A stretch of DNA of 64,000 nt from Takakia lepidozioides. Its lineage: Eukaryota; Plantae; Bryophyta. Below are positions 1 to 64,000 of the stretch, piece by piece. Numbering within the stretch: the stretch's first letter is position 1; each line of letters opens with the position of its first letter. The DNA lies in NCBI GenBank assembly GCA_030704615.1, contig CM060731.1:47616001-47680000 (forward strand). The letters run 5' to 3'. The translations under genes were made by a program, and so were the position numbers. The notes beneath the pieces were generated by a model. It was given only the letters and a program-made list of their open reading frames with translations, was not told where the DNA came from and ran no database searches.

Positions 1-1251
1 TTATTTTAGTGCACAAAGTTTGGATTCTGGCAGGAACCAATACCGACATCATTGCTGCGCATAAACAGTACAGAGTTGATGAGCCGGGCTGTTAAGCTCT
101 TTCAGGTACCTAATAGCACTGTCTAGTTGTAGTAGTGACAGGTTTACTTGTGGAATGTAATTTATAGTTGTAAGATGATTTCCTTTCCAGCAAAGACTTA
201 AAACCCCCCCTCCTTTCCCTCCTTTCCTCACCCCACTTCATGAATGGCTTTGGCTGTACCTTGAGCATGTGTGATTGTTGACTGCCTTTGTAAAGCCAGC
301 TATAGGCTATTTGATCCAGTACAATTTAAATTAAGGAGGATCTGCATCCGAAATCAGGGAAGGGAGGTGCACATTCAAGATCTTAAACCAAACAGAAAGC
401 AGCAAATAAATTGCCTTCAGGAGGCCAAAGGGTCTGTAGACGGATGTGAACACAACTGGTTGAGATTTGGAAAGTTCCAATGTTGGAAATTTGATTCAAA
501 CAGGTAGGCTTGTGGTACCAGCAAGATACCATTGTCATTTCGTTAGAGTTTCACAATGTGTTTCTTGTATTGGACTTGCACGTCTGGGCATTGAGGCCTT
601 TATCCTTGTGATACAAGGGAGACATTCCTTTCAAGGAGAGGATTCCCCTGGGCCAACTGCTGAAATTACCTGCCTGCAGTCCTTCAGGGACAATTGGCTA
701 CCATGTTGAGTGCCAATGACAAGCTTACAGTTATATAGCCCCTCTCTGGGGTTGGGATGGTTAGTTCTGGGTGCCTACAGCCAACTGTTTACAGCAATAA
801 GTCTGAAGGACATTGTATCACACAGCACCCCTTTTGATTTAATCTGTTTTGCAGGGTTATTTCTACCTGCAAGGTAAGTGTTTCTTGACTCTACAAGCTA
901 TGTTGACTAAACCACACCATCTGAATTTCTGACAGATAATCCAGTGGTTTGGGCTGTTGGAAATCAAGTAGTCATCTTGCGTGGATATGCATCTGTGAAA
1001 TGTCGGGGGCTAAGCTACGTGATTCACCAGCAGGGGGAAGGGGATTCTTGCAAGTGGACACCTTGCCCCTGAAGCCTTTCCCCAGGTGAGAAATAAGGCA
1101 CAACAAGCCCGTTCATCATCACTGGGTGTTATAAAGTGCTGACCTTCTAACTGAAGGGAGTACCCCTAACAATTTATGATCTCATGAGCATGGCAGCGCT
1201 TTCTATCTTCTTGCAGGCTAATTCACAATTAACTTGTTCTGGATGTGTCAG

Positions 1252-4200
1252 GTCATTCTCAAGTACATGGGTGCCAATCTGGAGGCAGGAACAACTCCAC
1301 CGAGGGCCCAAGAGCAGATTGACATGGTGCTGAAGCTATACAAGCCCACATTGAAACGGTCGGAGCTTCGTGATGAGCTATTTGCACAACTCTCCAAGCA
1401 GACCCGACGCAACCCAGACCGGTAATCTGTCCACCTGAGCCCTATCTATTGTAAATACTTCCAAGATGGCAGTTATGCTGGTGTTGGTCAAGAGACTAGG
1501 ATTCATGTGAGAGGCAACAGAAGCTTCCTATTTATGCCAGACAGACTGCAAGTCCACCTTATTTCAATTGATGATAAGATAGCTTTAAGGGACCCCCTTG
1601 TCCACCCCAAGGTCCAAAGTCTAAAGTATGTCAGTCATGTGCACAAATACCTTTGTGTTTACATAGGTTCCTCTGCACCAAAACCAAAAATCCATTGAAT
1701 CCCTAATTTTTCTTGGGTTTGCTGTATTTACAGAGCGTGCTTGCTGAAGGCATGGGAACTGATGTACCTTTGTGCATCCGGAATGCCCCCCGGCAAAGGC
1801 TTTGGTGCATATTTGTCAGAGTATGTGCATAAGGTGGCAAACTCCCCTACAGGAGATCCTGAAGTCCAGACATTTGCTCTAAACACTTGGAATGCACTCA
1901 AACGTTCAATGAAAGGAGGCCCCCGCCGTTTACTTCCAGCTCAGGAGGAGATAGAGGCTCTCTTAGCCGGACGAAAGCTGACTACCATAGCCTTTTTCTT
2001 GGATGAGACATTTGAAGAAGTTACGTATGATATGACTACCATGGTCTCTGATGTTGTAGAGGTAGCGCCCTTTCCAGAATATGTGACTTACATTGTTTTT
2101 CAGAAAGCAAGAGCATGGGCATTTTATTTTGTGAATATATTCAGGAGAGAGAGATTCTTTAGTATTCCTGGATAATATTGGCCTGTTTTGTGACCATATA
2201 ACTCACAAGTCACTAACCCACTACATGAGAATTTTCCAGGTTGGGATATATTTGACTACCCATTTTGTGCCAGTATGTCACATCATGATCCCCTACTCCA
2301 GTGCGGGATTAGATGAAGTCAATGCCTGACTTGATAATGACCATGTTTGCAGAACCTTGCAAGGATTATAAAGCTGACATCCCACCATAGTTTCGGTCTC
2401 TATGAGTGCTGCAAAGCTGCGGCTGGTTCCAAAAGGATTGATTCCGGTATTCTTTTTTCTCCCTGTGCATGCATTGTCGACATTGTTAGAAGTAGTTGGT
2501 TGGTATAGATATGGTCAGGTTGGAAGGAGAGTTGTCGCTGTACCTAGTATCGCAACATCCACGGCACTGAAACGACCTTGTTGTCCCTTGTTAAAGCCAC
2601 TGGAGACCGAAAGGGCCTATTGGACCCTGAAGGACAACAAGAGGCAACTTAAAGATAGTCTAAATCCCCAAAGATCACTGAGTTCCTCTTTCAGGTGAGC
2701 TTCTTAGCACCTTTGGCCAGAGAGACCAGTAGGGACGGTGGAAACAGAGTGGGGAAGATGGAGCTAGAGGGGAAACAGAGGCCAAGGAAGATAAAGGAAG
2801 AGATTGGGGTAGGTGGAGTCATAGCAGAAAGTCTCTATTTGTGCGGTAATTTTTTTGTCCTCTTTGAAAAGTGCAGTGGAGAACTTGCCTCTCCTATATT
2901 TTAATGTACAAAAACTGGTTGGTGCTTTGTTTGCAGAGGAGCACATATTGCTGGATGATAACAAATACATAGGCGACATTGTGGCGGATTTTAAAGCCAC
3001 TAAAGGGCACAATAAGGGTGAACCCTTGCCATTCAAGTTGCTCTTTAAAAACCGTCTGTTCCAAGAATCTGATGACTCCGTATCAGAGCCAAAGGTTGTG
3101 CAGCTGGCCTATGTTCAGGTATATTTTAGCACATGTAATTGTCCATGCTTGGTCAGGCAAAACTCTGTCTTCCATAAAATTTGTGATTCTCAACAGCTCT
3201 ATCGAATCGAAATCGAAATCCAAACAGAAGTCTAGTGATCAATTCGGTGGCCTGTTCACCTGGTACAGATTTATTGGTGCACGATTTATGTTGATAAGCG
3301 GGACTGTATACACGGCTGCTGCTAAAAATTTGCAATTCTAGTACAAGTTACATTTGACACCTGCTGGTGAAGGAGAGCGGAGTGTGGAGTTCTTTTTGAC
3401 CGAAATAGTACTATGTGCATGCAGTCTCAACATGAATACATGGCAGGGGACTATCCAGTTTGGAAGGATGATGCTGCACAGCTGGCAGCACTGCAAATGC
3501 AGGCCGAGTTAGGGGCAGTCCGCAATCCTGAGAGTAGAAGGTAAGTCTGAATATGGGTGAGCTTAGTGTCCGAGTAGTAGGAATTGATTAATAAGAGCTG
3601 TAGGAAGGTAAGTCTTGGGTTTTTTAATTGACAGGTAATGTGTCTTTAGAGATCTGAAACACCTCGATTGACAGATGAACAACAATAGAGGGCACTGTAG
3701 AAAGAATATGACATCTTGGCAGAGAGAAGCACCAATGGTAAACCCCAGGTGCAGGCGTTTAATAATCTGACATATATTATTTTCCAGTTCTTTAATGCAT
3801 AGCATGTTACTCTCTCTGCAGAGATTGGGCAGCATTGCTAGACCGGTGCTTGCCAACACAGGTCGCAGTCACTCGAGCCAAACGGGATTGGGAGCTTGAT
3901 ATCCTGAGTCGCTATCGTGCAATGGTAGGTTCCATCTCCTATATCATGAAGATAATGAAAGGGTGAGGAAGGGACATATGTATGGAGAGCAAAGGTAGGT
4001 GAATTGTCTCAATGACAAAAATGAAAAAATGAGAGGGATTGGTTGGGGCCAGGCACATTTATCGAAAGATGATGCAAGACAAGGTTTACTGCAGATTTTG
4101 CGGGGGTTACCCTATTACAACTCGGTTTTCTTTAGCGTGGACAAGATTGATGATCCCATTGGGCTGCTGCCGGGGCGAATCATTCTTGGCATCAATAAGT

Positions 4201-7200
4201 GTGGGGTATGCGTTGTGTTTCTGGAATGGAGGATGTGGTCATCTCTCTATTGTAGGATTTAGAGAACCTCTACGTTGTACCCGTGGATTTTTCCAACCTG
4301 GATTGCTACTATTGTTGCTTCGAAATTCAGGGCATCAGGGTCTCTGTTCCAGATTAGGTTGCCTGAATGCGAGTGCTCTTAGGATTGATGTGGCCTTTCG
4401 AATTATGTTAGATCTATGAAGGAGTCTATGCTGAACATGCTCATTGCTCTCTTCCAGTATTTTAGAATATCCTGAGGAGTTGGGGTCTATCTGAATACCA
4501 AAATTGGTTTCATACTTGTTCCCACATGATTTGTTTATCGGGTTCTGTATTTTCAGATTCACTTTTTCCGGCCAGTGCCCAAGGAGTACTTACACTCAGC
4601 TGCATTACGTGACATTATGCAGTTTGGGAGTAGCAATATGGCTGTCTTTTTCAAAATGCGTGTTTCTGGTGTTTTATGTGTACTTCAGTTTGAGACAAAG
4701 CAGGTCAGACACCCGCAAGACTGCTAAGTGGTCATTATTGTCTATACATGATACCATTATTTGGTAATTCTCAGACTGACAGCAAAATTTTCAGGGCACT
4801 AAACAGATGTTGATTGCTCTAATGTGACTGCGGATTTGAGTGTTCGATCCATGGAGAGGATAGCATGCTATCAAATAATTTAAGGAAGTTTGGGGTTGGC
4901 TGTGTGTGTAGGAGGGGGAAGGATGGTAACTAAGGGAGGTTTGTGATGGTGAGCAGGGTGAAGAGATATGTGTAGCACTGCAGACGCACATCAATGAAGT
5001 GATGTCGCGGCGTTACTCCAAAACGCGTAATGCATCCTATATGCAGGGTCCAAGTGCTCCTGATGCAGTGCCAGTTTTAAATTTGAATCCGCCCGGCGTT
5101 GAAGTGTGGCAGAAGCAACTACAGGAGATGTCAAAACTCCTTGATGAATCTCAACATAAAATAGATCAGGCAAGTCGTGTAATAATTTTTTTTCTCATTT
5201 CTGAGTAGTATGACCCATAGCTTGCAGGAATTGAGAGCTGAACCGACGTGGTATTCTCTAAGGCAGCTTTCAGAAGAGATACGTGGTAAGGAGAAAAAGG
5301 AAACACAGCTAATGGAGGAGCTGGCATGGCTTCGAGATACTCTGCGTGCAGAGGAACAGGCCCGCTATGAGGTGTCTGGAGAGCGAGGGCGCCTGTCCAA
5401 GCAGCTGATTGACATGGATGCTGCATTGCAGGTACTGATTTGTTTGGTTTTGAATTCTTTTATGCTGGTCGCAGCGTGTGTTAATTGTTCTTTGCATATA
5501 AGTGGACAACTAAGTGCAGGAAGGTAGTTCTGTTCCTAGTCTCCACCTACCTGGAATTTTTCCTCTCATTTGGGATAGTTGAGAGGGGAATGGAACAGTT
5601 TGTCATAGCATCTTTCATATGCAGGCCTGTCTCCCAAAGCTGACCTGGTTGGCCTCAAAAAACAGGCAGTGCTCCACACGCAGAGCTCCACAATCCCCTC
5701 TGGAGGTCCAAAGGACAAGAATTCTGAACAGGATCGCAATCTCGAAATCCAGGTGTTTTGCCTTGGGCATTAAGTCTTTACACAGCTGTGCTCTGTTCCT
5801 GTTGCTATTGCTTTACCAATCAGAAAGATTTTGATGCTCACTCTGAATCACAGTGTCTGCATGTGGTCATCTGCAGCCTATGACTCCGCTTTTGATGTGC
5901 TGGTTGCCTTGATTCTGATTGTTGTCCTATTGTGTCACTTCCACGAGGTCATCTCATTTCTGCAGTATCTACGGCTACAAGTGGTGTCCCTTGACTGGGT
6001 CTAATGAGCTTGTAAGAAAAGTCGGTGGTAGAGTTTGTGATTCTTGCGAATGTATGTCTTGTTTGTTGACAAACTAATGGTGGTGCTGTGATTGCTTGAT
6101 AGCTCAAGGAATCACAGAATGAATTGAGGGTAATGACAGAGGAGCTGCAAAAGAAGGAGGAGATTGCCAATAATTTGGCAACAGAGAAACATGAACTGGA
6201 GCAGAAGTTCACCCATCTTGAGAGAAGCAAAACAGAGGAGGTATGTGTAAATTCCCTTTGGAGCATTGTAAGAAGTTATTGTTGATGTTTGTTGTCTCTC
6301 CCATATCCCCTACCTGTGCTTCACCTCCAGTTGCTTTGCACCCATGCAATAGTTCTCTGTCTCCACCACAGAATCTGCAAGTGATTGAGGTGGGCAATGT
6401 TGGAGGTGTCAAGGCTATAGCCCTTGCACGGCACTCTGAGAACAGAACGGGACGGGTAGCTCAGTGGTAGAGCACCCCACCGGAATGGGGGAGGTCCTAG
6501 GTTCAATCCCTAGCCCGACCACACGCCAGTGGTTTTCCAACATGGTATCAGAGCCAAGGTTGGGGCGGTGGTCAGAATGGGTGGGCATTAGCATAAGGGC
6601 TTCGCCTTGAGGGGGAGTGTTGGAGGTGTCAAGGCTATAGCCCTTGCACGGCACTCTGAGAACAGAAAGGGGACGGGTAGCTCAGTGGTAGAGCACCCCA
6701 CCGGAATGGGGGAGGTCCTAGGTTCAATCCCTAGCCCGACCATACGCTAGTGGTTTTCCAACATGGTATCAGAGCCAAGGTTGGGGCGGTGGTCAGAATG
6801 GGGGGGCATTAGCATAAGGGCTATGCCTCGAGGGGGAGTGTTGCAGGTGTCAAGGCTATAGCCCTTGCACGGCACTCTGAGAACAGAACGGGACAGGTAG
6901 CTCAGTGGTAGAGCACCCCACCGGAATGGGGGAGGTCCTAGGTTCAATCCCTAGCCCGACCACACGCCAGTGGTTTTCCAACAGGCAAGTCATTTATATT
7001 GGCAATGTAAATGCACCTGTATGAAGAGTTCAACAAATAGAAGTTGTGCTGAAGCTGTGACTGGTGTGGAAGCATTTGTACTGTTTATCAGTGGAGCTGG
7101 GCAATATGAGCATGGTGATTAATACATGACTGACGTCCATTATACGCATGAGTCCAATGTGCCAAAAGGTCTAAGATGCCTTCATATTATCTCTTCAACA

Positions 7201-10200
7201 GTCCGATTCATTTGTTTTCCTTGGGGAAGGTGGGGGTGGGGAGGAGGGGCTGGGCAGATCTCAATGTAATGCAATTAAGTGGAAACCCGTGGTGTTTCAC
7301 TTCATCAGTATTGTGGGGGAGTTCTTTAAGTTCCCTTCTTTCTGGATTTGGAGAGGGAGCATAGCACCTGTATCATTGCAGGGCTACCTAGGGAACTTGT
7401 ATAAGTTGGGGCTCATTTTGACAAGTCTCTGTTGTGGTGTAGACAAGAGTGCTTGAGCAGAACTTTGAGAATGAGAGAGACGAGCTAAGGGTTCAACTAG
7501 CAGATAGCGAGAAGAAATTGGCAGAGCTCACTCAACAGCTGCATTGTGCTGAATCAATGCTGGCTGATCACAGCCGTGAGTTTCAAAAGTTGCAGGCCAA
7601 CGTTAAGGAGCACGACGAACTACAAGAGATGAAGGAGGTGAGAAGAAGGAAAGGGAGAAAGATATGTATATATCCTTGTCTACAATTGTTCAGTGCTTCA
7701 GCTCCTTAGATGTGGTAGAGAGGCATGCTTCCCTGCTTGCATGCAGGAAATTTCAGCAACCAATCAGTATTAATCTGTATCATGGATCCTTCTGTCAACA
7801 TTGCTAGGAAGCTCTGTCTCTGTTATAAAGTACCATTCCATTCATTTCATTCTGTGTATGCAACGCAATTGTTAGAACTAAGAGCCACGGGTGCTCGTGC
7901 ATGGATGATGTAAAGGACGTAGACAGGAAGAATGCTCAAACTGCGGTCATTTTGAAGCGTCAGGCCGACCAAATACTTCAGCTAGAGGCCCACCACAGGG
8001 AGGAACAGATCCTGCGGAAGCGTTACTTCAATATGATTGAAGGCATGCCTCCTCCTTCCTTTATCCCAGTCTGTTTCTTGCCCTGTCCGTGACTCTGATG
8101 GGTATAACTATTGTGTCCCTCTGTTGTCTCCAATTTGCTCAGCCTTCTTTATATATTGACTGGATGTCAATGATGGAATGTGCCCACACTTATCACTTTC
8201 TGTTGTTCTTCATTTGGGAGTCTGCAGATATGAAGGGTAAGATAAGGGTGTATGTGCGATGGAGACCATTGAATGAAAGAGAGAGGGAGAACCAACGGAA
8301 TGTGCTATCATCCCCTGATGAATTTACAGTTGAGCACCCGTGGAAAGATGACAAACCTAAGCAACACCAGTTTGACCGTGTGTTTGATCAATTTTCTACC
8401 CAGGAACAAGTCTTTGAAGACACTAAGGTAGGCTCTTTGAGATATTTAGGCTGCTGACATCCACTACAGCATTTGGTTTGGGGGGAAATCCTGTACATGT
8501 GAGTAACTATCACGGCTGATGATGGGTTGCAGTATTTGGTCCAGTCGGCAATTGATGGGTTCAATGTTTGCATATTTGCATATGGGCAAACCGGATCGGG
8601 CAAAACCTTCACAATCTATGGGACAGACAGTGATCCGGGGCTCACACCCCGGGCTATTCGGGAGCTTTTCAACTGCATGAAGCGGGATTCCAACAAATAT
8701 TCATTTGCTTTGAAGGTAAGGCACTATTACAGGTCTGTGCTGTTATTGCCAGTTGATAGGTTTCTTCTTGGGTCCGTTGTCCTTGCTGTATATCTGGACT
8801 GAACTCTCCTTTGACTGCATCAGGAAGTCCAGTGCAGCCAAAAATGAACAGACAGATTATAGTGTAATGAGCAATACACTTGTGTTCTCTGTAATTTCTG
8901 ATATTTTGGTGAAAGAGACCTGAAGAACTTCAGATCATTTTTTACGTCATAAAGTACCACTTCATTTCATTTCCTCAAGAAAACAATATTCAAATATGGT
9001 CTGACAGATAGGCTAGTGCTGAGTTGATATGGCGCCTAATTCTGCTGGGACGTATTTTTGGTCGAGTTGCAGGTGTACATGTTGGAACTCTACCAAGACT
9101 CTCTGATTGACTTGCTTCTGCAGAGGAATGATGGGAAACCACGCAAACTTGAGATCAAGAAGGACACTAAGGTAGGTGCTCTTTCCTTGGCAAGTACCAG
9201 AAAAGTTGCCTTTGCTGCCTCTGCGCTACAGTTTGGTGTCATTATGTGCAGTGCCTTGGGGAATGGTGTTCTTGCGCCTTTTTGTCGTCTGGCTGAAAAG
9301 GAGAAATGAAATGAAATGAAATGGTGAGAGGGGTTGAATTGCTTGAGCTGTTTGGGCAAAGGGCAGGTGCCTAGGGATTAATGGCTGTGTATCTGTTGAA
9401 GTCCTTAGTTGGTGTCAGATGGCAGCAAAAGTTCGGACTTGTATGTATTTTTTCAACGTTATTGATATTCAGAACTCTCCTCTGCATTTTATGACTACTC
9501 AGTGATCGGATATAGTTCTCTTAAAGAGATCTGAGGGGATTCTACTGTATCTCTTAGTGCTGGTGACATACTGGGTTCTGTGCCTGATTTGTAGGTAGAT
9601 TTTCAAATGGGGCAGAGATCAAAACAGGTGAAAGGGCTTAAAGTTCTCTTGCATCTTACTGCAATTCGGACATGGCAGGGCATGGTGGTGGTGGAGAATG
9701 CGACTGTGCTGCCGGTCGCATCACTGGAAGAGCTGGAAGCCATTTTATTCAAGGGCCTGGAGAAGCGGCATACCTGTGGCACTCAAATGAATGAAGAGAG
9801 TTCACGGTCACACCTCATATTGTCAATTATTGTTGAGAGCACCAACCTGCAGGATCAAGTCCTTGTGAAGGGCAAGGTCTGTTTCCACAGATGTCTGGTC
9901 TGTTTTGGTTGTTTAAAAGAACAACCTGCTGTTTCTGAAATTTTCCTATGATTGAAGGTGGAGATGGACGGAGGTGTGAGGACAATAGAGAGAGAATGAT
10001 GTACGCTGATATCATCAGGCAGTGTGAAGCTTGTGCTGGTAAGGGCCAGCATTGGCAAACGCTTGAGAGTAAACACGTGATTCCGACACTTCTCCACCAT
10101 GAGTCTAGACAGAACATCCAGAAAGCTCCCTAAGATGATGAATGATGGCCTACCAATGGACCCTTGAGCCACGCAGGCCTCAGAGAAGGTTATAGATATA

Positions 10201-11141
10201 ATTATCAGATCTGGGAATTGCCAGCTAGGAAAATTCCTCAGGATGTAGTCCTAAAGTTATACAGTTCCTACCTAAAAAAAGAGTCTCACTGAGTTCACTT
10301 GTTCCCATGCTTCTATCATGTATCGCAGTTTGGAAGTAAGGGTGAAGTAGTGGGTGGGGATTCTAAAAATAAGTTTGTGGTGGTGTACGCAGTTGAGTTT
10401 TGTGGATCTGGCAGGGTCTGAGAGAGTGAAGAAGTCAGGATCGACTGGGGAGCAACTAAAGGAAGCCATGAGCATCAATAAGTCATTGTCAGCATTGGGT
10501 GATGTTATCAGCGCGCTGGCAACTGATGACCAACATATACCTTACCGCAACCATAAGTTGACCATGCTCATGAGTGATTCGCTTGGTGGCAATGCCAAGA
10601 CCCTCATGTTTGTCAACATCTCCCCATCAGACGGAAACCTTGATGAAACCCATAGCTCCCTCTGGTGGGTAATGTCTTGATTCTCACCCCAAGTGTGTAT
10701 GCAGACTGTCTTGAATTGTCTTCATCCTTGTGCTGGTATGCACCCATATTAATAGAATATGTGGCCTTTCTGCAGCATAAAATCTTCTCAAGACTCCTGT
10801 AGGAAAACTAGCTTCTCATAAAATATGATTAACAACTGCTTTTTTTAGTTTCTCATTGGGTATGAGTGGGTGTTAAATCAGCCTGTTCTCCAATATGGAC
10901 CTTATCATCTGTAGAGGTAAGAAATGTGCCAGACATACCTTCTTCTTTTTTTATGTGTGCTTGCAGCTATGCAACACGGGTCAGGTCAATTATAAATGAT
11001 GCCATCAAAAATCTCTCATCGAAAGAGATCTTGCGGCTAAAGAAGCAGATAGCATACTGGAAGGAACAGGCTGATAAACCTGGAGGGGAAGACCTGGAAG
11101 AGATCACAGAGGAGCGGGCCACAAAATCTACGATGTGGTAG
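1252..11141 (+). CDS. KCBP: Kinesin-like calmodulin-binding protein (kinesin-14; MyTH4-FERM-coiled coil-motor-CaM-binding), multi-exon; first exon(s) not resolved
   Basis: Exons encode MyTH4 ([31 protein letters not shown]) and FERM ([43 protein letters not shown]). The motor has [14 protein letters not shown]-loop [27 protein letters not shown] and [10 protein letters not shown]. The C-terminus is [16 protein letters not shown], stop at 11139-11141. Introns are GT/GC-AG. Confidence 0.95.
6450..6521 (+). ncRNA. tRNA-like cloverleaf in LTR1 (Pol III type-2 promoter)
   Basis: GGACGGG-TA-GCTC-AGTGGTA-GAGC-A-CCCCA-CCGGAAT-GGGGG-AGGTC-CTAGG-TTCAATC-CCTAG-CCCGACC-A, 72 nt. A box TAGCTCAGTGG, B box GGTTCAATCC. 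TATA at 6416-6419 and TTTT at 6533-6536. Confidence 0.88.
6671..6742 (+). ncRNA. tRNA-like cloverleaf in LTR2
   Basis: Same 72-nt sequence as the LTR1 copy. Confidence 0.88.
6891..6962 (+). ncRNA. tRNA-like cloverleaf in LTR3
   Basis: Same as the LTR1 copy except GGACAGG in the acceptor stem. Confidence 0.86.
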
Positions 11142-12149
11142 TACTGGTGCTCTTGCTTGCTCAGTAGATAGATTCAATTCATCTTGTTTTGAATGGGATA
11201 TCCAGCTGGAGGTTTGGGTTTGTGTGCTGCACAGTTGCAAGGCATGTGATCTTTCTCTCCCAACCAGCTAGCAAGCTAGTTGATAGTTTTGGTTTGTTGC
11301 GTTCCCTGTGCCCAAGAGAAAAACATGCAAGAGAGAATTCAGAGCTGATGGAGAAGGGAAGCTCACTTGTGCTTGGCATGGAGGCGAGGGAGACAGGGAG
11401 TGCAGAGATATGCTTGCAGTGTTCTTGTCACTTCAATAAGCAGCTCAAGGCAGCACTATAGACAATAGATCACTGTAGTCAATCAGACAAACCTGTGTGC
11501 ACATTCTTGGGGGCCCCTCTGTGCTTTGCTGCAGACCTACTCCTAGCTACACTGCTTGTAAAGTGGCTCCAAATTTTTAAACAACACACCATCTAAAGGT
11601 CAATAAAAGTAGGTTGCATTCTTGTGCAAAGAGACTGGCTGTATACATAAGAGACTTTGCCGATTTTTTGGTATCTGAGATGTTTGTGGTACATAACAAT
11701 CCAAGCTACCAACATTCTGACATGTTCCTCAGTTTTGATCAAAGTAGCACAGCAAGTCGAGTGATCAAAGAAGCCTTTGATGCATGACTAGAAAGACGTA
11801 AGCCGGATGCTTGATGTTAGGCTGACGGGATTGATGCACATACTGACTGGTGACTGGGAAGCCACATATGACAGGAACCTGATGGGATTGATCTGTGAAG
11901 CGATTTACTAGAATCTGCAGTGTATTTCTTTAGGAATCCATTAGGATATGCCAAATAGTATGTGGAAGTGGAGCCTGCAGGTGACGGTCAATGAGGTGCA
12001 GTGTGGAGAGGGTAGCACCTTGGCGACAGTCAACATGGCTAGCCTAGAGGCATATAGAGGAGTGACAGTATGGGCTCCCTTCCAGCTCTTTCAAGTTACC
12101 ATTGTTTTCCTTATTGACCCTTGGAAGGATCTAGGGGCGATTTTTTTTC

Positions 12150-13480
12150 CAAGTGTCAACTTTGAGAAGGAAGCTTGGGAGTCTCTTGGGCGGCACTAAT
12201 AAGACCCGATGCCTGGATTCTCTTGACCGAGTCAGCATATATAAGATCCTTGTTGAGACAGGATCCTTCCTGGCAGGATCCCTGTCGGTCTTCTTCAGTG
12301 CTTGTAGCCACCCACCTGTTCCTACCAGAGCTGATCCACATTGTGTGGGAGGGCTGAACTGTGAGGTTTGGAGGCTTTTTAGGAGGGTAAATATTGTACA
12401 AGCCCTTTTTCTAAAGGGTTGTTTCTATTCACAAAAGCTGAAAGGTCTCAAGTCTCAATCTATGAAACTAGAAATTATCTTTCATTCAACTATTGGGAAT
12501 GGAAAACTAGGCTGTGTATCTTATTGTTTGAACAGTCTTTAGCATTTAAAGATAATGATACATGTGACAGTAATCCGTTATTAGTGCTCACCGATCCAGG
12601 GTCATTAACGTTAGGTAGGCTCATTACACAGCCCTATGGGACAACAGATTGTCACAGTTTGGAAGGCTGTGAGTTCCCTACTTGAGAGGAGCAAAACAGG
12701 TGTTGAAGGGCATGACTCATGAGGGCGGTGCACCATTCAATTTCCACCCTGACACCTATCGTCTCCTTGGTTGCCTCACAAAAACAACCTTAGCTTGCTG
12801 GCATGTTTTAATGAATTGGTTCAGGAAGCTAAAATGGCGTGCATTGATCTTCACCCATAGCTTGCGGAGCCTGCATTCTTTTTTGAGTCCTGACCACTGA
12901 GATCTTTTAGCCTTGGCTACAGTGCTCTCGCACCTGTCAGAAACACACCTGAACAGAGAGACACACATGTGCGCGCATCTATTACGTAAGAACCTGTCTA
13001 GTCTCAGCAGTCTGTTATGAGTTATGACGCTATGAGTTATGACATAGAATGGGCACTGCACAAAAGTGTTTTCAAATTGCCAGTGACAACTGTGGTAGAG
13101 AGTACCTACCTACCTCTCCACCAGCAGCATGCAGCGCAAGACACCGATTGGGATGGCGAAGAGCCAACCTTTGCCATAATATCTCCCTCTCACATCTCTC
13201 CCAGCCTGCGAGTCCCAGGCCTTTTGTTACACAATAATGGCGAAAGCTGATGAAAGGAAGGACCGTGAAACTGCAGCAATCCTGTAGGAAAACACACACT
13301 GGAACGGACAACCGACCCACTGTCATCATGGCGTGGAATAAGGATAGCGATTTGGAGTTTTTATGTCCGAAGGGCCAAGGCATAGGGAACCTTCTTGTTG
13401 ATGGTCTGTTTAATGTGTCCCTCTGTGGCTGGTACAGTTTCGGCCACTGGGAATGCTGCACTTGCCCACTAGAATCCCGG
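12150..13480 (-). mobile_element. Possible highly decayed reverse-transcriptase relic (Penelope-like?)
   Basis: Frameshifted minus-strand fragments PFISFRH and Q-S-V-V-P-(I)-G-C-V-M-S resemble the RT motifs RPIIS and QxxGxPxGxxxS. No intact YxDD was seen. Confidence 0.25.
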
Positions 13481-14824
13481 ATTCTAGGAAAATTCTGATG
13501 TATGTACAGTGTACTGACATAGGAGCCGCACATTTTGGAATTTGGATTCAAGGAGGTTGCGTCATCATGTACTGATGCAGAGCATAGGTAGGTTGCTGCC
13601 AGAAATATAGACTACAAAGATAGTAGAGTACCCTGTAGTGTGGAATGCATTGGTACCGTGAGGCATAAGCATGAGACGAAAGCAATAAAGAGCCTTTTTT
13701 AATCATGTCCAAACTGGGCTATGTGTTCACACTATGGAGTCTAGATTTTCCAAGGCCATTCACACTGTTGCCGCGGGGTTTTTAACGACCTCTACAGTAA
13801 GGCGGCTTACCTCTCCTCACGACTCATAATCTGCCACCCCGAGTCTCACACCATAGATAGTAGTTGGCAGGCCAAGATTCCGAGCCTGTTCAATCAACAA
13901 CTGAGCTCTGTTTACTTAGTAGGGGTTAGGAGCTTGGAGGCTTACCTACAAATCAGACGAAATGCTTCAAAGTGTGAGAAGCAAAGCTCCAGCAGCGTCT
14001 GCAGGAGTTCTTGCAGTTGGGTTCGCACTGCTCATGTCCTCCACAACGGTATACAGCCCAGTCAAGTCTTCTCGTTCTTTGAGCACTGCAGCAGGCAATC
14101 CAGGTGTGACCATGTGTTTCTTGTGGACGGTCTAGCGGTGGGCGGGGATTGTTTAGCTCTAGATGAGGCCGCATGACAATGATCGAGAAGTTGAGAAGTT
14201 GAGGTCTATATATTGTATGTCGAAAACATGTTGCTAATTGACTGTAGTTAACACTTGTCACTGGATCCATGCGAACTCAAGATCGATGGAACCATTGAAA
14301 TCTTGGTACTTCGATATAGATTCAAGCTGGCGGGAGCCAGATAAATGTGCACACTTGGGGGAGCTCTAGATGTACTTTTTCTCTATAGATTTTGAGAGAA
14401 GAGAGACTCTTACTGGCTATTTTCAAGAGCCTTTACCTCCGCAGCGAATCCGCTTTCAAGAATGGAGCATAAGGTGACGACTGCCGTGGTATTGAATGAA
14501 TATGACGCTCTTCAGAAACGGAGAGACGCCTTCTTATACGCCGAGCAGCCTTAAACATCCCATTGAGTAACCAGTGGACCAGCGGACGGTACAAAGGCCA
14601 TCGAGGACTGATGGACTGTGCTTGTGTCTTTAGTGAGATAGAACTCAGGACCACCTAGTTCAGATGCACAGGTAGAGCACAAGCACCTCTAAGCTCACGT
14701 GCTCAAGAAAGAAACATATAGATTTGACTTTTGACGTGCAGTTGAACTTGTAAGTATTTCCTCCCGTTCAGAATCAAGAAGCTCAACGGATTGTACGTAA
14801 AGAGGCTGTCTTTGTGTTGCAGGA

Positions 14825-16811
14825 ATGGCGACAGAGAGAGGAACTCGACTGGTGGAAAGCGCAATTAAGGACATTGAAGTGGAGAAGATACAAGGCCCTG
14901 GGGACTCTGCTACTGCGCAAATGAGCTCCTTTTGGGAGGGTCAGGTGCGTAGCTACAGTGGACACAGTAACTCTTTAGACTGTGTGTACATGCATACGCT
15001 CATGCAACATGTGGAGAGACTCAGTGTCGAATTCAAGGCCCACTCTTACTAACATCAGTTGCTATTTAGACCACATGCCCAGGTAGGTTCCCGGCTGCTA
15101 CATGTAATTGCGGATAATCTACCATGATGAACAGGTGGTTCTTTAAAATTGGGAAATGAAAGAAGGGAGGATCTGTCACAACTTATTTCATTTCCTTAGT
15201 CTGGGTGAGATATTCTCTCGATGTCCTCACACTTTCAGGAGTTGACTTCAGAAAAAAAATTTGATCTGAAGGAAATTGACGAATTAAAAGTTTCATACTG
15301 CGATGATCAGAGTTGCCTGCAGAAATGAATGTTTACAAGCAAGGAATGTCTTGTTTTGTTGGAAATGCCCAGGTTGCAAGTTTCAATTGTTTGATGCTGA
15401 GACCAATGCTGCCCAGTAACCCTTTTGCCCCAATTCAAAGTAAAACTCTTGTGAGGGGTAGACGTAGGTACACGATATACGGAGCATATCAATCAATCTG
15501 GGTTCTGCTTATGCTCAATTTCTAGGCTCGTATGCCATTGATGGATTCCGTCCTTGCAGCTAACTTCGGCCAGGGGGATTCAAAGTTTGCTATCATTGAC
15601 ATACACGCGGTTGTTTGGCTACAGCCGGTGGTGATTCACGTGCTTCGGAGATTTGGCTGCCAGCTTTGTCGGGGTCACGCCGTTGAGCTGTCCAAAATTA
15701 TTCCGCAGTTGGAGGCCAACAACGTCAGGGTTGTTGGTATTGGTACGTTACCGGGCGTGTTTTATTTCTCATCGTGGATTGTTGATGGTGATTCACGTAA
15801 CTGACCGAAAGTAGAAGAGAGAGAGAACTGACATACACCGGAGAAAGTGGGAACGATTGGAGGTCGGGGGAAGAGGAGTGATAGCGAGGGTGATCAGAAG
15901 GAAGATGCATGCTTTCAACAGCCTTGCAGCCATACAATAAGCTACAGTAGCACAAAGCAGAAAGGTGGGGCAAGGGGTAGAATATCTGAGGTCCAGTTAG
16001 GACAACATAAATGGGAAACGTGGGGCGTGAACAAGTGTGACCTGTGTAAACAACTCGTCTCGGAAAGTTGTAGTGATCCATATTATGTGTGGGTGCAGGT
16101 ATTCAGAAGCTGGGCTTGGAGGAGTTTCAGGATGGTGGCTATTGGAAGAGTGAGCTTTATATTGACAATGGCAAGAAGATCCACAAATCATTGGAACTCA
16201 GGTCTGTGGGCGTTCTAAGCTCGGTCAAGATGCTGTTGGCGAACAAGGAGGTGAAGGAAGCAATCCAGAAGACTAAAGACACTCCAGGCAACTTCAAGGG
16301 TGATGGCAGGTTTGGACTTCACGGATACCTTCCTTTCTCCATTTCAAATTCCAACTGTAATCTGTCTCTCGTCGCTCGTTAAAGGCACATTCTTTTCTAC
16401 TTCCTCTGCTGCAAGACCCAATATCTGAACAGTCGGTTGTCTGAACCTGTACCTTCTCTTCCCAACTGCCTTAACGGCTCTCTTGCTTTGTGCCCCCACG
16501 AGAATGCCAGTTGTCATGTGCGCTCCATTTTGACCAATCAGCAACTGGTAGGAAAGCAGGATAAGACAGAACTGTGAGCAGGGTTAGTTAAGACAGAAGT
16601 TTTGAGGAACATTCCAGTTTATCGTTTGCGATGGAGGACGTGCATTGAAAGGCTGGGGTACATGTGGTGTTGCAGACAACTTGGAGCCACATTTGTACTG
16701 GCAAAGGGCGGCGAGACCCTCCTCGATTTTCGTCAGCGCAACTTTGGAGATCAGCCTTCGAACGCCGCCATTCTTGAGGCGCTCGGCCTGCGCGACAGCG
16801 ATGGCAGCTAA
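14825..16811 (+). CDS. Peroxiredoxin-like 2 / AhpC-TSA_2 (prostamide/PGF synthase-like) thioredoxin-fold protein, 4 exons (~14825-14944, 15625-15742, 16099-16309, 16676-16811)
   Basis: Motifs SSFWEGQPVVIHVLRRFGCQLCR (CxxC), GLEEFQDGGYW..LYID, GNFKGDGRQLGATFVL and RQRNFGDQPS. Boundaries are GT-AG. Confidence 0.9.
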
Positions 16812-19800
16812 GTTAGAAGGGCTTGAATGCAGTTGACAAGTGTGTACCTAGTTGGAGTGGGTCTTTCGAGTGGGGTGTTTTGACATGGCTGCTATAGTGG
16901 GTTACCTGCTTTTCACCATGTTTTTTTGACATTCCATATGACCAATACGTTTTCTCAATCAAATAGACTGTGACCCAGTCAGTACTGATGCAAACTCTTT
17001 TTTCTTTCTTCTCTTGAAAAAAGAAAGAAAGTTTTAGACTGTGATCGGTTATCCCTTATCAGCCTGTATGGCACTTTTTTAAGAGGTTATTGTTTCCTCT
17101 ATGTATCTTTTGGACATTTGGGTCTAGTATCTATAAAGTTCGGAGGCTACTATACCTCTTTTTCTTAAGGAAGAAAAAGAACAAACAAACAAACAAACAA
17201 ACAAAAACTACATAATGAGTCTACGACTGGGGGTTTTTTTTTTTTCTCTGACTTTAGCTAATAGATTTGTCTTACAGATGTTCGGTCTTGATTGGTGTGG
17301 AGAATTTTGTGTACAAGGTTGAAGTGAGTGAGCCATGAGAGGCCACTCTTTCTCGTTATATAAAAGGAAAAGTTTGACACTGAAGGGATTGTAAATTATT
17401 CTTAGTTGAAAATTGTATGTGCTATTGACCAACCAACATTTAGTCTAGTGGTAAGGGCATAAACTTTTTACTTGTGGTTGTGGGATGTCACCTGTTGGAT
17501 GTAATTAGGGTGTCCACCTTCTGCCGGAATGTAGCACTAGCCCCTCAAGGTCAAATAGCACCATCATCTATGCTTGCTTTGGCAACACCTCACATTTTTA
17601 TTGGTCGGGCGGAGACTACTCAATGGTTTCTCCTGGTTGTCATGGGACCAGCTTTTAGGGACCAAAGTTTTTGGATGATTGTCATCTATTTGACACCCAT
17701 TTTGGTTTTGGATGAAATGTATTTGTTGCTATTGTAAGATAATGTCAACGTGGTGCTTATTTGCTGCATGTTGGAATGGTAGGCATTATAGTTTTTTTTC
17801 TGCAACGTTTTGGCCATGGATTGTTCTTTGGTCTAGAATGAGCAAAGCAGGAAAGGGAGAACTGATTCGATCTTGCAAAGGAAACCTATTGAGCCTTAGA
17901 GTGGATTCGTCTTGAAGGTATTTCACACCTTGTACAAGGGTCTAGCCTAGCATAGCTGGAACAGGTGATCATCAATTACACCTTTTTCATGTAACATGAA
18001 TTTACGAATTGGTACATGTTCGCAAATAAAAGATACATGGACCATATTGCTTTAGCCACCTAGGGGTTCTTCGGGGTGATTGGGAAGCTCTTGCATATTA
18101 CTGAGAGCTATGGGCAAGCGCGAGTTGATAGGCATGTTGATGTTGCTAGAGGTTTGAATTCACCAGAACTAATGAGCAGTACAGATAAATGTGTCTTTTA
18201 ATCCTAAACTGCATTATCTCAAGGCTCGCATAGCAAGAGGGCAAGGCTCACATGTATCATGCATTTGTTTATATGTGCGAGTGCCCAAATCTCCCCTATG
18301 CACTCCCCATATGCATGACTCAAACATATGTAACAGGTCAATCTATTATGGCCCATTATGCCCCATTGTAGCTAATTTGGCTATAATGGGTGACACCAAC
18401 AACCAACATTTTGCCCAATTGTAAGAGTCAAGCTGCATCGCTACTGGTTCTTGGTTCCAAACAACATCTTGGATGTCATAAATGTGTCCACCTTCCCACC
18501 GGTAAGCAGTTAGCCTTTCGGAGTCAAATGACAACATAAGTTACATTTGTATCAACAATGCATTCTTTTTCTTTCTCTTTTTTTCCATTTTTAGGTGGCA
18601 CCGTACATACAACTTTATGGTTTTGAACTTGTAACGAACACAAACAATAGCTAGCCAAGAAGACAAACTAACAGAAAATCTAAGGCCACCTAACATTTGT
18701 TCCAAAGTGCCTAAACGTTATGGTATGCTTTGAGCTTGGAGCCGCGAGCACTAGTTGATATCCTCTTCTTGTTGTAGTTTGTCACATGTGCAACTTAGTT
18801 GTGTCCTAATTATTGATATAGGATTCTAGTGAGCTATGAATCTCAAACATCTATAATCAATTAGACTAATTCCAAATTTCTCAAAATCCAGCCTTCCGCC
18901 CATCTCCACTTTGGCAGTTCATTACAACTCTACCTACGACTACCAACTAGCTAAGAATGTTGTCTATCTGCTCTACAAACTTGATTGCATACTTGATTTG
19001 AATAATTAAAACAGTCTATAATTTGTTGAAACCATGATTTGTATATAATCACATAATTATAACTACCGTACTTGCGTACGCTGTCCGATGATAATTCAAT
19101 GCAAAAACGGACTGCCAAAAAATTTAAAATGGAGCCCTTCCAGGGCCGAATGTCACACATATTCAAATAGAAGACATGCCCTACCAAATTCTCATGTGAT
19201 ACCACTACGCTAGCCACATATACATGCAATTTTAATGCTTTTTCATTAATTATGATGATCATTGCGGGAACTGCAGAAATTCCAAAAAGTCTGATGGACC
19301 CTTCTTCAAGAAAAATTAATAAGTCCAGCAAGGTCCTAACCAGTGTTGTACTGATATGTGCCAGTCGGCCGGGGTATGTGCACTGGTATGAGTAAGGGTA
19401 TTGTAGAACATACCAGTTGGGTATGTCTTGAGGATTGATGAACCCAAGCTAACATGGGTATGTGTAATGATACAATTTTTTTGTGCTTATCCTCATTCAT
19501 ATTTGTGCAATATAAAAAAAGCACTATATCTTTGGGCTCCCAGCTGCTGGCATCATATATCCTAACCACTACAACATGGATCACCATAATATAACCATGT
19601 ACCAAAAATATATATTTATAAATAACAACAGGGTTTGTGGGTACAAATATAAAAGACATGTAAAAATAACATGAAGTTAACCTTAAAATACCATAATATA
19701 TAATGAAATTGTCGAAGATACCCTCCATTAAAAATAGAACCATACCGTTGACTATACTGCCCCAATATGTCATTTGTACAGTATATTAGAAGATCTTATA

Positions 19801-21430
19801 TTAGGCAAACCCCAATATGAATAATAACTGAACAAATCGAGTATATAATGATTTCTGAGCTGATGAAGCTTTTACTTTGTCACATATCAAGTGACCTTTG
19901 CCATTAATTGATTGTTTATAAACCTTTTCTGATAGCTGATTGCTTATTGCTTATGGCTAATATATAAAGATACGAACTAATTTTACGCAAAATAAAACTC
20001 ATTATATGTCACAAAAGTCAATTGTCCAAAAACATTTGTAGATGGTCGAAATTATAAAATAGTTTAAACTTGTTATTATAAACGTATTTTGAAAAACTAA
20101 AGAAGTCAAGCATGACATGAAAAATTCATCTAACTACACTTCGTTTATATGCCACCATAAACAAAGATAATTAATATCAATGACACATACACCTCTAATC
20201 AGCTTGAAGCTACTTTGCGGAACAAGTTTATTAAAATGAATATTCAAATCTTAAATTTGCTTGTATTAAAATAACTTTTTTCGAGTTGTAAACCAAATTG
20301 TTAAATAAGAACTGACAACTAATCTATACATACATTAAAAGTAGATAGAATGACATTATCTAAACTCTATCTCGGAGAGAGATGCCCACTTTATATACGA
20401 GTTGGTTCCCGATAGGGAAAATGACATCAAATCATGTGTTGGACAGTGCAACATGGCCAAACAGTGCTAATATTAAAACAAGACCACAGGCCTCAAAATC
20501 AGCCACGTTTCTCCACATTTTTAGCATTTAGTATGTTGCAAACCGAGAGCTATTTGTTGGATTCTTGGTTGCAACATCTAGAACACTAGCATAATCCATT
20601 TACGGCTCGTTGTACTCCAAGTACCCAAGATAAATTGGGCCGTTTCTAATTTCCGGACCATCGTCGAATCTTCACACCTCATTCAAACCTGGGGCCCTTA
20701 TTTAGTCCTCCCTGCTTCCAATCTTGGCACTCTAAATAGAGTCATTTTGGGAGAGAAACAGAGGAAGCATTGAGAATGGTGTGGTACATGATTGAAGATT
20801 CTATGCACATTCTCAAGCAAGGATCTTCCTCTACATATTTTGTGGTATGTTTATAAGTCACCTAAACAATTGTTCTTTGGTGTTTAAAATACAATTGTAT
20901 TTGTCATTTCCCTCCATTTTATCTGAAGCACACTATCCAAATATATGTTGTATCTCCCTCATCTCCATAAAATTCACCATTGTCTTCAGCACAAACGATA
21001 GTCATCTAATATATGAAGTTTTCGAAACCCAGAACAGAAAAACCTTTATTAAGGCTAAGAAGAAAGGTGCGCAAAACTAGACACCCAATTTATCTGGAGA
21101 TTTGTTCGTGGATGGTCCTTGTGGGACCCACAAAAGGAAAACTGAAAGTGCTTTCGTAACATGAGCACATTGCGAATGATGCCAAATGCAACAGGGCCTT
21201 GGGTTTACAAGGACATCCACTTCATCACATTGTGTAACATGGACAAACCAATCAACTTTTTACCATTCCAGAAACTGAAAGTCAACGACCCTGTCGACTC
21301 TTCAGGTGCTCGTTGAACAATAACAGACACCATTTCGTATTTCTTTTAGAGCAGTTGGTGAAGTAATTTGGATTTTGGGTTAGACTACCGAGAAGTCGCT
21401 AAAGAAAGATCTAGAGAGTAGGATCGGCTT

Positions 21431-22904
21431 TATCGCGCACCTCCCTTCGGTAAACTCCCCTTCAAGTCATAATTACTCGTTTTGATGTGCGCGCCTAACT
21501 CCCAAACTGGCCGCCGGGCCAACTCGGAGCTTCGGTTGCTCACCGGGACATAACGGTCCCCCCTTTGCCCCTCCACGAGACCCTCGCACACTTGGGGTTA
21601 CTACTCCCTATATATACTTCTGTGACTGTCCGCAGGGGTTTCACAAACAACACAGTCTTTTTATGGCGAACCACCACGAAGACCCTTTATTCCCGGTGAG
21701 TCTTGGTCAGCCACCATGGCCCCAATGGACCGTGATGAGTCCCAAGACTCTCCACGATTCCCACCACAAGGTCTCAGCCCCATGGTGAGTCCTATGCCAC
21801 CCCCACTAAGACCCATTAAGCTACCACCACCCCTCGTGGAACCATCCCCACCGCAACCCGGTGTGCGGGGCTCCACCTAGTGAGCGTCTCCGCCTCCTTG
21901 AGTGCCTTGGGCACTCAAGGGTGCTTCAGCCCCCATACCTGTTGTTGCTCAAGGTGATGCCAAAAGCGGCATCATGAGCGGTCGCAAGCAATGTTGTTGC
22001 AGTAAGGCGATTCGATCCTCGAGGAGCACCAACGGGCTTGCACCGTTCTCGGGGTTACTACTCCCTATATGTACTTCTGTGTCGCGGTGAGTCTTGGCCC
22101 ACTCACCACGGCCCCTATGGACCGTGATGAGTCCCAAGACTCCCTACGACTCCCACCACGAGGTCTCCGCCCCAGGGTGAGTCCTATGTCACCCCCACTA
22201 AGTCCCGCTAAGCTACCACCACCCCTTGTGGAACCACCCCCACCGCAACCCGGTGTGCGGGGCTCCACCTAGTGAGCGCCTCCGCCTCCTTGAGTGCTTT
22301 GGGCACTCAAGGGTGCTTCAGCCCCCCCATACCTATCGCTGCCACTGCCCCCCACCACAGGGGCAGCCCCTCTTGTGTCCCGACCCCCTGCCCTCAAGGC
22401 AAAGGGCCGCGACACACATCCCTACCAACAGGGAGTCGATGTCCTCATCGGCTTGTACATTTTGTGGAAACGAACATCCAAGTTGTGGCGTCCCACATCA
22501 AGGAGTTTGTTTCCGTACCATGGCGTCCCATGGCAAAGAACCAAACCCCACACTTGACTCTACTCTCCACTAGCTAGTTCGGCCGACTTCCTCCAAGTCC
22601 CGGCCAAGGGTGGAGCCTCGCAAGCTCCTCCTAGTGCATTCTTCTTGGCCTACTTCAAGGCTAAGCGAGCGAGCCGGAAAGCGACCAAAGAGTGGGGAGC
22701 TGTTCCGGACTGCCAACTACCAAAAAGAATTCCGCTGGTTCTAAATCGTTGGAGGGTTCTTTGGGAGATCAAGGGGGACCGTTATGTCCCGGTGAGCAGC
22801 CGAAGCTCCAAGTTGGCCCGGCGGCCAGGTTGGGAGTTAGGCGCGCGCATCAAGCGAATAACTATGACTTGAGGGGGGAGCTTACCGAAGTGAGGTGCGC
22901 GACA
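21431..22904. mobile_element. Non-autonomous element with ~130-bp terminal inverted repeats
   Basis: 21431-21563 is the reverse complement, with few mismatches, of ~22773-22904. Ends are TATCGCGCAC / GTGCGCGACA and both are flanked by CTT(T). There is an internal ~245-bp direct duplication. Confidence 0.85.
21695..22334. repeat. Direct duplication (~21695-21940 and ~22086-22334) inside the TIR element
   Basis: Both copies run GGTGAGTCTTGG...GGGCTCCACCTAGTGAGCG...CCTTGAGTGC(C/T)TTGGGCACTCAAGGG...CCCCCATACCT. Confidence 0.9.
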
Positions 22905-23271
22905 CTTTGGATGTGGTTGTGGGTTCAAACCACGATCTGGTGTGTCATGAAGGTGTCCACCTTTCAGCTGGAAGGCAGTAGCCCGTGAAGAGACACCATA
23001 ATTTACGCTCCCTTTGGGAGGCGTCTATATATATATGTATATATACCACCTTCCCTTACCTTCATCTTTCTCACCCAACATTTTTTTTTTTGGGTGTTTT
23101 TTTTATAAAATTTGAACACGGATCAGCGCCCTGGGTTTGAATTTTATTAGGAGGGAAAAAAATTAAAACCCTCGGTTTCGCCATGAGGCCAACATTTGAG
23201 ATTGATTAGGACGGACGGTCACGATCTTTTGAGGAAACTCGTATGAATTTCTATACTTAGTCAAGAGTTGG

Positions 23272-23528
23272 TCCTTCAAACTACATGGTTCCGTTCTTGG
23301 TTGCTATACCAACAATCTCCGGCCATAATCAACGCCACTTAGATGCCATGTCATTCCTCCAAACTACATGGGTTCATTTCTTGGTAGCTATACCAACAAC
23401 CTCCGGCCATAATCAACGCCACTTAGACGCCATGTCATTCCTCCAAACTACATGGGTTTCTTTCTTGGTCGCTATACCAACAATCTCCCGCTATAATCAA
23501 TGCCACTTAGACGCCATGTCATTCCAAA
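23272..23528. repeat. 84-bp tandem repeat, 3 copies
   Basis: Unit CCAAACTACATGG..TTCTTGG..GCTATACCAACAA.CTCCGGCCATAATCAACGCCACTTAGA.GCCATGTCATT, with units starting at ~23356 and ~23440. Confidence 0.92.
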
Positions 23529-23736
23529 CTTTCTTGGCCCGGTCCCTAGTGTATAAAGCCAATATGACCAAGAAACTGCCCTCAACCAAATAGATCATTG
23601 CATTCTTGGTCTTGGCCTGTAGTCTAAAAGTGGGCCTCAGACTCTGTACACTAAACAAAGCTTGTCTGAAGGCTATCATTCAATGCGTAGTATAGTCTAG
23701 TATGAGAGACGGCTCAGCTTCCTTGTCTCTGTGGAC

Positions 23737-25337
23737 ATGCGTCGGCACAGCAAGCGAGAGCAAGCTCCATCGTCGGGGAGCGATGGGTCTGCGCCTGCCA
23801 AGCCCAGCGTGCCGGGCTCCATCCGCTCTCTTCCGAATTCCTCCATCGCCATCGCGGTCCATGCCAAACCTGGCTCCAAGTTGTCGGCCATCACTGGTAT
23901 CCGTCCCTCTATACGTGCTTGTGGATGCCGTCTCTGTGGGCTGGGTTGATTGTTTTCATGAATTACAGCGACCTTTTGACGAGTCTGCCTTCATGGGTTT
24001 CCCTCACTGCGCCAAGTGGGTTGTTAATTGCTCGATGTCCAGCGGTGGAAATTTACTGAGAAGATCTAGGTTCAGCGAGGGAGTAGTCTTCAGATATGGC
24101 TGATTAGACTACAATGTTCTCTGGGCGTCATGAAATTCCCTGGAGACTATTTTCCAAATCTGGAAAACTACCGTGAATTTGTCCATTTTTCTTGGCGGAA
24201 GAGCGGGGACAGATTCAAAGCGTGCTTGTCGTATTCCTGTTTCCTCCGGAGTCTGGCCAGTGCGTAGTGGTAGACAAAGGTGGGCGGAGGACGGGAGGAA
24301 CCAAGTAAGATATAGAAGGCTCCTTATGCTGCAGCAATGTCCTTGTTTTCTACGTACTTTTTTTGATTTTTTTTCAAATTCGAGGATAGCAAAAGATGGG
24401 TGCGACACTGAAGAACTTGAGTTCCATTCAAGGCTTGAGAATTGTTGGTGGTGGTTGTTGCTCATGCCTTCCAGACATAGGAGAGGAGGCTGTTGGAGTT
24501 CAGATTGATGCCCCAGCGCGCGAGGGCGAGGCCAACGCTGCTCTGCTCGACTTCATGGCAGAGGTGAGGCTCCAATCATCACTGTTTGTGCTTTAGCTTG
24601 GCTAGGGTTAGGGATAGCCCTGAATAGCAATATGTACTTCACCCTTGGTTCACTAAAAGGAACATGTAACTCTAGAGTTTAGAAGGTGGGGCTCAAAAAG
24701 CAGTTTGGCCTGCTTGAACTTTGAATAATATTTAAGGGTTACTTCTGATTGAAATGATTGGTGGTATAGGCTTTGGGGTTCTTCAGAATTTCTTTCCTGG
24801 TATCCGCACCAAAGGGATCTCTTTTTCCCTCCTTCTCTGCACCTGCAGAATCTCTGTGACATTGCTATAGCACTGCCGAGTATATTCTTTTTTATCTACA
24901 CAACCACTGGACCCACATTTTCTACTACAAAGAGTTGTTCTGGTGGCGACCTTCTTGGATCTAGGGGAATTTACCATCAACAAAGATAGGTTGCACTGCT
25001 GTTGTTTATATCACGGTAATCCCACTGTTGGAGTGAACCCCTCACAAAGGTATTGTTTGTTCCGCCCAAAGTGGGCACAAAGACTATGGCTACAAGGCCA
25101 CGGCAAACAAAGTACATTGCGAGCGCGTGCCTTGACATGTTTCTTCAACAAACCTCTATTTCTTCTGTCGTCCGTTCTTGTGCATGCCCTCTCATAAGTT
25201 TAGTGATGCAGGTGGTGGGGGTGAAAAGATGGCAAGTGTCATTAGGTGCAGGTTCACGCTCAAGAGAGAAATTGGTTATTGTCGAAGGTGTGTCAGTTGA
25301 CTGTGTCTTCAATGCCCTCTGTAAAGCCTGCAGCTAG
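23737..25337 (+). CDS. DUF167 / UPF0235 (YggU-like) protein, 3 exons (23737-23896, 24475-24563, 25212-25337)
   Basis: [15 protein letters not shown]|[30 protein letters not shown]|[22 protein letters not shown]. Boundaries are GT-AG. Confidence 0.92.
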
Positions 25338-28164
25338 AGTACTGAAATATTTTTCAACCTTTTGGAGACCTAACATAACTTAGGGGTCCAAAACAAATGT
25401 CGGTCAAGATGGCGATATTGTTTATGGGCATTTAGTACCATGTGACAATCATGCAAACTCCACCAAAAATGCAGAATTTGGACAACAGATGGCAGTGTGT
25501 TTGTTTGCAGTCAGAGGAAGAACTCTAATTGGGACTGTATCATTCCATGGACTAGAAAGCTTCCTGATGGTCAGTCATTCCTTATTGTGGATTTTGATCC
25601 CTTGTGCATGCCTGCAGGGTTTGAATAGAAGACAGATTTCTGCTGAGCGCATGGCCTACCACTCTTAACATGCAATTCTCTTGGAATAGACACTAACCTC
25701 AAGGCCAATTGATGGTCCCCCAGTTCAAAGTTGTAGCTGTAACTAAATACTGTATCCTTGTTGGATATAACAATAAGACCTTCGAAGTTTACCTCCAAAC
25801 AGTTTACAGTATGCTATTCCTAAATGCTAGATCGCTTTTGACGGCAGAGGAACAGGGCAGAGGTTGGACAACATCCAGATTGAACAAAAACACGTTGCGT
25901 CACCAATGCTTTCTGTAGTCCGGTGTGCCAAACCTCCAATATAACTTGCACCTCACAAAATTCAACCAAGAGTTGGCTTCGGTAATTGCCGCAAACTGTC
26001 AAGCTGAGGATGACTCACGATGGAAGCCAAACGATGGTGTGAAGAACCACCAACAGAGCCAGCATCTACAGTTCAAACAATAACCTCTCTTGTACCACCA
26101 ATACAACTACCACAACTTCACAATCAACTGTAAGCCTTGGGAAGGATCACCACCTGTTGAAATTGGACTTTGGTCATATACTATATGTGCATATAGTCTC
26201 CACTGCCAGTAGAAGGCGTTTGGTCATCAACTCCACGATGATAGACATTCCCCTTGTTGGTGAGAATCGTCAGAACTAAGCCAGCCTCTTCATGAGTAGT
26301 TTACTATTACGTCACTAATTTCTAGTTCTCAAAACCTCGCACATGTTGTGTGCATAAAGAAGAGGATTTTCGAGTAGCACTTGCTGAACCGGCCTGCTAA
26401 TTTACAACTACTTTGCAGAAGGTGACAGAGAGTTAGTTTACAATGTGTGAGCACTACTTAGTCTTGAAGGTATAATCTGGTATAGAGACAATTGCAAGAT
26501 CGTAGGATTCTGGAGGGAAACTGATGCGATGTGATAGTTCATGTCCTACCGACAGCTCTATAGGCTATGACAAAGCAATCAGACATGGCTTTGAGAATTC
26601 TCTGCGCCCATGGTGGGTAAGCTCACTTGTGCTGGCACTTGCATTTGGGCGCAAATTGTAAGCTTTGAGGAGATGTCGGTTTGTCTTGAGGGTGTCATGT
26701 GGAATACAAGGCCGGCTTTTGCTGTCAGTACTTGATACAGCCCTGACACGCGTGTGCTGAGATAAGAACCATTTTAGGCGTTTGCGAAAAACCTGCAAAG
26801 TAAAGAGCGACCTGATTCATGAATGCCGGGTGGCTGGGCGTGCGCCTGATTCATCTCAAGGGGATTGTAGGAGATCCCTTATTTTGTACAGAGGAACCAT
26901 TGACGGGAGAGGCTCACAACCATAATTGGATTTGATTTGCTTTGGTTTGTTGCTCTCTTCTTGCTTCCCGTTTCATGCTCGCTCCCTCGCAGGCACGGGG
27001 ATGTTAGCGTGCTCAAGCGCGCTCCTGTCCGCACATGGAGACTCCTTGGGCAAGGCCCTTTGTTCTCCTTGTGGTGATCAGGTGGGAGGTCTCACATTAT
27101 GCATCAGATTAACAGAGCAGGCTCTGAAGCTGAATGGGGCAAATACCAGACCATTGCGTAGTATGGTGATAACGCCTCTCCAACCACCAAGTAAACCGAA
27201 GAAAGGTATAGATTTGGCGTCAAACTCGACAGCCTGGTTGCAGAGTTATTGATTTTTGTTCTATAGCCCTGCGTCTACCACAGAATTGACATGCATTGGG
27301 AAGGCATCTGCCCGTCACACTGGGTTGTGTGCACAGAGAGACAGAGAAATGAAATGAAATGGTGCTTTGTGGTCAAACGGGGCTGTGGACCATTGTGAGC
27401 AGGCACAGTGGGTGACTTTCAGAAGTTATCCAAAGTTATAATAGCACTTCTCCATAGAGACCACGTGATTTGAGGCTGGTAAAATTCTTGCAGGTCAATA
27501 CATGAGCGAAGAAAAGCTCTCCTCAGATCTGTCACAAGGATGGGGCAACAAAGTTGACAAGGTAAGAGGATTATCATTAAGGACATGATAGTTTCTGTCA
27601 ATCAGGTCTTGCCACTGAAGCTGTGTTCTTTGAACTGGATTCTATCCTCACCTCTTACATCAATGACAATTTTTGGTCCTTGCAAAATGCAGAGCAAAAT
27701 GGGTTCTGCCACTTTCATCAGTAGGTGTTAGAAAGTATCCTGCGACAATGTATTTGAAAGATGCTTGGAGATTTGGTAGTTGTAACTGGCCTTAAATCCA
27801 GGCTGTGGGTGAAATATGCTGCTCAGCTAGCCACTGGTGGTTTTTACAGAAAAATCCAATATTACCACACTTGAGCCCATAAGCGCACAAACAAGGATGT
27901 CAGTCAGACTCTTCTTGGGTGAAAGCAGAGCTATGTGCCATGTCACATTTTGATGCTAATGCCGATGCACCCCACGGAGCTCCAGGTCAAGAACATAATG
28001 GCTATTGGTGATGGAATTACAACTCAAGCCGACAGATTGGTACAGTTTTCCCTCGGAATAGACGACTGCAGTGGTACTGTCTGGTTGAGATCTTTCTTCG
28101 GAATGTGAAGGAGCTGTAATATGTACTATTTGAGTCTGACAATAAAGCATAACAGTATAAAATT

Positions 28165-29898
28165 ATGTCATGCAGGATGTCAGGGTTTGAGCGGCCACAG
28201 TTGTTAGAATCAGGTACTTCCACTATGACCACGGCTTTTGAAAGAGGATCAAGAGAGGGAGTCAACAAACACTTTTCTGGCATTTGTGGGGATGTGAGGA
28301 TGCTCTGTAAGGCAGGACAACTGAAAGCGGCAATGCAGATGTTGAACCAACAAGGCACTTGGGCAGACTCCGACACTTATGCCTGTCTCTTGCAGAAGTG
28401 TGGCATAATGGAAGACCTAGAGACAGGAAAGCAGGTGCACGCCTACATTATCAAAAGTGGGTTTAAGCCAAGCACCTTTCTACTCAATTTTCTTGTCAAC
28501 ATGTATGCCAAGTGCGGGAGTTTGGTGAATGCGCGCCATGTGTTTGACAAAATGCCTAGACGAACTTTGGTTACCTGGACTGTCATGATGGGAGGATATG
28601 CCAAGCATGGGTATGGTAGGGAGGCTCTCCAGATATATGAGCAGATGATAAGGGAAGGGGTGACACCCAACAGGGTCACCTTCATTTGCATTCTAAAGGC
28701 GTGTGCCAGCCTGGCAGCCCTGGAAATAGGCAAAGGGGTCCATGCTGATATCATCAAAGCTAGAATTGTGCCAGATATTATCATGGAGACTGCCCTTGTT
28801 GACATGTATGCCAAATGCGGTAGCATAAAGGATGCACGTGAAGTATTCAACAGTATGGCGCAACGAAATGTGGTCTCATGGAGTGCGATGATTGCAGGAT
28901 ATACCCAGCAAGGATTTGTGAGGGAGGCTTTCAAGATCTATGAGCAAATGATACAAGAAGGGGTGACACCCAACACGATCACATTCATTTGTGTTCTCAA
29001 GGCATGTGCCAGCCTGGCAGCTCTGAAGAAGGGCAGAGAGGTCCATGCACACATCTTTAAAGTTGGCGTTGTGCCAGATATCATTTTGGGGACTGCCCTT
29101 ACTGACATGTATGCCAAATGTGGGAGTGTAAAAGATGCACGTCAAGTGTTCAACAATATGGCTCAACGAAACATGGTCTCGTGGAATGCGATGATGGCAG
29201 GCTATGCTCAGCATGGGTATGGTAGGGAGGCTTTGGATATCTATGAACAAATGAAAAAGGAAGGGGTGACACCTGACAAGGTCACCTTCATATGTGTTCT
29301 CAATGCATGTGCCAGCCTGGCAGCCCTAGAAAAGGGCTGTGAAGTCCATGCTGACATTGTCAAAGCTGGAATTGCACAGGATGCCATTTTGGAGAATGCC
29401 CTTGCTAACATGTATGCCAGATGCGGTAGCATGAAGGATGCCTGCCGAGTTTTCGACAATATGGCTGAACAATATGTGGACTCGTGGAATGTGATGATTG
29501 CTGCCTATGCTCATCATGGGTGTGGTAGGGAGGCTCTCAAAGTATTTGAACAAATGCAACAGGGAGGCTTTAAGCCAGACAGTATCTCGTTTATAAGTCT
29601 TCTTTCTGCATGCAGCCATGTGGGACTAGTGGATGAATGCCGTCACTACTTTGATTCGATGAGTCGAGATCATGGCATCACTCCAACACTGGAGCATTTT
29701 GGCTGCATGGTGGACCTTCTTGGCCGTGCAGGGCAATTGGACGAAGCACAGGACTTCATTAACATAATGCCAATTGAACCACATGCTGGGATTTGGGGGG
29801 CTTTGCTTGGTGCCTGCAGAATTCATGGCAATGTGGAGCTAGCAGAACAAGCAACGAAATCCCTTCTCAAATGGGAAGCAGAGCATGCTTCAAGTTAG
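28165..29898 (+). CDS. PLS-class pentatricopeptide repeat protein (RNA-editing-factor type), truncated in the E domain
   Basis: 577-aa single-exon ORF with repeated P-L-S triplets (VSWNAMxAGYAQHG / VTFICxLxACASLAAL / ALVDMYAKCGS). It ends LLSACSHVGLVDE, HFGCMVDLLGRAG, IWGALLGACRIHGN. Confidence 0.92.
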   Translation: MSCRMSGFERPQLLESGTSTMTTAFERGSREGVNKHFSGICGDVRMLCKAGQLKAAMQMLNQQGTWADSDTYACLLQKCGIMEDLETGKQVHAYIIKSGFKPSTFLLNFLVNMYAKCGSLVNARHVFDKMPRRTLVTWTVMMGGYAKHGYGREALQIYEQMIREGVTPNRVTFICILKACASLAALEIGKGVHADIIKARIVPDIIMETALVDMYAKCGSIKDAREVFNSMAQRNVVSWSAMIAGYTQQGFVREAFKIYEQMIQEGVTPNTITFICVLKACASLAALKKGREVHAHIFKVGVVPDIILGTALTDMYAKCGSVKDARQVFNNMAQRNMVSWNAMMAGYAQHGYGREALDIYEQMKKEGVTPDKVTFICVLNACASLAALEKGCEVHADIVKAGIAQDAILENALANMYARCGSMKDACRVFDNMAEQYVDSWNVMIAAYAHHGCGREALKVFEQMQQGGFKPDSISFISLLSACSHVGLVDECRHYFDSMSRDHGITPTLEHFGCMVDLLGRAGQLDEAQDFINIMPIEPHAGIWGALLGACRIHGNVELAEQATKSLLKWEAEHASS

Positions 29899-30330
29899 GT
29901 TCTGTTATCGAACATTACGCTGCTTCTGGCAGATGGGAAACTCCAGCAAAGATCGATGGAGGTATCAGAAAGGAGCCACGGTGAGTTGGATCGATGTGGA
30001 CAACTGGGTGTATTTGCTGTAGAAGACAAATTGCATCCTGTGAGGAGGCTGAAGAGATTGTCTCGACGGACGAAGGAAGCACAGTATGTGCCTGACACAG
30101 GCTTTGTATTGCATGATGTGGAGGAAGTGCAAAACATTTCCCTTTGCCATTCGTTTTGGGTTCATAAGCACCCCCTTGGAATGCCTGTCCGTGTCATCTT
30201 GAATCTTCGAGTGTGCGGTGACTGCCACGCTGCCACCGAGTTCATCTCAGTGAGAAAGTTTGGTACGGGGATGCTAACCGTTTTCACCGCTGCCAAGATC
30301 GGATTTCTTTCGTGAGGAGTACTTGTCAAT
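29899..30330 (+). pseudogene. Decayed E/E+/DYW-domain coding region of the PPR gene
   Basis: After the TAG come VLLSNI, a frameshift to YAASGRW, then FAVEDKLHP, YVPDTGFVLHDVEE..LCHS, NLRVCGDCHAAT.FIS and RDANRFH in changing frames. The HSE(K/R)LA motif is missing. Confidence 0.88.
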
Positions 30331-30499
30331 TTCATGGATGGAAACCTGGCTTTCTTAATTGTGGGGGGCAGAAAAGGCCTTCATTTTTGTGAGCAAGGAT
30401 TCCAGTGCAAAGATGCAATCTGATCTCTACTGAAGTTGAAACACAATCTGTTCCATGACTTCACTGTGGAAGTCAATATTTATTATCTCCATTTCAGTT

Positions 30500-31330
30500 C
30501 CAAATAGGAGAGTTAGCTACCTCTGTTGAAGTCATTTTGAAATCAAATTGCAGATTCTGGTTGGTGGCACTTGAATTTCTGTCTTTGAGCCACAGGGCCA
30601 CACCTGATTGTCTCAGATAACCCATGACCATTTGGTGCCCAAGTAAACAGTGAGATTGACCAATCTGAAGCCACCGGAGACCCCAATCTTGCCCAGGGAG
30701 GGACATGGGCAGAGCCAGAGAGGATGGGAGAGCGAGAATACCTACCGATATACCCCAATTTACCATAAAACCTGAGGCCAAGCAAAAAGTATTGAGAAGT
30801 GAGGAACTTATCAGAAATATATAATGGCGCTGGCAGGTTTTGGTTGCAGTCTGAGGATGGTTTTACCATCTATGTCATGACCAGAACCAGAATTACTGCA
30901 AGTCTCAGATACTCAATAGCAGCATTTACCACATGCTTATTAGGAAGCAAAACAGCCCAAGAAGATATCAGGAGTGACAGTGTGCCGACAGGCCCGATGT
31001 GGTTTCCGTGTTGGTGGAACAACTGCCCAACAATGTTACTGGGCATTCTGGTTAGAACTCCTTGATTGCACAGTACTGGAATCCTGAAAAGGCAAGCTGG
31101 GAATGTGAAACATACAAAGGAACCATGCCTGTAAACATGGAAGGTCGGCCCAATCTGACAAGACTAAACTCTTTCTCCCAAGAAGTGAGGGTACCCATTG
31201 AGGTGAAGAGAGTTTGGAAAAAACAGGTCGTGAAACCCATGCCAATGCCTCCCACATCTTTCGATGCTTTTGTTGAAGAAATTTGGTCAAATTACCCTTA
31301 CACAGTTTGAACGAACAATTAAGTTTCTCG
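30500..31330 (-). mobile_element. Possible decayed L1-type LINE 3' fragment
   Basis: Trp-rich broken minus-strand ORFs loosely resemble L1 ORF2 C-terminal regions. No clean motif was found. Confidence 0.25.
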
Positions 31331-31815
31331 GTCGCCAATTACTAAGTCCAGTTTTCTCATGGAAGTTGTGGTGGTAGCTTCCCTTGCCATGGTTGGTGAT
31401 GCAACCATGTGCTGCCGAGATCTATCGTGTTGTCACGGTGGTGCAGTTGAGGAGGGCATATAGCTAGGAAATTGTGGTGGGAGCTTCCCTTGCCATGGCG
31501 GGTTAGATCGATGCAACCCATCTGGCCTTACACATGATGCCAGGATCTGTCGTCGTTGTCACGGTGGTAGCGCAGCCTATCAATATCCTTGGCAACCTCG
31601 CCTTACATGTGATGACCTCATCGTAATGTTGAATAGGCATCAAGATGTATGTATGGGTTGTCTTGGAACAGATCTTCTGTAGAGGAGTGTATGGAGTTTG
31701 TCAGTTGCAGATCTCAAGTTTAAAAGTTTGGCACTGGGATCTCTCTTTCACGATGTAGTGTGAGTTCTTCACTTTGGTTTTGGTAGTAGTTCGTACACTA
31801 AGACGGCTGTTAGCT

Positions 31816-33677
31816 ATGGAAAGCTATGATGAGCGGCTCGTGGAGCGTCGGGTCCGCTCCATTTTGCTCCACCTGCATCCCCACCATTCTCAGAATTTCA
31901 TCTCATCAGTCGACACTGACTATCGCTTGCTCAATGGTGGGATCGCCTCCACCCAAGTGTCTGGTGAGTCCTCTTCTTTTTGCGCCGTTATGTCAGCGAA
32001 GGATTGACAGTTTACGGTCCGAGGCCTTGCCTGCCCTGGACGTTTGTCCAAACTGGGTGCACTCACTCATACTCGTGTGCTACTCAGTGATTCATGGTAG
32101 GCTGTAGTTTTGCAGGCTCGCAGCCCTTGAAAAACGAGGACGTTTCCAACAGGAAGGAGAAGGAAGGTGTGGGAGAGTCGAAAGCCGCTGGAAAAAGACC
32201 CGTGATCCTGGTAGTGGGAGCTGGAGATGCTACAGGCGGGGCCATTGCGAAAAGGTTCGCGAAAGAGGGCTATGTCGCATGTATTGTGCGAAGAAATGCT
32301 GATAAGTTGGAGCCTTTGGCTCAAGAAATCATGCGCGAAGGAGGGGTAGCATATGCATATGGAATTGATGCTCGCATAGAAGGTATTATGGTTCTGAACC
32401 TTGTTTAATGATGTGACAGCATTTGGCTTTCGAGGACTCTTTGGTTACTCGGATTGATCAAACGTTGTATGTGTTCAGCACATTCACCATTATCAGCAGC
32501 TGCAGGTCCCATTCATTTGAGCTGCTGTCTCACGTTACTCTTGTCGTATGAGACCAATGGTGGAGGTATAGTGGCTGATGAGGCATTTACAAGCAACTTG
32601 TCATGGTTGCTCTGTCCTATAGGCTGTGAGTGATCATGGGAACAGGGAGGCATACTTCAAGGACTTTTCTTACCGGTGTTATGTACTCTTTAGGACAATG
32701 CACTAGATTTCGTTGAAGGGGTTGCTGACTACGAGCTAGTCCATTGGATAAATACAGAGCAGGTGGTGGCACTAGTGGAGAAGATTGAACAAGAGGTGGG
32801 CGAAATCACAGTGCTGGTGTTCAACATTGGGGCCAACGTTAACTTCAGCATTTTGGAGACTACTGCAAGAGTCTACAGAAAGGTAGCTTCGCCATATGCA
32901 TCTCTGTTGTTTCATACCAGACTTATTGTGACATTAGTTGCCTGCAACTGCACATGGCTTTTGATTGAGGAGGGGAGGATTCTCCCACAGGCCAAGGATC
33001 ATCTATCCTTGACATTCTGCTTTCAACCAACAGATTTGAAGTTACCTGTGGGAGATTCCTGGGGTCAAGTGTCTTATAAGTGAGGCAGATGGAACCCAGT
33101 CCGGTTTCGAGCATGATCTACATTGATTTGGGGGAAGGCAGGTGGGATTTCAATTTTTGCAGGCTGTTGCTTTGCATCACGAAGGTTGTCAAAAGAGTAC
33201 ACTTTGACTGAAGTCATGGATTGACTGTGTTACTTTTGGGGTGAAATGGTTGTTAACTGATCATGAAAGGTGTGGGAGATGGCCTGTTTCGCCGGGTTCC
33301 TGACGGGTCGGGAAGTTGCCAAGCGGATGGTTGATCGAGAGAAGGGGACCATCATCTTCACAGGGGCAACAGCCAGTGTTCGAGGCGGCTCAGGATTTGC
33401 TGCGTTCTCTGGTGGCAAGTTCGGTCTCCGGGCATTGGCCCAAAGCATGGGCCGTGAGCTAGGTCCCAAAGGGATTCATGTCGCACATGTGATTATTGAT
33501 GCAGCCATCGACACAACTTGGACTCGCGGCAGGGTCACAGACCCAGCTTTATTGAGCGAGAGAGAGGGATTTGTCTCCCCCAAGGATGTAGCTGAAACAT
33601 ATTGGCACATCCATCAGCAGCCCAGAACTGCATGGAGCCATGAAATGGACTTGAGGCCGTGGATTGAAGCATGGTAG
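31816..33677 (+). CDS. Short-chain dehydrogenase/reductase, bacterial-type atypical subgroup, with N-terminal PTS2; 4 exons (~31816-31963, 32116-32382, 32758-32882, 33270-33677)
   Basis: Motifs VVGAGDATGGAIAKRF, VFNIGAN, IIFTGATASVRG, FAAFSGGKFGLRALAQSMGRELGPKGIHVAHV and a C-terminal EMDLRPW. Exon 1 contains RVRSILLHL (R-V-x5-H-L). Confidence 0.92.
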
Positions 33678-36600
33678 TGCTTAACGTAGGTAATTTTCTC
33701 TGCATACTTTTAAGTTAATCTGTTTATCTTCTTTTGCAAGTGTACATCTGATCGTAACAGGAAGCTACCTCACTTAAACAAGAACGTTGATATGGAACCA
33801 CTCACAAATTGTCTTGACATTGAGGAGAGGATCATACTTTTCTTTACCATTTGCTAAAGACCACCTGTGAACACAAAGCCAGGTGTTTGCATCCTAAGAG
33901 ATCCAGATTTTCCTTTAAAATGGTAAACATTTTGTTAGTTGTAAGGTACTTATTCATTGTTCATTGGCAAATAGACCATTTTTGTGGGGATCTGGCTATG
34001 GTGGAAGACCCACACAACTGTTTATTTGAATACTTTTCTCTTGCAGGCAGTTACATGCAGAGAAGTGGATCATGATCTAATTTTGGCTGCGGCTTCAGAT
34101 GTCCCAAATATTTGGTAAGTCGGGCATCTAACTCTAGGGTGTACATGTATAGGACTCACATTGGTTTCCTCAAATACGGCTGTAGGAGGACATGTGTGTA
34201 TGAGGCCTCTAGAGAAGGCCTCCTTGTTCTAACGAGACTGCTCCACTTCAACTATCCCTTGCCTCAATGGCACTACAAAGCATTGGTAGGTCTGAGGCCT
34301 CAAAGAATAGGCTTCTTTGCTCTAATGACACCACTCTACTGATCCTTCACCTTGCTAGCTCTGCTTTCAGCTGATCAGTCAAGGTGCCTGGTTCTAGTTG
34401 TAGTAGGGAAGACCTTGTACTAATGAGACCGTTCCACTCGCCTTCTCTGCCAATGAGGTTGGCTACAAAGCACTGTTTTCTTTGGTAGGCCTGGCCAGAG
34501 GATGTGATGTGTATTTAATGTGATCTGAGGCCTAAAAAGAAAAGGTTTCTTTGCCTGATGACACCACTCTATTTGCCTTGCTACTCCTGCTTTGAGCTGA
34601 TCAGTCAAGGGGCCTAGTTATAGTTGGAGTAGTGACAACATATTTATTGTGTTTTCCTATATTCAGGAAATATGGAACAGCTTGTCAAAAATCTATATCT
34701 CATTGGGCCCGTTCCATGAAAACAGTATTTGAGGTTAGGTATGAATACTAAGAATTTTGTACATACTGTAAGGCCACCATGTTGACTTTGTTGGTGGTGA
34801 AGGGATCCTCAACGGCCACTCCTGCATGCCCTGGGGGTGCAAATGGGTAAGCATGCTGATGATGAGAGGTGTAGAGATAGGTCTGTCTTGTCATGACAAG
34901 AAAGGATCTGTCAAGACTTGACCAGTTCAGAAAGTTTTTCTTAGAAAAACCAAGACAGAACAGCTTTGCATTGGAAGGCACCATCACCCTTCTCCTAAAC
35001 CACAGGCTTGCTCCTGATGTGTTTCACACTTCTGGGTGATGGGGGTGGGTGGTGGGGTTGTTAGAAACCCTTCAAAACCCCCCACCCTTCTTCATATGAC
35101 AGACATCATAATGAAATTTGTATTCCCTGTACTGTCACACTGGGATTTCCAGAAAGCCAAAATTCGTGCTTTTTAGCATGTCATAATTCGGTTTCATCGA
35201 AGTAGCGTCAGAACGAATACTTCCCTGAAAATCACATGTCTCAAAACTGAGACAAAACCAAGTCTTCCACCATAGCCCAAAAGGGGTGTACTTCCATGTC
35301 TTACAACAAAGCAGACACAGTATTCAAAATGAAACCACTCAGCTGGGCTGTAGACTGAGATTGATCCAAGTCAAGACAGCTCTTCAGAACCTTCTGGTAA
35401 CAAATCCCAAGGGCAATTACTTCCGAAAAATACTTCCCTCAAGGAAACCTGAGGCTGTCGTCAAGCGCTGTACCATTCAGCGCTGTACCATTCTTCTTAG
35501 GCGCTGCCTCATGTGATAGGTGATTTCCATCTTCTATCCAGTGTACTCTGTAGCAAAACTTACACATACAGCTTAAAAATCCATGAAAAGTGAAGGACCC
35601 TCACCTACTCCCGTCCCAAAAACCACCATATCCAACAGAATGCGTGTTAGGGAGGATGCGTGAGGTGAGTAGTAGGTCTTCACGCTCTTGAAAGTTTGAG
35701 GCTGAACAATCTGCGACGCAGCACGTTTCCGTTCACGTAACAAGAAGTACTTGCAAAGCATAGGTAAGGGCTCAGTGTAACTTCATGTTCGTGTCAACAA
35801 CTGAGCCAAAGCTTTCTTATAACTGCATAGGAAGCTCGACCAGCATAATTAGGCTGCGCTTAAATCTTGCTAGCCGTAGCCTTGTTGAAAAACTCTTGAA
35901 GGCAGAGCTCGGTGAGTTGTGTGCCGGACATTGCCGTAGTTTCAAGCTTAAACAATCTTTGTAAATGAGCACTAAATTGCGGGGTTAGGGTTCTGAAACC
36001 CTAAATTTAAACCAGCACATGGGTGATAAATTCCACAAGGCCCTAGGCCAGGGAATGACTTTTGCAGAGCAAAGGTCTACTTGTCAATTTCAGAACATAC
36101 ATAGGAAAAAATCACTTTATCCCACCTGAAATATTCTATCCAAGATTAAAGAGATAAAAGATAAAGATAAAGTTTCTTTAACGTCCAGTGAATAAACAGA
36201 GCCTACTGCTCAACACACAGGCTATCGAGGGCCCAATGGACGATCTGAAGGCACATGTTGAAGGATTGAACCCAGGATCACCTACGGTGTTGTTTTTTGA
36301 CAGGTAGCCCTACCTTTTTTGTGACAGGTTAAATTTTGTTTTGACTTTCACTGTGACAGACAACATGAGAAAATGCCTTTCACATGACAGGTTGACAGAT
36401 TTTTGACCTTTCACACAATTTTGTCATATGAAATTAAAACGAAAAATGAAAAGAAGTGTGAACTTCTTACAACTAAAATTAGTGAAGCTCTAGTCCGTGG
36501 AAAAAAAAAAGTCCGTGAATACATATGGTATTGTCTTTATTGTTTTCATGGGTTCCAAGTCCAACTCAAACATGTAGCATTCATACCACTTATTCTCTAA

Positions 36601-36759
36601 CTATAAGACTTTAGCATTTTTATCTTCATACGTAGCCCCAAACCTCTCTTCTTTGAGAGATATTTTCTTGGCTTATCAATGAGCTAGGAAATACAATATG
36701 CCATATGATTGTAAGTTTGTAAATAAAGATTTTGAATCATGCAGGATGGCCACAATCTT

Positions 36760-37850
36760 CGAGACGGCACATTTGAAGGACGTATCCTTAATCGGTACGG
36801 TTCTTTTGATCGAACTACGAAACGCCGGCCAATGTTTTTACATTGTGATCTGACTGATGATGATTGATTCAGCACAGTCACTGTGACCTTGGAAGAGTTG
36901 TTAGCCAATGTACATTCTCACAAGTTTCAAGTGGAAAATCATATCCGACTAGAAAAAATTTCAGTCAAGCCCAAGTCCAAATTTGCACATGGTGATTGTC
37001 CGTACATGCTCGTTGTGTCGTCTCCCACAACTGTCACTGTTGTCGGGCCCAAACCCATCGCTCTAAACTTGTTAAGTATGGACAAGATCAGCCACTATTT
37101 TGAGAAAACGGTTCCGAGAGACAAATGGGCTACGGCTTCTGTAGCTGTAGTGGTGGTGGGAGTTATTGGGAACGTCGACAATATTTTTGATCTGTAAGTG
37201 GCAGATGGTTCTGGACAAGACGACACACGAATTTTAAGTGATGAACTTCTCTGTTATTCGTAATGATATTTGAATTTGTATTGATGGTGTTGTTATCAAA
37301 TCATAGTAGCCAAATTAGTTCTTATTTGAATTTGTAAATGTGCACACGTGTATCTTTCTATCCAGAATACTTCTTGCAGTTTGACAACCTGACTAACACA
37401 TATACTACTGGTGCGCCGGCGTCCGCGTTATTGAAAAACATCTCAAGTTCGAAATCGGGTGCGTTGAGGTTCATCACAACATCAGCAACCATCGTAGTGA
37501 TTCCAGTTTCTGACGCGCGATGGATTGACTTCCATCCACGACGTTCATACACGGGGGACTACTTTCTCAATGGTTCGCAAAGTAAGTGTTTTTGAAACTC
37601 ATTCACAAAGTATAATCATTAAAATTCCAAAACATTATGTGTTTTGTTAATTATTTTATGGTGATTCAATGAAACAGGTGTCGGGGAATTTACATGTGAT
37701 ATCTCCAACCGTGCGACCCATCAAAGAGGTGTGCCAGAAATGTCATCTTTCTCAATCTTTCGTAAAGTCTAAGGATGATCGTCGTCATTGTCAGTTTTGT
37801 CGGTTATTTGTTGATGTTGAAGAAGAACCGGAAGTAGGTACTCTTATTAG
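36760..37850 (+). pseudogene. RPA70-like (OB-fold plus Zn finger) ssDNA-binding gene relic, probably Helitron-borne
   Basis: GRILNRYG..FLHCDLTDD..VTVTLEELLA...FQV...LEKISVKPKSKF..GDCPYMLVV..TTV resembles an RPA1 OB fold. CQKC...CQFC resembles the DBD-C zinc finger. In-frame stops are present. Confidence 0.5.
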
Positions 37851-40297
37851 TTCATACAGTCTCCGTGAACGGCGCAGAAGGACAGCAAAATCTGAACCTT
37901 GAGAATTCGCTGTAGCTACTAAATAATTTTTGGACCTAAAACTCCGGAATAAATCAAACTTAAAATAAAGTAGTTCAGATCCTTGAACCGTACGTAGCGG
38001 GAAACTGGAGGTTCATTGGTATGGTAAAACGTGTGCCAATCGGCATTTCCGTCAATAGGCACACCATCTCCATCGACCTCAATGGGTACATTGCAGATAC
38101 TACAATCTTTCTCTGAAACTAATATGCTATTTGCGTACGGTCGACAAACACTACAGGTTCCAACCAAGTAATCAATCTGTCATCTCATATGTGCAGCTAT
38201 GGATGATGTACGTATTAAAGTCCCCAAATAAACATAAGGACATGCACAAGTAGGATCATAATTCTTTTCCACATTCGGACACGTGGCTTGACAACCCTCT
38301 CTCAAATATTCGATCCCATGAGAATTAAACAACTCTGTTGCGAACTCGATGAGTAACGAAAATTGGTTCTTGCATCTTCTCGGGTTGTTTATCTCGAGAT
38401 AATAATGCATGTTCCAGTAAAGCACCATCAGTTTTCGCAACAAGTCTACCAACTTTATCTTCATTTAAAAAACAGGTGTGTTTTCTGTCATTTTCTCTAA
38501 ACGATGCCGAGTTATACGTGGTACAATTGCTTCCATCACGTTTTATGAAAACTGCCATCACACGACCATCACATTTAATGACTCCGAAACTGTGGACCAA
38601 ATCATTTATCAAAGAAATACTAGATCATACCAACTCGGGATCTCAACTCTGGTTGGGCTGGATCTCTAACATGCCGATGACCCTCGTTGTCTTACAATAG
38701 AGAACGAGTTACAGTCCATAAAACTAAAAAAAAATCAAAGGTGGTCATCACTTCCACACTTAGAGCATGCAAACTAATAATAATAAAAAAAACCAAATCA
38801 TAACTTTCAAAAATTCAAAAAAAGAAAAACAAAGATCAAATGTTCATACGGACTCAACAAATCTGGTAGAATGTCCGTAACAATGTTGTGATTGCCCTCT
38901 AGGTATAAAATCCTAGAGACAGGAAAACATTGAGTGACAATGTTGCACATGAGAATAAATATAGGCTACTTCACTTTTATCTTTTAAGTATAAACTATTA
39001 TTCTTAAAATTATAATAGATTTCTAAGGACACACTTAGAATTTATAATTAAAGTAGGCTCGGACAGTTTGAACTTAAACTTAATTGTGGTGCAAATTATC
39101 CCAACAATACACAAATTGTTAGACCTTGGAATAGTTCTGTTGAGCAGGATCATGCCCACACGATGGAAATTATGCGATAGCTTTATTGTAAGTCCAGTTC
39201 TCAGTTCACAGATGCATGATGACTCTACACCAAATACATTAATATTTTCCTTGGCAACTATGTTTACAAAGGCTACATAGCTACCGAGTTACTGACTTAT
39301 GCAGTGGAATGTGCTGTATTACCTACTTGATCTCCGTTAGCAAGCTCGCCCCAATATACACTCCCAAAGCCTCCTTCTCCGAGCTTGTTGTCGTAGTTGA
39401 AGTTTTTTGTGGCCGTGTGTAGCTTTGTCTATGAAAATATGTGTCACGTGCTGTTTTTTTTCCCTTCGGCTAGCCTACACACAGGACCACATGTGCATAG
39501 ATACATGTTCACTTAGTGAAAAGTAAGAAGTTTCAGGTCAGAAGATTGTGGCAGAGATCAGACTTAAGAGTTTTAATAAATCACTACATGATCCTTTTTG
39601 GAGAGGGACCGATACTGCACTAAACATGAAAAAGATCAAGCAATTATGTGCACATCCACTCCCAATCACTGCCCGTTGCTCTACTTAAGGTATTGCAAGC
39701 CAAAAAGAACGATTTTGGTTTTTATGGTGAATGTGTTACTATTTCAGCAAAAATTTGACCGAACTGATTCAAAAACAAGGTTTCATATACATCAAGAAGT
39801 ATAGTAAAATTATGAAGTATTAGGATAGAATTGTGTGCTACACTTTCTTTCTGGAACCAATTGTACAGAGAGATTAGGGGGAAGTCTCAGTCCAAAAAGC
39901 ATAGTGTACATCAACAAGAGAGAAAATTACAGAGTCGGTCAAAGGGGGAGGGAGACAGAGACAACACGTAGGAGTTGTGAAAAGTACCTCAAGGCCGCGC
40001 AGTGCTTCATAAATAGTCACTGCCTGCAACCAGTCCTCAACCAGTCATATGCTAATCAGCAGCTTAAGTAAACTCCCTTCCTCTCCGACTCTGTCTTTAT
40101 GAACTCTGAGCAGCTTTGAGTTGTTCTTTGGATAGTATGGAGCTTATACTGTTTGCTTATGTGGCTCTATTTTGTTAGCCTACTTGTGTCTCTTGGTCTC
40201 CTCCGATGAAACATATCTCTTTCTTTCTGTCACCTCTCTTAGACGATAGCAAAAGTGTAAGATTTGTCACCACCATATTGTAACTGCACATCATTTA

Positions 40298-40873
40298 CAC
40301 AATGATAGAGAAAATATCATGCGACTGGTTTTTTTTCCTTGGCGACCTCCGGGGGTCGCTAGTAGCGACGCCGCGTTCCCACTCCCACCCTGCGCAACGT
40401 GTTATATATATATATATATATATATATGCGACTCCCGTGAGTCGCTGAAACCCACGGTCAGGCGTCGCAGAGCCCGACTCCCCTGCGACGGGGTTTTTTT
40501 ATGTATGCGACGTCCGGGGGTCGCGTTTTTTTTAGTATGCGACGCCCGGGCATAGGAAAAAAAACAACGTTGCGACGCCGGGGCGTCGCCCCATCCAACG
40601 CCGTCGGCTGGAGGGCAACGACGGTCGGCCGTCGCTAGCAGGAGGCCCCTGCCAGCGCCCTGGATCGCCAAGTAGCGACGTCCGGGCGTCGCTAGAGGAG
40701 GACAGGGGCTTGCGCCCTATCCGTCGCATTTTTACGATGATATTCCAACGACGCCCTGGCGACTGACGTGCGACTCCAGGGCGTTGCAAAAATGGCCCCC
40801 CGCCTCAGCTTCAAAATGGCCGTTAGCGACGCCGCGGCGTTGAAACCCCCCCCCTTTTTTTTTTCCTGTAGTG
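40298..40873. mobile_element. CACTA-type non-autonomous element or terminal fragment
   Basis: The right end TTTTCCTGTAGTG is the reverse complement of CACTACAGGAAAA. Dense subterminal GCGACGCC/GGCGTCGC motifs occur in both orientations. The left end is degenerate and no TSD was found. Confidence 0.7.
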
Positions 40874-40899
40874 GAAAAAGGTCAGGCCAATAGGTGGGT

Positions 40900-42302
40900 G
40901 GCATGGGATCTAAGAGGGGTGAGCCAGGTGCATGACCTCTGGACCAACACACCTTAATCTCTCCAAGATGCATTGGGTTCCCCCAGGCTAACGGCAGGGA
41001 TTGATCTCGTTCTTCTTACTGTGCCGGACCCTTGGAGAATTCTGCTGGGGGCTGGTGAGCTTCCAATCAGGCGCCCACCTAATGGATTACCTTTGCAGAC
41101 AAGGAGTTCCAAATATTCTATGTCAAAATGGTGCAGAATGCCTTGCTAAAAGGATTTGCTTTTGTGGCCGACTCCTTCTCGGGCATCTTAACCCTCACCA
41201 GCCAGAATGAGACAGTGACCCCTAGGGCTCGGGCAAAGCCCACCCGGATCTGCCACTGGTCTTCAGACTCAAAGGACTTCAACCCTTTGCGTCCACCCGA
41301 CATTCCAGTTGTTGTTCGGATGGTAAAAGAGCGCTTTGCCTGGATCGGGGGCCAAGCCTTGCAAAATCTGCAGGTGGATCCTGCAGAATGGCTCTGGAAA
41401 TTTGGATCCATCCCCCAACCTTTCTTCGCATACTCTGCTAAAAAGGCATATAGGGCCCTTAACACAGCCCCCCCGCTCACCACCAAATGGAATGCTAAAT
41501 GGGGGCATGCTAACTTTGAGTTGGAAAACTAGAACTGCATATGGAGATTGGTATGGAAAAAGGCCAAGCCAAGAAAAGCCTAGCGCCTTTCTATGGCAAA
41601 TAACAAACAAGGTATTGAAGGTGGGCCAATTCTTGGGCTTCCAGGAGGCACTCTTATGCAGATGTTGCTCCATAGACACTATAGAGTCCTTGGAGCATTG
41701 TCTGCTGTACTGTAGGGCCCCCATGGCTGTCTGGCATCTGGCCCTCGTTTTCTACCGTCCATGGGGAGCTCCACCTTCCAGCCCCATAGCCCTTCTCCTC
41801 AACTACAACCAATCCATCAAATCTCAGGCCTGTGATTGTCCAGTATTCGAGACTCTCAGATCTGCTATCCTATGGCATTTATGGAAAGCCAGATGCAAAT
41901 GGACACTGGATTTTCACAATACCTCTGCCACTGCAATCCTCACTCAGATTTTCTTTGACCTCGCAGTTGCTGCCAAACATGCTTGGGCAAAAATGTGTGT
42001 AGAAATCGCCAGGAAGCCTCAACAACAGTTTGCTCTCTTTGCCACCTTCCAAGCAACCTGGGGAAGGGACGGACTCATTTGCAAATGCTCTGATTGCACG
42101 CTCATGCGACTGGCCTCTAGGAATTCCCACCACTTGGTAGCACAACTGGTCCTTCATGTTCGGCATCACCAGAGTTTGACAAGTCTGACATCAATTGGAA
42201 GCACGTCAGGGTGGCTTCTCATGCAAGGTTGCACTTTCAGGGATAGATGTTCTGCACGATCCCTCGTTCATGATGCTTTCTTCCTTATCGAGTCAGCATA
42301 GG
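40900..42302 (+). mobile_element. 5'-truncated L1-clade LINE (ORF2 C-terminus with zf-RVT)
   Basis: KPSAFLWQITNKVL, CRCCSIDTIESLEHCLLYC and LRSAILWHLWKARC in ORF 41336-42301, with a frameshifted upstream part. Confidence 0.8.
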
Positions 42303-42620
42303 ATCTGCTTTCTGTTCATCAGCGAAACACTGCTATTAGTGAGCTAGTTTCTTGCCGTAGGGCAACATGCCCGGTATAGGGCTCTGATTATTATCCAAGT
42401 CATGGATATGAACTCTTGTTATTGGCCTCTCGGCTGCAACAGACCATCGTTCCCCTGGTATCTCCAACACGTTCCTCGTGCGATAGGCCTCATGGCAGCC
42501 TTCGGGCATGTAAGGGTTTTAATTTTTTTCCCTTCAATAATTTCAATAAATCTAACAAGGGCCTTCATCCCCTTTTTAACCCAAAAAAAACTTGAAATTC
42601 CAAATTTCCCACATGAAAGG

Positions 42621-43165
42621 CCAATCATTGTTCCAAGAAAGCCCACTTTGCTATTTTTCGGGAATTTCCAGTGACCAGAAGCACTTGAAATTCGACATCT
42701 CCCGCACCGCGGGTCCAAAAATCATGAGATCAAACCGGTGCACCCCTCCTCATCGAGGGTTTTCCAACGGCACCAAGCACTAGGACTGGGCCCCGCGGTG
42801 CGGGAGATCTCAACGACGCTACAAAACAAAAACAAAACAAAACAAACAAACTGGCTTCCTTCATATATATTGAAATAGGGTAGCATGTGCCGTTGGCCCA
42901 AGTGTCCAATCAATATATGAATTGAGACGTTTGTTTGTTTGTTTTGTTTTGTTTTGTAGCGTTGAGATGTCCCAAACCGCAAGGTCCCATCGTTGGTGCT
43001 TGGTACCGTTGGAAAGCCCTCGACGAGGAGGGGTGCACCGGCTTGGTCTCATGATTTTTGGACATGCAGTGTGGGAGATACGGAATTCCAAGTACTTTTG
43101 GTCGCTGGAAATTCACAAAAAAATAGCAAAAATGGCAAAGTGGGCATTCCTGGGACAATGGTTGG
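42621..43165. repeat. Long imperfect inverted repeat (~250-bp arms, ~36-bp spacer)
   Basis: 42621-42873 is the reverse complement of 42910-43165, e.g. CCGGTGCACCCCTCCTC/GAGGAGGGGTGCACCGG and (CAAAA)n/(TTTTG)n. Confidence 0.9.
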
Positions 43166-44031
43166 AGCCTCGACGGGAAAAGGCGTGAAAAAAGCTAACA
43201 GGTCATCCCAAAAATCAAATCCCATTAGCAGGTTAAAGTCAAAGATCGGGACCCAATCTCCCTCCCACTTTCACGAGAGGCAAGAGGTCAGGACTCGAGA
43301 TAGGGTTTGGGAGGTAGGAGGTCAGGACCCGAGCTAGGGTTTGGGATCCCAGTTGCACATAGAAGAGCCCCACCTAGCTTCAAAAGTCGACCTTGACATC
43401 AGCTTTCAGCCATGTTTGACCACATGGAAGGAAACTCTAAGACATTCTGCAATGAAGGGTCGATTTCTTTGGTGTACCAAATACCTCTGTGTTTATTCAT
43501 TTGTGGATGTGAGCATGTTGCTGAGAGATTCAGTCTCTGTGTGGTCTCTCTGCTTAGCATGGTCAAGCTCGTAATAACTACAACCCCCTTTAACTTTAGA
43601 GCAGCCTGCAGTGGATAGGGGTATTTGGGTCATGCTCATTTTGTAAGCTTCACAATTCGCCGTCCCTAGAATCCCCACATAGAGTGGACCAACACCTTTG
43701 ATTTACACACCAACTTTGGCTAGTCCATGGCTAGTCCAAACCTATGACAACACTAGGGAGTAATTAAACCCCAACCAAATGGGGACATAACCTGTCTTTG
43801 TCTTTCTCCTTTTGTACGCCCATGGACCCTGCATTCTCAACACTCATGATTCGCAAACCCACCTAGCACTCAATCATGCCATGCTCAATAAGCTCACTAT
43901 CCTATAGAGGCTCTTACAATACTTGTTAAGAAGACAGCAGTTGCCAACCACACTGAGGGCATCCTTGAGTATCACATGCCTCTCTGCAACGTAATCTGGA
44001 GATGGCAACCGTAACTTGTTGGCAATAGTGC

Positions 44032-47000
44032 TCATGTTGAAGCATGCAAAGCCTTGTTGAGGGGCAGCCCAGCCACAGCACTTCCCTCAATTCCGCACTC
44101 ATTGGTGCCTCGCACAATCCGGAACAAACCATTCTGTGACAATCAAACAAACTCTCAGTTTAAGGTTTCCAAGGAAGGACATGATAGATATGTACACATA
44201 ACAACCAAAGGGACATCCTCAATGAGGCAGCAGACTTGGCAAAGGTACTAACTGGTGCATGGCTGCAAGTGTAGAATAATGGTCTAGTTAACAAGTCAGC
44301 AGATCAGCCGTGCTGACATGTGGAGTAGCAATAACTTTCTTTAAATAGTACAAGAACTGCTGTGAATAACCCAACAAGAGAGACAAGACACATTTGATAT
44401 TCTCCTGGCACTGTCTGCAGTATGCTTATGGCCAACATGCTGAACCTCTTTTGGAAGACAGAGAGAAAGAAGTTAAGTCCAGAGCCCAAAGGCATCAAGG
44501 TACAGAATGTACTCATAAGACGTTGTTTGCCGTAGCCTTGTGGCCATTGACCCCGCGCGAAGTTTGAGCGGAACACAAAGGGACAGAAACTACCTTTGTC
44601 AGGGGCTGACGCCAGTAGTATGACTTACCTTGGAACAGACAATTGATCCAAGTTTTCCAGATATCCTCTAGAAATCCCATAACACAAGCATCAATCTGCT
44701 GTGTGTGGTTTGCCCAATAACTAGGCCCCAAAAGGGCCTGGGCTTTTGGCTCAGCCTGGAGACTTTCAAAGTTGGTAAACAGAGGTACAGGCACAATTCC
44801 CTTGATGGATTTGAAGAGGGCGTCTCTCTGGTGAAAGTACCCAGGACAATGAATCAGAAAATGAATATTGTCTTCAGGTTGCCCACACAACGGGCATTTG
44901 CAATCCCCCTTTCCTCTCTGCTTCTGTTTGCTGTTCAAAGGTAGGCTTCCCACCCTGTGTTTAAATTTCAGTCTAGTGCCGAGAGTGGGTAAATCCTTGA
45001 GGTCATCCATGATGGCCTCCCCATGTCGTAGACTGGAAACAAGTTCAGGGAAGTTTTCTGCCCAACTTCATTTTCATCAGACAATTTCCTGGCAACAGAC
45101 ATGGCTCTGCACACTACAGCCTCCAAGTCAGATTTATCCAGCAGGGTCAAGTTGCGGACTTAGATTCAGATCCTCGAGAATCTCTGCTACCCTCTTCCGC
45201 CAGGACTTAGCCTGTTTGACAGGGCAATCCTGCTTCCAAGATATAGAGTCGATTAACGTAGGATATCTGATATTAGTCATACATTGCAGCTGACCCCACC
45301 ATCTGACCTTGAATTCATCTCGACGGGAGCTTAAGGGAGGGATGCCAAACTCACCCGAACAGCCACATTGGCTGTTTTGGAGCATGCTGACATGCACTCC
45401 TTAAGCACCCCCACTTGAATGGATTCTAAAGACTTAGCCTGGTTGGAGTTATCAACCCATACTGCCGATGCGTACTCCAAGGCAGGCCTAATAACACGGC
45501 AAAGCATGGCTTTTTTTACTTCAGAGTTGATCCCTGTCCGGTGGAAAAATTTAGTGAGACCCAACACCCAACGCTTTGCGTTTGCCAGATTGAACAACTT
45601 TTTTGAATATCTGCACCCCAAATACAGTTGGAGGAAAACTCAAAGCCAAGATATGTGTAGGAAGGGAGAGCCGGAATCTCTTGGCTTCCCCACTGCCACT
45701 TGAGATCGCCTCCCCCTCGGTCGTTGATTGCCACCACTGTGCATTTACTGACGTTAGCCTCTAGGCCCCAAAGGTCAGAGTATCTCTTCCCGCGGTCAAT
45801 CAACTCCTGAAGATTGGATGGAGTCTCCCCTATGCCTGCGAAGTCATCCGCAAACATAAGGGCTGGTATGGTGGCATCACCCACCCTTAACCCAAATCCC
45901 TCACTTTCCACATCCTCGAGGAGTTGATTGATGAGAGTTTTGAAGAGCAGAGGGGAGAGGGTACATCCTTGAGTTACACCTTGGTCTATGTCAAAGAAGT
46001 TATAATTGGGAAGTCTATGAAGTCAAAGAAGTCTATGCTAATTGTAATTGGGATGCACATATCCAGAAAGTTGTTCAAACTGGCAAGGGCAAAGCTCTGG
46101 GGCTCACTAAATTTTTCCACTGCAGAGGGGTCAACTCTGAGGTTAAGAAAACCATGCTTTGTCGGCCTTGAGTACGGATCTGCTATATGGGTTGATAACT
46201 CCAACCAGGCTAAGTCTCTAGAATCCATTCAAGTGGGGGTGCTTAAGGAGTGTATGTCAGCATGCTCCAAAACAGCCAATGTGGCTGTTTGGGGTGAGTT
46301 TGGCATTCCGTCCTTAAGCTCCTGACGAGATGAATTCAAGGTCAGATGGTGGGGTCAGCTGCAACATATGCCCAACACCAGATATCCTAAATTAATCGAC
46401 TCTATATCTTGGAAACAGGACCGCCCTGTCAAACAGGCTAAGTCCTGGCAGAAGAGAGTAGAAGAGATCCTCAAGGACCTGGACCTGGATCCGCAAGTCT
46501 TGACCCTGCTGGATAAATCTGACTTAGAGGCTGTAGTGTCCTCAGCCATGTCTGTTGCCATGAGATTGTCTGATGAAAATGAAGTTAGGCAGAAAACTTC
46601 CCTGAACTTGTTTCCAGTCTGTGACATGGGGGAGGACATCTTGGATGACCTCAAGGGTCTACCCACTCTCGGCACTAGACTGAAATTTAAACTCAGGGCA
46701 GGAAGCCTACCGTTGAACAGCAAACAGAAGCAGAGAGGAAAGGGAGAGTGCAATTGCCCGTTGTGTGGGCAATCTGAAGACAGTATTCATTTTCTGATAC
46801 ACTGTCCGGGGTTCTCTCACCAAAGAGACGCTCTCTTCAAATCTATTAAGGGAATTGTGCCTGTACCCCTGTTTACCAACTTTAAAGTCTCGAGGCTGAG
46901 CCAAAAGCCCAGGCCCTCCTGAGGCCTAGTTTTTGGGCAAATCACACACAGCAGATTGATGCTTGTGTGAAGGGATTTCTAGAGGATATCTGGAAAACCC

Positions 47001-50000
47001 GGATTAATTCTTTATATGGAGGTAAGTCTTACTACCAACGTCAGCCCCTGACAGAGGTAGGTTCTGTCCCTTTGTTCCCGCTCAAACTGGGCGCGGGTTC
47101 AATGGCCACAAGGCTATGGCAAACAACGTCTTATGAGTACAATATGTCAAAGAAGTTAGACTTCTGTCCGTTAACGGTGACACAGCTTTTGGTGTGAGCA
47201 TACAAGTTATGGACCACTCTCCACATCTTTCCCTTGATCCCAGATGACCAGAGTCGGAGCCAGAGACCATCTCTCCACACTGTGTCATAAGCCTTTTTGA
47301 CATCCAAGAAAAAGACAAAAGTGGGTTTCCCTTCTTTTTTCCTTCCCTGGATAATCTGGCTTAGAGTGAAGATATGATCTACACAGCCCCTGTTTCTCTG
47401 AAAGCCAGCTTGGCCTTCGTGGAAACAACCTCTAGACTCCAGATCAACCTCGAGACGAGTACTTATAAGTCTGCAAAATATGAATCTCTTGTCATTACCA
47501 CCATGGTGGTTTGAGTTTATTTCACTGTGTAACTTGTCCCAGTATGATTTCTTCTGAGACCGTACAAGCTGATTGATATCTTTGCGGATCTGGTAGTACC
47601 TAGCCCACAATTCTTTGTTGACGTTCAAATTGCAGCACACTTTATAGAATACTCGTCTCTCCGCTATCTTGAGTTTGATCTCATTTGTCCACCAATTAAC
47701 AGCTCTGCCACAGACAAGTAGTTTCGTCCCAATGATCTTGTCAGCCACAGAGGAAACTCTCCCAAGAATCCACCGCTCTTTCGACTTCATATCTTGCATT
47801 GCCAGAGCAAGACTGAAGATCTTGGAGCGAATGGACAAAGTGAGGGAGAGCCTCTTGCAAGGCCTGGACATACTTCCGTGACCTCTTCATTTTGGAATTT
47901 TTCTATGCGCCACTTCCGAATCGAACGTTTCACAGATCTCTTGGTGTTTGGGAAACACCTTTTGATCTCAGTCCAAACCAGGAAGTGGTCAGAGGTACCC
48001 AGTTCTGTCGATCAACACATTGGCACTCTAGGGAAACAAATACTTGTCCACTATGATATAATCCGCAATGGATCGATCCCCAGCCTGGGCTTTCTCACGT
48101 GTCCACTGCACCTATTATTCAAGGTCAAAAGCTGAAGTTCTTCGAGACAGTTTATTAACCGTCTTCCATTAGAATTCAGCTCGTCCTCACCAAAAGGCCC
48201 AATAGTATCATCCTGATGAAGACCTTTACTCACTTGGGTCAAGGTCACCCAGAAAGACCACCTGACCTTTGGGGAGGAACTTAGCACAGTCTAGCTTTAT
48301 GTCTGCGAAGGCTTTGTCTGTGTCAGCACTAAGGGTCCCCTCTGTGGGCATGTAAACACAGCCCACAAATACTCACGCCGCCCTTCAATTTCAGTTTCAG
48401 CCAGATACTGTGCTCATACCCCAACCCTTGTTGATAATTTCACAATTGTCACACAAGAAATCACGGATGAAGAAGCCAACACCTTTTTGACCACGCTGGG
48501 CAGAGGCCGTCTTAAGTGCACACATTTTACCAAACCATCTATAGCCATTGACATCTCCAACCAGTTTGTCCGAAGTTTCACTGCACAGATATGAATACCA
48601 TTTGCATGAAGAACTTGTCCCACTTCAAATTGTTTCCTTTGGTTAGTCAGCTCCGAGAAGTTAAAAGTGCCCAGCCGCAAGCCAGCCCTTTGCATATTGA
48701 TTGTTTGCTATCTAGGTCAGCCTATGATTGCTCCTGGACGGCCAACCGATCTGCAAAGGGGGATCAATTACCCTGTGTGGAGATTTTGCTCGTTTTGTGT
48801 AAACTTTAAGGATTGGCAAACCATTCAGAGTACCGTATCCTTCAGTGACACAACGCTCAGACTCGGCACACATAGGGCCAGCTAGTCTGTCTGGCTGCTT
48901 GGTATCAACCTCATCCAGGGCATCAAACCGGTTAGAAACTTTCAAGTTGAGGTCCCACCCTTGGTTGTCTTCCTAGAGCGCCTCATTGCATCACCAATGT
49001 CTAAGACCACTCTCCAGCCAGTCAAGGGACGAACTTCTTTGAAATTGAGTTGATGTGAGACTCTATTTGTAGCATTTTAGACATTGAAACCTTCCAAGTA
49101 CCTCTGTTATCAAGTCTCGAGATGGTGCCATTAGCCACAGAATCCAAGCCTAAGCTGGAGCAGGTAGTTTTAAAGGACACATCGTCCATCCTGGGATTCA
49201 CCCCAAAAACTACACAAGAAGCCCTAGATGTGGCACAAGTAACCATTTCCCAGGAATCACCCTGGGGAGTGTTGTTATCGTCATGGCAAATTAAATTGAT
49301 AGATCTCGCAGGCTATAAGTTTAAGCACAAGGACCAACCCTAGCCCAAGTGCCGAGCATGCTTGACAGAGCATACAACTGCCCATTTTGGGCGGAGGGGC
49401 TGCCCCCAAGCGGTAGGGGTACGCTTGTTACCATTCATAGATCACACTCCAAAGGAGCTACAGGGAATGGCCCGCGTAGACATATTCTAAAGAGGGAGAG
49501 GCCCCAAACTCTCCAACTAAATCCAATGCACTACCTTACCCGAAGCAGAGTGCTTCAGCTCAAAGACCAAGGTACAGAGACAGACAAAGAGCAAAAGAAG
49601 GAAGCAAGAAGATAATTTTCATCTGCGGGAGGTCCAACTGGAGAGAGAGAGAGGGGTGGGGGAGGGGGCCAGTCCAGAGTGCAGAAGAACCTACCTCACC
49701 CCACGACCGATTCCATGAATTCACAATCAGCTGCACAGATATTACAGCTCAACTCAGATATTGCACAACATTGCTTTCACCTTAACATCACACTTGCAAA
49801 GAGCTTATGGGTTGCAAGTAATTAAATTCACAGATCATGGGCACACTCAGAACACCTCATCTAAAATCGCACGCACCCAATAATCAATGCCTTCAGAAGT
49901 GGTACCCCAGCCAATGAGCTTCACAGCATGGCCTCCCATATAGTTGCCTTCCAAATGCTTGTACACACCTGTCTTGTAATGAGCGAAGTCCTGCCAGTTC

Positions 50001-53000
50001 AAAGGCATGATGAAAAGCAATTCAACATGTTGGACACCGAAAAGCACTGCAACTGTCCATTTTTGATGGGCTGTTGCAATTAGTTTCCAGGAACATCATT
50101 TTTTTTTACCACCAGACTAGAACTGCAGTAGTCTGCAGTAACAGAGGCACCCACTGTACCTGTAATGCATTTGGGGATGTCACTCCAAAATCAGCCAAAA
50201 GTGTATACTTTCCAGGAACGGTGATCTTCAGTACAAAAAGATGTTTAGCTTTCCATGGCACACTTTTGGGAAGCATGCATAATGTACATAGTCCAGAATT
50301 TCCCACTCCTGCATGGCTATATTACACAGCATTCAATTCAGTGCATTGCCAAGGGCTGGCCATCACCCCACTAATATCGTGGCTTCTGAACAATGAAGGC
50401 AGGCTTCTTCGTACATTACGAGACCTCTAGCCAATGCCATTCCTCTTCTAGTGAGGCCTAACTTTCAGAAGCACAGTAACGACATTTTTCGTTTCACCCT
50501 CCAGTTGTTGCAAACCCAAGACTCAACTGCACATGAGCCATCACAGACATGGAGAGCATCTTTCACTAGGGATACCTCTCTCTCTCTCTTGTTCATGCAC
50601 CACCACTGCCTGCTGTGGGAGGGTTAAGTATCCAGGAGACTTTTGCCCATTTCTGTCTCGATCTCTCTGAGGCATATATATTGTTTCTTTAGAGACTCCC
50701 AGTCTCTGGCACAGGACTCAGGCACAGGCTCAGGCTTTGAGTCTGCATGGCAACCCAGGTGCACGGCACTTCATCTATGAATGTCCTTCAATATTTTTAG
50801 TGGCTTGGTTCCATGGACCCTTGGCACCCCCTGTTGACATTATGAAGCTCTCTCTCTCTATGACCACAAGGCTATGTCTTATAAGTACAGTCTCTCCCTC
50901 CATGATTGTGGCTAAGTTCTTTGTAACAACACTCAAGAATTGCCTGATCCCTCTGGCTCGCTTTTGTCTACTTCCTGGATGTCAAAAAGGCTCATGACGT
51001 AAGCGTGACGGGCTGTGGCTCTGGGCTTTGGTCTTCTGGGGTCAGGGGAAAGATGTGGAGGATGGTCCACAACCTGTATGCGAACACCAAAAGCTGTGTT
51101 ACCGTCAATGGACAGAAGTCTAACATCTTTGACATTGAACAAGGTGTAGCAGGTTGTACCCTCTCCCCATTGCTCTTCAATGTTTTTATAAATCAGCTTC
51201 TTGAAGATAAGCTGGGTGGGTGGTTTGGGCTAAAGGTGGGTGATGCCACTATACCAGCTCTTATGTTTGTGGATGACTTCGCAGGCCTAGGGGATACCCC
51301 ATCCACTCCAGGAGCTCATTGATTATGTGAAGAGGTTCTTTGACCTGTGCCCACACATATCTTGGTGTTGAGTTTTCCTCCCACTGTAACTGGGATGCGC
51401 ATAAACAAAAAGTGATTCAATCACCTAAACGTAAAGCTTTGGGTCTCAATAAATTTTTCCACTGCAGAGGGATTAATGCTGAAGTTAAAAGGACCATGCT
51501 TGGCAATGTTATTAGGCCGGCCTTGGACTACACATCTGCTGTGTGGGTCGACAGTGCCAATCATGCTAAATCTCTAAAATCCATTCAGGTCGTGGTGCTC
51601 AAAGAAAGCATGTTGGCTTGTTCTAGAACAACTAATGTGCTGTTCGGGCGAGTTTGGCATACCTCCCTTAAGCTCTCTATGGGATGACTTCAAGGTTCAG
51701 ATGGTGGGGTCAGTTGAATCGCATGCCGATCACCAGATATGCTAAGATAATCAGCGCTATTTCTTGGAAGCAAGACCGTCCTGTTAAACAGGCTAATTCT
51801 TGGCGGAAAAGGGTAGGAAAGATTTTCAAGTATCTCAGTATTAGTCCAGAAGAATTGACCCTACTGGATGAAGCTGACCTGGAGGGGGTTGTGTCCAGAG
51901 CCGTGTCTGATGCACAAAGACTGTCTGATGAAAATGAAGTGGGTGAGGACCTCAAGGATGATCTGAAGGGTCTACCTACCCTTGGCACGAGAGTGAAATT
52001 TAAACTCAGGGCGGGAGGCCTATTTTTGAAGAATAAACAGATGCAGAGAGGAAAAGGAGATTGTAATGCCAATGTGTGGGCAACCTGAAGAAAATATCCA
52101 TTTTCTGATACATTGTCTGGGGTATTCTCACCAGAGAGTGACCCTCTTCAGCAACATCACCAACATGGTTCCTGCACCTCTCTTCACCCACTTTCAAAAT
52201 CTGGAGGCTGATGTATCCTTGGCAGGCTATCCTTGGTATCCTTGGTATCCTTGGGAGGTATCCTTGGTTCCTGCACCTCTCTTCACCCACTTCCAAAATC
52301 TGGTGACTGATGTATCCTTGGCAGGCTATCCTTGGTATCCTTGGTATCCTTGGAGGCTACAGTATCCTTGGCAGAGCTTTTAGGTCTAACAGTGAGGGGT
52401 CTTTTGAAGAATAGAAGGACACAGTTGAAAAAACTGTTCCTATGATTCAAGAGAGCCCTGATGAACTGGAGTATATTTCAAAGGGTTACAATGCTCCCAT
52501 TAGTTCTTCTGAGATTATGGAAGCAATTGAGCATTTAAACGGATATAAAGCTGGTGGACTTGATGGCACAGTCAATGAGCTTATCAAGCATGGTGGCGAC
52601 CCCATGATAGAGGCCCTTGTACTTCTCTTTAACCTTATATGGAGTAATGAAATTATCCCCTTTCACTGGCGACAGGGAGGTCATTGTCAATCTACACAAG
52701 AAAGGTGACAGAGAAGAGCCGGGGAACTATCAATGCAGTTGGCAAGATATTTTGCAGACTTATAAGTACTCGTCTCGAGGTTGATCTGGAGTCTAGAGGT
52801 TGTTTCCACGAAGGCCAAGCTGGCTTCCAGAGAAACAGGGGCTGTGTGGATCATATCTTCACTCTAAGCCAGGTTATCCAGGGAAGGAAAAAAGAAGGGA
52901 AACCCATTTTTGTCTTTTTCTTGGATGTCAAAAAGGCTTATGACACAGTGTGGAGAGATGGTCTCTGGTTCCGACTCTGGTCATCTGGGATCAAGGGAAA

Positions 53001-56000
53001 GATGTGGAGAGTGGTCCATAACTTGTATGCTCACACCAAAAGCTGTGTCACCGTTAACGGACAGAAGTCTAACTTCTTTGACATAGACCAAGGTGTAGCT
53101 CAAGGATGTACCCTCTCCCCTCTGCTCTCCTAAACTCTCATCAATCAACTCCTTGAGGATGTGGAAAGTGAGGGATTTGGGTTAAGGGTGGGTGATGCCA
53201 CCATACCAGCCCTTATGTTTGCGGATGACTTCGCAGGCATAGGGGAGACTCCATCCAATCTTCAGGAGTTGATTGACCGCGTGAAGAGATACTCTGACCT
53301 TTGGGGCCTAGAGGCTAACGTCAGTAAATGCACAGTGGTGGCAATCAACGACCGAGGGGAGGGAGGAGGCGATCTCAAGTAGCAGTGGGAGAGCCAAGAG
53401 ATTCCGGTCCTCAATTCCTACACATACCTTGGCATTGAGTTTTCCTCCAACTGTATTTGGGATGCACATGTTCAAAAATTTCAATCTGGCAAACGCAAAG
53501 CGTTGGGTGTTGGGTCTTACTAAATTTTTCCACTGCACAGGGATCAACTCTGAAGTAAAAAAAACCATGCTTTGCCGTGTTAATCGTCTTGCTCAGTTTC
53601 TTCTTCGACCGAAACGGGGAAAAAAGGCTATTAGGCCTGCCTTGGAGTACGCATCGGCAGTATGGGTTGATAACTCCAACCACGCTAAGTCTCTAGAAGG
53701 GTGCTTAAGGAGTGCATGTCAGCATGCTCCAAAACAGCCAATGTGGCTGTTCGGGTGAGTTTGGCATCCCTCCCTTAAGCTCCCGTCGAGATGAATTCAA
53801 GGTCAGATGGTGGGGTCAGCTGCAATGTATGCCTAATATCAGATATCCTACGTTAATCGACTCTATATCTTGGAAGCAGGATCGCCCTGTCAAACAGCCT
53901 AAGTCCTGGCGGAAGAGGGTAGCAGAGATTCTCGAGGATCTGAATCTAAGTCCGCAACTTGACCCTGCTGAATAAATCTGACTTGGAGGCTGTAGTGTCC
54001 AAAGCCATGTCTGTTGCCAGGAAATTGTCTGATGAAAATGAAGTTGGGCAGAAAACTTCCCTGAACTTGTTTCCAGTCTGCGATATGGGGGAGGCCATCA
54101 TGGATGACCTCAAGGATTTACCCACTCTCGGCACTAGACTGAAATTTAAACACAGGGCGGGAAGCCTACCTTTGAACATGTTCCCTCTTGTTCCGCCCAA
54201 ACTGGGTGGGGGTCTATGGCCACATGGATATGGCAAACATTCCCTCTCTCCCTCTCCCAATCCAGGCCACATAGCGGTGGGCAAGCATCTCACCTCATAC
54301 ACATCGAAGGCAACTTCAACGGGGCCATTCGTGTAAAGCTCTGCCATCAGGTCCTTGCGGTCAGATGAAATTTCATAAACACTGGTTCCTTGATGCTTCG
54401 AATCCAACCAAAACTCATCATTCACACATGCCTTCACACACTTAGGGGTATCATAGGTAGGAGAGCAGCCCGGATGTGCACAACCTATTTGATCGAAGTA
54501 CGGGTCGCACTGCCATCCGCCAAACACCAAGTCAGAGTGCATACACCACTCATCATCATGAGGAATACATGTTCATGTATCTCTCAATCTCTTTTATGTA
54601 AATGAAAGATCCCATCACATTTTTGGAGAAATTCACAACAGGGATCACAAATGGTCCAGCACAGACAGCATAGATCAGAGGCTTCTCGAAGAAATCACCA
54701 GCTAAATGTACTCAACAAGCTCAAATGCTTCAATTCATGCTGCTATCAAGAAGATTGGAACACATATATACACTACACAAAATCTCCCTGTGAAGTAGCT
54801 AGAGACCAGAGGGTGGATTAGTGAAGACAGACTCTGAATTGATCCAGTGAAATCTAAAATGTTGCAATTCAAAAGCAACAAAAGGACACATCACTTAGGG
54901 AGAATAGACGGCACACAGAAAGCACCTTGTCAGTAACAACTCCACTATGCTTGAAGTACTGCCAAGCTCTGTACGGGTAACCGCCCTCGCAGCCGTAGCC
55001 ACACTCAAAGCCACAGCACGCCAGTAGATCATTCACTGACAGCACCACACTCTAGATACAGGAAATTGATAAGACATTAGAAAACATAGTAAACTCGTAG
55101 GTAACTCCATGCAAATGTTGCTAGCATTTCTAAATGACAATGTGGCTGACTTTTCTCCATTACAATCAGCAGCACCCTGGCAAAATCAGTGATTTACGTT
55201 GATCTGTAGAAACAAGCGAAAATCGAACCCTAAACACAGCATGAGTGGTAAGGCCAGTCAACTAAAAAACCTACTTCATTGACGTGGATGCAGAACCGGT
55301 CTGTGAGCGACTCCACAGCTCCAAATGCCCAGCACGAACCACAGTGTCCCTGTCCATTTACCATGTACATACCTCAGTAGAAACTCTTCAACGTAATTCA
55401 CACAGGTGTTTGGCCGTCCCTCCCTGCTCACCTACCAGTCAATATCTCTCTCCCTGCTTCCCAATGTGACGTGAAAGAAAAAACAGACATCAAAGACTGC
55501 AGAGGGAAGAAGTCTGTGGACTTGAACCAGTACATACCTGGTCTATTTGTTTGATGGAACATCGGATAGACAGAGTATACAGGATCCCAGAAACACAATG
55601 CCACAGATGGAGGTAGTATTAGATATGTCCACGCAGACTACCTCCAGTGGAGATGCTTCTACTTGTAGCTTTGAATCAAATCCCTCAACAATTGCTGTGA
55701 AGCACTACCTGAGAGGATTTGGGTCATCATATGAGATGTGAGCATTCAGAATAGGTAAAACAACAGCTGGGAAACTAGGTGACACATCCGGAAAGCAATA
55801 GACACAGATTTTTCCCTGTGAGAGGACAGGGGGAGAGCACCTAGAATGTCATCAATGGTGGGACAGTGAGGCCAGGCTTCCCGTGCATCAAAAGTCTTGG
55901 GCAGCTTCAGAGTCATATGGTCAAAACCAACCCTCATTATAGACGAGTCCAACTCGTTGGCTGGTGCAATTATTGTGCCACACATCTGCTTGAATTGCTT

Positions 56001-57600
56001 TACCTGCACCCAACAAAATTCCCCAGAAGGACATTGTTAACACACCCTTCCCCACCTTCTCTCGCTATCTTTCTCGAATACACAACCTAAACATCAGCAA
56101 AATGCTATTTACCAGCTCACAATACCACCCTCAAACTCTAGATGGACTCTACCAAAATGGCATAGCCTTACCGTGTGGTCTGCAAACCGCTCATTGAAGC
56201 CAGCCTTCCAGGTTGCTTCAGGGTGGCTGTTTATGCTGTCCACAAGTGATTGCTGCCATCCAACCCAAAACACGAACTTTACACTAGAGTATATGAAAGC
56301 ATAGAAAGAGGCAGAGAGTGAAGATAAACATGGCCTCCAGTATGCTGATGTACTCCAGGATCTACTGTTTGCATAGCACAAAAGAGGACACAGGACAGAG
56401 AGGGAGAAAGGGAGGCCTGGGGCAATGGTGGGGAGAGGGACAGATGGATGGAAGTTCCATCTGAAGCTTACGATCATGGGGCACAGCGTGGACCAGCAAT
56501 TGTGTATCATCCAGAAGTAATGTACAAAGTGGTCAATTCAGGATGCACCTGGCATCCAATCTAGCAGATTGCAAAGTAGACAATTCCCTTTGAAAGGCTT
56601 CCTCATGACCTACCGCACCAACACGAAGGCAACATGGCAAGACTATCAGCTCAGAGTCCAGGTAAGAATAGTAACCTGGAGTAAGGGCCTCTGATCACCA
56701 AGAAGGCCAGGCTCTCGCCTGGTTGCCTGCACTCAAGTTTCAGTTAGACAAGCACTGTGATCACTAGTAATCAACCTTGGTGTCAAAATTGGATTAAGTT
56801 AACCGATCAATAGGGGCTCTCCTTCACCTCTGAACTTCTATTTTAGAAAGGTATGTGCAACAAAAGCTGTTCTTTGGCTGAAAGACTGCGCTGCACTGAG
56901 AAAATCGATTGTAAGTCGTGACTCCAGTGCTCTAACCATCTTGACCCACAATACATTGCAGGTGGTCAAGTGCCAGGCATGATTGTCCCGAATTCCAGCA
57001 AAATTAGAGCAGAAACAAAACTCTCCTTCTTGAGTGTGGTATATGAACAGCTCCGTGATAACTGAAGCCTGTACATAGTTGTCAACCATACAAAGTAAAT
57101 TGTATGGGATAGAAATACTACTAGAATAAAAAATAAACAAACTGCCCCAATTTCGTCATCAGGAAAACCCCATAACACCTTCCACAAAAGGTAGGTCTGT
57201 GATTTCCACAGTTATAACACCTTCTAGTGAAGTACCAGTTTACAATTCAGAGGTAAAAGAACATGACCTCAATAAATCAGTGGATGTTTTGGGACACAGA
57301 ACAAGAAATTCAGACAGAAATCTTCACGGATCTGGATTAGCGTTCTCCTCATGTCCTGCGTCATGAAGAGAATCTCAAATCCACGTTCTCCATTCCCTCG
57401 TGCGAAAGGCTCAACGCTCAAAAACTACTTTGACCCCATTCACCGATCGAGCCAGACAAACGTACACCCACATGGAGAAAGCAAGAAGGGCGGAAGCTAC
57501 AATACCCCACAGCAAGACACAAGATGTGTGAGAGCACCTGAGCTGACAACGCCAGGCAGAAAAGACACAGAGCCACAAGCAGATAAGATGCGTGCGCCAT
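44032..57600 (-). CDS. Cathepsin B-like cysteine protease (papain C1A), 11 exons: 57538-57600, 56676-56726, 56172-56252, 55841-56003, 55538-55542, 55275-55349, 54926-55051, 54294-54509, 49877-49990, 49695-49730, 44032-44133
   Basis: Signal peptide [21 protein letters not shown], followed by [84 protein letters not shown] and [16 protein letters not shown]. All introns are GT-AG. Confidence 0.95.
44506..49300 (-). mobile_element. Degenerate near-full-length non-LTR retrotransposon (RTE/RTEX-like) in the last cathepsin B intron; 5' limit approximate
   Basis: ORF1-like [11 protein letters not shown] remnants (LGTFNF.., NSNGRRLI), RT motifs [34 protein letters not shown] and LMFADD, and a C-terminal [17 protein letters not shown]. 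The 3' end is ...GGCAAACAACGTCTTATGAGTACA. Confidence 0.9.
46003..47142 (+). mobile_element. 5'-truncated copy of the same LINE family nested in opposite orientation
   Basis: Flanked by the 16-bp direct repeat TATGTCAAAGAAGTTA at 45987-46002 and 47143-47158. Removing it restores the host RT sequence (NFFDIDQG). Confidence 0.92.
50960..52230 (+). mobile_element. Older, more diverged LINE fragment of the same family (RT to C-terminal Zn knuckle)
   Basis: [33 protein letters not shown] and [14 protein letters not shown]. Confidence 0.88.
52166..52375. repeat. ~99-bp duplication with (CCTTGGTAT)n sub-repeats
   Basis: GGTTCCTGCACCTCTCTTCACCCACTT..CCTTGGTATCCTTGGTATCCTTGG occurs twice. Confidence 0.85.
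52380..54240 (+). mobile_element. LINE fragment (RT domain to 3' end, with internal deletion) in cathepsin B intron 8
   Basis: [43 protein letters not shown] and LMFADD. It is near-identical to the minus-strand copy at 44950-47480. Confidence 0.92.
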
Positions 57601-58654
57601 AGATCCTCCGCGCCTGCCAAAAATTTCATCCCAAACAAGCTACGCACTCTTGGCCAAGTAATAGAAGTGCCCGGGGAGTTGAATGCTCTAACAGCCCAGT
57701 CAGCGCATCCAGCCCCGGCCCTCTGGGCCGCCTCGGGCTATTGTACTTGTAATCTATTGCTCCAAGGTCTCCCCGGACATATTCATGTGGACCCCACATT
57801 AATGGCTGCTTATGTGGCCCCCACATTAATGCACTGGAGCCTCCACGACTCCCATGCCATGCTATAGTCGCCATAGCCAGCCTCGATACTCCGCATCAGC
57901 CATCCATGTCCTCCCTATGCTCCATGTCCCCATGATCTATCCCATGCCCTCCTCAACTTATTTTTGATCCGTTCTAACAATGACTGAAGGTCGGAGACTA
58001 CCGTGCCTATGTTGTCGGATGATAATTAAATCTCAAAAGAGGCTGCCGAAAAATTTAAAATTAAAGCCCACCCAACCCCAAATGTCAGGAATCTGACCCC
58101 AAGACTTGTCCCGCCACAATCTCACACATTACCATTACACTAGCCATGTATATATATTGTAATAACACTTTTTTATTACTTACCATGACTAGGGCTTTGT
58201 GTTGCTCCGCACTACTAGCTCCGCACTACTAGCGACGAATTCTGAGAACTAAATTCAATTTTTCACAAAAAAAAGGGGTGGGTCATTCCCACGGTGTTAC
58301 ATGAAGAGATCCCGTGTTTTGTTTTTTCTAGAAGAAAAATGGCGGATCTGCTCAATTTTCACAAGCCGCATCAATCAATAACAACATACCCAAATACCCT
58401 TACATTCACTATATGAACTTTCAATCATCCACCGTGGGATTGGATCTTGGTGGGTTAAGGCTAGCTTTTGACAATATTCATGCAAGTTCGTCAAGGGCTC
58501 CATCCAAAGCCACACCACGAGAAACAAACAAACATGTCCAAATTTAAGATGCTGAACAAACTTGTGCACAGGACTGCCCCTCTCATCAAGCTCATTAAAA
58601 TTCGTATTCACTTCCATCTTCAAGCTTTGGAGAAGCTCCACCACCCAAACCCAG

Positions 58655-59640
58655 AATTATAGCAACACATAAGTCGCGGCATCCTGTTCATCCCACTTGA
58701 GGATAGATGTTGCCACACATTCAGCCATCTCCACATTGCCATGGATTCTGCAGGCACCAAGCAAGGCCTTCCACACCACAACATCTGGATTGATTCGCAT
58801 TTTATTAATCAGGTACCTTGCCTCATGTAGGTGTCCCGCACGTCCAGTAGGTCCACCATGCAGCCAAAGTGCTTTACTGGCAGGGTGACACCATGATGTT
58901 GACTCAGGGAATCTAAGTAGCGTCTTCCTTCATTCAGTAGGCCAGTGTGGCTGCATGCAGAGAGAACACATATAAAGGTGATACTGTCCAGCTTCAAGCC
59001 ATTCTTTTGCATTCCTTCAAATAGTTGCAGGACCTCCCTATGACAACCATGCTGGGCATATCCTACGATCATCGGATTCCACGACACCACATTTCATTCA
59101 GCCACATTGTCAAATACTCCCTTTGCATCCTCAATGCACCTACATTTCGCATACATGTCCACCAGGGCAGTGTCCAGAATGACATTTGGTACAATTCCAG
59201 CTTTGATGATGTCACCATGCACCTTTTGCCCTTTTCCAGGGCTGCCAGGCTTGCACAAGCATTGCAAACGCACACAAACGTGATGTGGTCGGACTTCACC
59301 CTTTACCCATCATTTGCTCATAGGTCTCCAAGGCCTCCATCCCGCGCCCCTGCTGTGCATATCCTGCAAGCATGGCATTCCATGACACCAAATCTCGTTC
59401 AGCCATACTGTTGAACACTTCATCTGCATCCTTGATGCACCCACATTTGGCATACATGTCCACGAGGGTACATCTGGTACAATTCCAGCTTTGGCGATGC
59501 AACCATGCACCTCTTTGCCCTTTTCCAGGGCTGCCAGGCTTGCACACGAACTGCAAACGCACACAAACGTGATGTGGCTTCACCCCTTCCCCCATCATTT
59601 GCTCATAGGTCTCCAAAGCCTCCATCCCAGTGATCAACCA
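58655..59640 (-). pseudogene. PLS-class PPR pseudogene
   Basis: Frameshifted fragments LVDMYAKCGC, LVSWNAMLAGYAQQG, ITFICVLSACSHTGL, HFGCMVDLL, ALLGACRIHGNVEMAE and LKWDEQDAATYVLL*. Confidence 0.9.
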
Positions 59641-60004
59641 AGCTCCTTCAACTCGGTGCTGGTGCTCTGGTCCTTGAACTTGAGATATAGTCACAGCTTA
59701 TGCCTGGAAGGACAGATTAGATGGTCATCAAAATGTGGCTCGTGGTCCACGGTTAAAAAGTGTGTGCTTGAAAAGTAGCAGTGAAAAAAGTTTTGCTCTT
59801 TCCAACTTCACCCTTCATATGGAGCTCAGCATTCCTGTCACTATAACATTATGCAGGGCTATAAAACTAAAATCAATAACTCTGCAACCAGGCTGTTGAG
59901 TTTGCATGTGGACAAGTGCTTCGGTGAGGCAATTGCCGGAAAATAAGGTGATACCTGCTGCTGCAGAGATAAGATAAAACCTGGTGGGAGCCAATCCCAC
60001 AAAA

Positions 60005-60461
60005 GGCTACCCTTGGCACTAGACTGAAATTTAAACCTGGGGCAGGGAGTCTACCTTTGAACAATAAACAGATGCAGAGCGAAAAAGGGAGATTGTCAAT
60101 GCCCAATGCGCAGGCGGCCTGAAAACAATATCCAATTTCCCTATTCCCAACAGAGAGGGACCCTCTTCAGGACCATCAAGAACATAGTCTATGCGTCTTT
60201 GTTCACCAACGTCAAAATCTCGAGGCTGAGCCTAAAGCCTCGGGGGTCTAATTGATGGGCAGCTCACACACAGCAGATTCATGCTTGTGTGAAGGGTTTT
60301 TTAAAGGATACCTGGAAAGCTCGAACTATTGTTTTTTCCAAGGTAAGTCCCACTACCGGAGTGAGCCCATCACAAAGGTAGAGTCTGTTCCCTCTTGTTC
60401 CACCCAAACTGGGCGCAGGTCTATGGCCAAAAGGCTACGGCAAACACTGTGTTATGAGTAT

Positions 60462-60503
<42 letters not shown>

Positions 60504-60595
60504 CACGCCATTCTGCCAAAACTGGACACGGGTTCTGTGGCCTCAAGGCTGAGGCAAACAACATCTAATGAGATGAGTGCATTTTTCTCTCTCTA
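60005..60595 (+). mobile_element. 3' fragment(s) of the RTE/RTEX-like LINE family ending in (CT)n
   Basis: GGCACTAGACTGAAATTTAAAC...GGCTACGGCAAACAC..TTATGAGTA followed by (CT)n at ~60465-60498. A second short 3' end lies at ~60510-60593. Confidence 0.85.
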
Positions 60596-60599
60596 AGGT

Positions 60600-63500
60600 A
60601 GGTCCCCTTCACGGAATGTGCCTTCCATGATTGTAGCAGCCCCCTGCTCCTCTTCCGCCACATTGTATCTGTGAGTTCAGATATACACGTGGTTACCCTA
60701 GTAAGAAACTTTCAGCACAAGCACTGTTGATCGTACATCTGTCTAGCCCATCTGCAACAGAGTCTATACTCCATAGCCAGAAGGTTTCTCATGCTTATTG
60801 CCTTGTCATCTCTCTTGATCCACCAGTTGAGAAGAGAAAAGGATTGACTGCACACCTAGTCTGCTCTGAGTTACAATCAATGATACGGGCAGAGTTCAGA
60901 TGATGCCTTACTTACGTAGAATACACATGCAGAGCTCCTGACAAAACAGCACACACAAACTCCAGCTGCATCCCCACCAGAGACATAACTGAGACATTTC
61001 AGGGTTGTGACTGTTTGAAAGACAGCATGCTTATGTCTCACAACAGAACAGCTCTTTCCTATTCTTCATGATCTCTGGACCCAGGAATAGGTGGTGATCT
61101 TCTTTTCACATAATGTTATCACCAACACACTGACCAGAACATATATACTTATAAAGCAAGGAGGAGCTACAGGATAGGTCACTTGGTATTGCAGAATGAA
61201 TTGCTGGCAATTCCTTATTTGCGGCTGTGACATTGCATAGACACAAGCCAAGGTCGAAGCTTCCTCTTGAGCTCTTTCTGTCGTGAACTCCATCATTGGA
61301 CGGGAAGGGAACAGAATAAGCCAAGTACAACCTCAGATTGTAAACCCACAAAAGATGTTCACAAAACTACAGCCACTGTGCTGGGATAAGGAAGGTGAAT
61401 GGCAAACCAATTCCCGACCATCACTGTCTAAAGTCTCCATCAAGCATCATGACAAGGATAAGTACATGTTCAATAAACAGAAAGTTGGCAGGGTTGCAAC
61501 ATGTCAACTGCAGCAGAGCGGAGGAGGCCTGTGTGACATCACAATCAGCCCTTGCCCACATTCTAGAACCAGGCAAGCAGTGACTACAATGCAAGTAAGC
61601 CCGCCCACATATTCAAGAGTCAGTGTAATTAAATAGGTCTAGAGACACTCCCTGGTCTTGTATGAACAAGACTGTAAGAGATAAGCTTACTGCAATCCAC
61701 TCTGATGCTCTCTCAGTTGTGTGGTAGGACTCTCCTTGATCTCGTAAAAAAAACCTTCCACATAATGATAATGGGAAAGGTGATCGACAAAAAAATTCAA
61801 CTCCTTACAAATCCCTGGTGATCCTGGTATGACTGCATCATCATGCCTTAGCATGTTTGCATAATTGCTTTGCATGACTAGGCCATGAGACAGAACAATT
61901 CAAGCGAGACTTCATGTTCTCCACTCCCTTGGACAGAGAGAATTATCTCCCGATGCCTTATCTACAATGCGAAGTCAGTCAAAAAACCATCAACTGTCGA
62001 TTATACAAATTGCTCGGGTGTTATGCTTGGGTTACTCTGTTTGAAGCACGTGAGTGTCCAATCAGCAGAGTAATGGTGCATCCATTCACTTCTATCACAA
62101 ACGTGTAGAATTCCATGTATATTATCTGACTTTAATGTGCAAAAAACTAGCAATATCAGACCTTACAGCAAGCATGATCACAATGTCAGCAAATGCAAAT
62201 CGAATGAAGTTGGAGAGATAGGGTGGGTATAGATGCAGTGATAGGTCTCGTATGCAGGTCAGCTGCAATGTAGGACTAAAAACACATACCCTAAGTTAAT
62301 CGACTCTATCTTGGAAGCAGGATTGCCCTGTCAAACAGGTTAAGTCCTGGCGGAAGAAGCGGTTTTCAAGGATCTGATTCTGAGTCCGCAAGTTTTGACC
62401 CTGCTGGATAATTCTGACCTAGAGGCTGTGGGGTCCAAAGCCATGTCTGTTGCCAGGAAATTGTCTGACAAAAATGAAATTAGGCAGAAAACTTCCCTGA
62501 AAAACTCATTTCCAATCGGTGACATGAGTGAGGCCATCATGGATGACCTCAAGGGTCTACCCACTCTGGGCATTCGACTGAAATTTAAACTCTGGGCGGG
62601 AAGCCTACCTTGAACAGCAAACATATGCAGAGAGGAAGGGGATTGCAAATGCCTGTTGTGTGGGCAACCTGAAGACAATATTCACACTTCAGGTAATCTA
62701 GAGATGGACACAGCAGATGAGGCAAGGCACAATGGCTGTACCACCATCATAGAAGGCTTGCTCTAGGATTCAGGTTTCAAAACAAAATCATTCTGGTCTT
62801 CCAGTTTTTCTCAATAAAGCTCTTCACCATGGTATGAATTTGATGTGAGTACTCACCCAAGAAATAGACCAAAGGAGGGCATTGCCGCCAGCTTTTGGAA
62901 ATGACCAACAGGTGACAGTCATTTTAGAGATTTCAACGAGGGTGATTCATTTAGAAGACCAACCAATGTAGTACACCACAACATTTCTGTCTCCTCAGCA
63001 TCATGCCACAATTTTGTTGTTGCTGCCAAGAAGAAAATATAATCCAGGTTAAATTGAACCAACCTGAACAGTGTCGATGTCCATAGTAAGTGGAGCACTT
63101 GAAGGCATTTCCACATGAAGTGTGTCGACCAGAGAAGGGAGTCCAACTATAACAACTGACTCCTCATTCTTAAACAGAGCCTCCACATCAAACTCCTTGC
63201 TCCAGTCAGCTACAATTGCAGATTTGGCATGCTCACTGACCTCCCGCACAGATGGCACTGTGTAGTAAGGGATTTTTCCTGCCATTGAAACAGGATAAAT
63301 GAATGTCAGTTCCAAGAATCTTCTCGAAGGGTAACCATAGTAACTGTGAATTCTTGGCTTGCATTTGAAACGTGTATAAGTGGTTTTTACTGACTGTACA
63401 TGTCAGCTTTAGATATAGGTACATTTCCACCATATCCCACCATTGATTGAATGAAGTCAGGAAAGTTTCCTAACCTGGACAGTCGAGGGACAATGTTCTG

Positions 63501-63675
63501 AAAATGAACTCCACGCTTCTTTCACAGTTCGTTCGATGACGAAAACCATTCACCTTTTTGTCTCCATTGTCCCATCATTGACTGGGGTCGGGAAAGTGTT
63601 CATTCCAAAGCTTCTCCTCATCTCCCTCTGAAATCGGTGTGTGAACCGGGTATCGTCATCCCTTCCTCGCGCTGC
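60600..63675 (-). other. Possible spliced gene or gene relic of unknown family
   Basis: Several minus-strand segments look exon-like, ending CAG|GT (e.g. ~63060-63290 ..MDIDTVQ|GT, ~61690-61860 ..HQSGLQ|GTAAG, ~63475-63670 ..PSTVQ|GT). No recognisable domain. Confidence 0.3.
62255..62685 (+). mobile_element. Internal fragment of the same LINE family
   Basis: [39 protein letters not shown] matches the other copies. Confidence 0.88.
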
Positions 63676-64000
63676 AAAGACAGTTTTGGGCAGTTCGGGC
63701 AGAAGGACGTCCGGATGGATGGGCCATACTCGAGGTTTATGAGAGAGACCAGTTTTTGATTGATGGGTGGGGGGATGGTGTGGAGGAGTTGGAGGGTTTT
63801 TCCATGGGTCGTCTTAGTATAACAAGTACATTTGGACCATGATGTATCTGTATTTATTGATTATCTGTTGTGAGGATGTATTGGGACAAAATAGAGACAA
63901 TTGAAGACTTTTTGAAGCGGAGAAGAAGGATGGTCTTTATAAAATATGGTGGCCCTTACATGGATATTTGGTTTGAAATGTTTACAGGTGTCTGATTTAA

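What the first reader, a model, noticed from the sequence alone, without database searches (positions are those of the whole stretch)
6393..6988. tRNA-carrying miniature LTR retrotransposon (Pol III-driven TRIM) in a kinesin intron
Seen: three 145/146-bp LTRs with TG..CA inverted ends, an iMet PBS, a PPT, 75-bp non-coding interiors and one 5-bp TSD (GGCAA). Half of each LTR is a 72-nt tRNA cloverleaf with intact D and T arms, A/B boxes, a TATA about 33 nt upstream and TTTT just downstream. Known: Cassandra TRIMs carry 5S rRNA in their LTRs, and TRIMs with tRNA-like LTRs have been described as Helenus. Inference: this is a SINE/LTR hybrid parasite that uses a captured tRNA gene as an internal Pol III promoter and borrows RT and integrase from an iMet-primed autonomous LTR element. 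I do not recognise this family, so it may be new for this lineage.
Basis: partly seen in the sequence, partly recalled or inferred. Interest (0 to 1): 0.92.

Follow-up and report, generated by a model that had tools for sequence, protein, structure and literature searches.

The report
tRNA-carrying miniature LTR retrotransposon (Helenus type)
This is a real, tiny non-coding jumping gene whose end repeats each contain a tRNA look-alike. It belongs to the "Helenus" type described in 2024 and adds a new plant host (probably the moss Takakia), not a new kind of element.

Summary
Window 6398-6983 reads LTR-internal-LTR-internal-LTR (145/146-bp LTRs, 75-bp internals). The ends are TGTTGG...CCAACA, and a single 5-bp duplication (GGCAA) flanks the whole array. 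It has an iMet primer-binding site and a GAGGGGGAG polypurine tract. Each LTR holds a 72-nt tRNA-like cloverleaf (Rfam tRNA, 52-57 bits). The A and B boxes are intact, but the anticodon loop is non-canonical, so it is not a working tRNA.

The element sits in a 1202-nt intron of a MyTH4-kinesin gene. An RNA contig shows that this intron is spliced out normally.

Contigs of the source organism show many dispersed copies that break into different flanks at the same LTR ends.

The kind is known: Helenus/TRIMp3 (Kojima 2024). By eye, this copy is homologous to the only published plant member, Helenus-1_SMo of Selaginella, in the tRNA module, ends, PBS, internal region and PPT.

The LTR end plus PBS also match Ty1/copia elements, which points to a Copia helper.

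Pol III transcription remains inferred. RNA contigs cover the element but cannot show a start or the polymerase.

The scan had already found this family elsewhere in the same genome (s1-458702). Verdict: a new member and new host lineage of a known kind, of moderate interest.

The parts
6393..6397 (+). Left copy of the 5-bp target-site duplication, GGCAA
   Evidence: identical 5-mer directly outside both outer LTR ends
6398..6542 (+). LTR1 (145 nt), TGTTGG...CCAACA. Predicted layout: U3 6398-6449, R 6450 to about 6536, U5 6537-6542
   Evidence: In one search, contigs of other copies break into unlike flanks at 6398 and at about 6543. The U3/R/U5 split is inferred.
6406..6429 (+). Imperfect palindrome in U3 that contains the TATA (6416-6419)
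   Evidence: I4-I6; function not tested; not seen in Helenus-1_SMo
6450..6521 (+). tRNA-like module of LTR1 (A box 6457-6467, B box 6500-6509, non-canonical anticodon loop)
   Evidence: (56.6 bits, gathering score 29)
6533..6536 (+). TTTT, a possible leaky Pol III terminator. It is also part of the terminal motif TTTTCCAACA shared with Copia LTRs
   Evidence: It is the only run of four or more T on this strand in the 220/221-nt unit (read).
6543..6617 (+). Internal domain 1 (75 nt, non-coding): PBS TGGTATCAGAGCC 6543-6555, PPT GAGGGGGAG 6609-6617
6618..6763 (+). LTR2 (146 nt), the shared middle LTR of the tandem
6671..6742 (+). tRNA-like module of LTR2
   Evidence: 56.6 bits
6764..6838 (+). 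Internal domain 2 (75 nt): PBS 6764-6776, PPT 6830-6838. At 6823-6824 it carries the state seen in the other laid copies, which is the alternative state listed for 6602-6603 of internal 1
   Evidence: table 3 (6602/6603)
6839..6983 (+). LTR3 (145 nt)
   Evidence: loose ends at 6983/6984
6891..6962 (+). tRNA-like module of LTR3
   Evidence: 52.3 bits
6984..6988 (+). Right copy of the target-site duplication, GGCAA
6241..7442 (+). Host intron (1202 nt) of a MyTH4-kinesin gene that holds the insertion; spliced out normally
   Evidence: the RNA contig on 6101-6240 continues into neighbouring exons; searches place those continuations at 7443 and 5721-5750; for the Pfam domains of the exons

Best explanation
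**What it is.** This is a Helenus-type TRIM (TRIMp3), a 365-bp non-coding LTR retrotransposon. It is present here as a three-LTR tandem and was inserted once into a kinesin intron.

**How it moves.** It cannot move by itself. A Ty1/copia-like element supplies Gag, reverse transcriptase and integrase. The 3' end of initiator tRNA-Met primes minus-strand synthesis at the PBS. The PPT primes the plus strand. Integrase recognises the TGTTGG...CCAACA ends and makes a 5-bp duplication.

**How it is probably transcribed (inferred).** The tRNA-derived half of each LTR supplies an internal Pol III promoter (A and B boxes).
- Transcription would start at the tRNA +1 position (6450).
- Most transcripts would stop at the TTTT 84 nt downstream, giving a short tRNA-like RNA.
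- Read-through to the TTTT of the next LTR would give a genomic RNA of about 308 nt, with an R of about 87 nt at both ends, a 6-nt U5 and a 52-nt U3.

**Origin of the tandem.** It arose either by LTR-LTR unequal exchange after insertion or by template switching during reverse transcription, as proposed for Cassandra arrays.

**Shown:** the anatomy, the dispersed copies, the intronic position and the homology to Helenus-1_SMo.
**Inferred:** the Copia helper, Pol III transcription, and the R/U5/U3 limits.
For: **Anatomy.** LTRs, TSD, PBS and PPT are all present. The tRNA-like module scores 52-57 bits against a gathering score of 29. The A and B boxes are perfect, and the anticodon loop is non-canonical.

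**Mobility.** In the DNA run of the source organism, single-copy flanks have depth about 60. The element's bins sum to 5,000-95,000 from 515 contigs. Loose ends of unlike sequence start exactly at 6398, about 6543, about 6764 and 6983/6984.

**Same kind as Helenus.** The definition and the only plant member are in PMC10886601.
- The Helenus-1_SMo consensus shares the 21-nt GGTAGCTCAGTGGTAGAGCAC exactly.
- Its 26-nt variable-loop and T-arm piece matches with 3 mismatches, against 0 expected by chance.
- Its LTR-end/PBS junction matches with 1 mismatch.
- By eye it also shares the TGTT start, the GGTTGG after the PBS, a GTGGT..ATGG.TGGGCA block in the internal domain, and the GGGGGAG polypurine tract.
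- Four stem pairs differ on both sides yet stay paired (5-67, 28-40, 29-39, 50-62).

**Copia helper.** 38 metagenome contigs carry TTTTCCAACA|TGGTATCRGAGC. None has a tRNA. Those with open frames encode copia-type gag, pre-integrase and integrase directly after gag. The 5-bp TSD fits.

**RNA.** In an RNA run of the same organism, contigs cover U3-R, the tRNA-like part, and a piece that runs from R through TTTT, PBS, internal and PPT into U3. Their depths are 100-240. The host exon has depth 15 and the flanking intron has 0.

**Tandems.** Such arrays are known for Cassandra, and for one Helenus family in Kojima 2024.
Against: - No experiment or read-level data shows a Pol III start, a 5' triphosphate or a 3' oligo-U end. 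Contigs cannot show ends.
- The 72-nt RNA contig ends at the limits of the tRNA-like module. Sites where the LTR copies differ lie just outside both ends (6667-6669 and 6745), and assembly graphs branch at such sites. This is my reading of why the contig stops there.
- With hundreds of genomic copies, a trace of DNA or of unspliced host transcripts could give the RNA depths seen.
- TTTT is only four T and is shared with Pol II-driven Copia LTR ends.
- The TATA is not conserved in the Selaginella relative.
- No autonomous partner from this genome was examined. The window holds none.
- The cloverleaf's folding energy is no better than that of shuffled sequence (z = -0.48).
- The comparison with Helenus-1_SMo was made by eye plus short motif searches, not with an alignment tool.
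Confidence: 0.88

Rival explanations
1. It is a Helenus-like TRIM in structure, but the tRNA module is a passenger: the fossil of a SINE or tRNA insertion into an ancestral LTR. The RNA that gets reverse-transcribed would come from Pol II, either from a U3 promoter or by read-through from host genes.
For: The TTTT and the LTR end are shared with Pol II-type Copia LTRs. The RNA contigs include U3 and span the TTTT, as host-gene read-through would. This copy lies in a transcribed intron. Kojima 2024 himself says Pol III use by Helenus is unproven.
Against: The A and B boxes are identical between this element and the Selaginella relative, while the anticodon arm has diverged. Four compensatory pairs keep the cloverleaf (by eye). 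In two other organisms the listed common variants of the tRNA-like part fall in or beside the anticodon loop (6482, 6486, 6487), and none falls in the A or B box (table 3). A passenger would be expected to decay evenly. The 52-nt U3 is very short for a Pol II promoter.
Confidence: 0.25
2. The resemblance to Helenus-1_SMo is convergent. Two unrelated TRIMs, each dependent on similar iMet-primed Copia elements, would have independently captured the same conserved plant tRNA.
For: tRNA sequences are highly conserved across plants. The ends, PBS and PPT could be copied from similar Copia helpers. The U3 parts of the two LTRs are not alignable by eye. Kojima 2024 argues that Helenus arose several times.
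Against: Several shared features would not come from a normal tRNA. Both lack the U before the anticodon. Both have a mismatched loop-closing pair. Both share CACCGG in the loop, and both have the same short trailer running into TTTTCCAACA. The internal domains share blocks beyond the PBS (GGTTGG; GTGGT..ATGG.TGGGCA; CTT.AGGGGGAG) (by eye).
Confidence: 0.15
3. It is not a mobile element but a local tandem repeat of tRNA pseudogenes, or a tRNA-derived SINE array.
For: The three units lie head to tail with a 220/221-bp period. ARAGORN and Rfam call them tRNAs.
Against: The repeat has LTR logic: TG..CA ends, a PBS directly after and a PPT directly before each LTR, and one 5-bp duplication around the array. 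Hundreds of contigs of other copies break at the same ends into different flanks. It has no poly(A) or LINE-type tail.
Confidence: 0.02

Closest known systems
Helenus-1_SMo, the Helenus TRIM of Selaginella moellendorffii (Kojima 2024, PMC10886601, supplementary DataS1)
   Same: Same architecture: a short LTR with a tRNA-like module in its 3' half, an iMet-type PBS, a G-rich short internal domain, a ...GGGGGAG polypurine tract and a 5-bp TSD. Both have the TGTT... start and the ...TTTTCCAACA end. The D arm and A box are identical. The T arm and B box are near-identical.
   Different: The LTR is 145/146 nt here against 120 nt, and the internal domain is 75 nt against 85 nt. The U3 part is not alignable by eye. 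The tRNA-like 72 nt is about 76% identical without gaps, and about 88% outside the anticodon arm (counted by eye). The PBS here matches iMet better (TGGTATCAGAGCC against TGGTATCGGAGCT). The host is probably a moss rather than a lycophyte.
Cassandra (5S-rRNA-carrying TRIM of vascular plants; Kalendar 2008, 2020)
   Same: The PBS TGGTATCAGAGC is identical. Both have a small-RNA gene with an internal Pol III promoter inside each LTR, no coding capacity, and tandem LTR-internal arrays.
   Different: Cassandra carries 5S sequence with boxes A and C. Here Rfam finds tRNA and no 5S. Cassandra is 565-860 bp, against 365 bp here. Pol III transcription has been shown for Cassandra and has not been shown here.
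tRNA-derived SINEs (SINE2)
   Same: Both have a tRNA-derived head with A and B boxes as a presumed Pol III promoter, and both are short, non-coding and high-copy.
   Different: SINEs have no LTRs, PBS or PPT. They end in a LINE-derived or A-rich tail and are moved by LINE target-primed reverse transcription. None of that is present here.
Ty1/copia LTR retrotransposons with TGTT.G...TTTTCCAACA ends and an iMet PBS (metagenome loci L001-L038)
   Same: The LTR 3' end, the PBS and the following AAGGT are shared. One of them shows a TGTTAG LTR start and a GGGAG polypurine tract (L027).
   Different: They are AT-rich, several kb long and protein-coding. They have no tRNA-like module. They come from other, unidentified organisms.

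Membership tests
TRIM (terminal-repeat retrotransposon in miniature) | Short direct LTRs with TG...CA inverted ends | tested here: met
   145/146-nt LTRs, 96-99% alike, TGTTGG...CCAACA
TRIM (terminal-repeat retrotransposon in miniature) | PBS complementary to a tRNA 3' end directly after the 5' LTR, and a PPT directly before the 3' LTR | tested here: met
   TGGTATCAGAGCC at 6543 and 6764. This is the same PBS given for Cassandra. GAGGGGGAG lies at 6609-6617 and 6830-6838.
TRIM (terminal-repeat retrotransposon in miniature) | Under 1 kb and without coding capacity | tested here: met
   One unit (LTR-internal-LTR) is 365/366 bp and the internal domain is 75 nt
TRIM (terminal-repeat retrotransposon in miniature) | Target-site duplication and dispersed copies | tested here: met
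   GGCAA on both sides. 515 contigs of the source organism were laid, with unlike flanks starting at the LTR ends. TSDs of the other copies could not be read.
Helenus / TRIMp3 (Kojima 2024) | tRNA-derived sequence inside the LTR with conserved A and B boxes | tested here: met
   RF00005 at 52-57 bits. TAGCTCAGTGG and GGTTCAATCC fit the TRGCY..YGG and GGTTC motifs quoted in the paper.
Helenus / TRIMp3 (Kojima 2024) | The tRNA-like part is unlikely to be a functional tRNA | tested here: met
   ARAGORN reads no anticodon. The loop has 6 nt in the minimum-energy fold, or lacks U33 in the Rfam alignment.
Helenus / TRIMp3 (Kojima 2024) | Sequence homology to the published plant family Helenus-1_SMo | tested here: met
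   Short motifs from the published consensus match only inside the element, with 0 expected by chance. The rest was compared by eye.
Helenus / TRIMp3 (Kojima 2024) | Transcription from the internal Pol III promoter | tested here: inconclusive
   RNA-run contigs cover the element at depths of 100-240. Contigs show neither start, end nor polymerase, and trace DNA or host read-through cannot be excluded.
Cassandra | 5S rRNA-derived sequence (boxes A and C) in the LTR | tested here: not met
   Rfam scan of 6200-7200 at E up to 1 finds tRNA only and no 5S
tRNA-derived SINE | No LTRs; a LINE-type or A-rich 3' tail | tested here: not met
   LTR, PBS and PPT organisation with no A-rich tail
Functional nuclear tRNA gene | Canonical 7-nt anticodon loop with U33, and a readable anticodon that fits the body | tested here: not met

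The most novel reading that the evidence does not exclude
The plant Helenus lineage would be ancient. A moss (probably Takakia) and a lycophyte (Selaginella) would carry descendants of one tRNA-bearing TRIM that predates the split of bryophytes and vascular plants. That would make it at least as old as Cassandra. Alternatively, it crossed between these lineages. Compensatory changes have kept the whole cloverleaf, not only the promoter boxes. This suggests the tRNA shape itself is needed, for example for processing, stability or packaging. Related copies in two further organisms hint at a wide, unsurveyed distribution in non-seed plants.
Probability: 0.3. Interest if true: 0.6.

Novelty: new member of a known kind. 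Interest (0 to 1): 0.4.

Why it matters
Helenus elements were described only in 2024, and a single plant family (in Selaginella) was known. A homologous, high-copy family in a probable early-diverging moss extends the host range to bryophytes. It also gives a second plant sequence, which lets conserved and free positions be told apart: the A and B boxes and the cloverleaf stems are kept, and the anticodon loop is free.

It matters for annotation too. Such copies inflate tRNA gene counts, because Rfam and ARAGORN call each LTR a tRNA. They also sit inside genes.

If Pol III transcription is shown, this would be the second validated TRIMp3 lineage after Cassandra. It would also offer a compact system for studying how a Pol III transcript enters a Copia particle.

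Tried and rejected
- **Pattern scans for the tRNA module plus LTR end.** These found nothing in metagenome contigs, viral contigs or prokaryote genome contigs. No further Helenus copies could be fetched as DNA.
- **The 38 metagenome contigs with the LTR-end/PBS junction.** They are ordinary Copia elements, not Helenus.
- **Host identification by protein.** The PPR open frame at 28165-29895 is not on record. Its best named relatives are only 52-55% identical (Diphasiastrum, Ginkgo) and do not settle the lineage.
- **Cassandra 2008 paper.** It is not held. The 2020 paper was used instead.
- **Tool alignment and pair counting against Helenus-1_SMo.** Left out because that consensus exists only as text in a supplement and has no reference here. 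Short motif searches and a by-eye comparison were used instead.
- **Empty site.** No contig in the DNA run joins 6397 to 6989 (table 5), so no empty allele was seen.
- **Rejected readings.** A functional tRNA gene cluster, a SINE and a Cassandra member were considered and rejected (see the membership rows).
- **Folding energy.** The cloverleaf's energy is not better than that of shuffles, so it was not used as evidence.
Full report
**1. Observation**

- Three direct repeats lie at 6398-6542, 6618-6763 and 6839-6983 (145, 146 and 145 nt). They are 96-99% alike.
- They are separated by two 75-nt spacers (6543-6617 and 6764-6838) that differ at four positions.
- Each repeat begins TGTTGG (TGTTGC in the third) and ends CCAACA.
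- GGCAA lies directly outside both ends of the whole array, at 6393-6397 and 6984-6988.
- Each spacer starts with TGGTATCAGAGCC. This is found nowhere else in the 64 kb, where 0.1 matches are expected. Each spacer ends with GAGGGGGAG.
- Rfam's tRNA model scores 56.6, 56.6 and 52.3 bits (gathering score 29) at 6450-6521, 6671-6742 and 6891-6962.
- ARAGORN finds the same three but cannot read an anticodon. The minimum-energy fold is a cloverleaf with a 6-nt anticodon loop.
- The A box (TAGCTCAGTGG, 6457-6467) and B box (GGTTCAATCC, 6500-6509) are perfect.
- A TATA lies at -34 to -31, inside a small palindrome.
- The only run of four or more T on this strand in the 220/221-nt unit lies 11 nt after the tRNA-like end.

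**2. Context**

Exons around the element encode a MyTH4 domain and a C-terminal kinesin motor.

In a run guessed to be RNA, an 821-nt contig covers 6101-6240. It continues on both sides into sequence that lies at 5721-5750 and 7443-7472 of the window. So that run does hold spliced RNA, the intron is 6241-7442, and the insertion is removed with it. Without the element the intron would be 611 nt.

**3. Mobility**

I laid contigs of the best DNA holder, which is probably the source sample. Single-copy flanks have depth about 60. The element's bins sum to 5,000-95,000 from 515 contigs. Contigs run off into unlike sequence at 6398, about 6543, about 6764 and 6983/6984.

The tool warns that summed depth is not a copy number. 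I read it only as hundreds of copies or more, with LTRs several-fold commoner than internal domains. That ratio is what solo LTRs and arrays would give.

The breakpoints confirm the LTR limits independently of this locus. No contig shows the empty site.

First-reader notes list at least seven other 360-375-bp tRNA-LTR TRIMs in this genome. One array has already been followed up with the same verdict (s1-458702). Those notes are leads only. One search is my own test.

**4. What it is**

Kojima 2024 (PMC10886601) defined Helenus as TRIMs whose LTRs carry a tRNA-like sequence. He grouped Helenus with Cassandra and Ajax as TRIMp3. The only plant family reported is Helenus-1_SMo of Selaginella moellendorffii, with a 120-nt LTR, an 85-nt internal domain and a 5-bp TSD.

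Its consensus is printed in the paper's supplement. I used short motifs and a by-eye comparison instead.
- The 21-nt D-arm/A-box piece is identical.
- The 26-nt variable-loop/T-arm piece matches with 3 mismatches, only inside the three LTRs, with 0 expected by chance.
- The LTR-end/PBS junction matches with 1 mismatch.

By eye, the two also share the TGTT start, the trailer running into TTTTCCAACA, GGTTGG after the PBS, a GTGGT..ATGG.TGGGCA block in the internal domain, and the CTT.AGGGGGAG end.

The 72-nt modules are about 76% identical without gaps, and about 88% outside the anticodon arm.
- Four stem pairs differ on both sides and still pair: 5-67 G-C/A-T, 28-40 C-G/T-A, 29-39 C-G/G-T, and 50-62 A-T/G-C.
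- One pair changes on one side compatibly (49-63).
- Both lack the U before the anticodon, and both have a mismatched loop-closing pair.

These shared oddities, together with the internal-domain similarity, make common descent more likely than two independent captures of one tRNA. I keep independent capture as a rival at 0.15.

**5. Helper element**

A scan of JGI metagenome contigs for TTTTCCAACA|TGGTATCRGAGC returned 38 contigs.
- None has a tRNA.
- They are AT-rich elements several kb long whose LTRs end ...(G)ATTTTCCAACA, followed by TGGTATCAGAGCTAAGGT.
- Where frames are open, they encode copia-type gag, a pre-integrase domain and an integrase core directly after gag. That is the Ty1/copia gene order.
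- One has a 3' LTR starting TGTTAG after ...GGGAG.

So the LTR 3' end and the PBS are the standard equipment of a group of plant Copia elements. One of those loci also shows the matching LTR start and polypurine tract.

Together with the 5-bp TSD, this points to a Copia helper. Kojima inferred the same for fungal Helenus.

The TTTT is part of that shared terminal motif, so its presence does not by itself indicate a Pol III terminator.

No such Copia from this genome was available to me. The window has none.

**6. Transcription**

The Pol III model is coherent. It gives a start at 6450 and an R of about 87 nt ending in the T run, with a 6-nt U5 and a 52-nt U3. Read-through of the first T4 would give a genomic RNA of about 308 nt. 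No other T run on this strand interrupts the unit.

Support is indirect.
- The A and B boxes are identical in the moss and the lycophyte, while the anticodon arm differs.
- In two other organisms the listed common variants of the tRNA-like part fall at 6482, 6486 and 6487, in or beside the anticodon loop. None falls in the boxes (table 3).
- In the RNA run, contigs cover U3-R (6406-6479, depth 148), the tRNA-like part (6671-6742, depth 238), and a piece running from R through TTTT, PBS, internal and PPT into U3 (6492-6625 plus 19 nt, depth 102). The host exon has depth 15.5 and the flanking intron has 0.
- The last of these contigs carries the state at 6602-6603 that is listed as the alternative in all four laid runs. 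It therefore comes from other copies, not this locus.

Caveats:
- Contigs show no ends.
- The 72-nt contig stops at the limits of the tRNA-like module. Sites where the LTR copies differ lie just outside both ends, and I take that, not an RNA end, to be the reason.
- With hundreds of copies, about 0.3x of contaminating DNA, or summed unspliced host transcripts, could give these depths.

I therefore put Pol III use at roughly 0.55 and the structural classification at about 0.9.

**7. The tandem**

One TSD surrounds three LTRs and two internals, so there was a single integration. The array arose either before integration, by template switching in reverse transcription, or afterwards, by unequal LTR-LTR exchange. 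Both routes have been proposed for Cassandra arrays. Kojima notes tandem arrays for one Helenus family, LTR-11_DR.

LTR1 and LTR3 differ at 2 positions. LTR2 differs from each by 3-5 substitutions plus an indel. The two internals differ at 4 of 75 positions. These numbers are too small to choose a route.

**8. Host**

The scan's index counts 5084 windows of 64 kb, about 325 Mb, on 224 pieces. Other notes lie 34.3 Mb before and 40.1 Mb after this window on the same piece. A published table gives Takakia lepidozioides 325 Mb with an N50 of 83 Mb (PMC13120521).

The PPR open frame shows a non-seed land plant whose proteins are absent from the database. Other agents' notes also say "probably Takakia", but those are not independent evidence.

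I treat Takakia as probable, not proven.

Two other coded organisms hold abundant relatives. In these, the tRNA-like part continues into ...ACACCAAGTGTAAAAACTTTTCACA, and there is weaker cover of the internal domain. So the group is not confined to one species.

**9. Novelty**

The kind is known. The held literature has no Helenus or TRIMp3 report from bryophytes.

This is a new family and probably a new host lineage. The scan had already seen the family on other DNA of the same genome.

The more interesting possibility is that plant Helenus is an old lineage shared by mosses and lycophytes, with a selected cloverleaf. That stays open, at about 0.3.

Noticed in passing
window 6385-6397: The 13 nt left of LTR1 (TTGAGGTGGGCAA) resemble the end of the internal domain (TTGAGGGGGAG). 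BLAST therefore extended the LTR2 match 13 nt into the flank. This is probably chance, given the clean GGCAA duplication, but it could hint at a target preference.
   Followed up: no
window 28165-30315: An intronless PPR open frame of 577 aa is followed by a degenerate DYW-type end (...CGDCH...) in another frame at 29956-30315. It is either a frame-broken PPR-DYW pseudogene or a gene with an unusual join. The exact product is not on record.
   Followed up: partly
window 44500-54600: A cluster of non-LTR retrotransposon fragments lies on both strands (RVT_1 at 47131-47871, with repeated zinc-knuckle-like C-terminal pieces). One open frame (53946-54542, minus strand) joins a cathepsin-B-like exon to a retroelement-derived piece.
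   Followed up: no
L001-L038 (JGI metagenome contigs): These are AT-rich plant Ty1/copia elements from host-associated metagenomes. They share the LTR end TTTTCCAACA, the iMet PBS and the following AAGGT with the TRIM. L018 and L022 hold an open gag-protease-integrase frame.
   Followed up: partly
window 6450-6524 as laid in runs X9 and X12: Two other coded organisms carry very abundant relatives of the tRNA-like module. These have a different trailer (ACACCAAGTGTAAAAACTTTTCACA), and their common variants fall in or beside the anticodon loop (6482, 6486, 6487). This may be a sister Helenus family or the source SINE.
   Followed up: partly
window 6171: The spliced RNA contig of the kinesin exon reads G where the genome has T (table 3). 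This is probably a strain difference. It cannot be called editing without DNA from the same individual.
   Followed up: no
window 6543-6617: The internal domain is strongly G-rich on the sense strand, with several GGG/GGGG runs. The internal domain of Helenus-1_SMo is G-rich too. A possible role in RNA structure or packaging was not examined.
   Followed up: no
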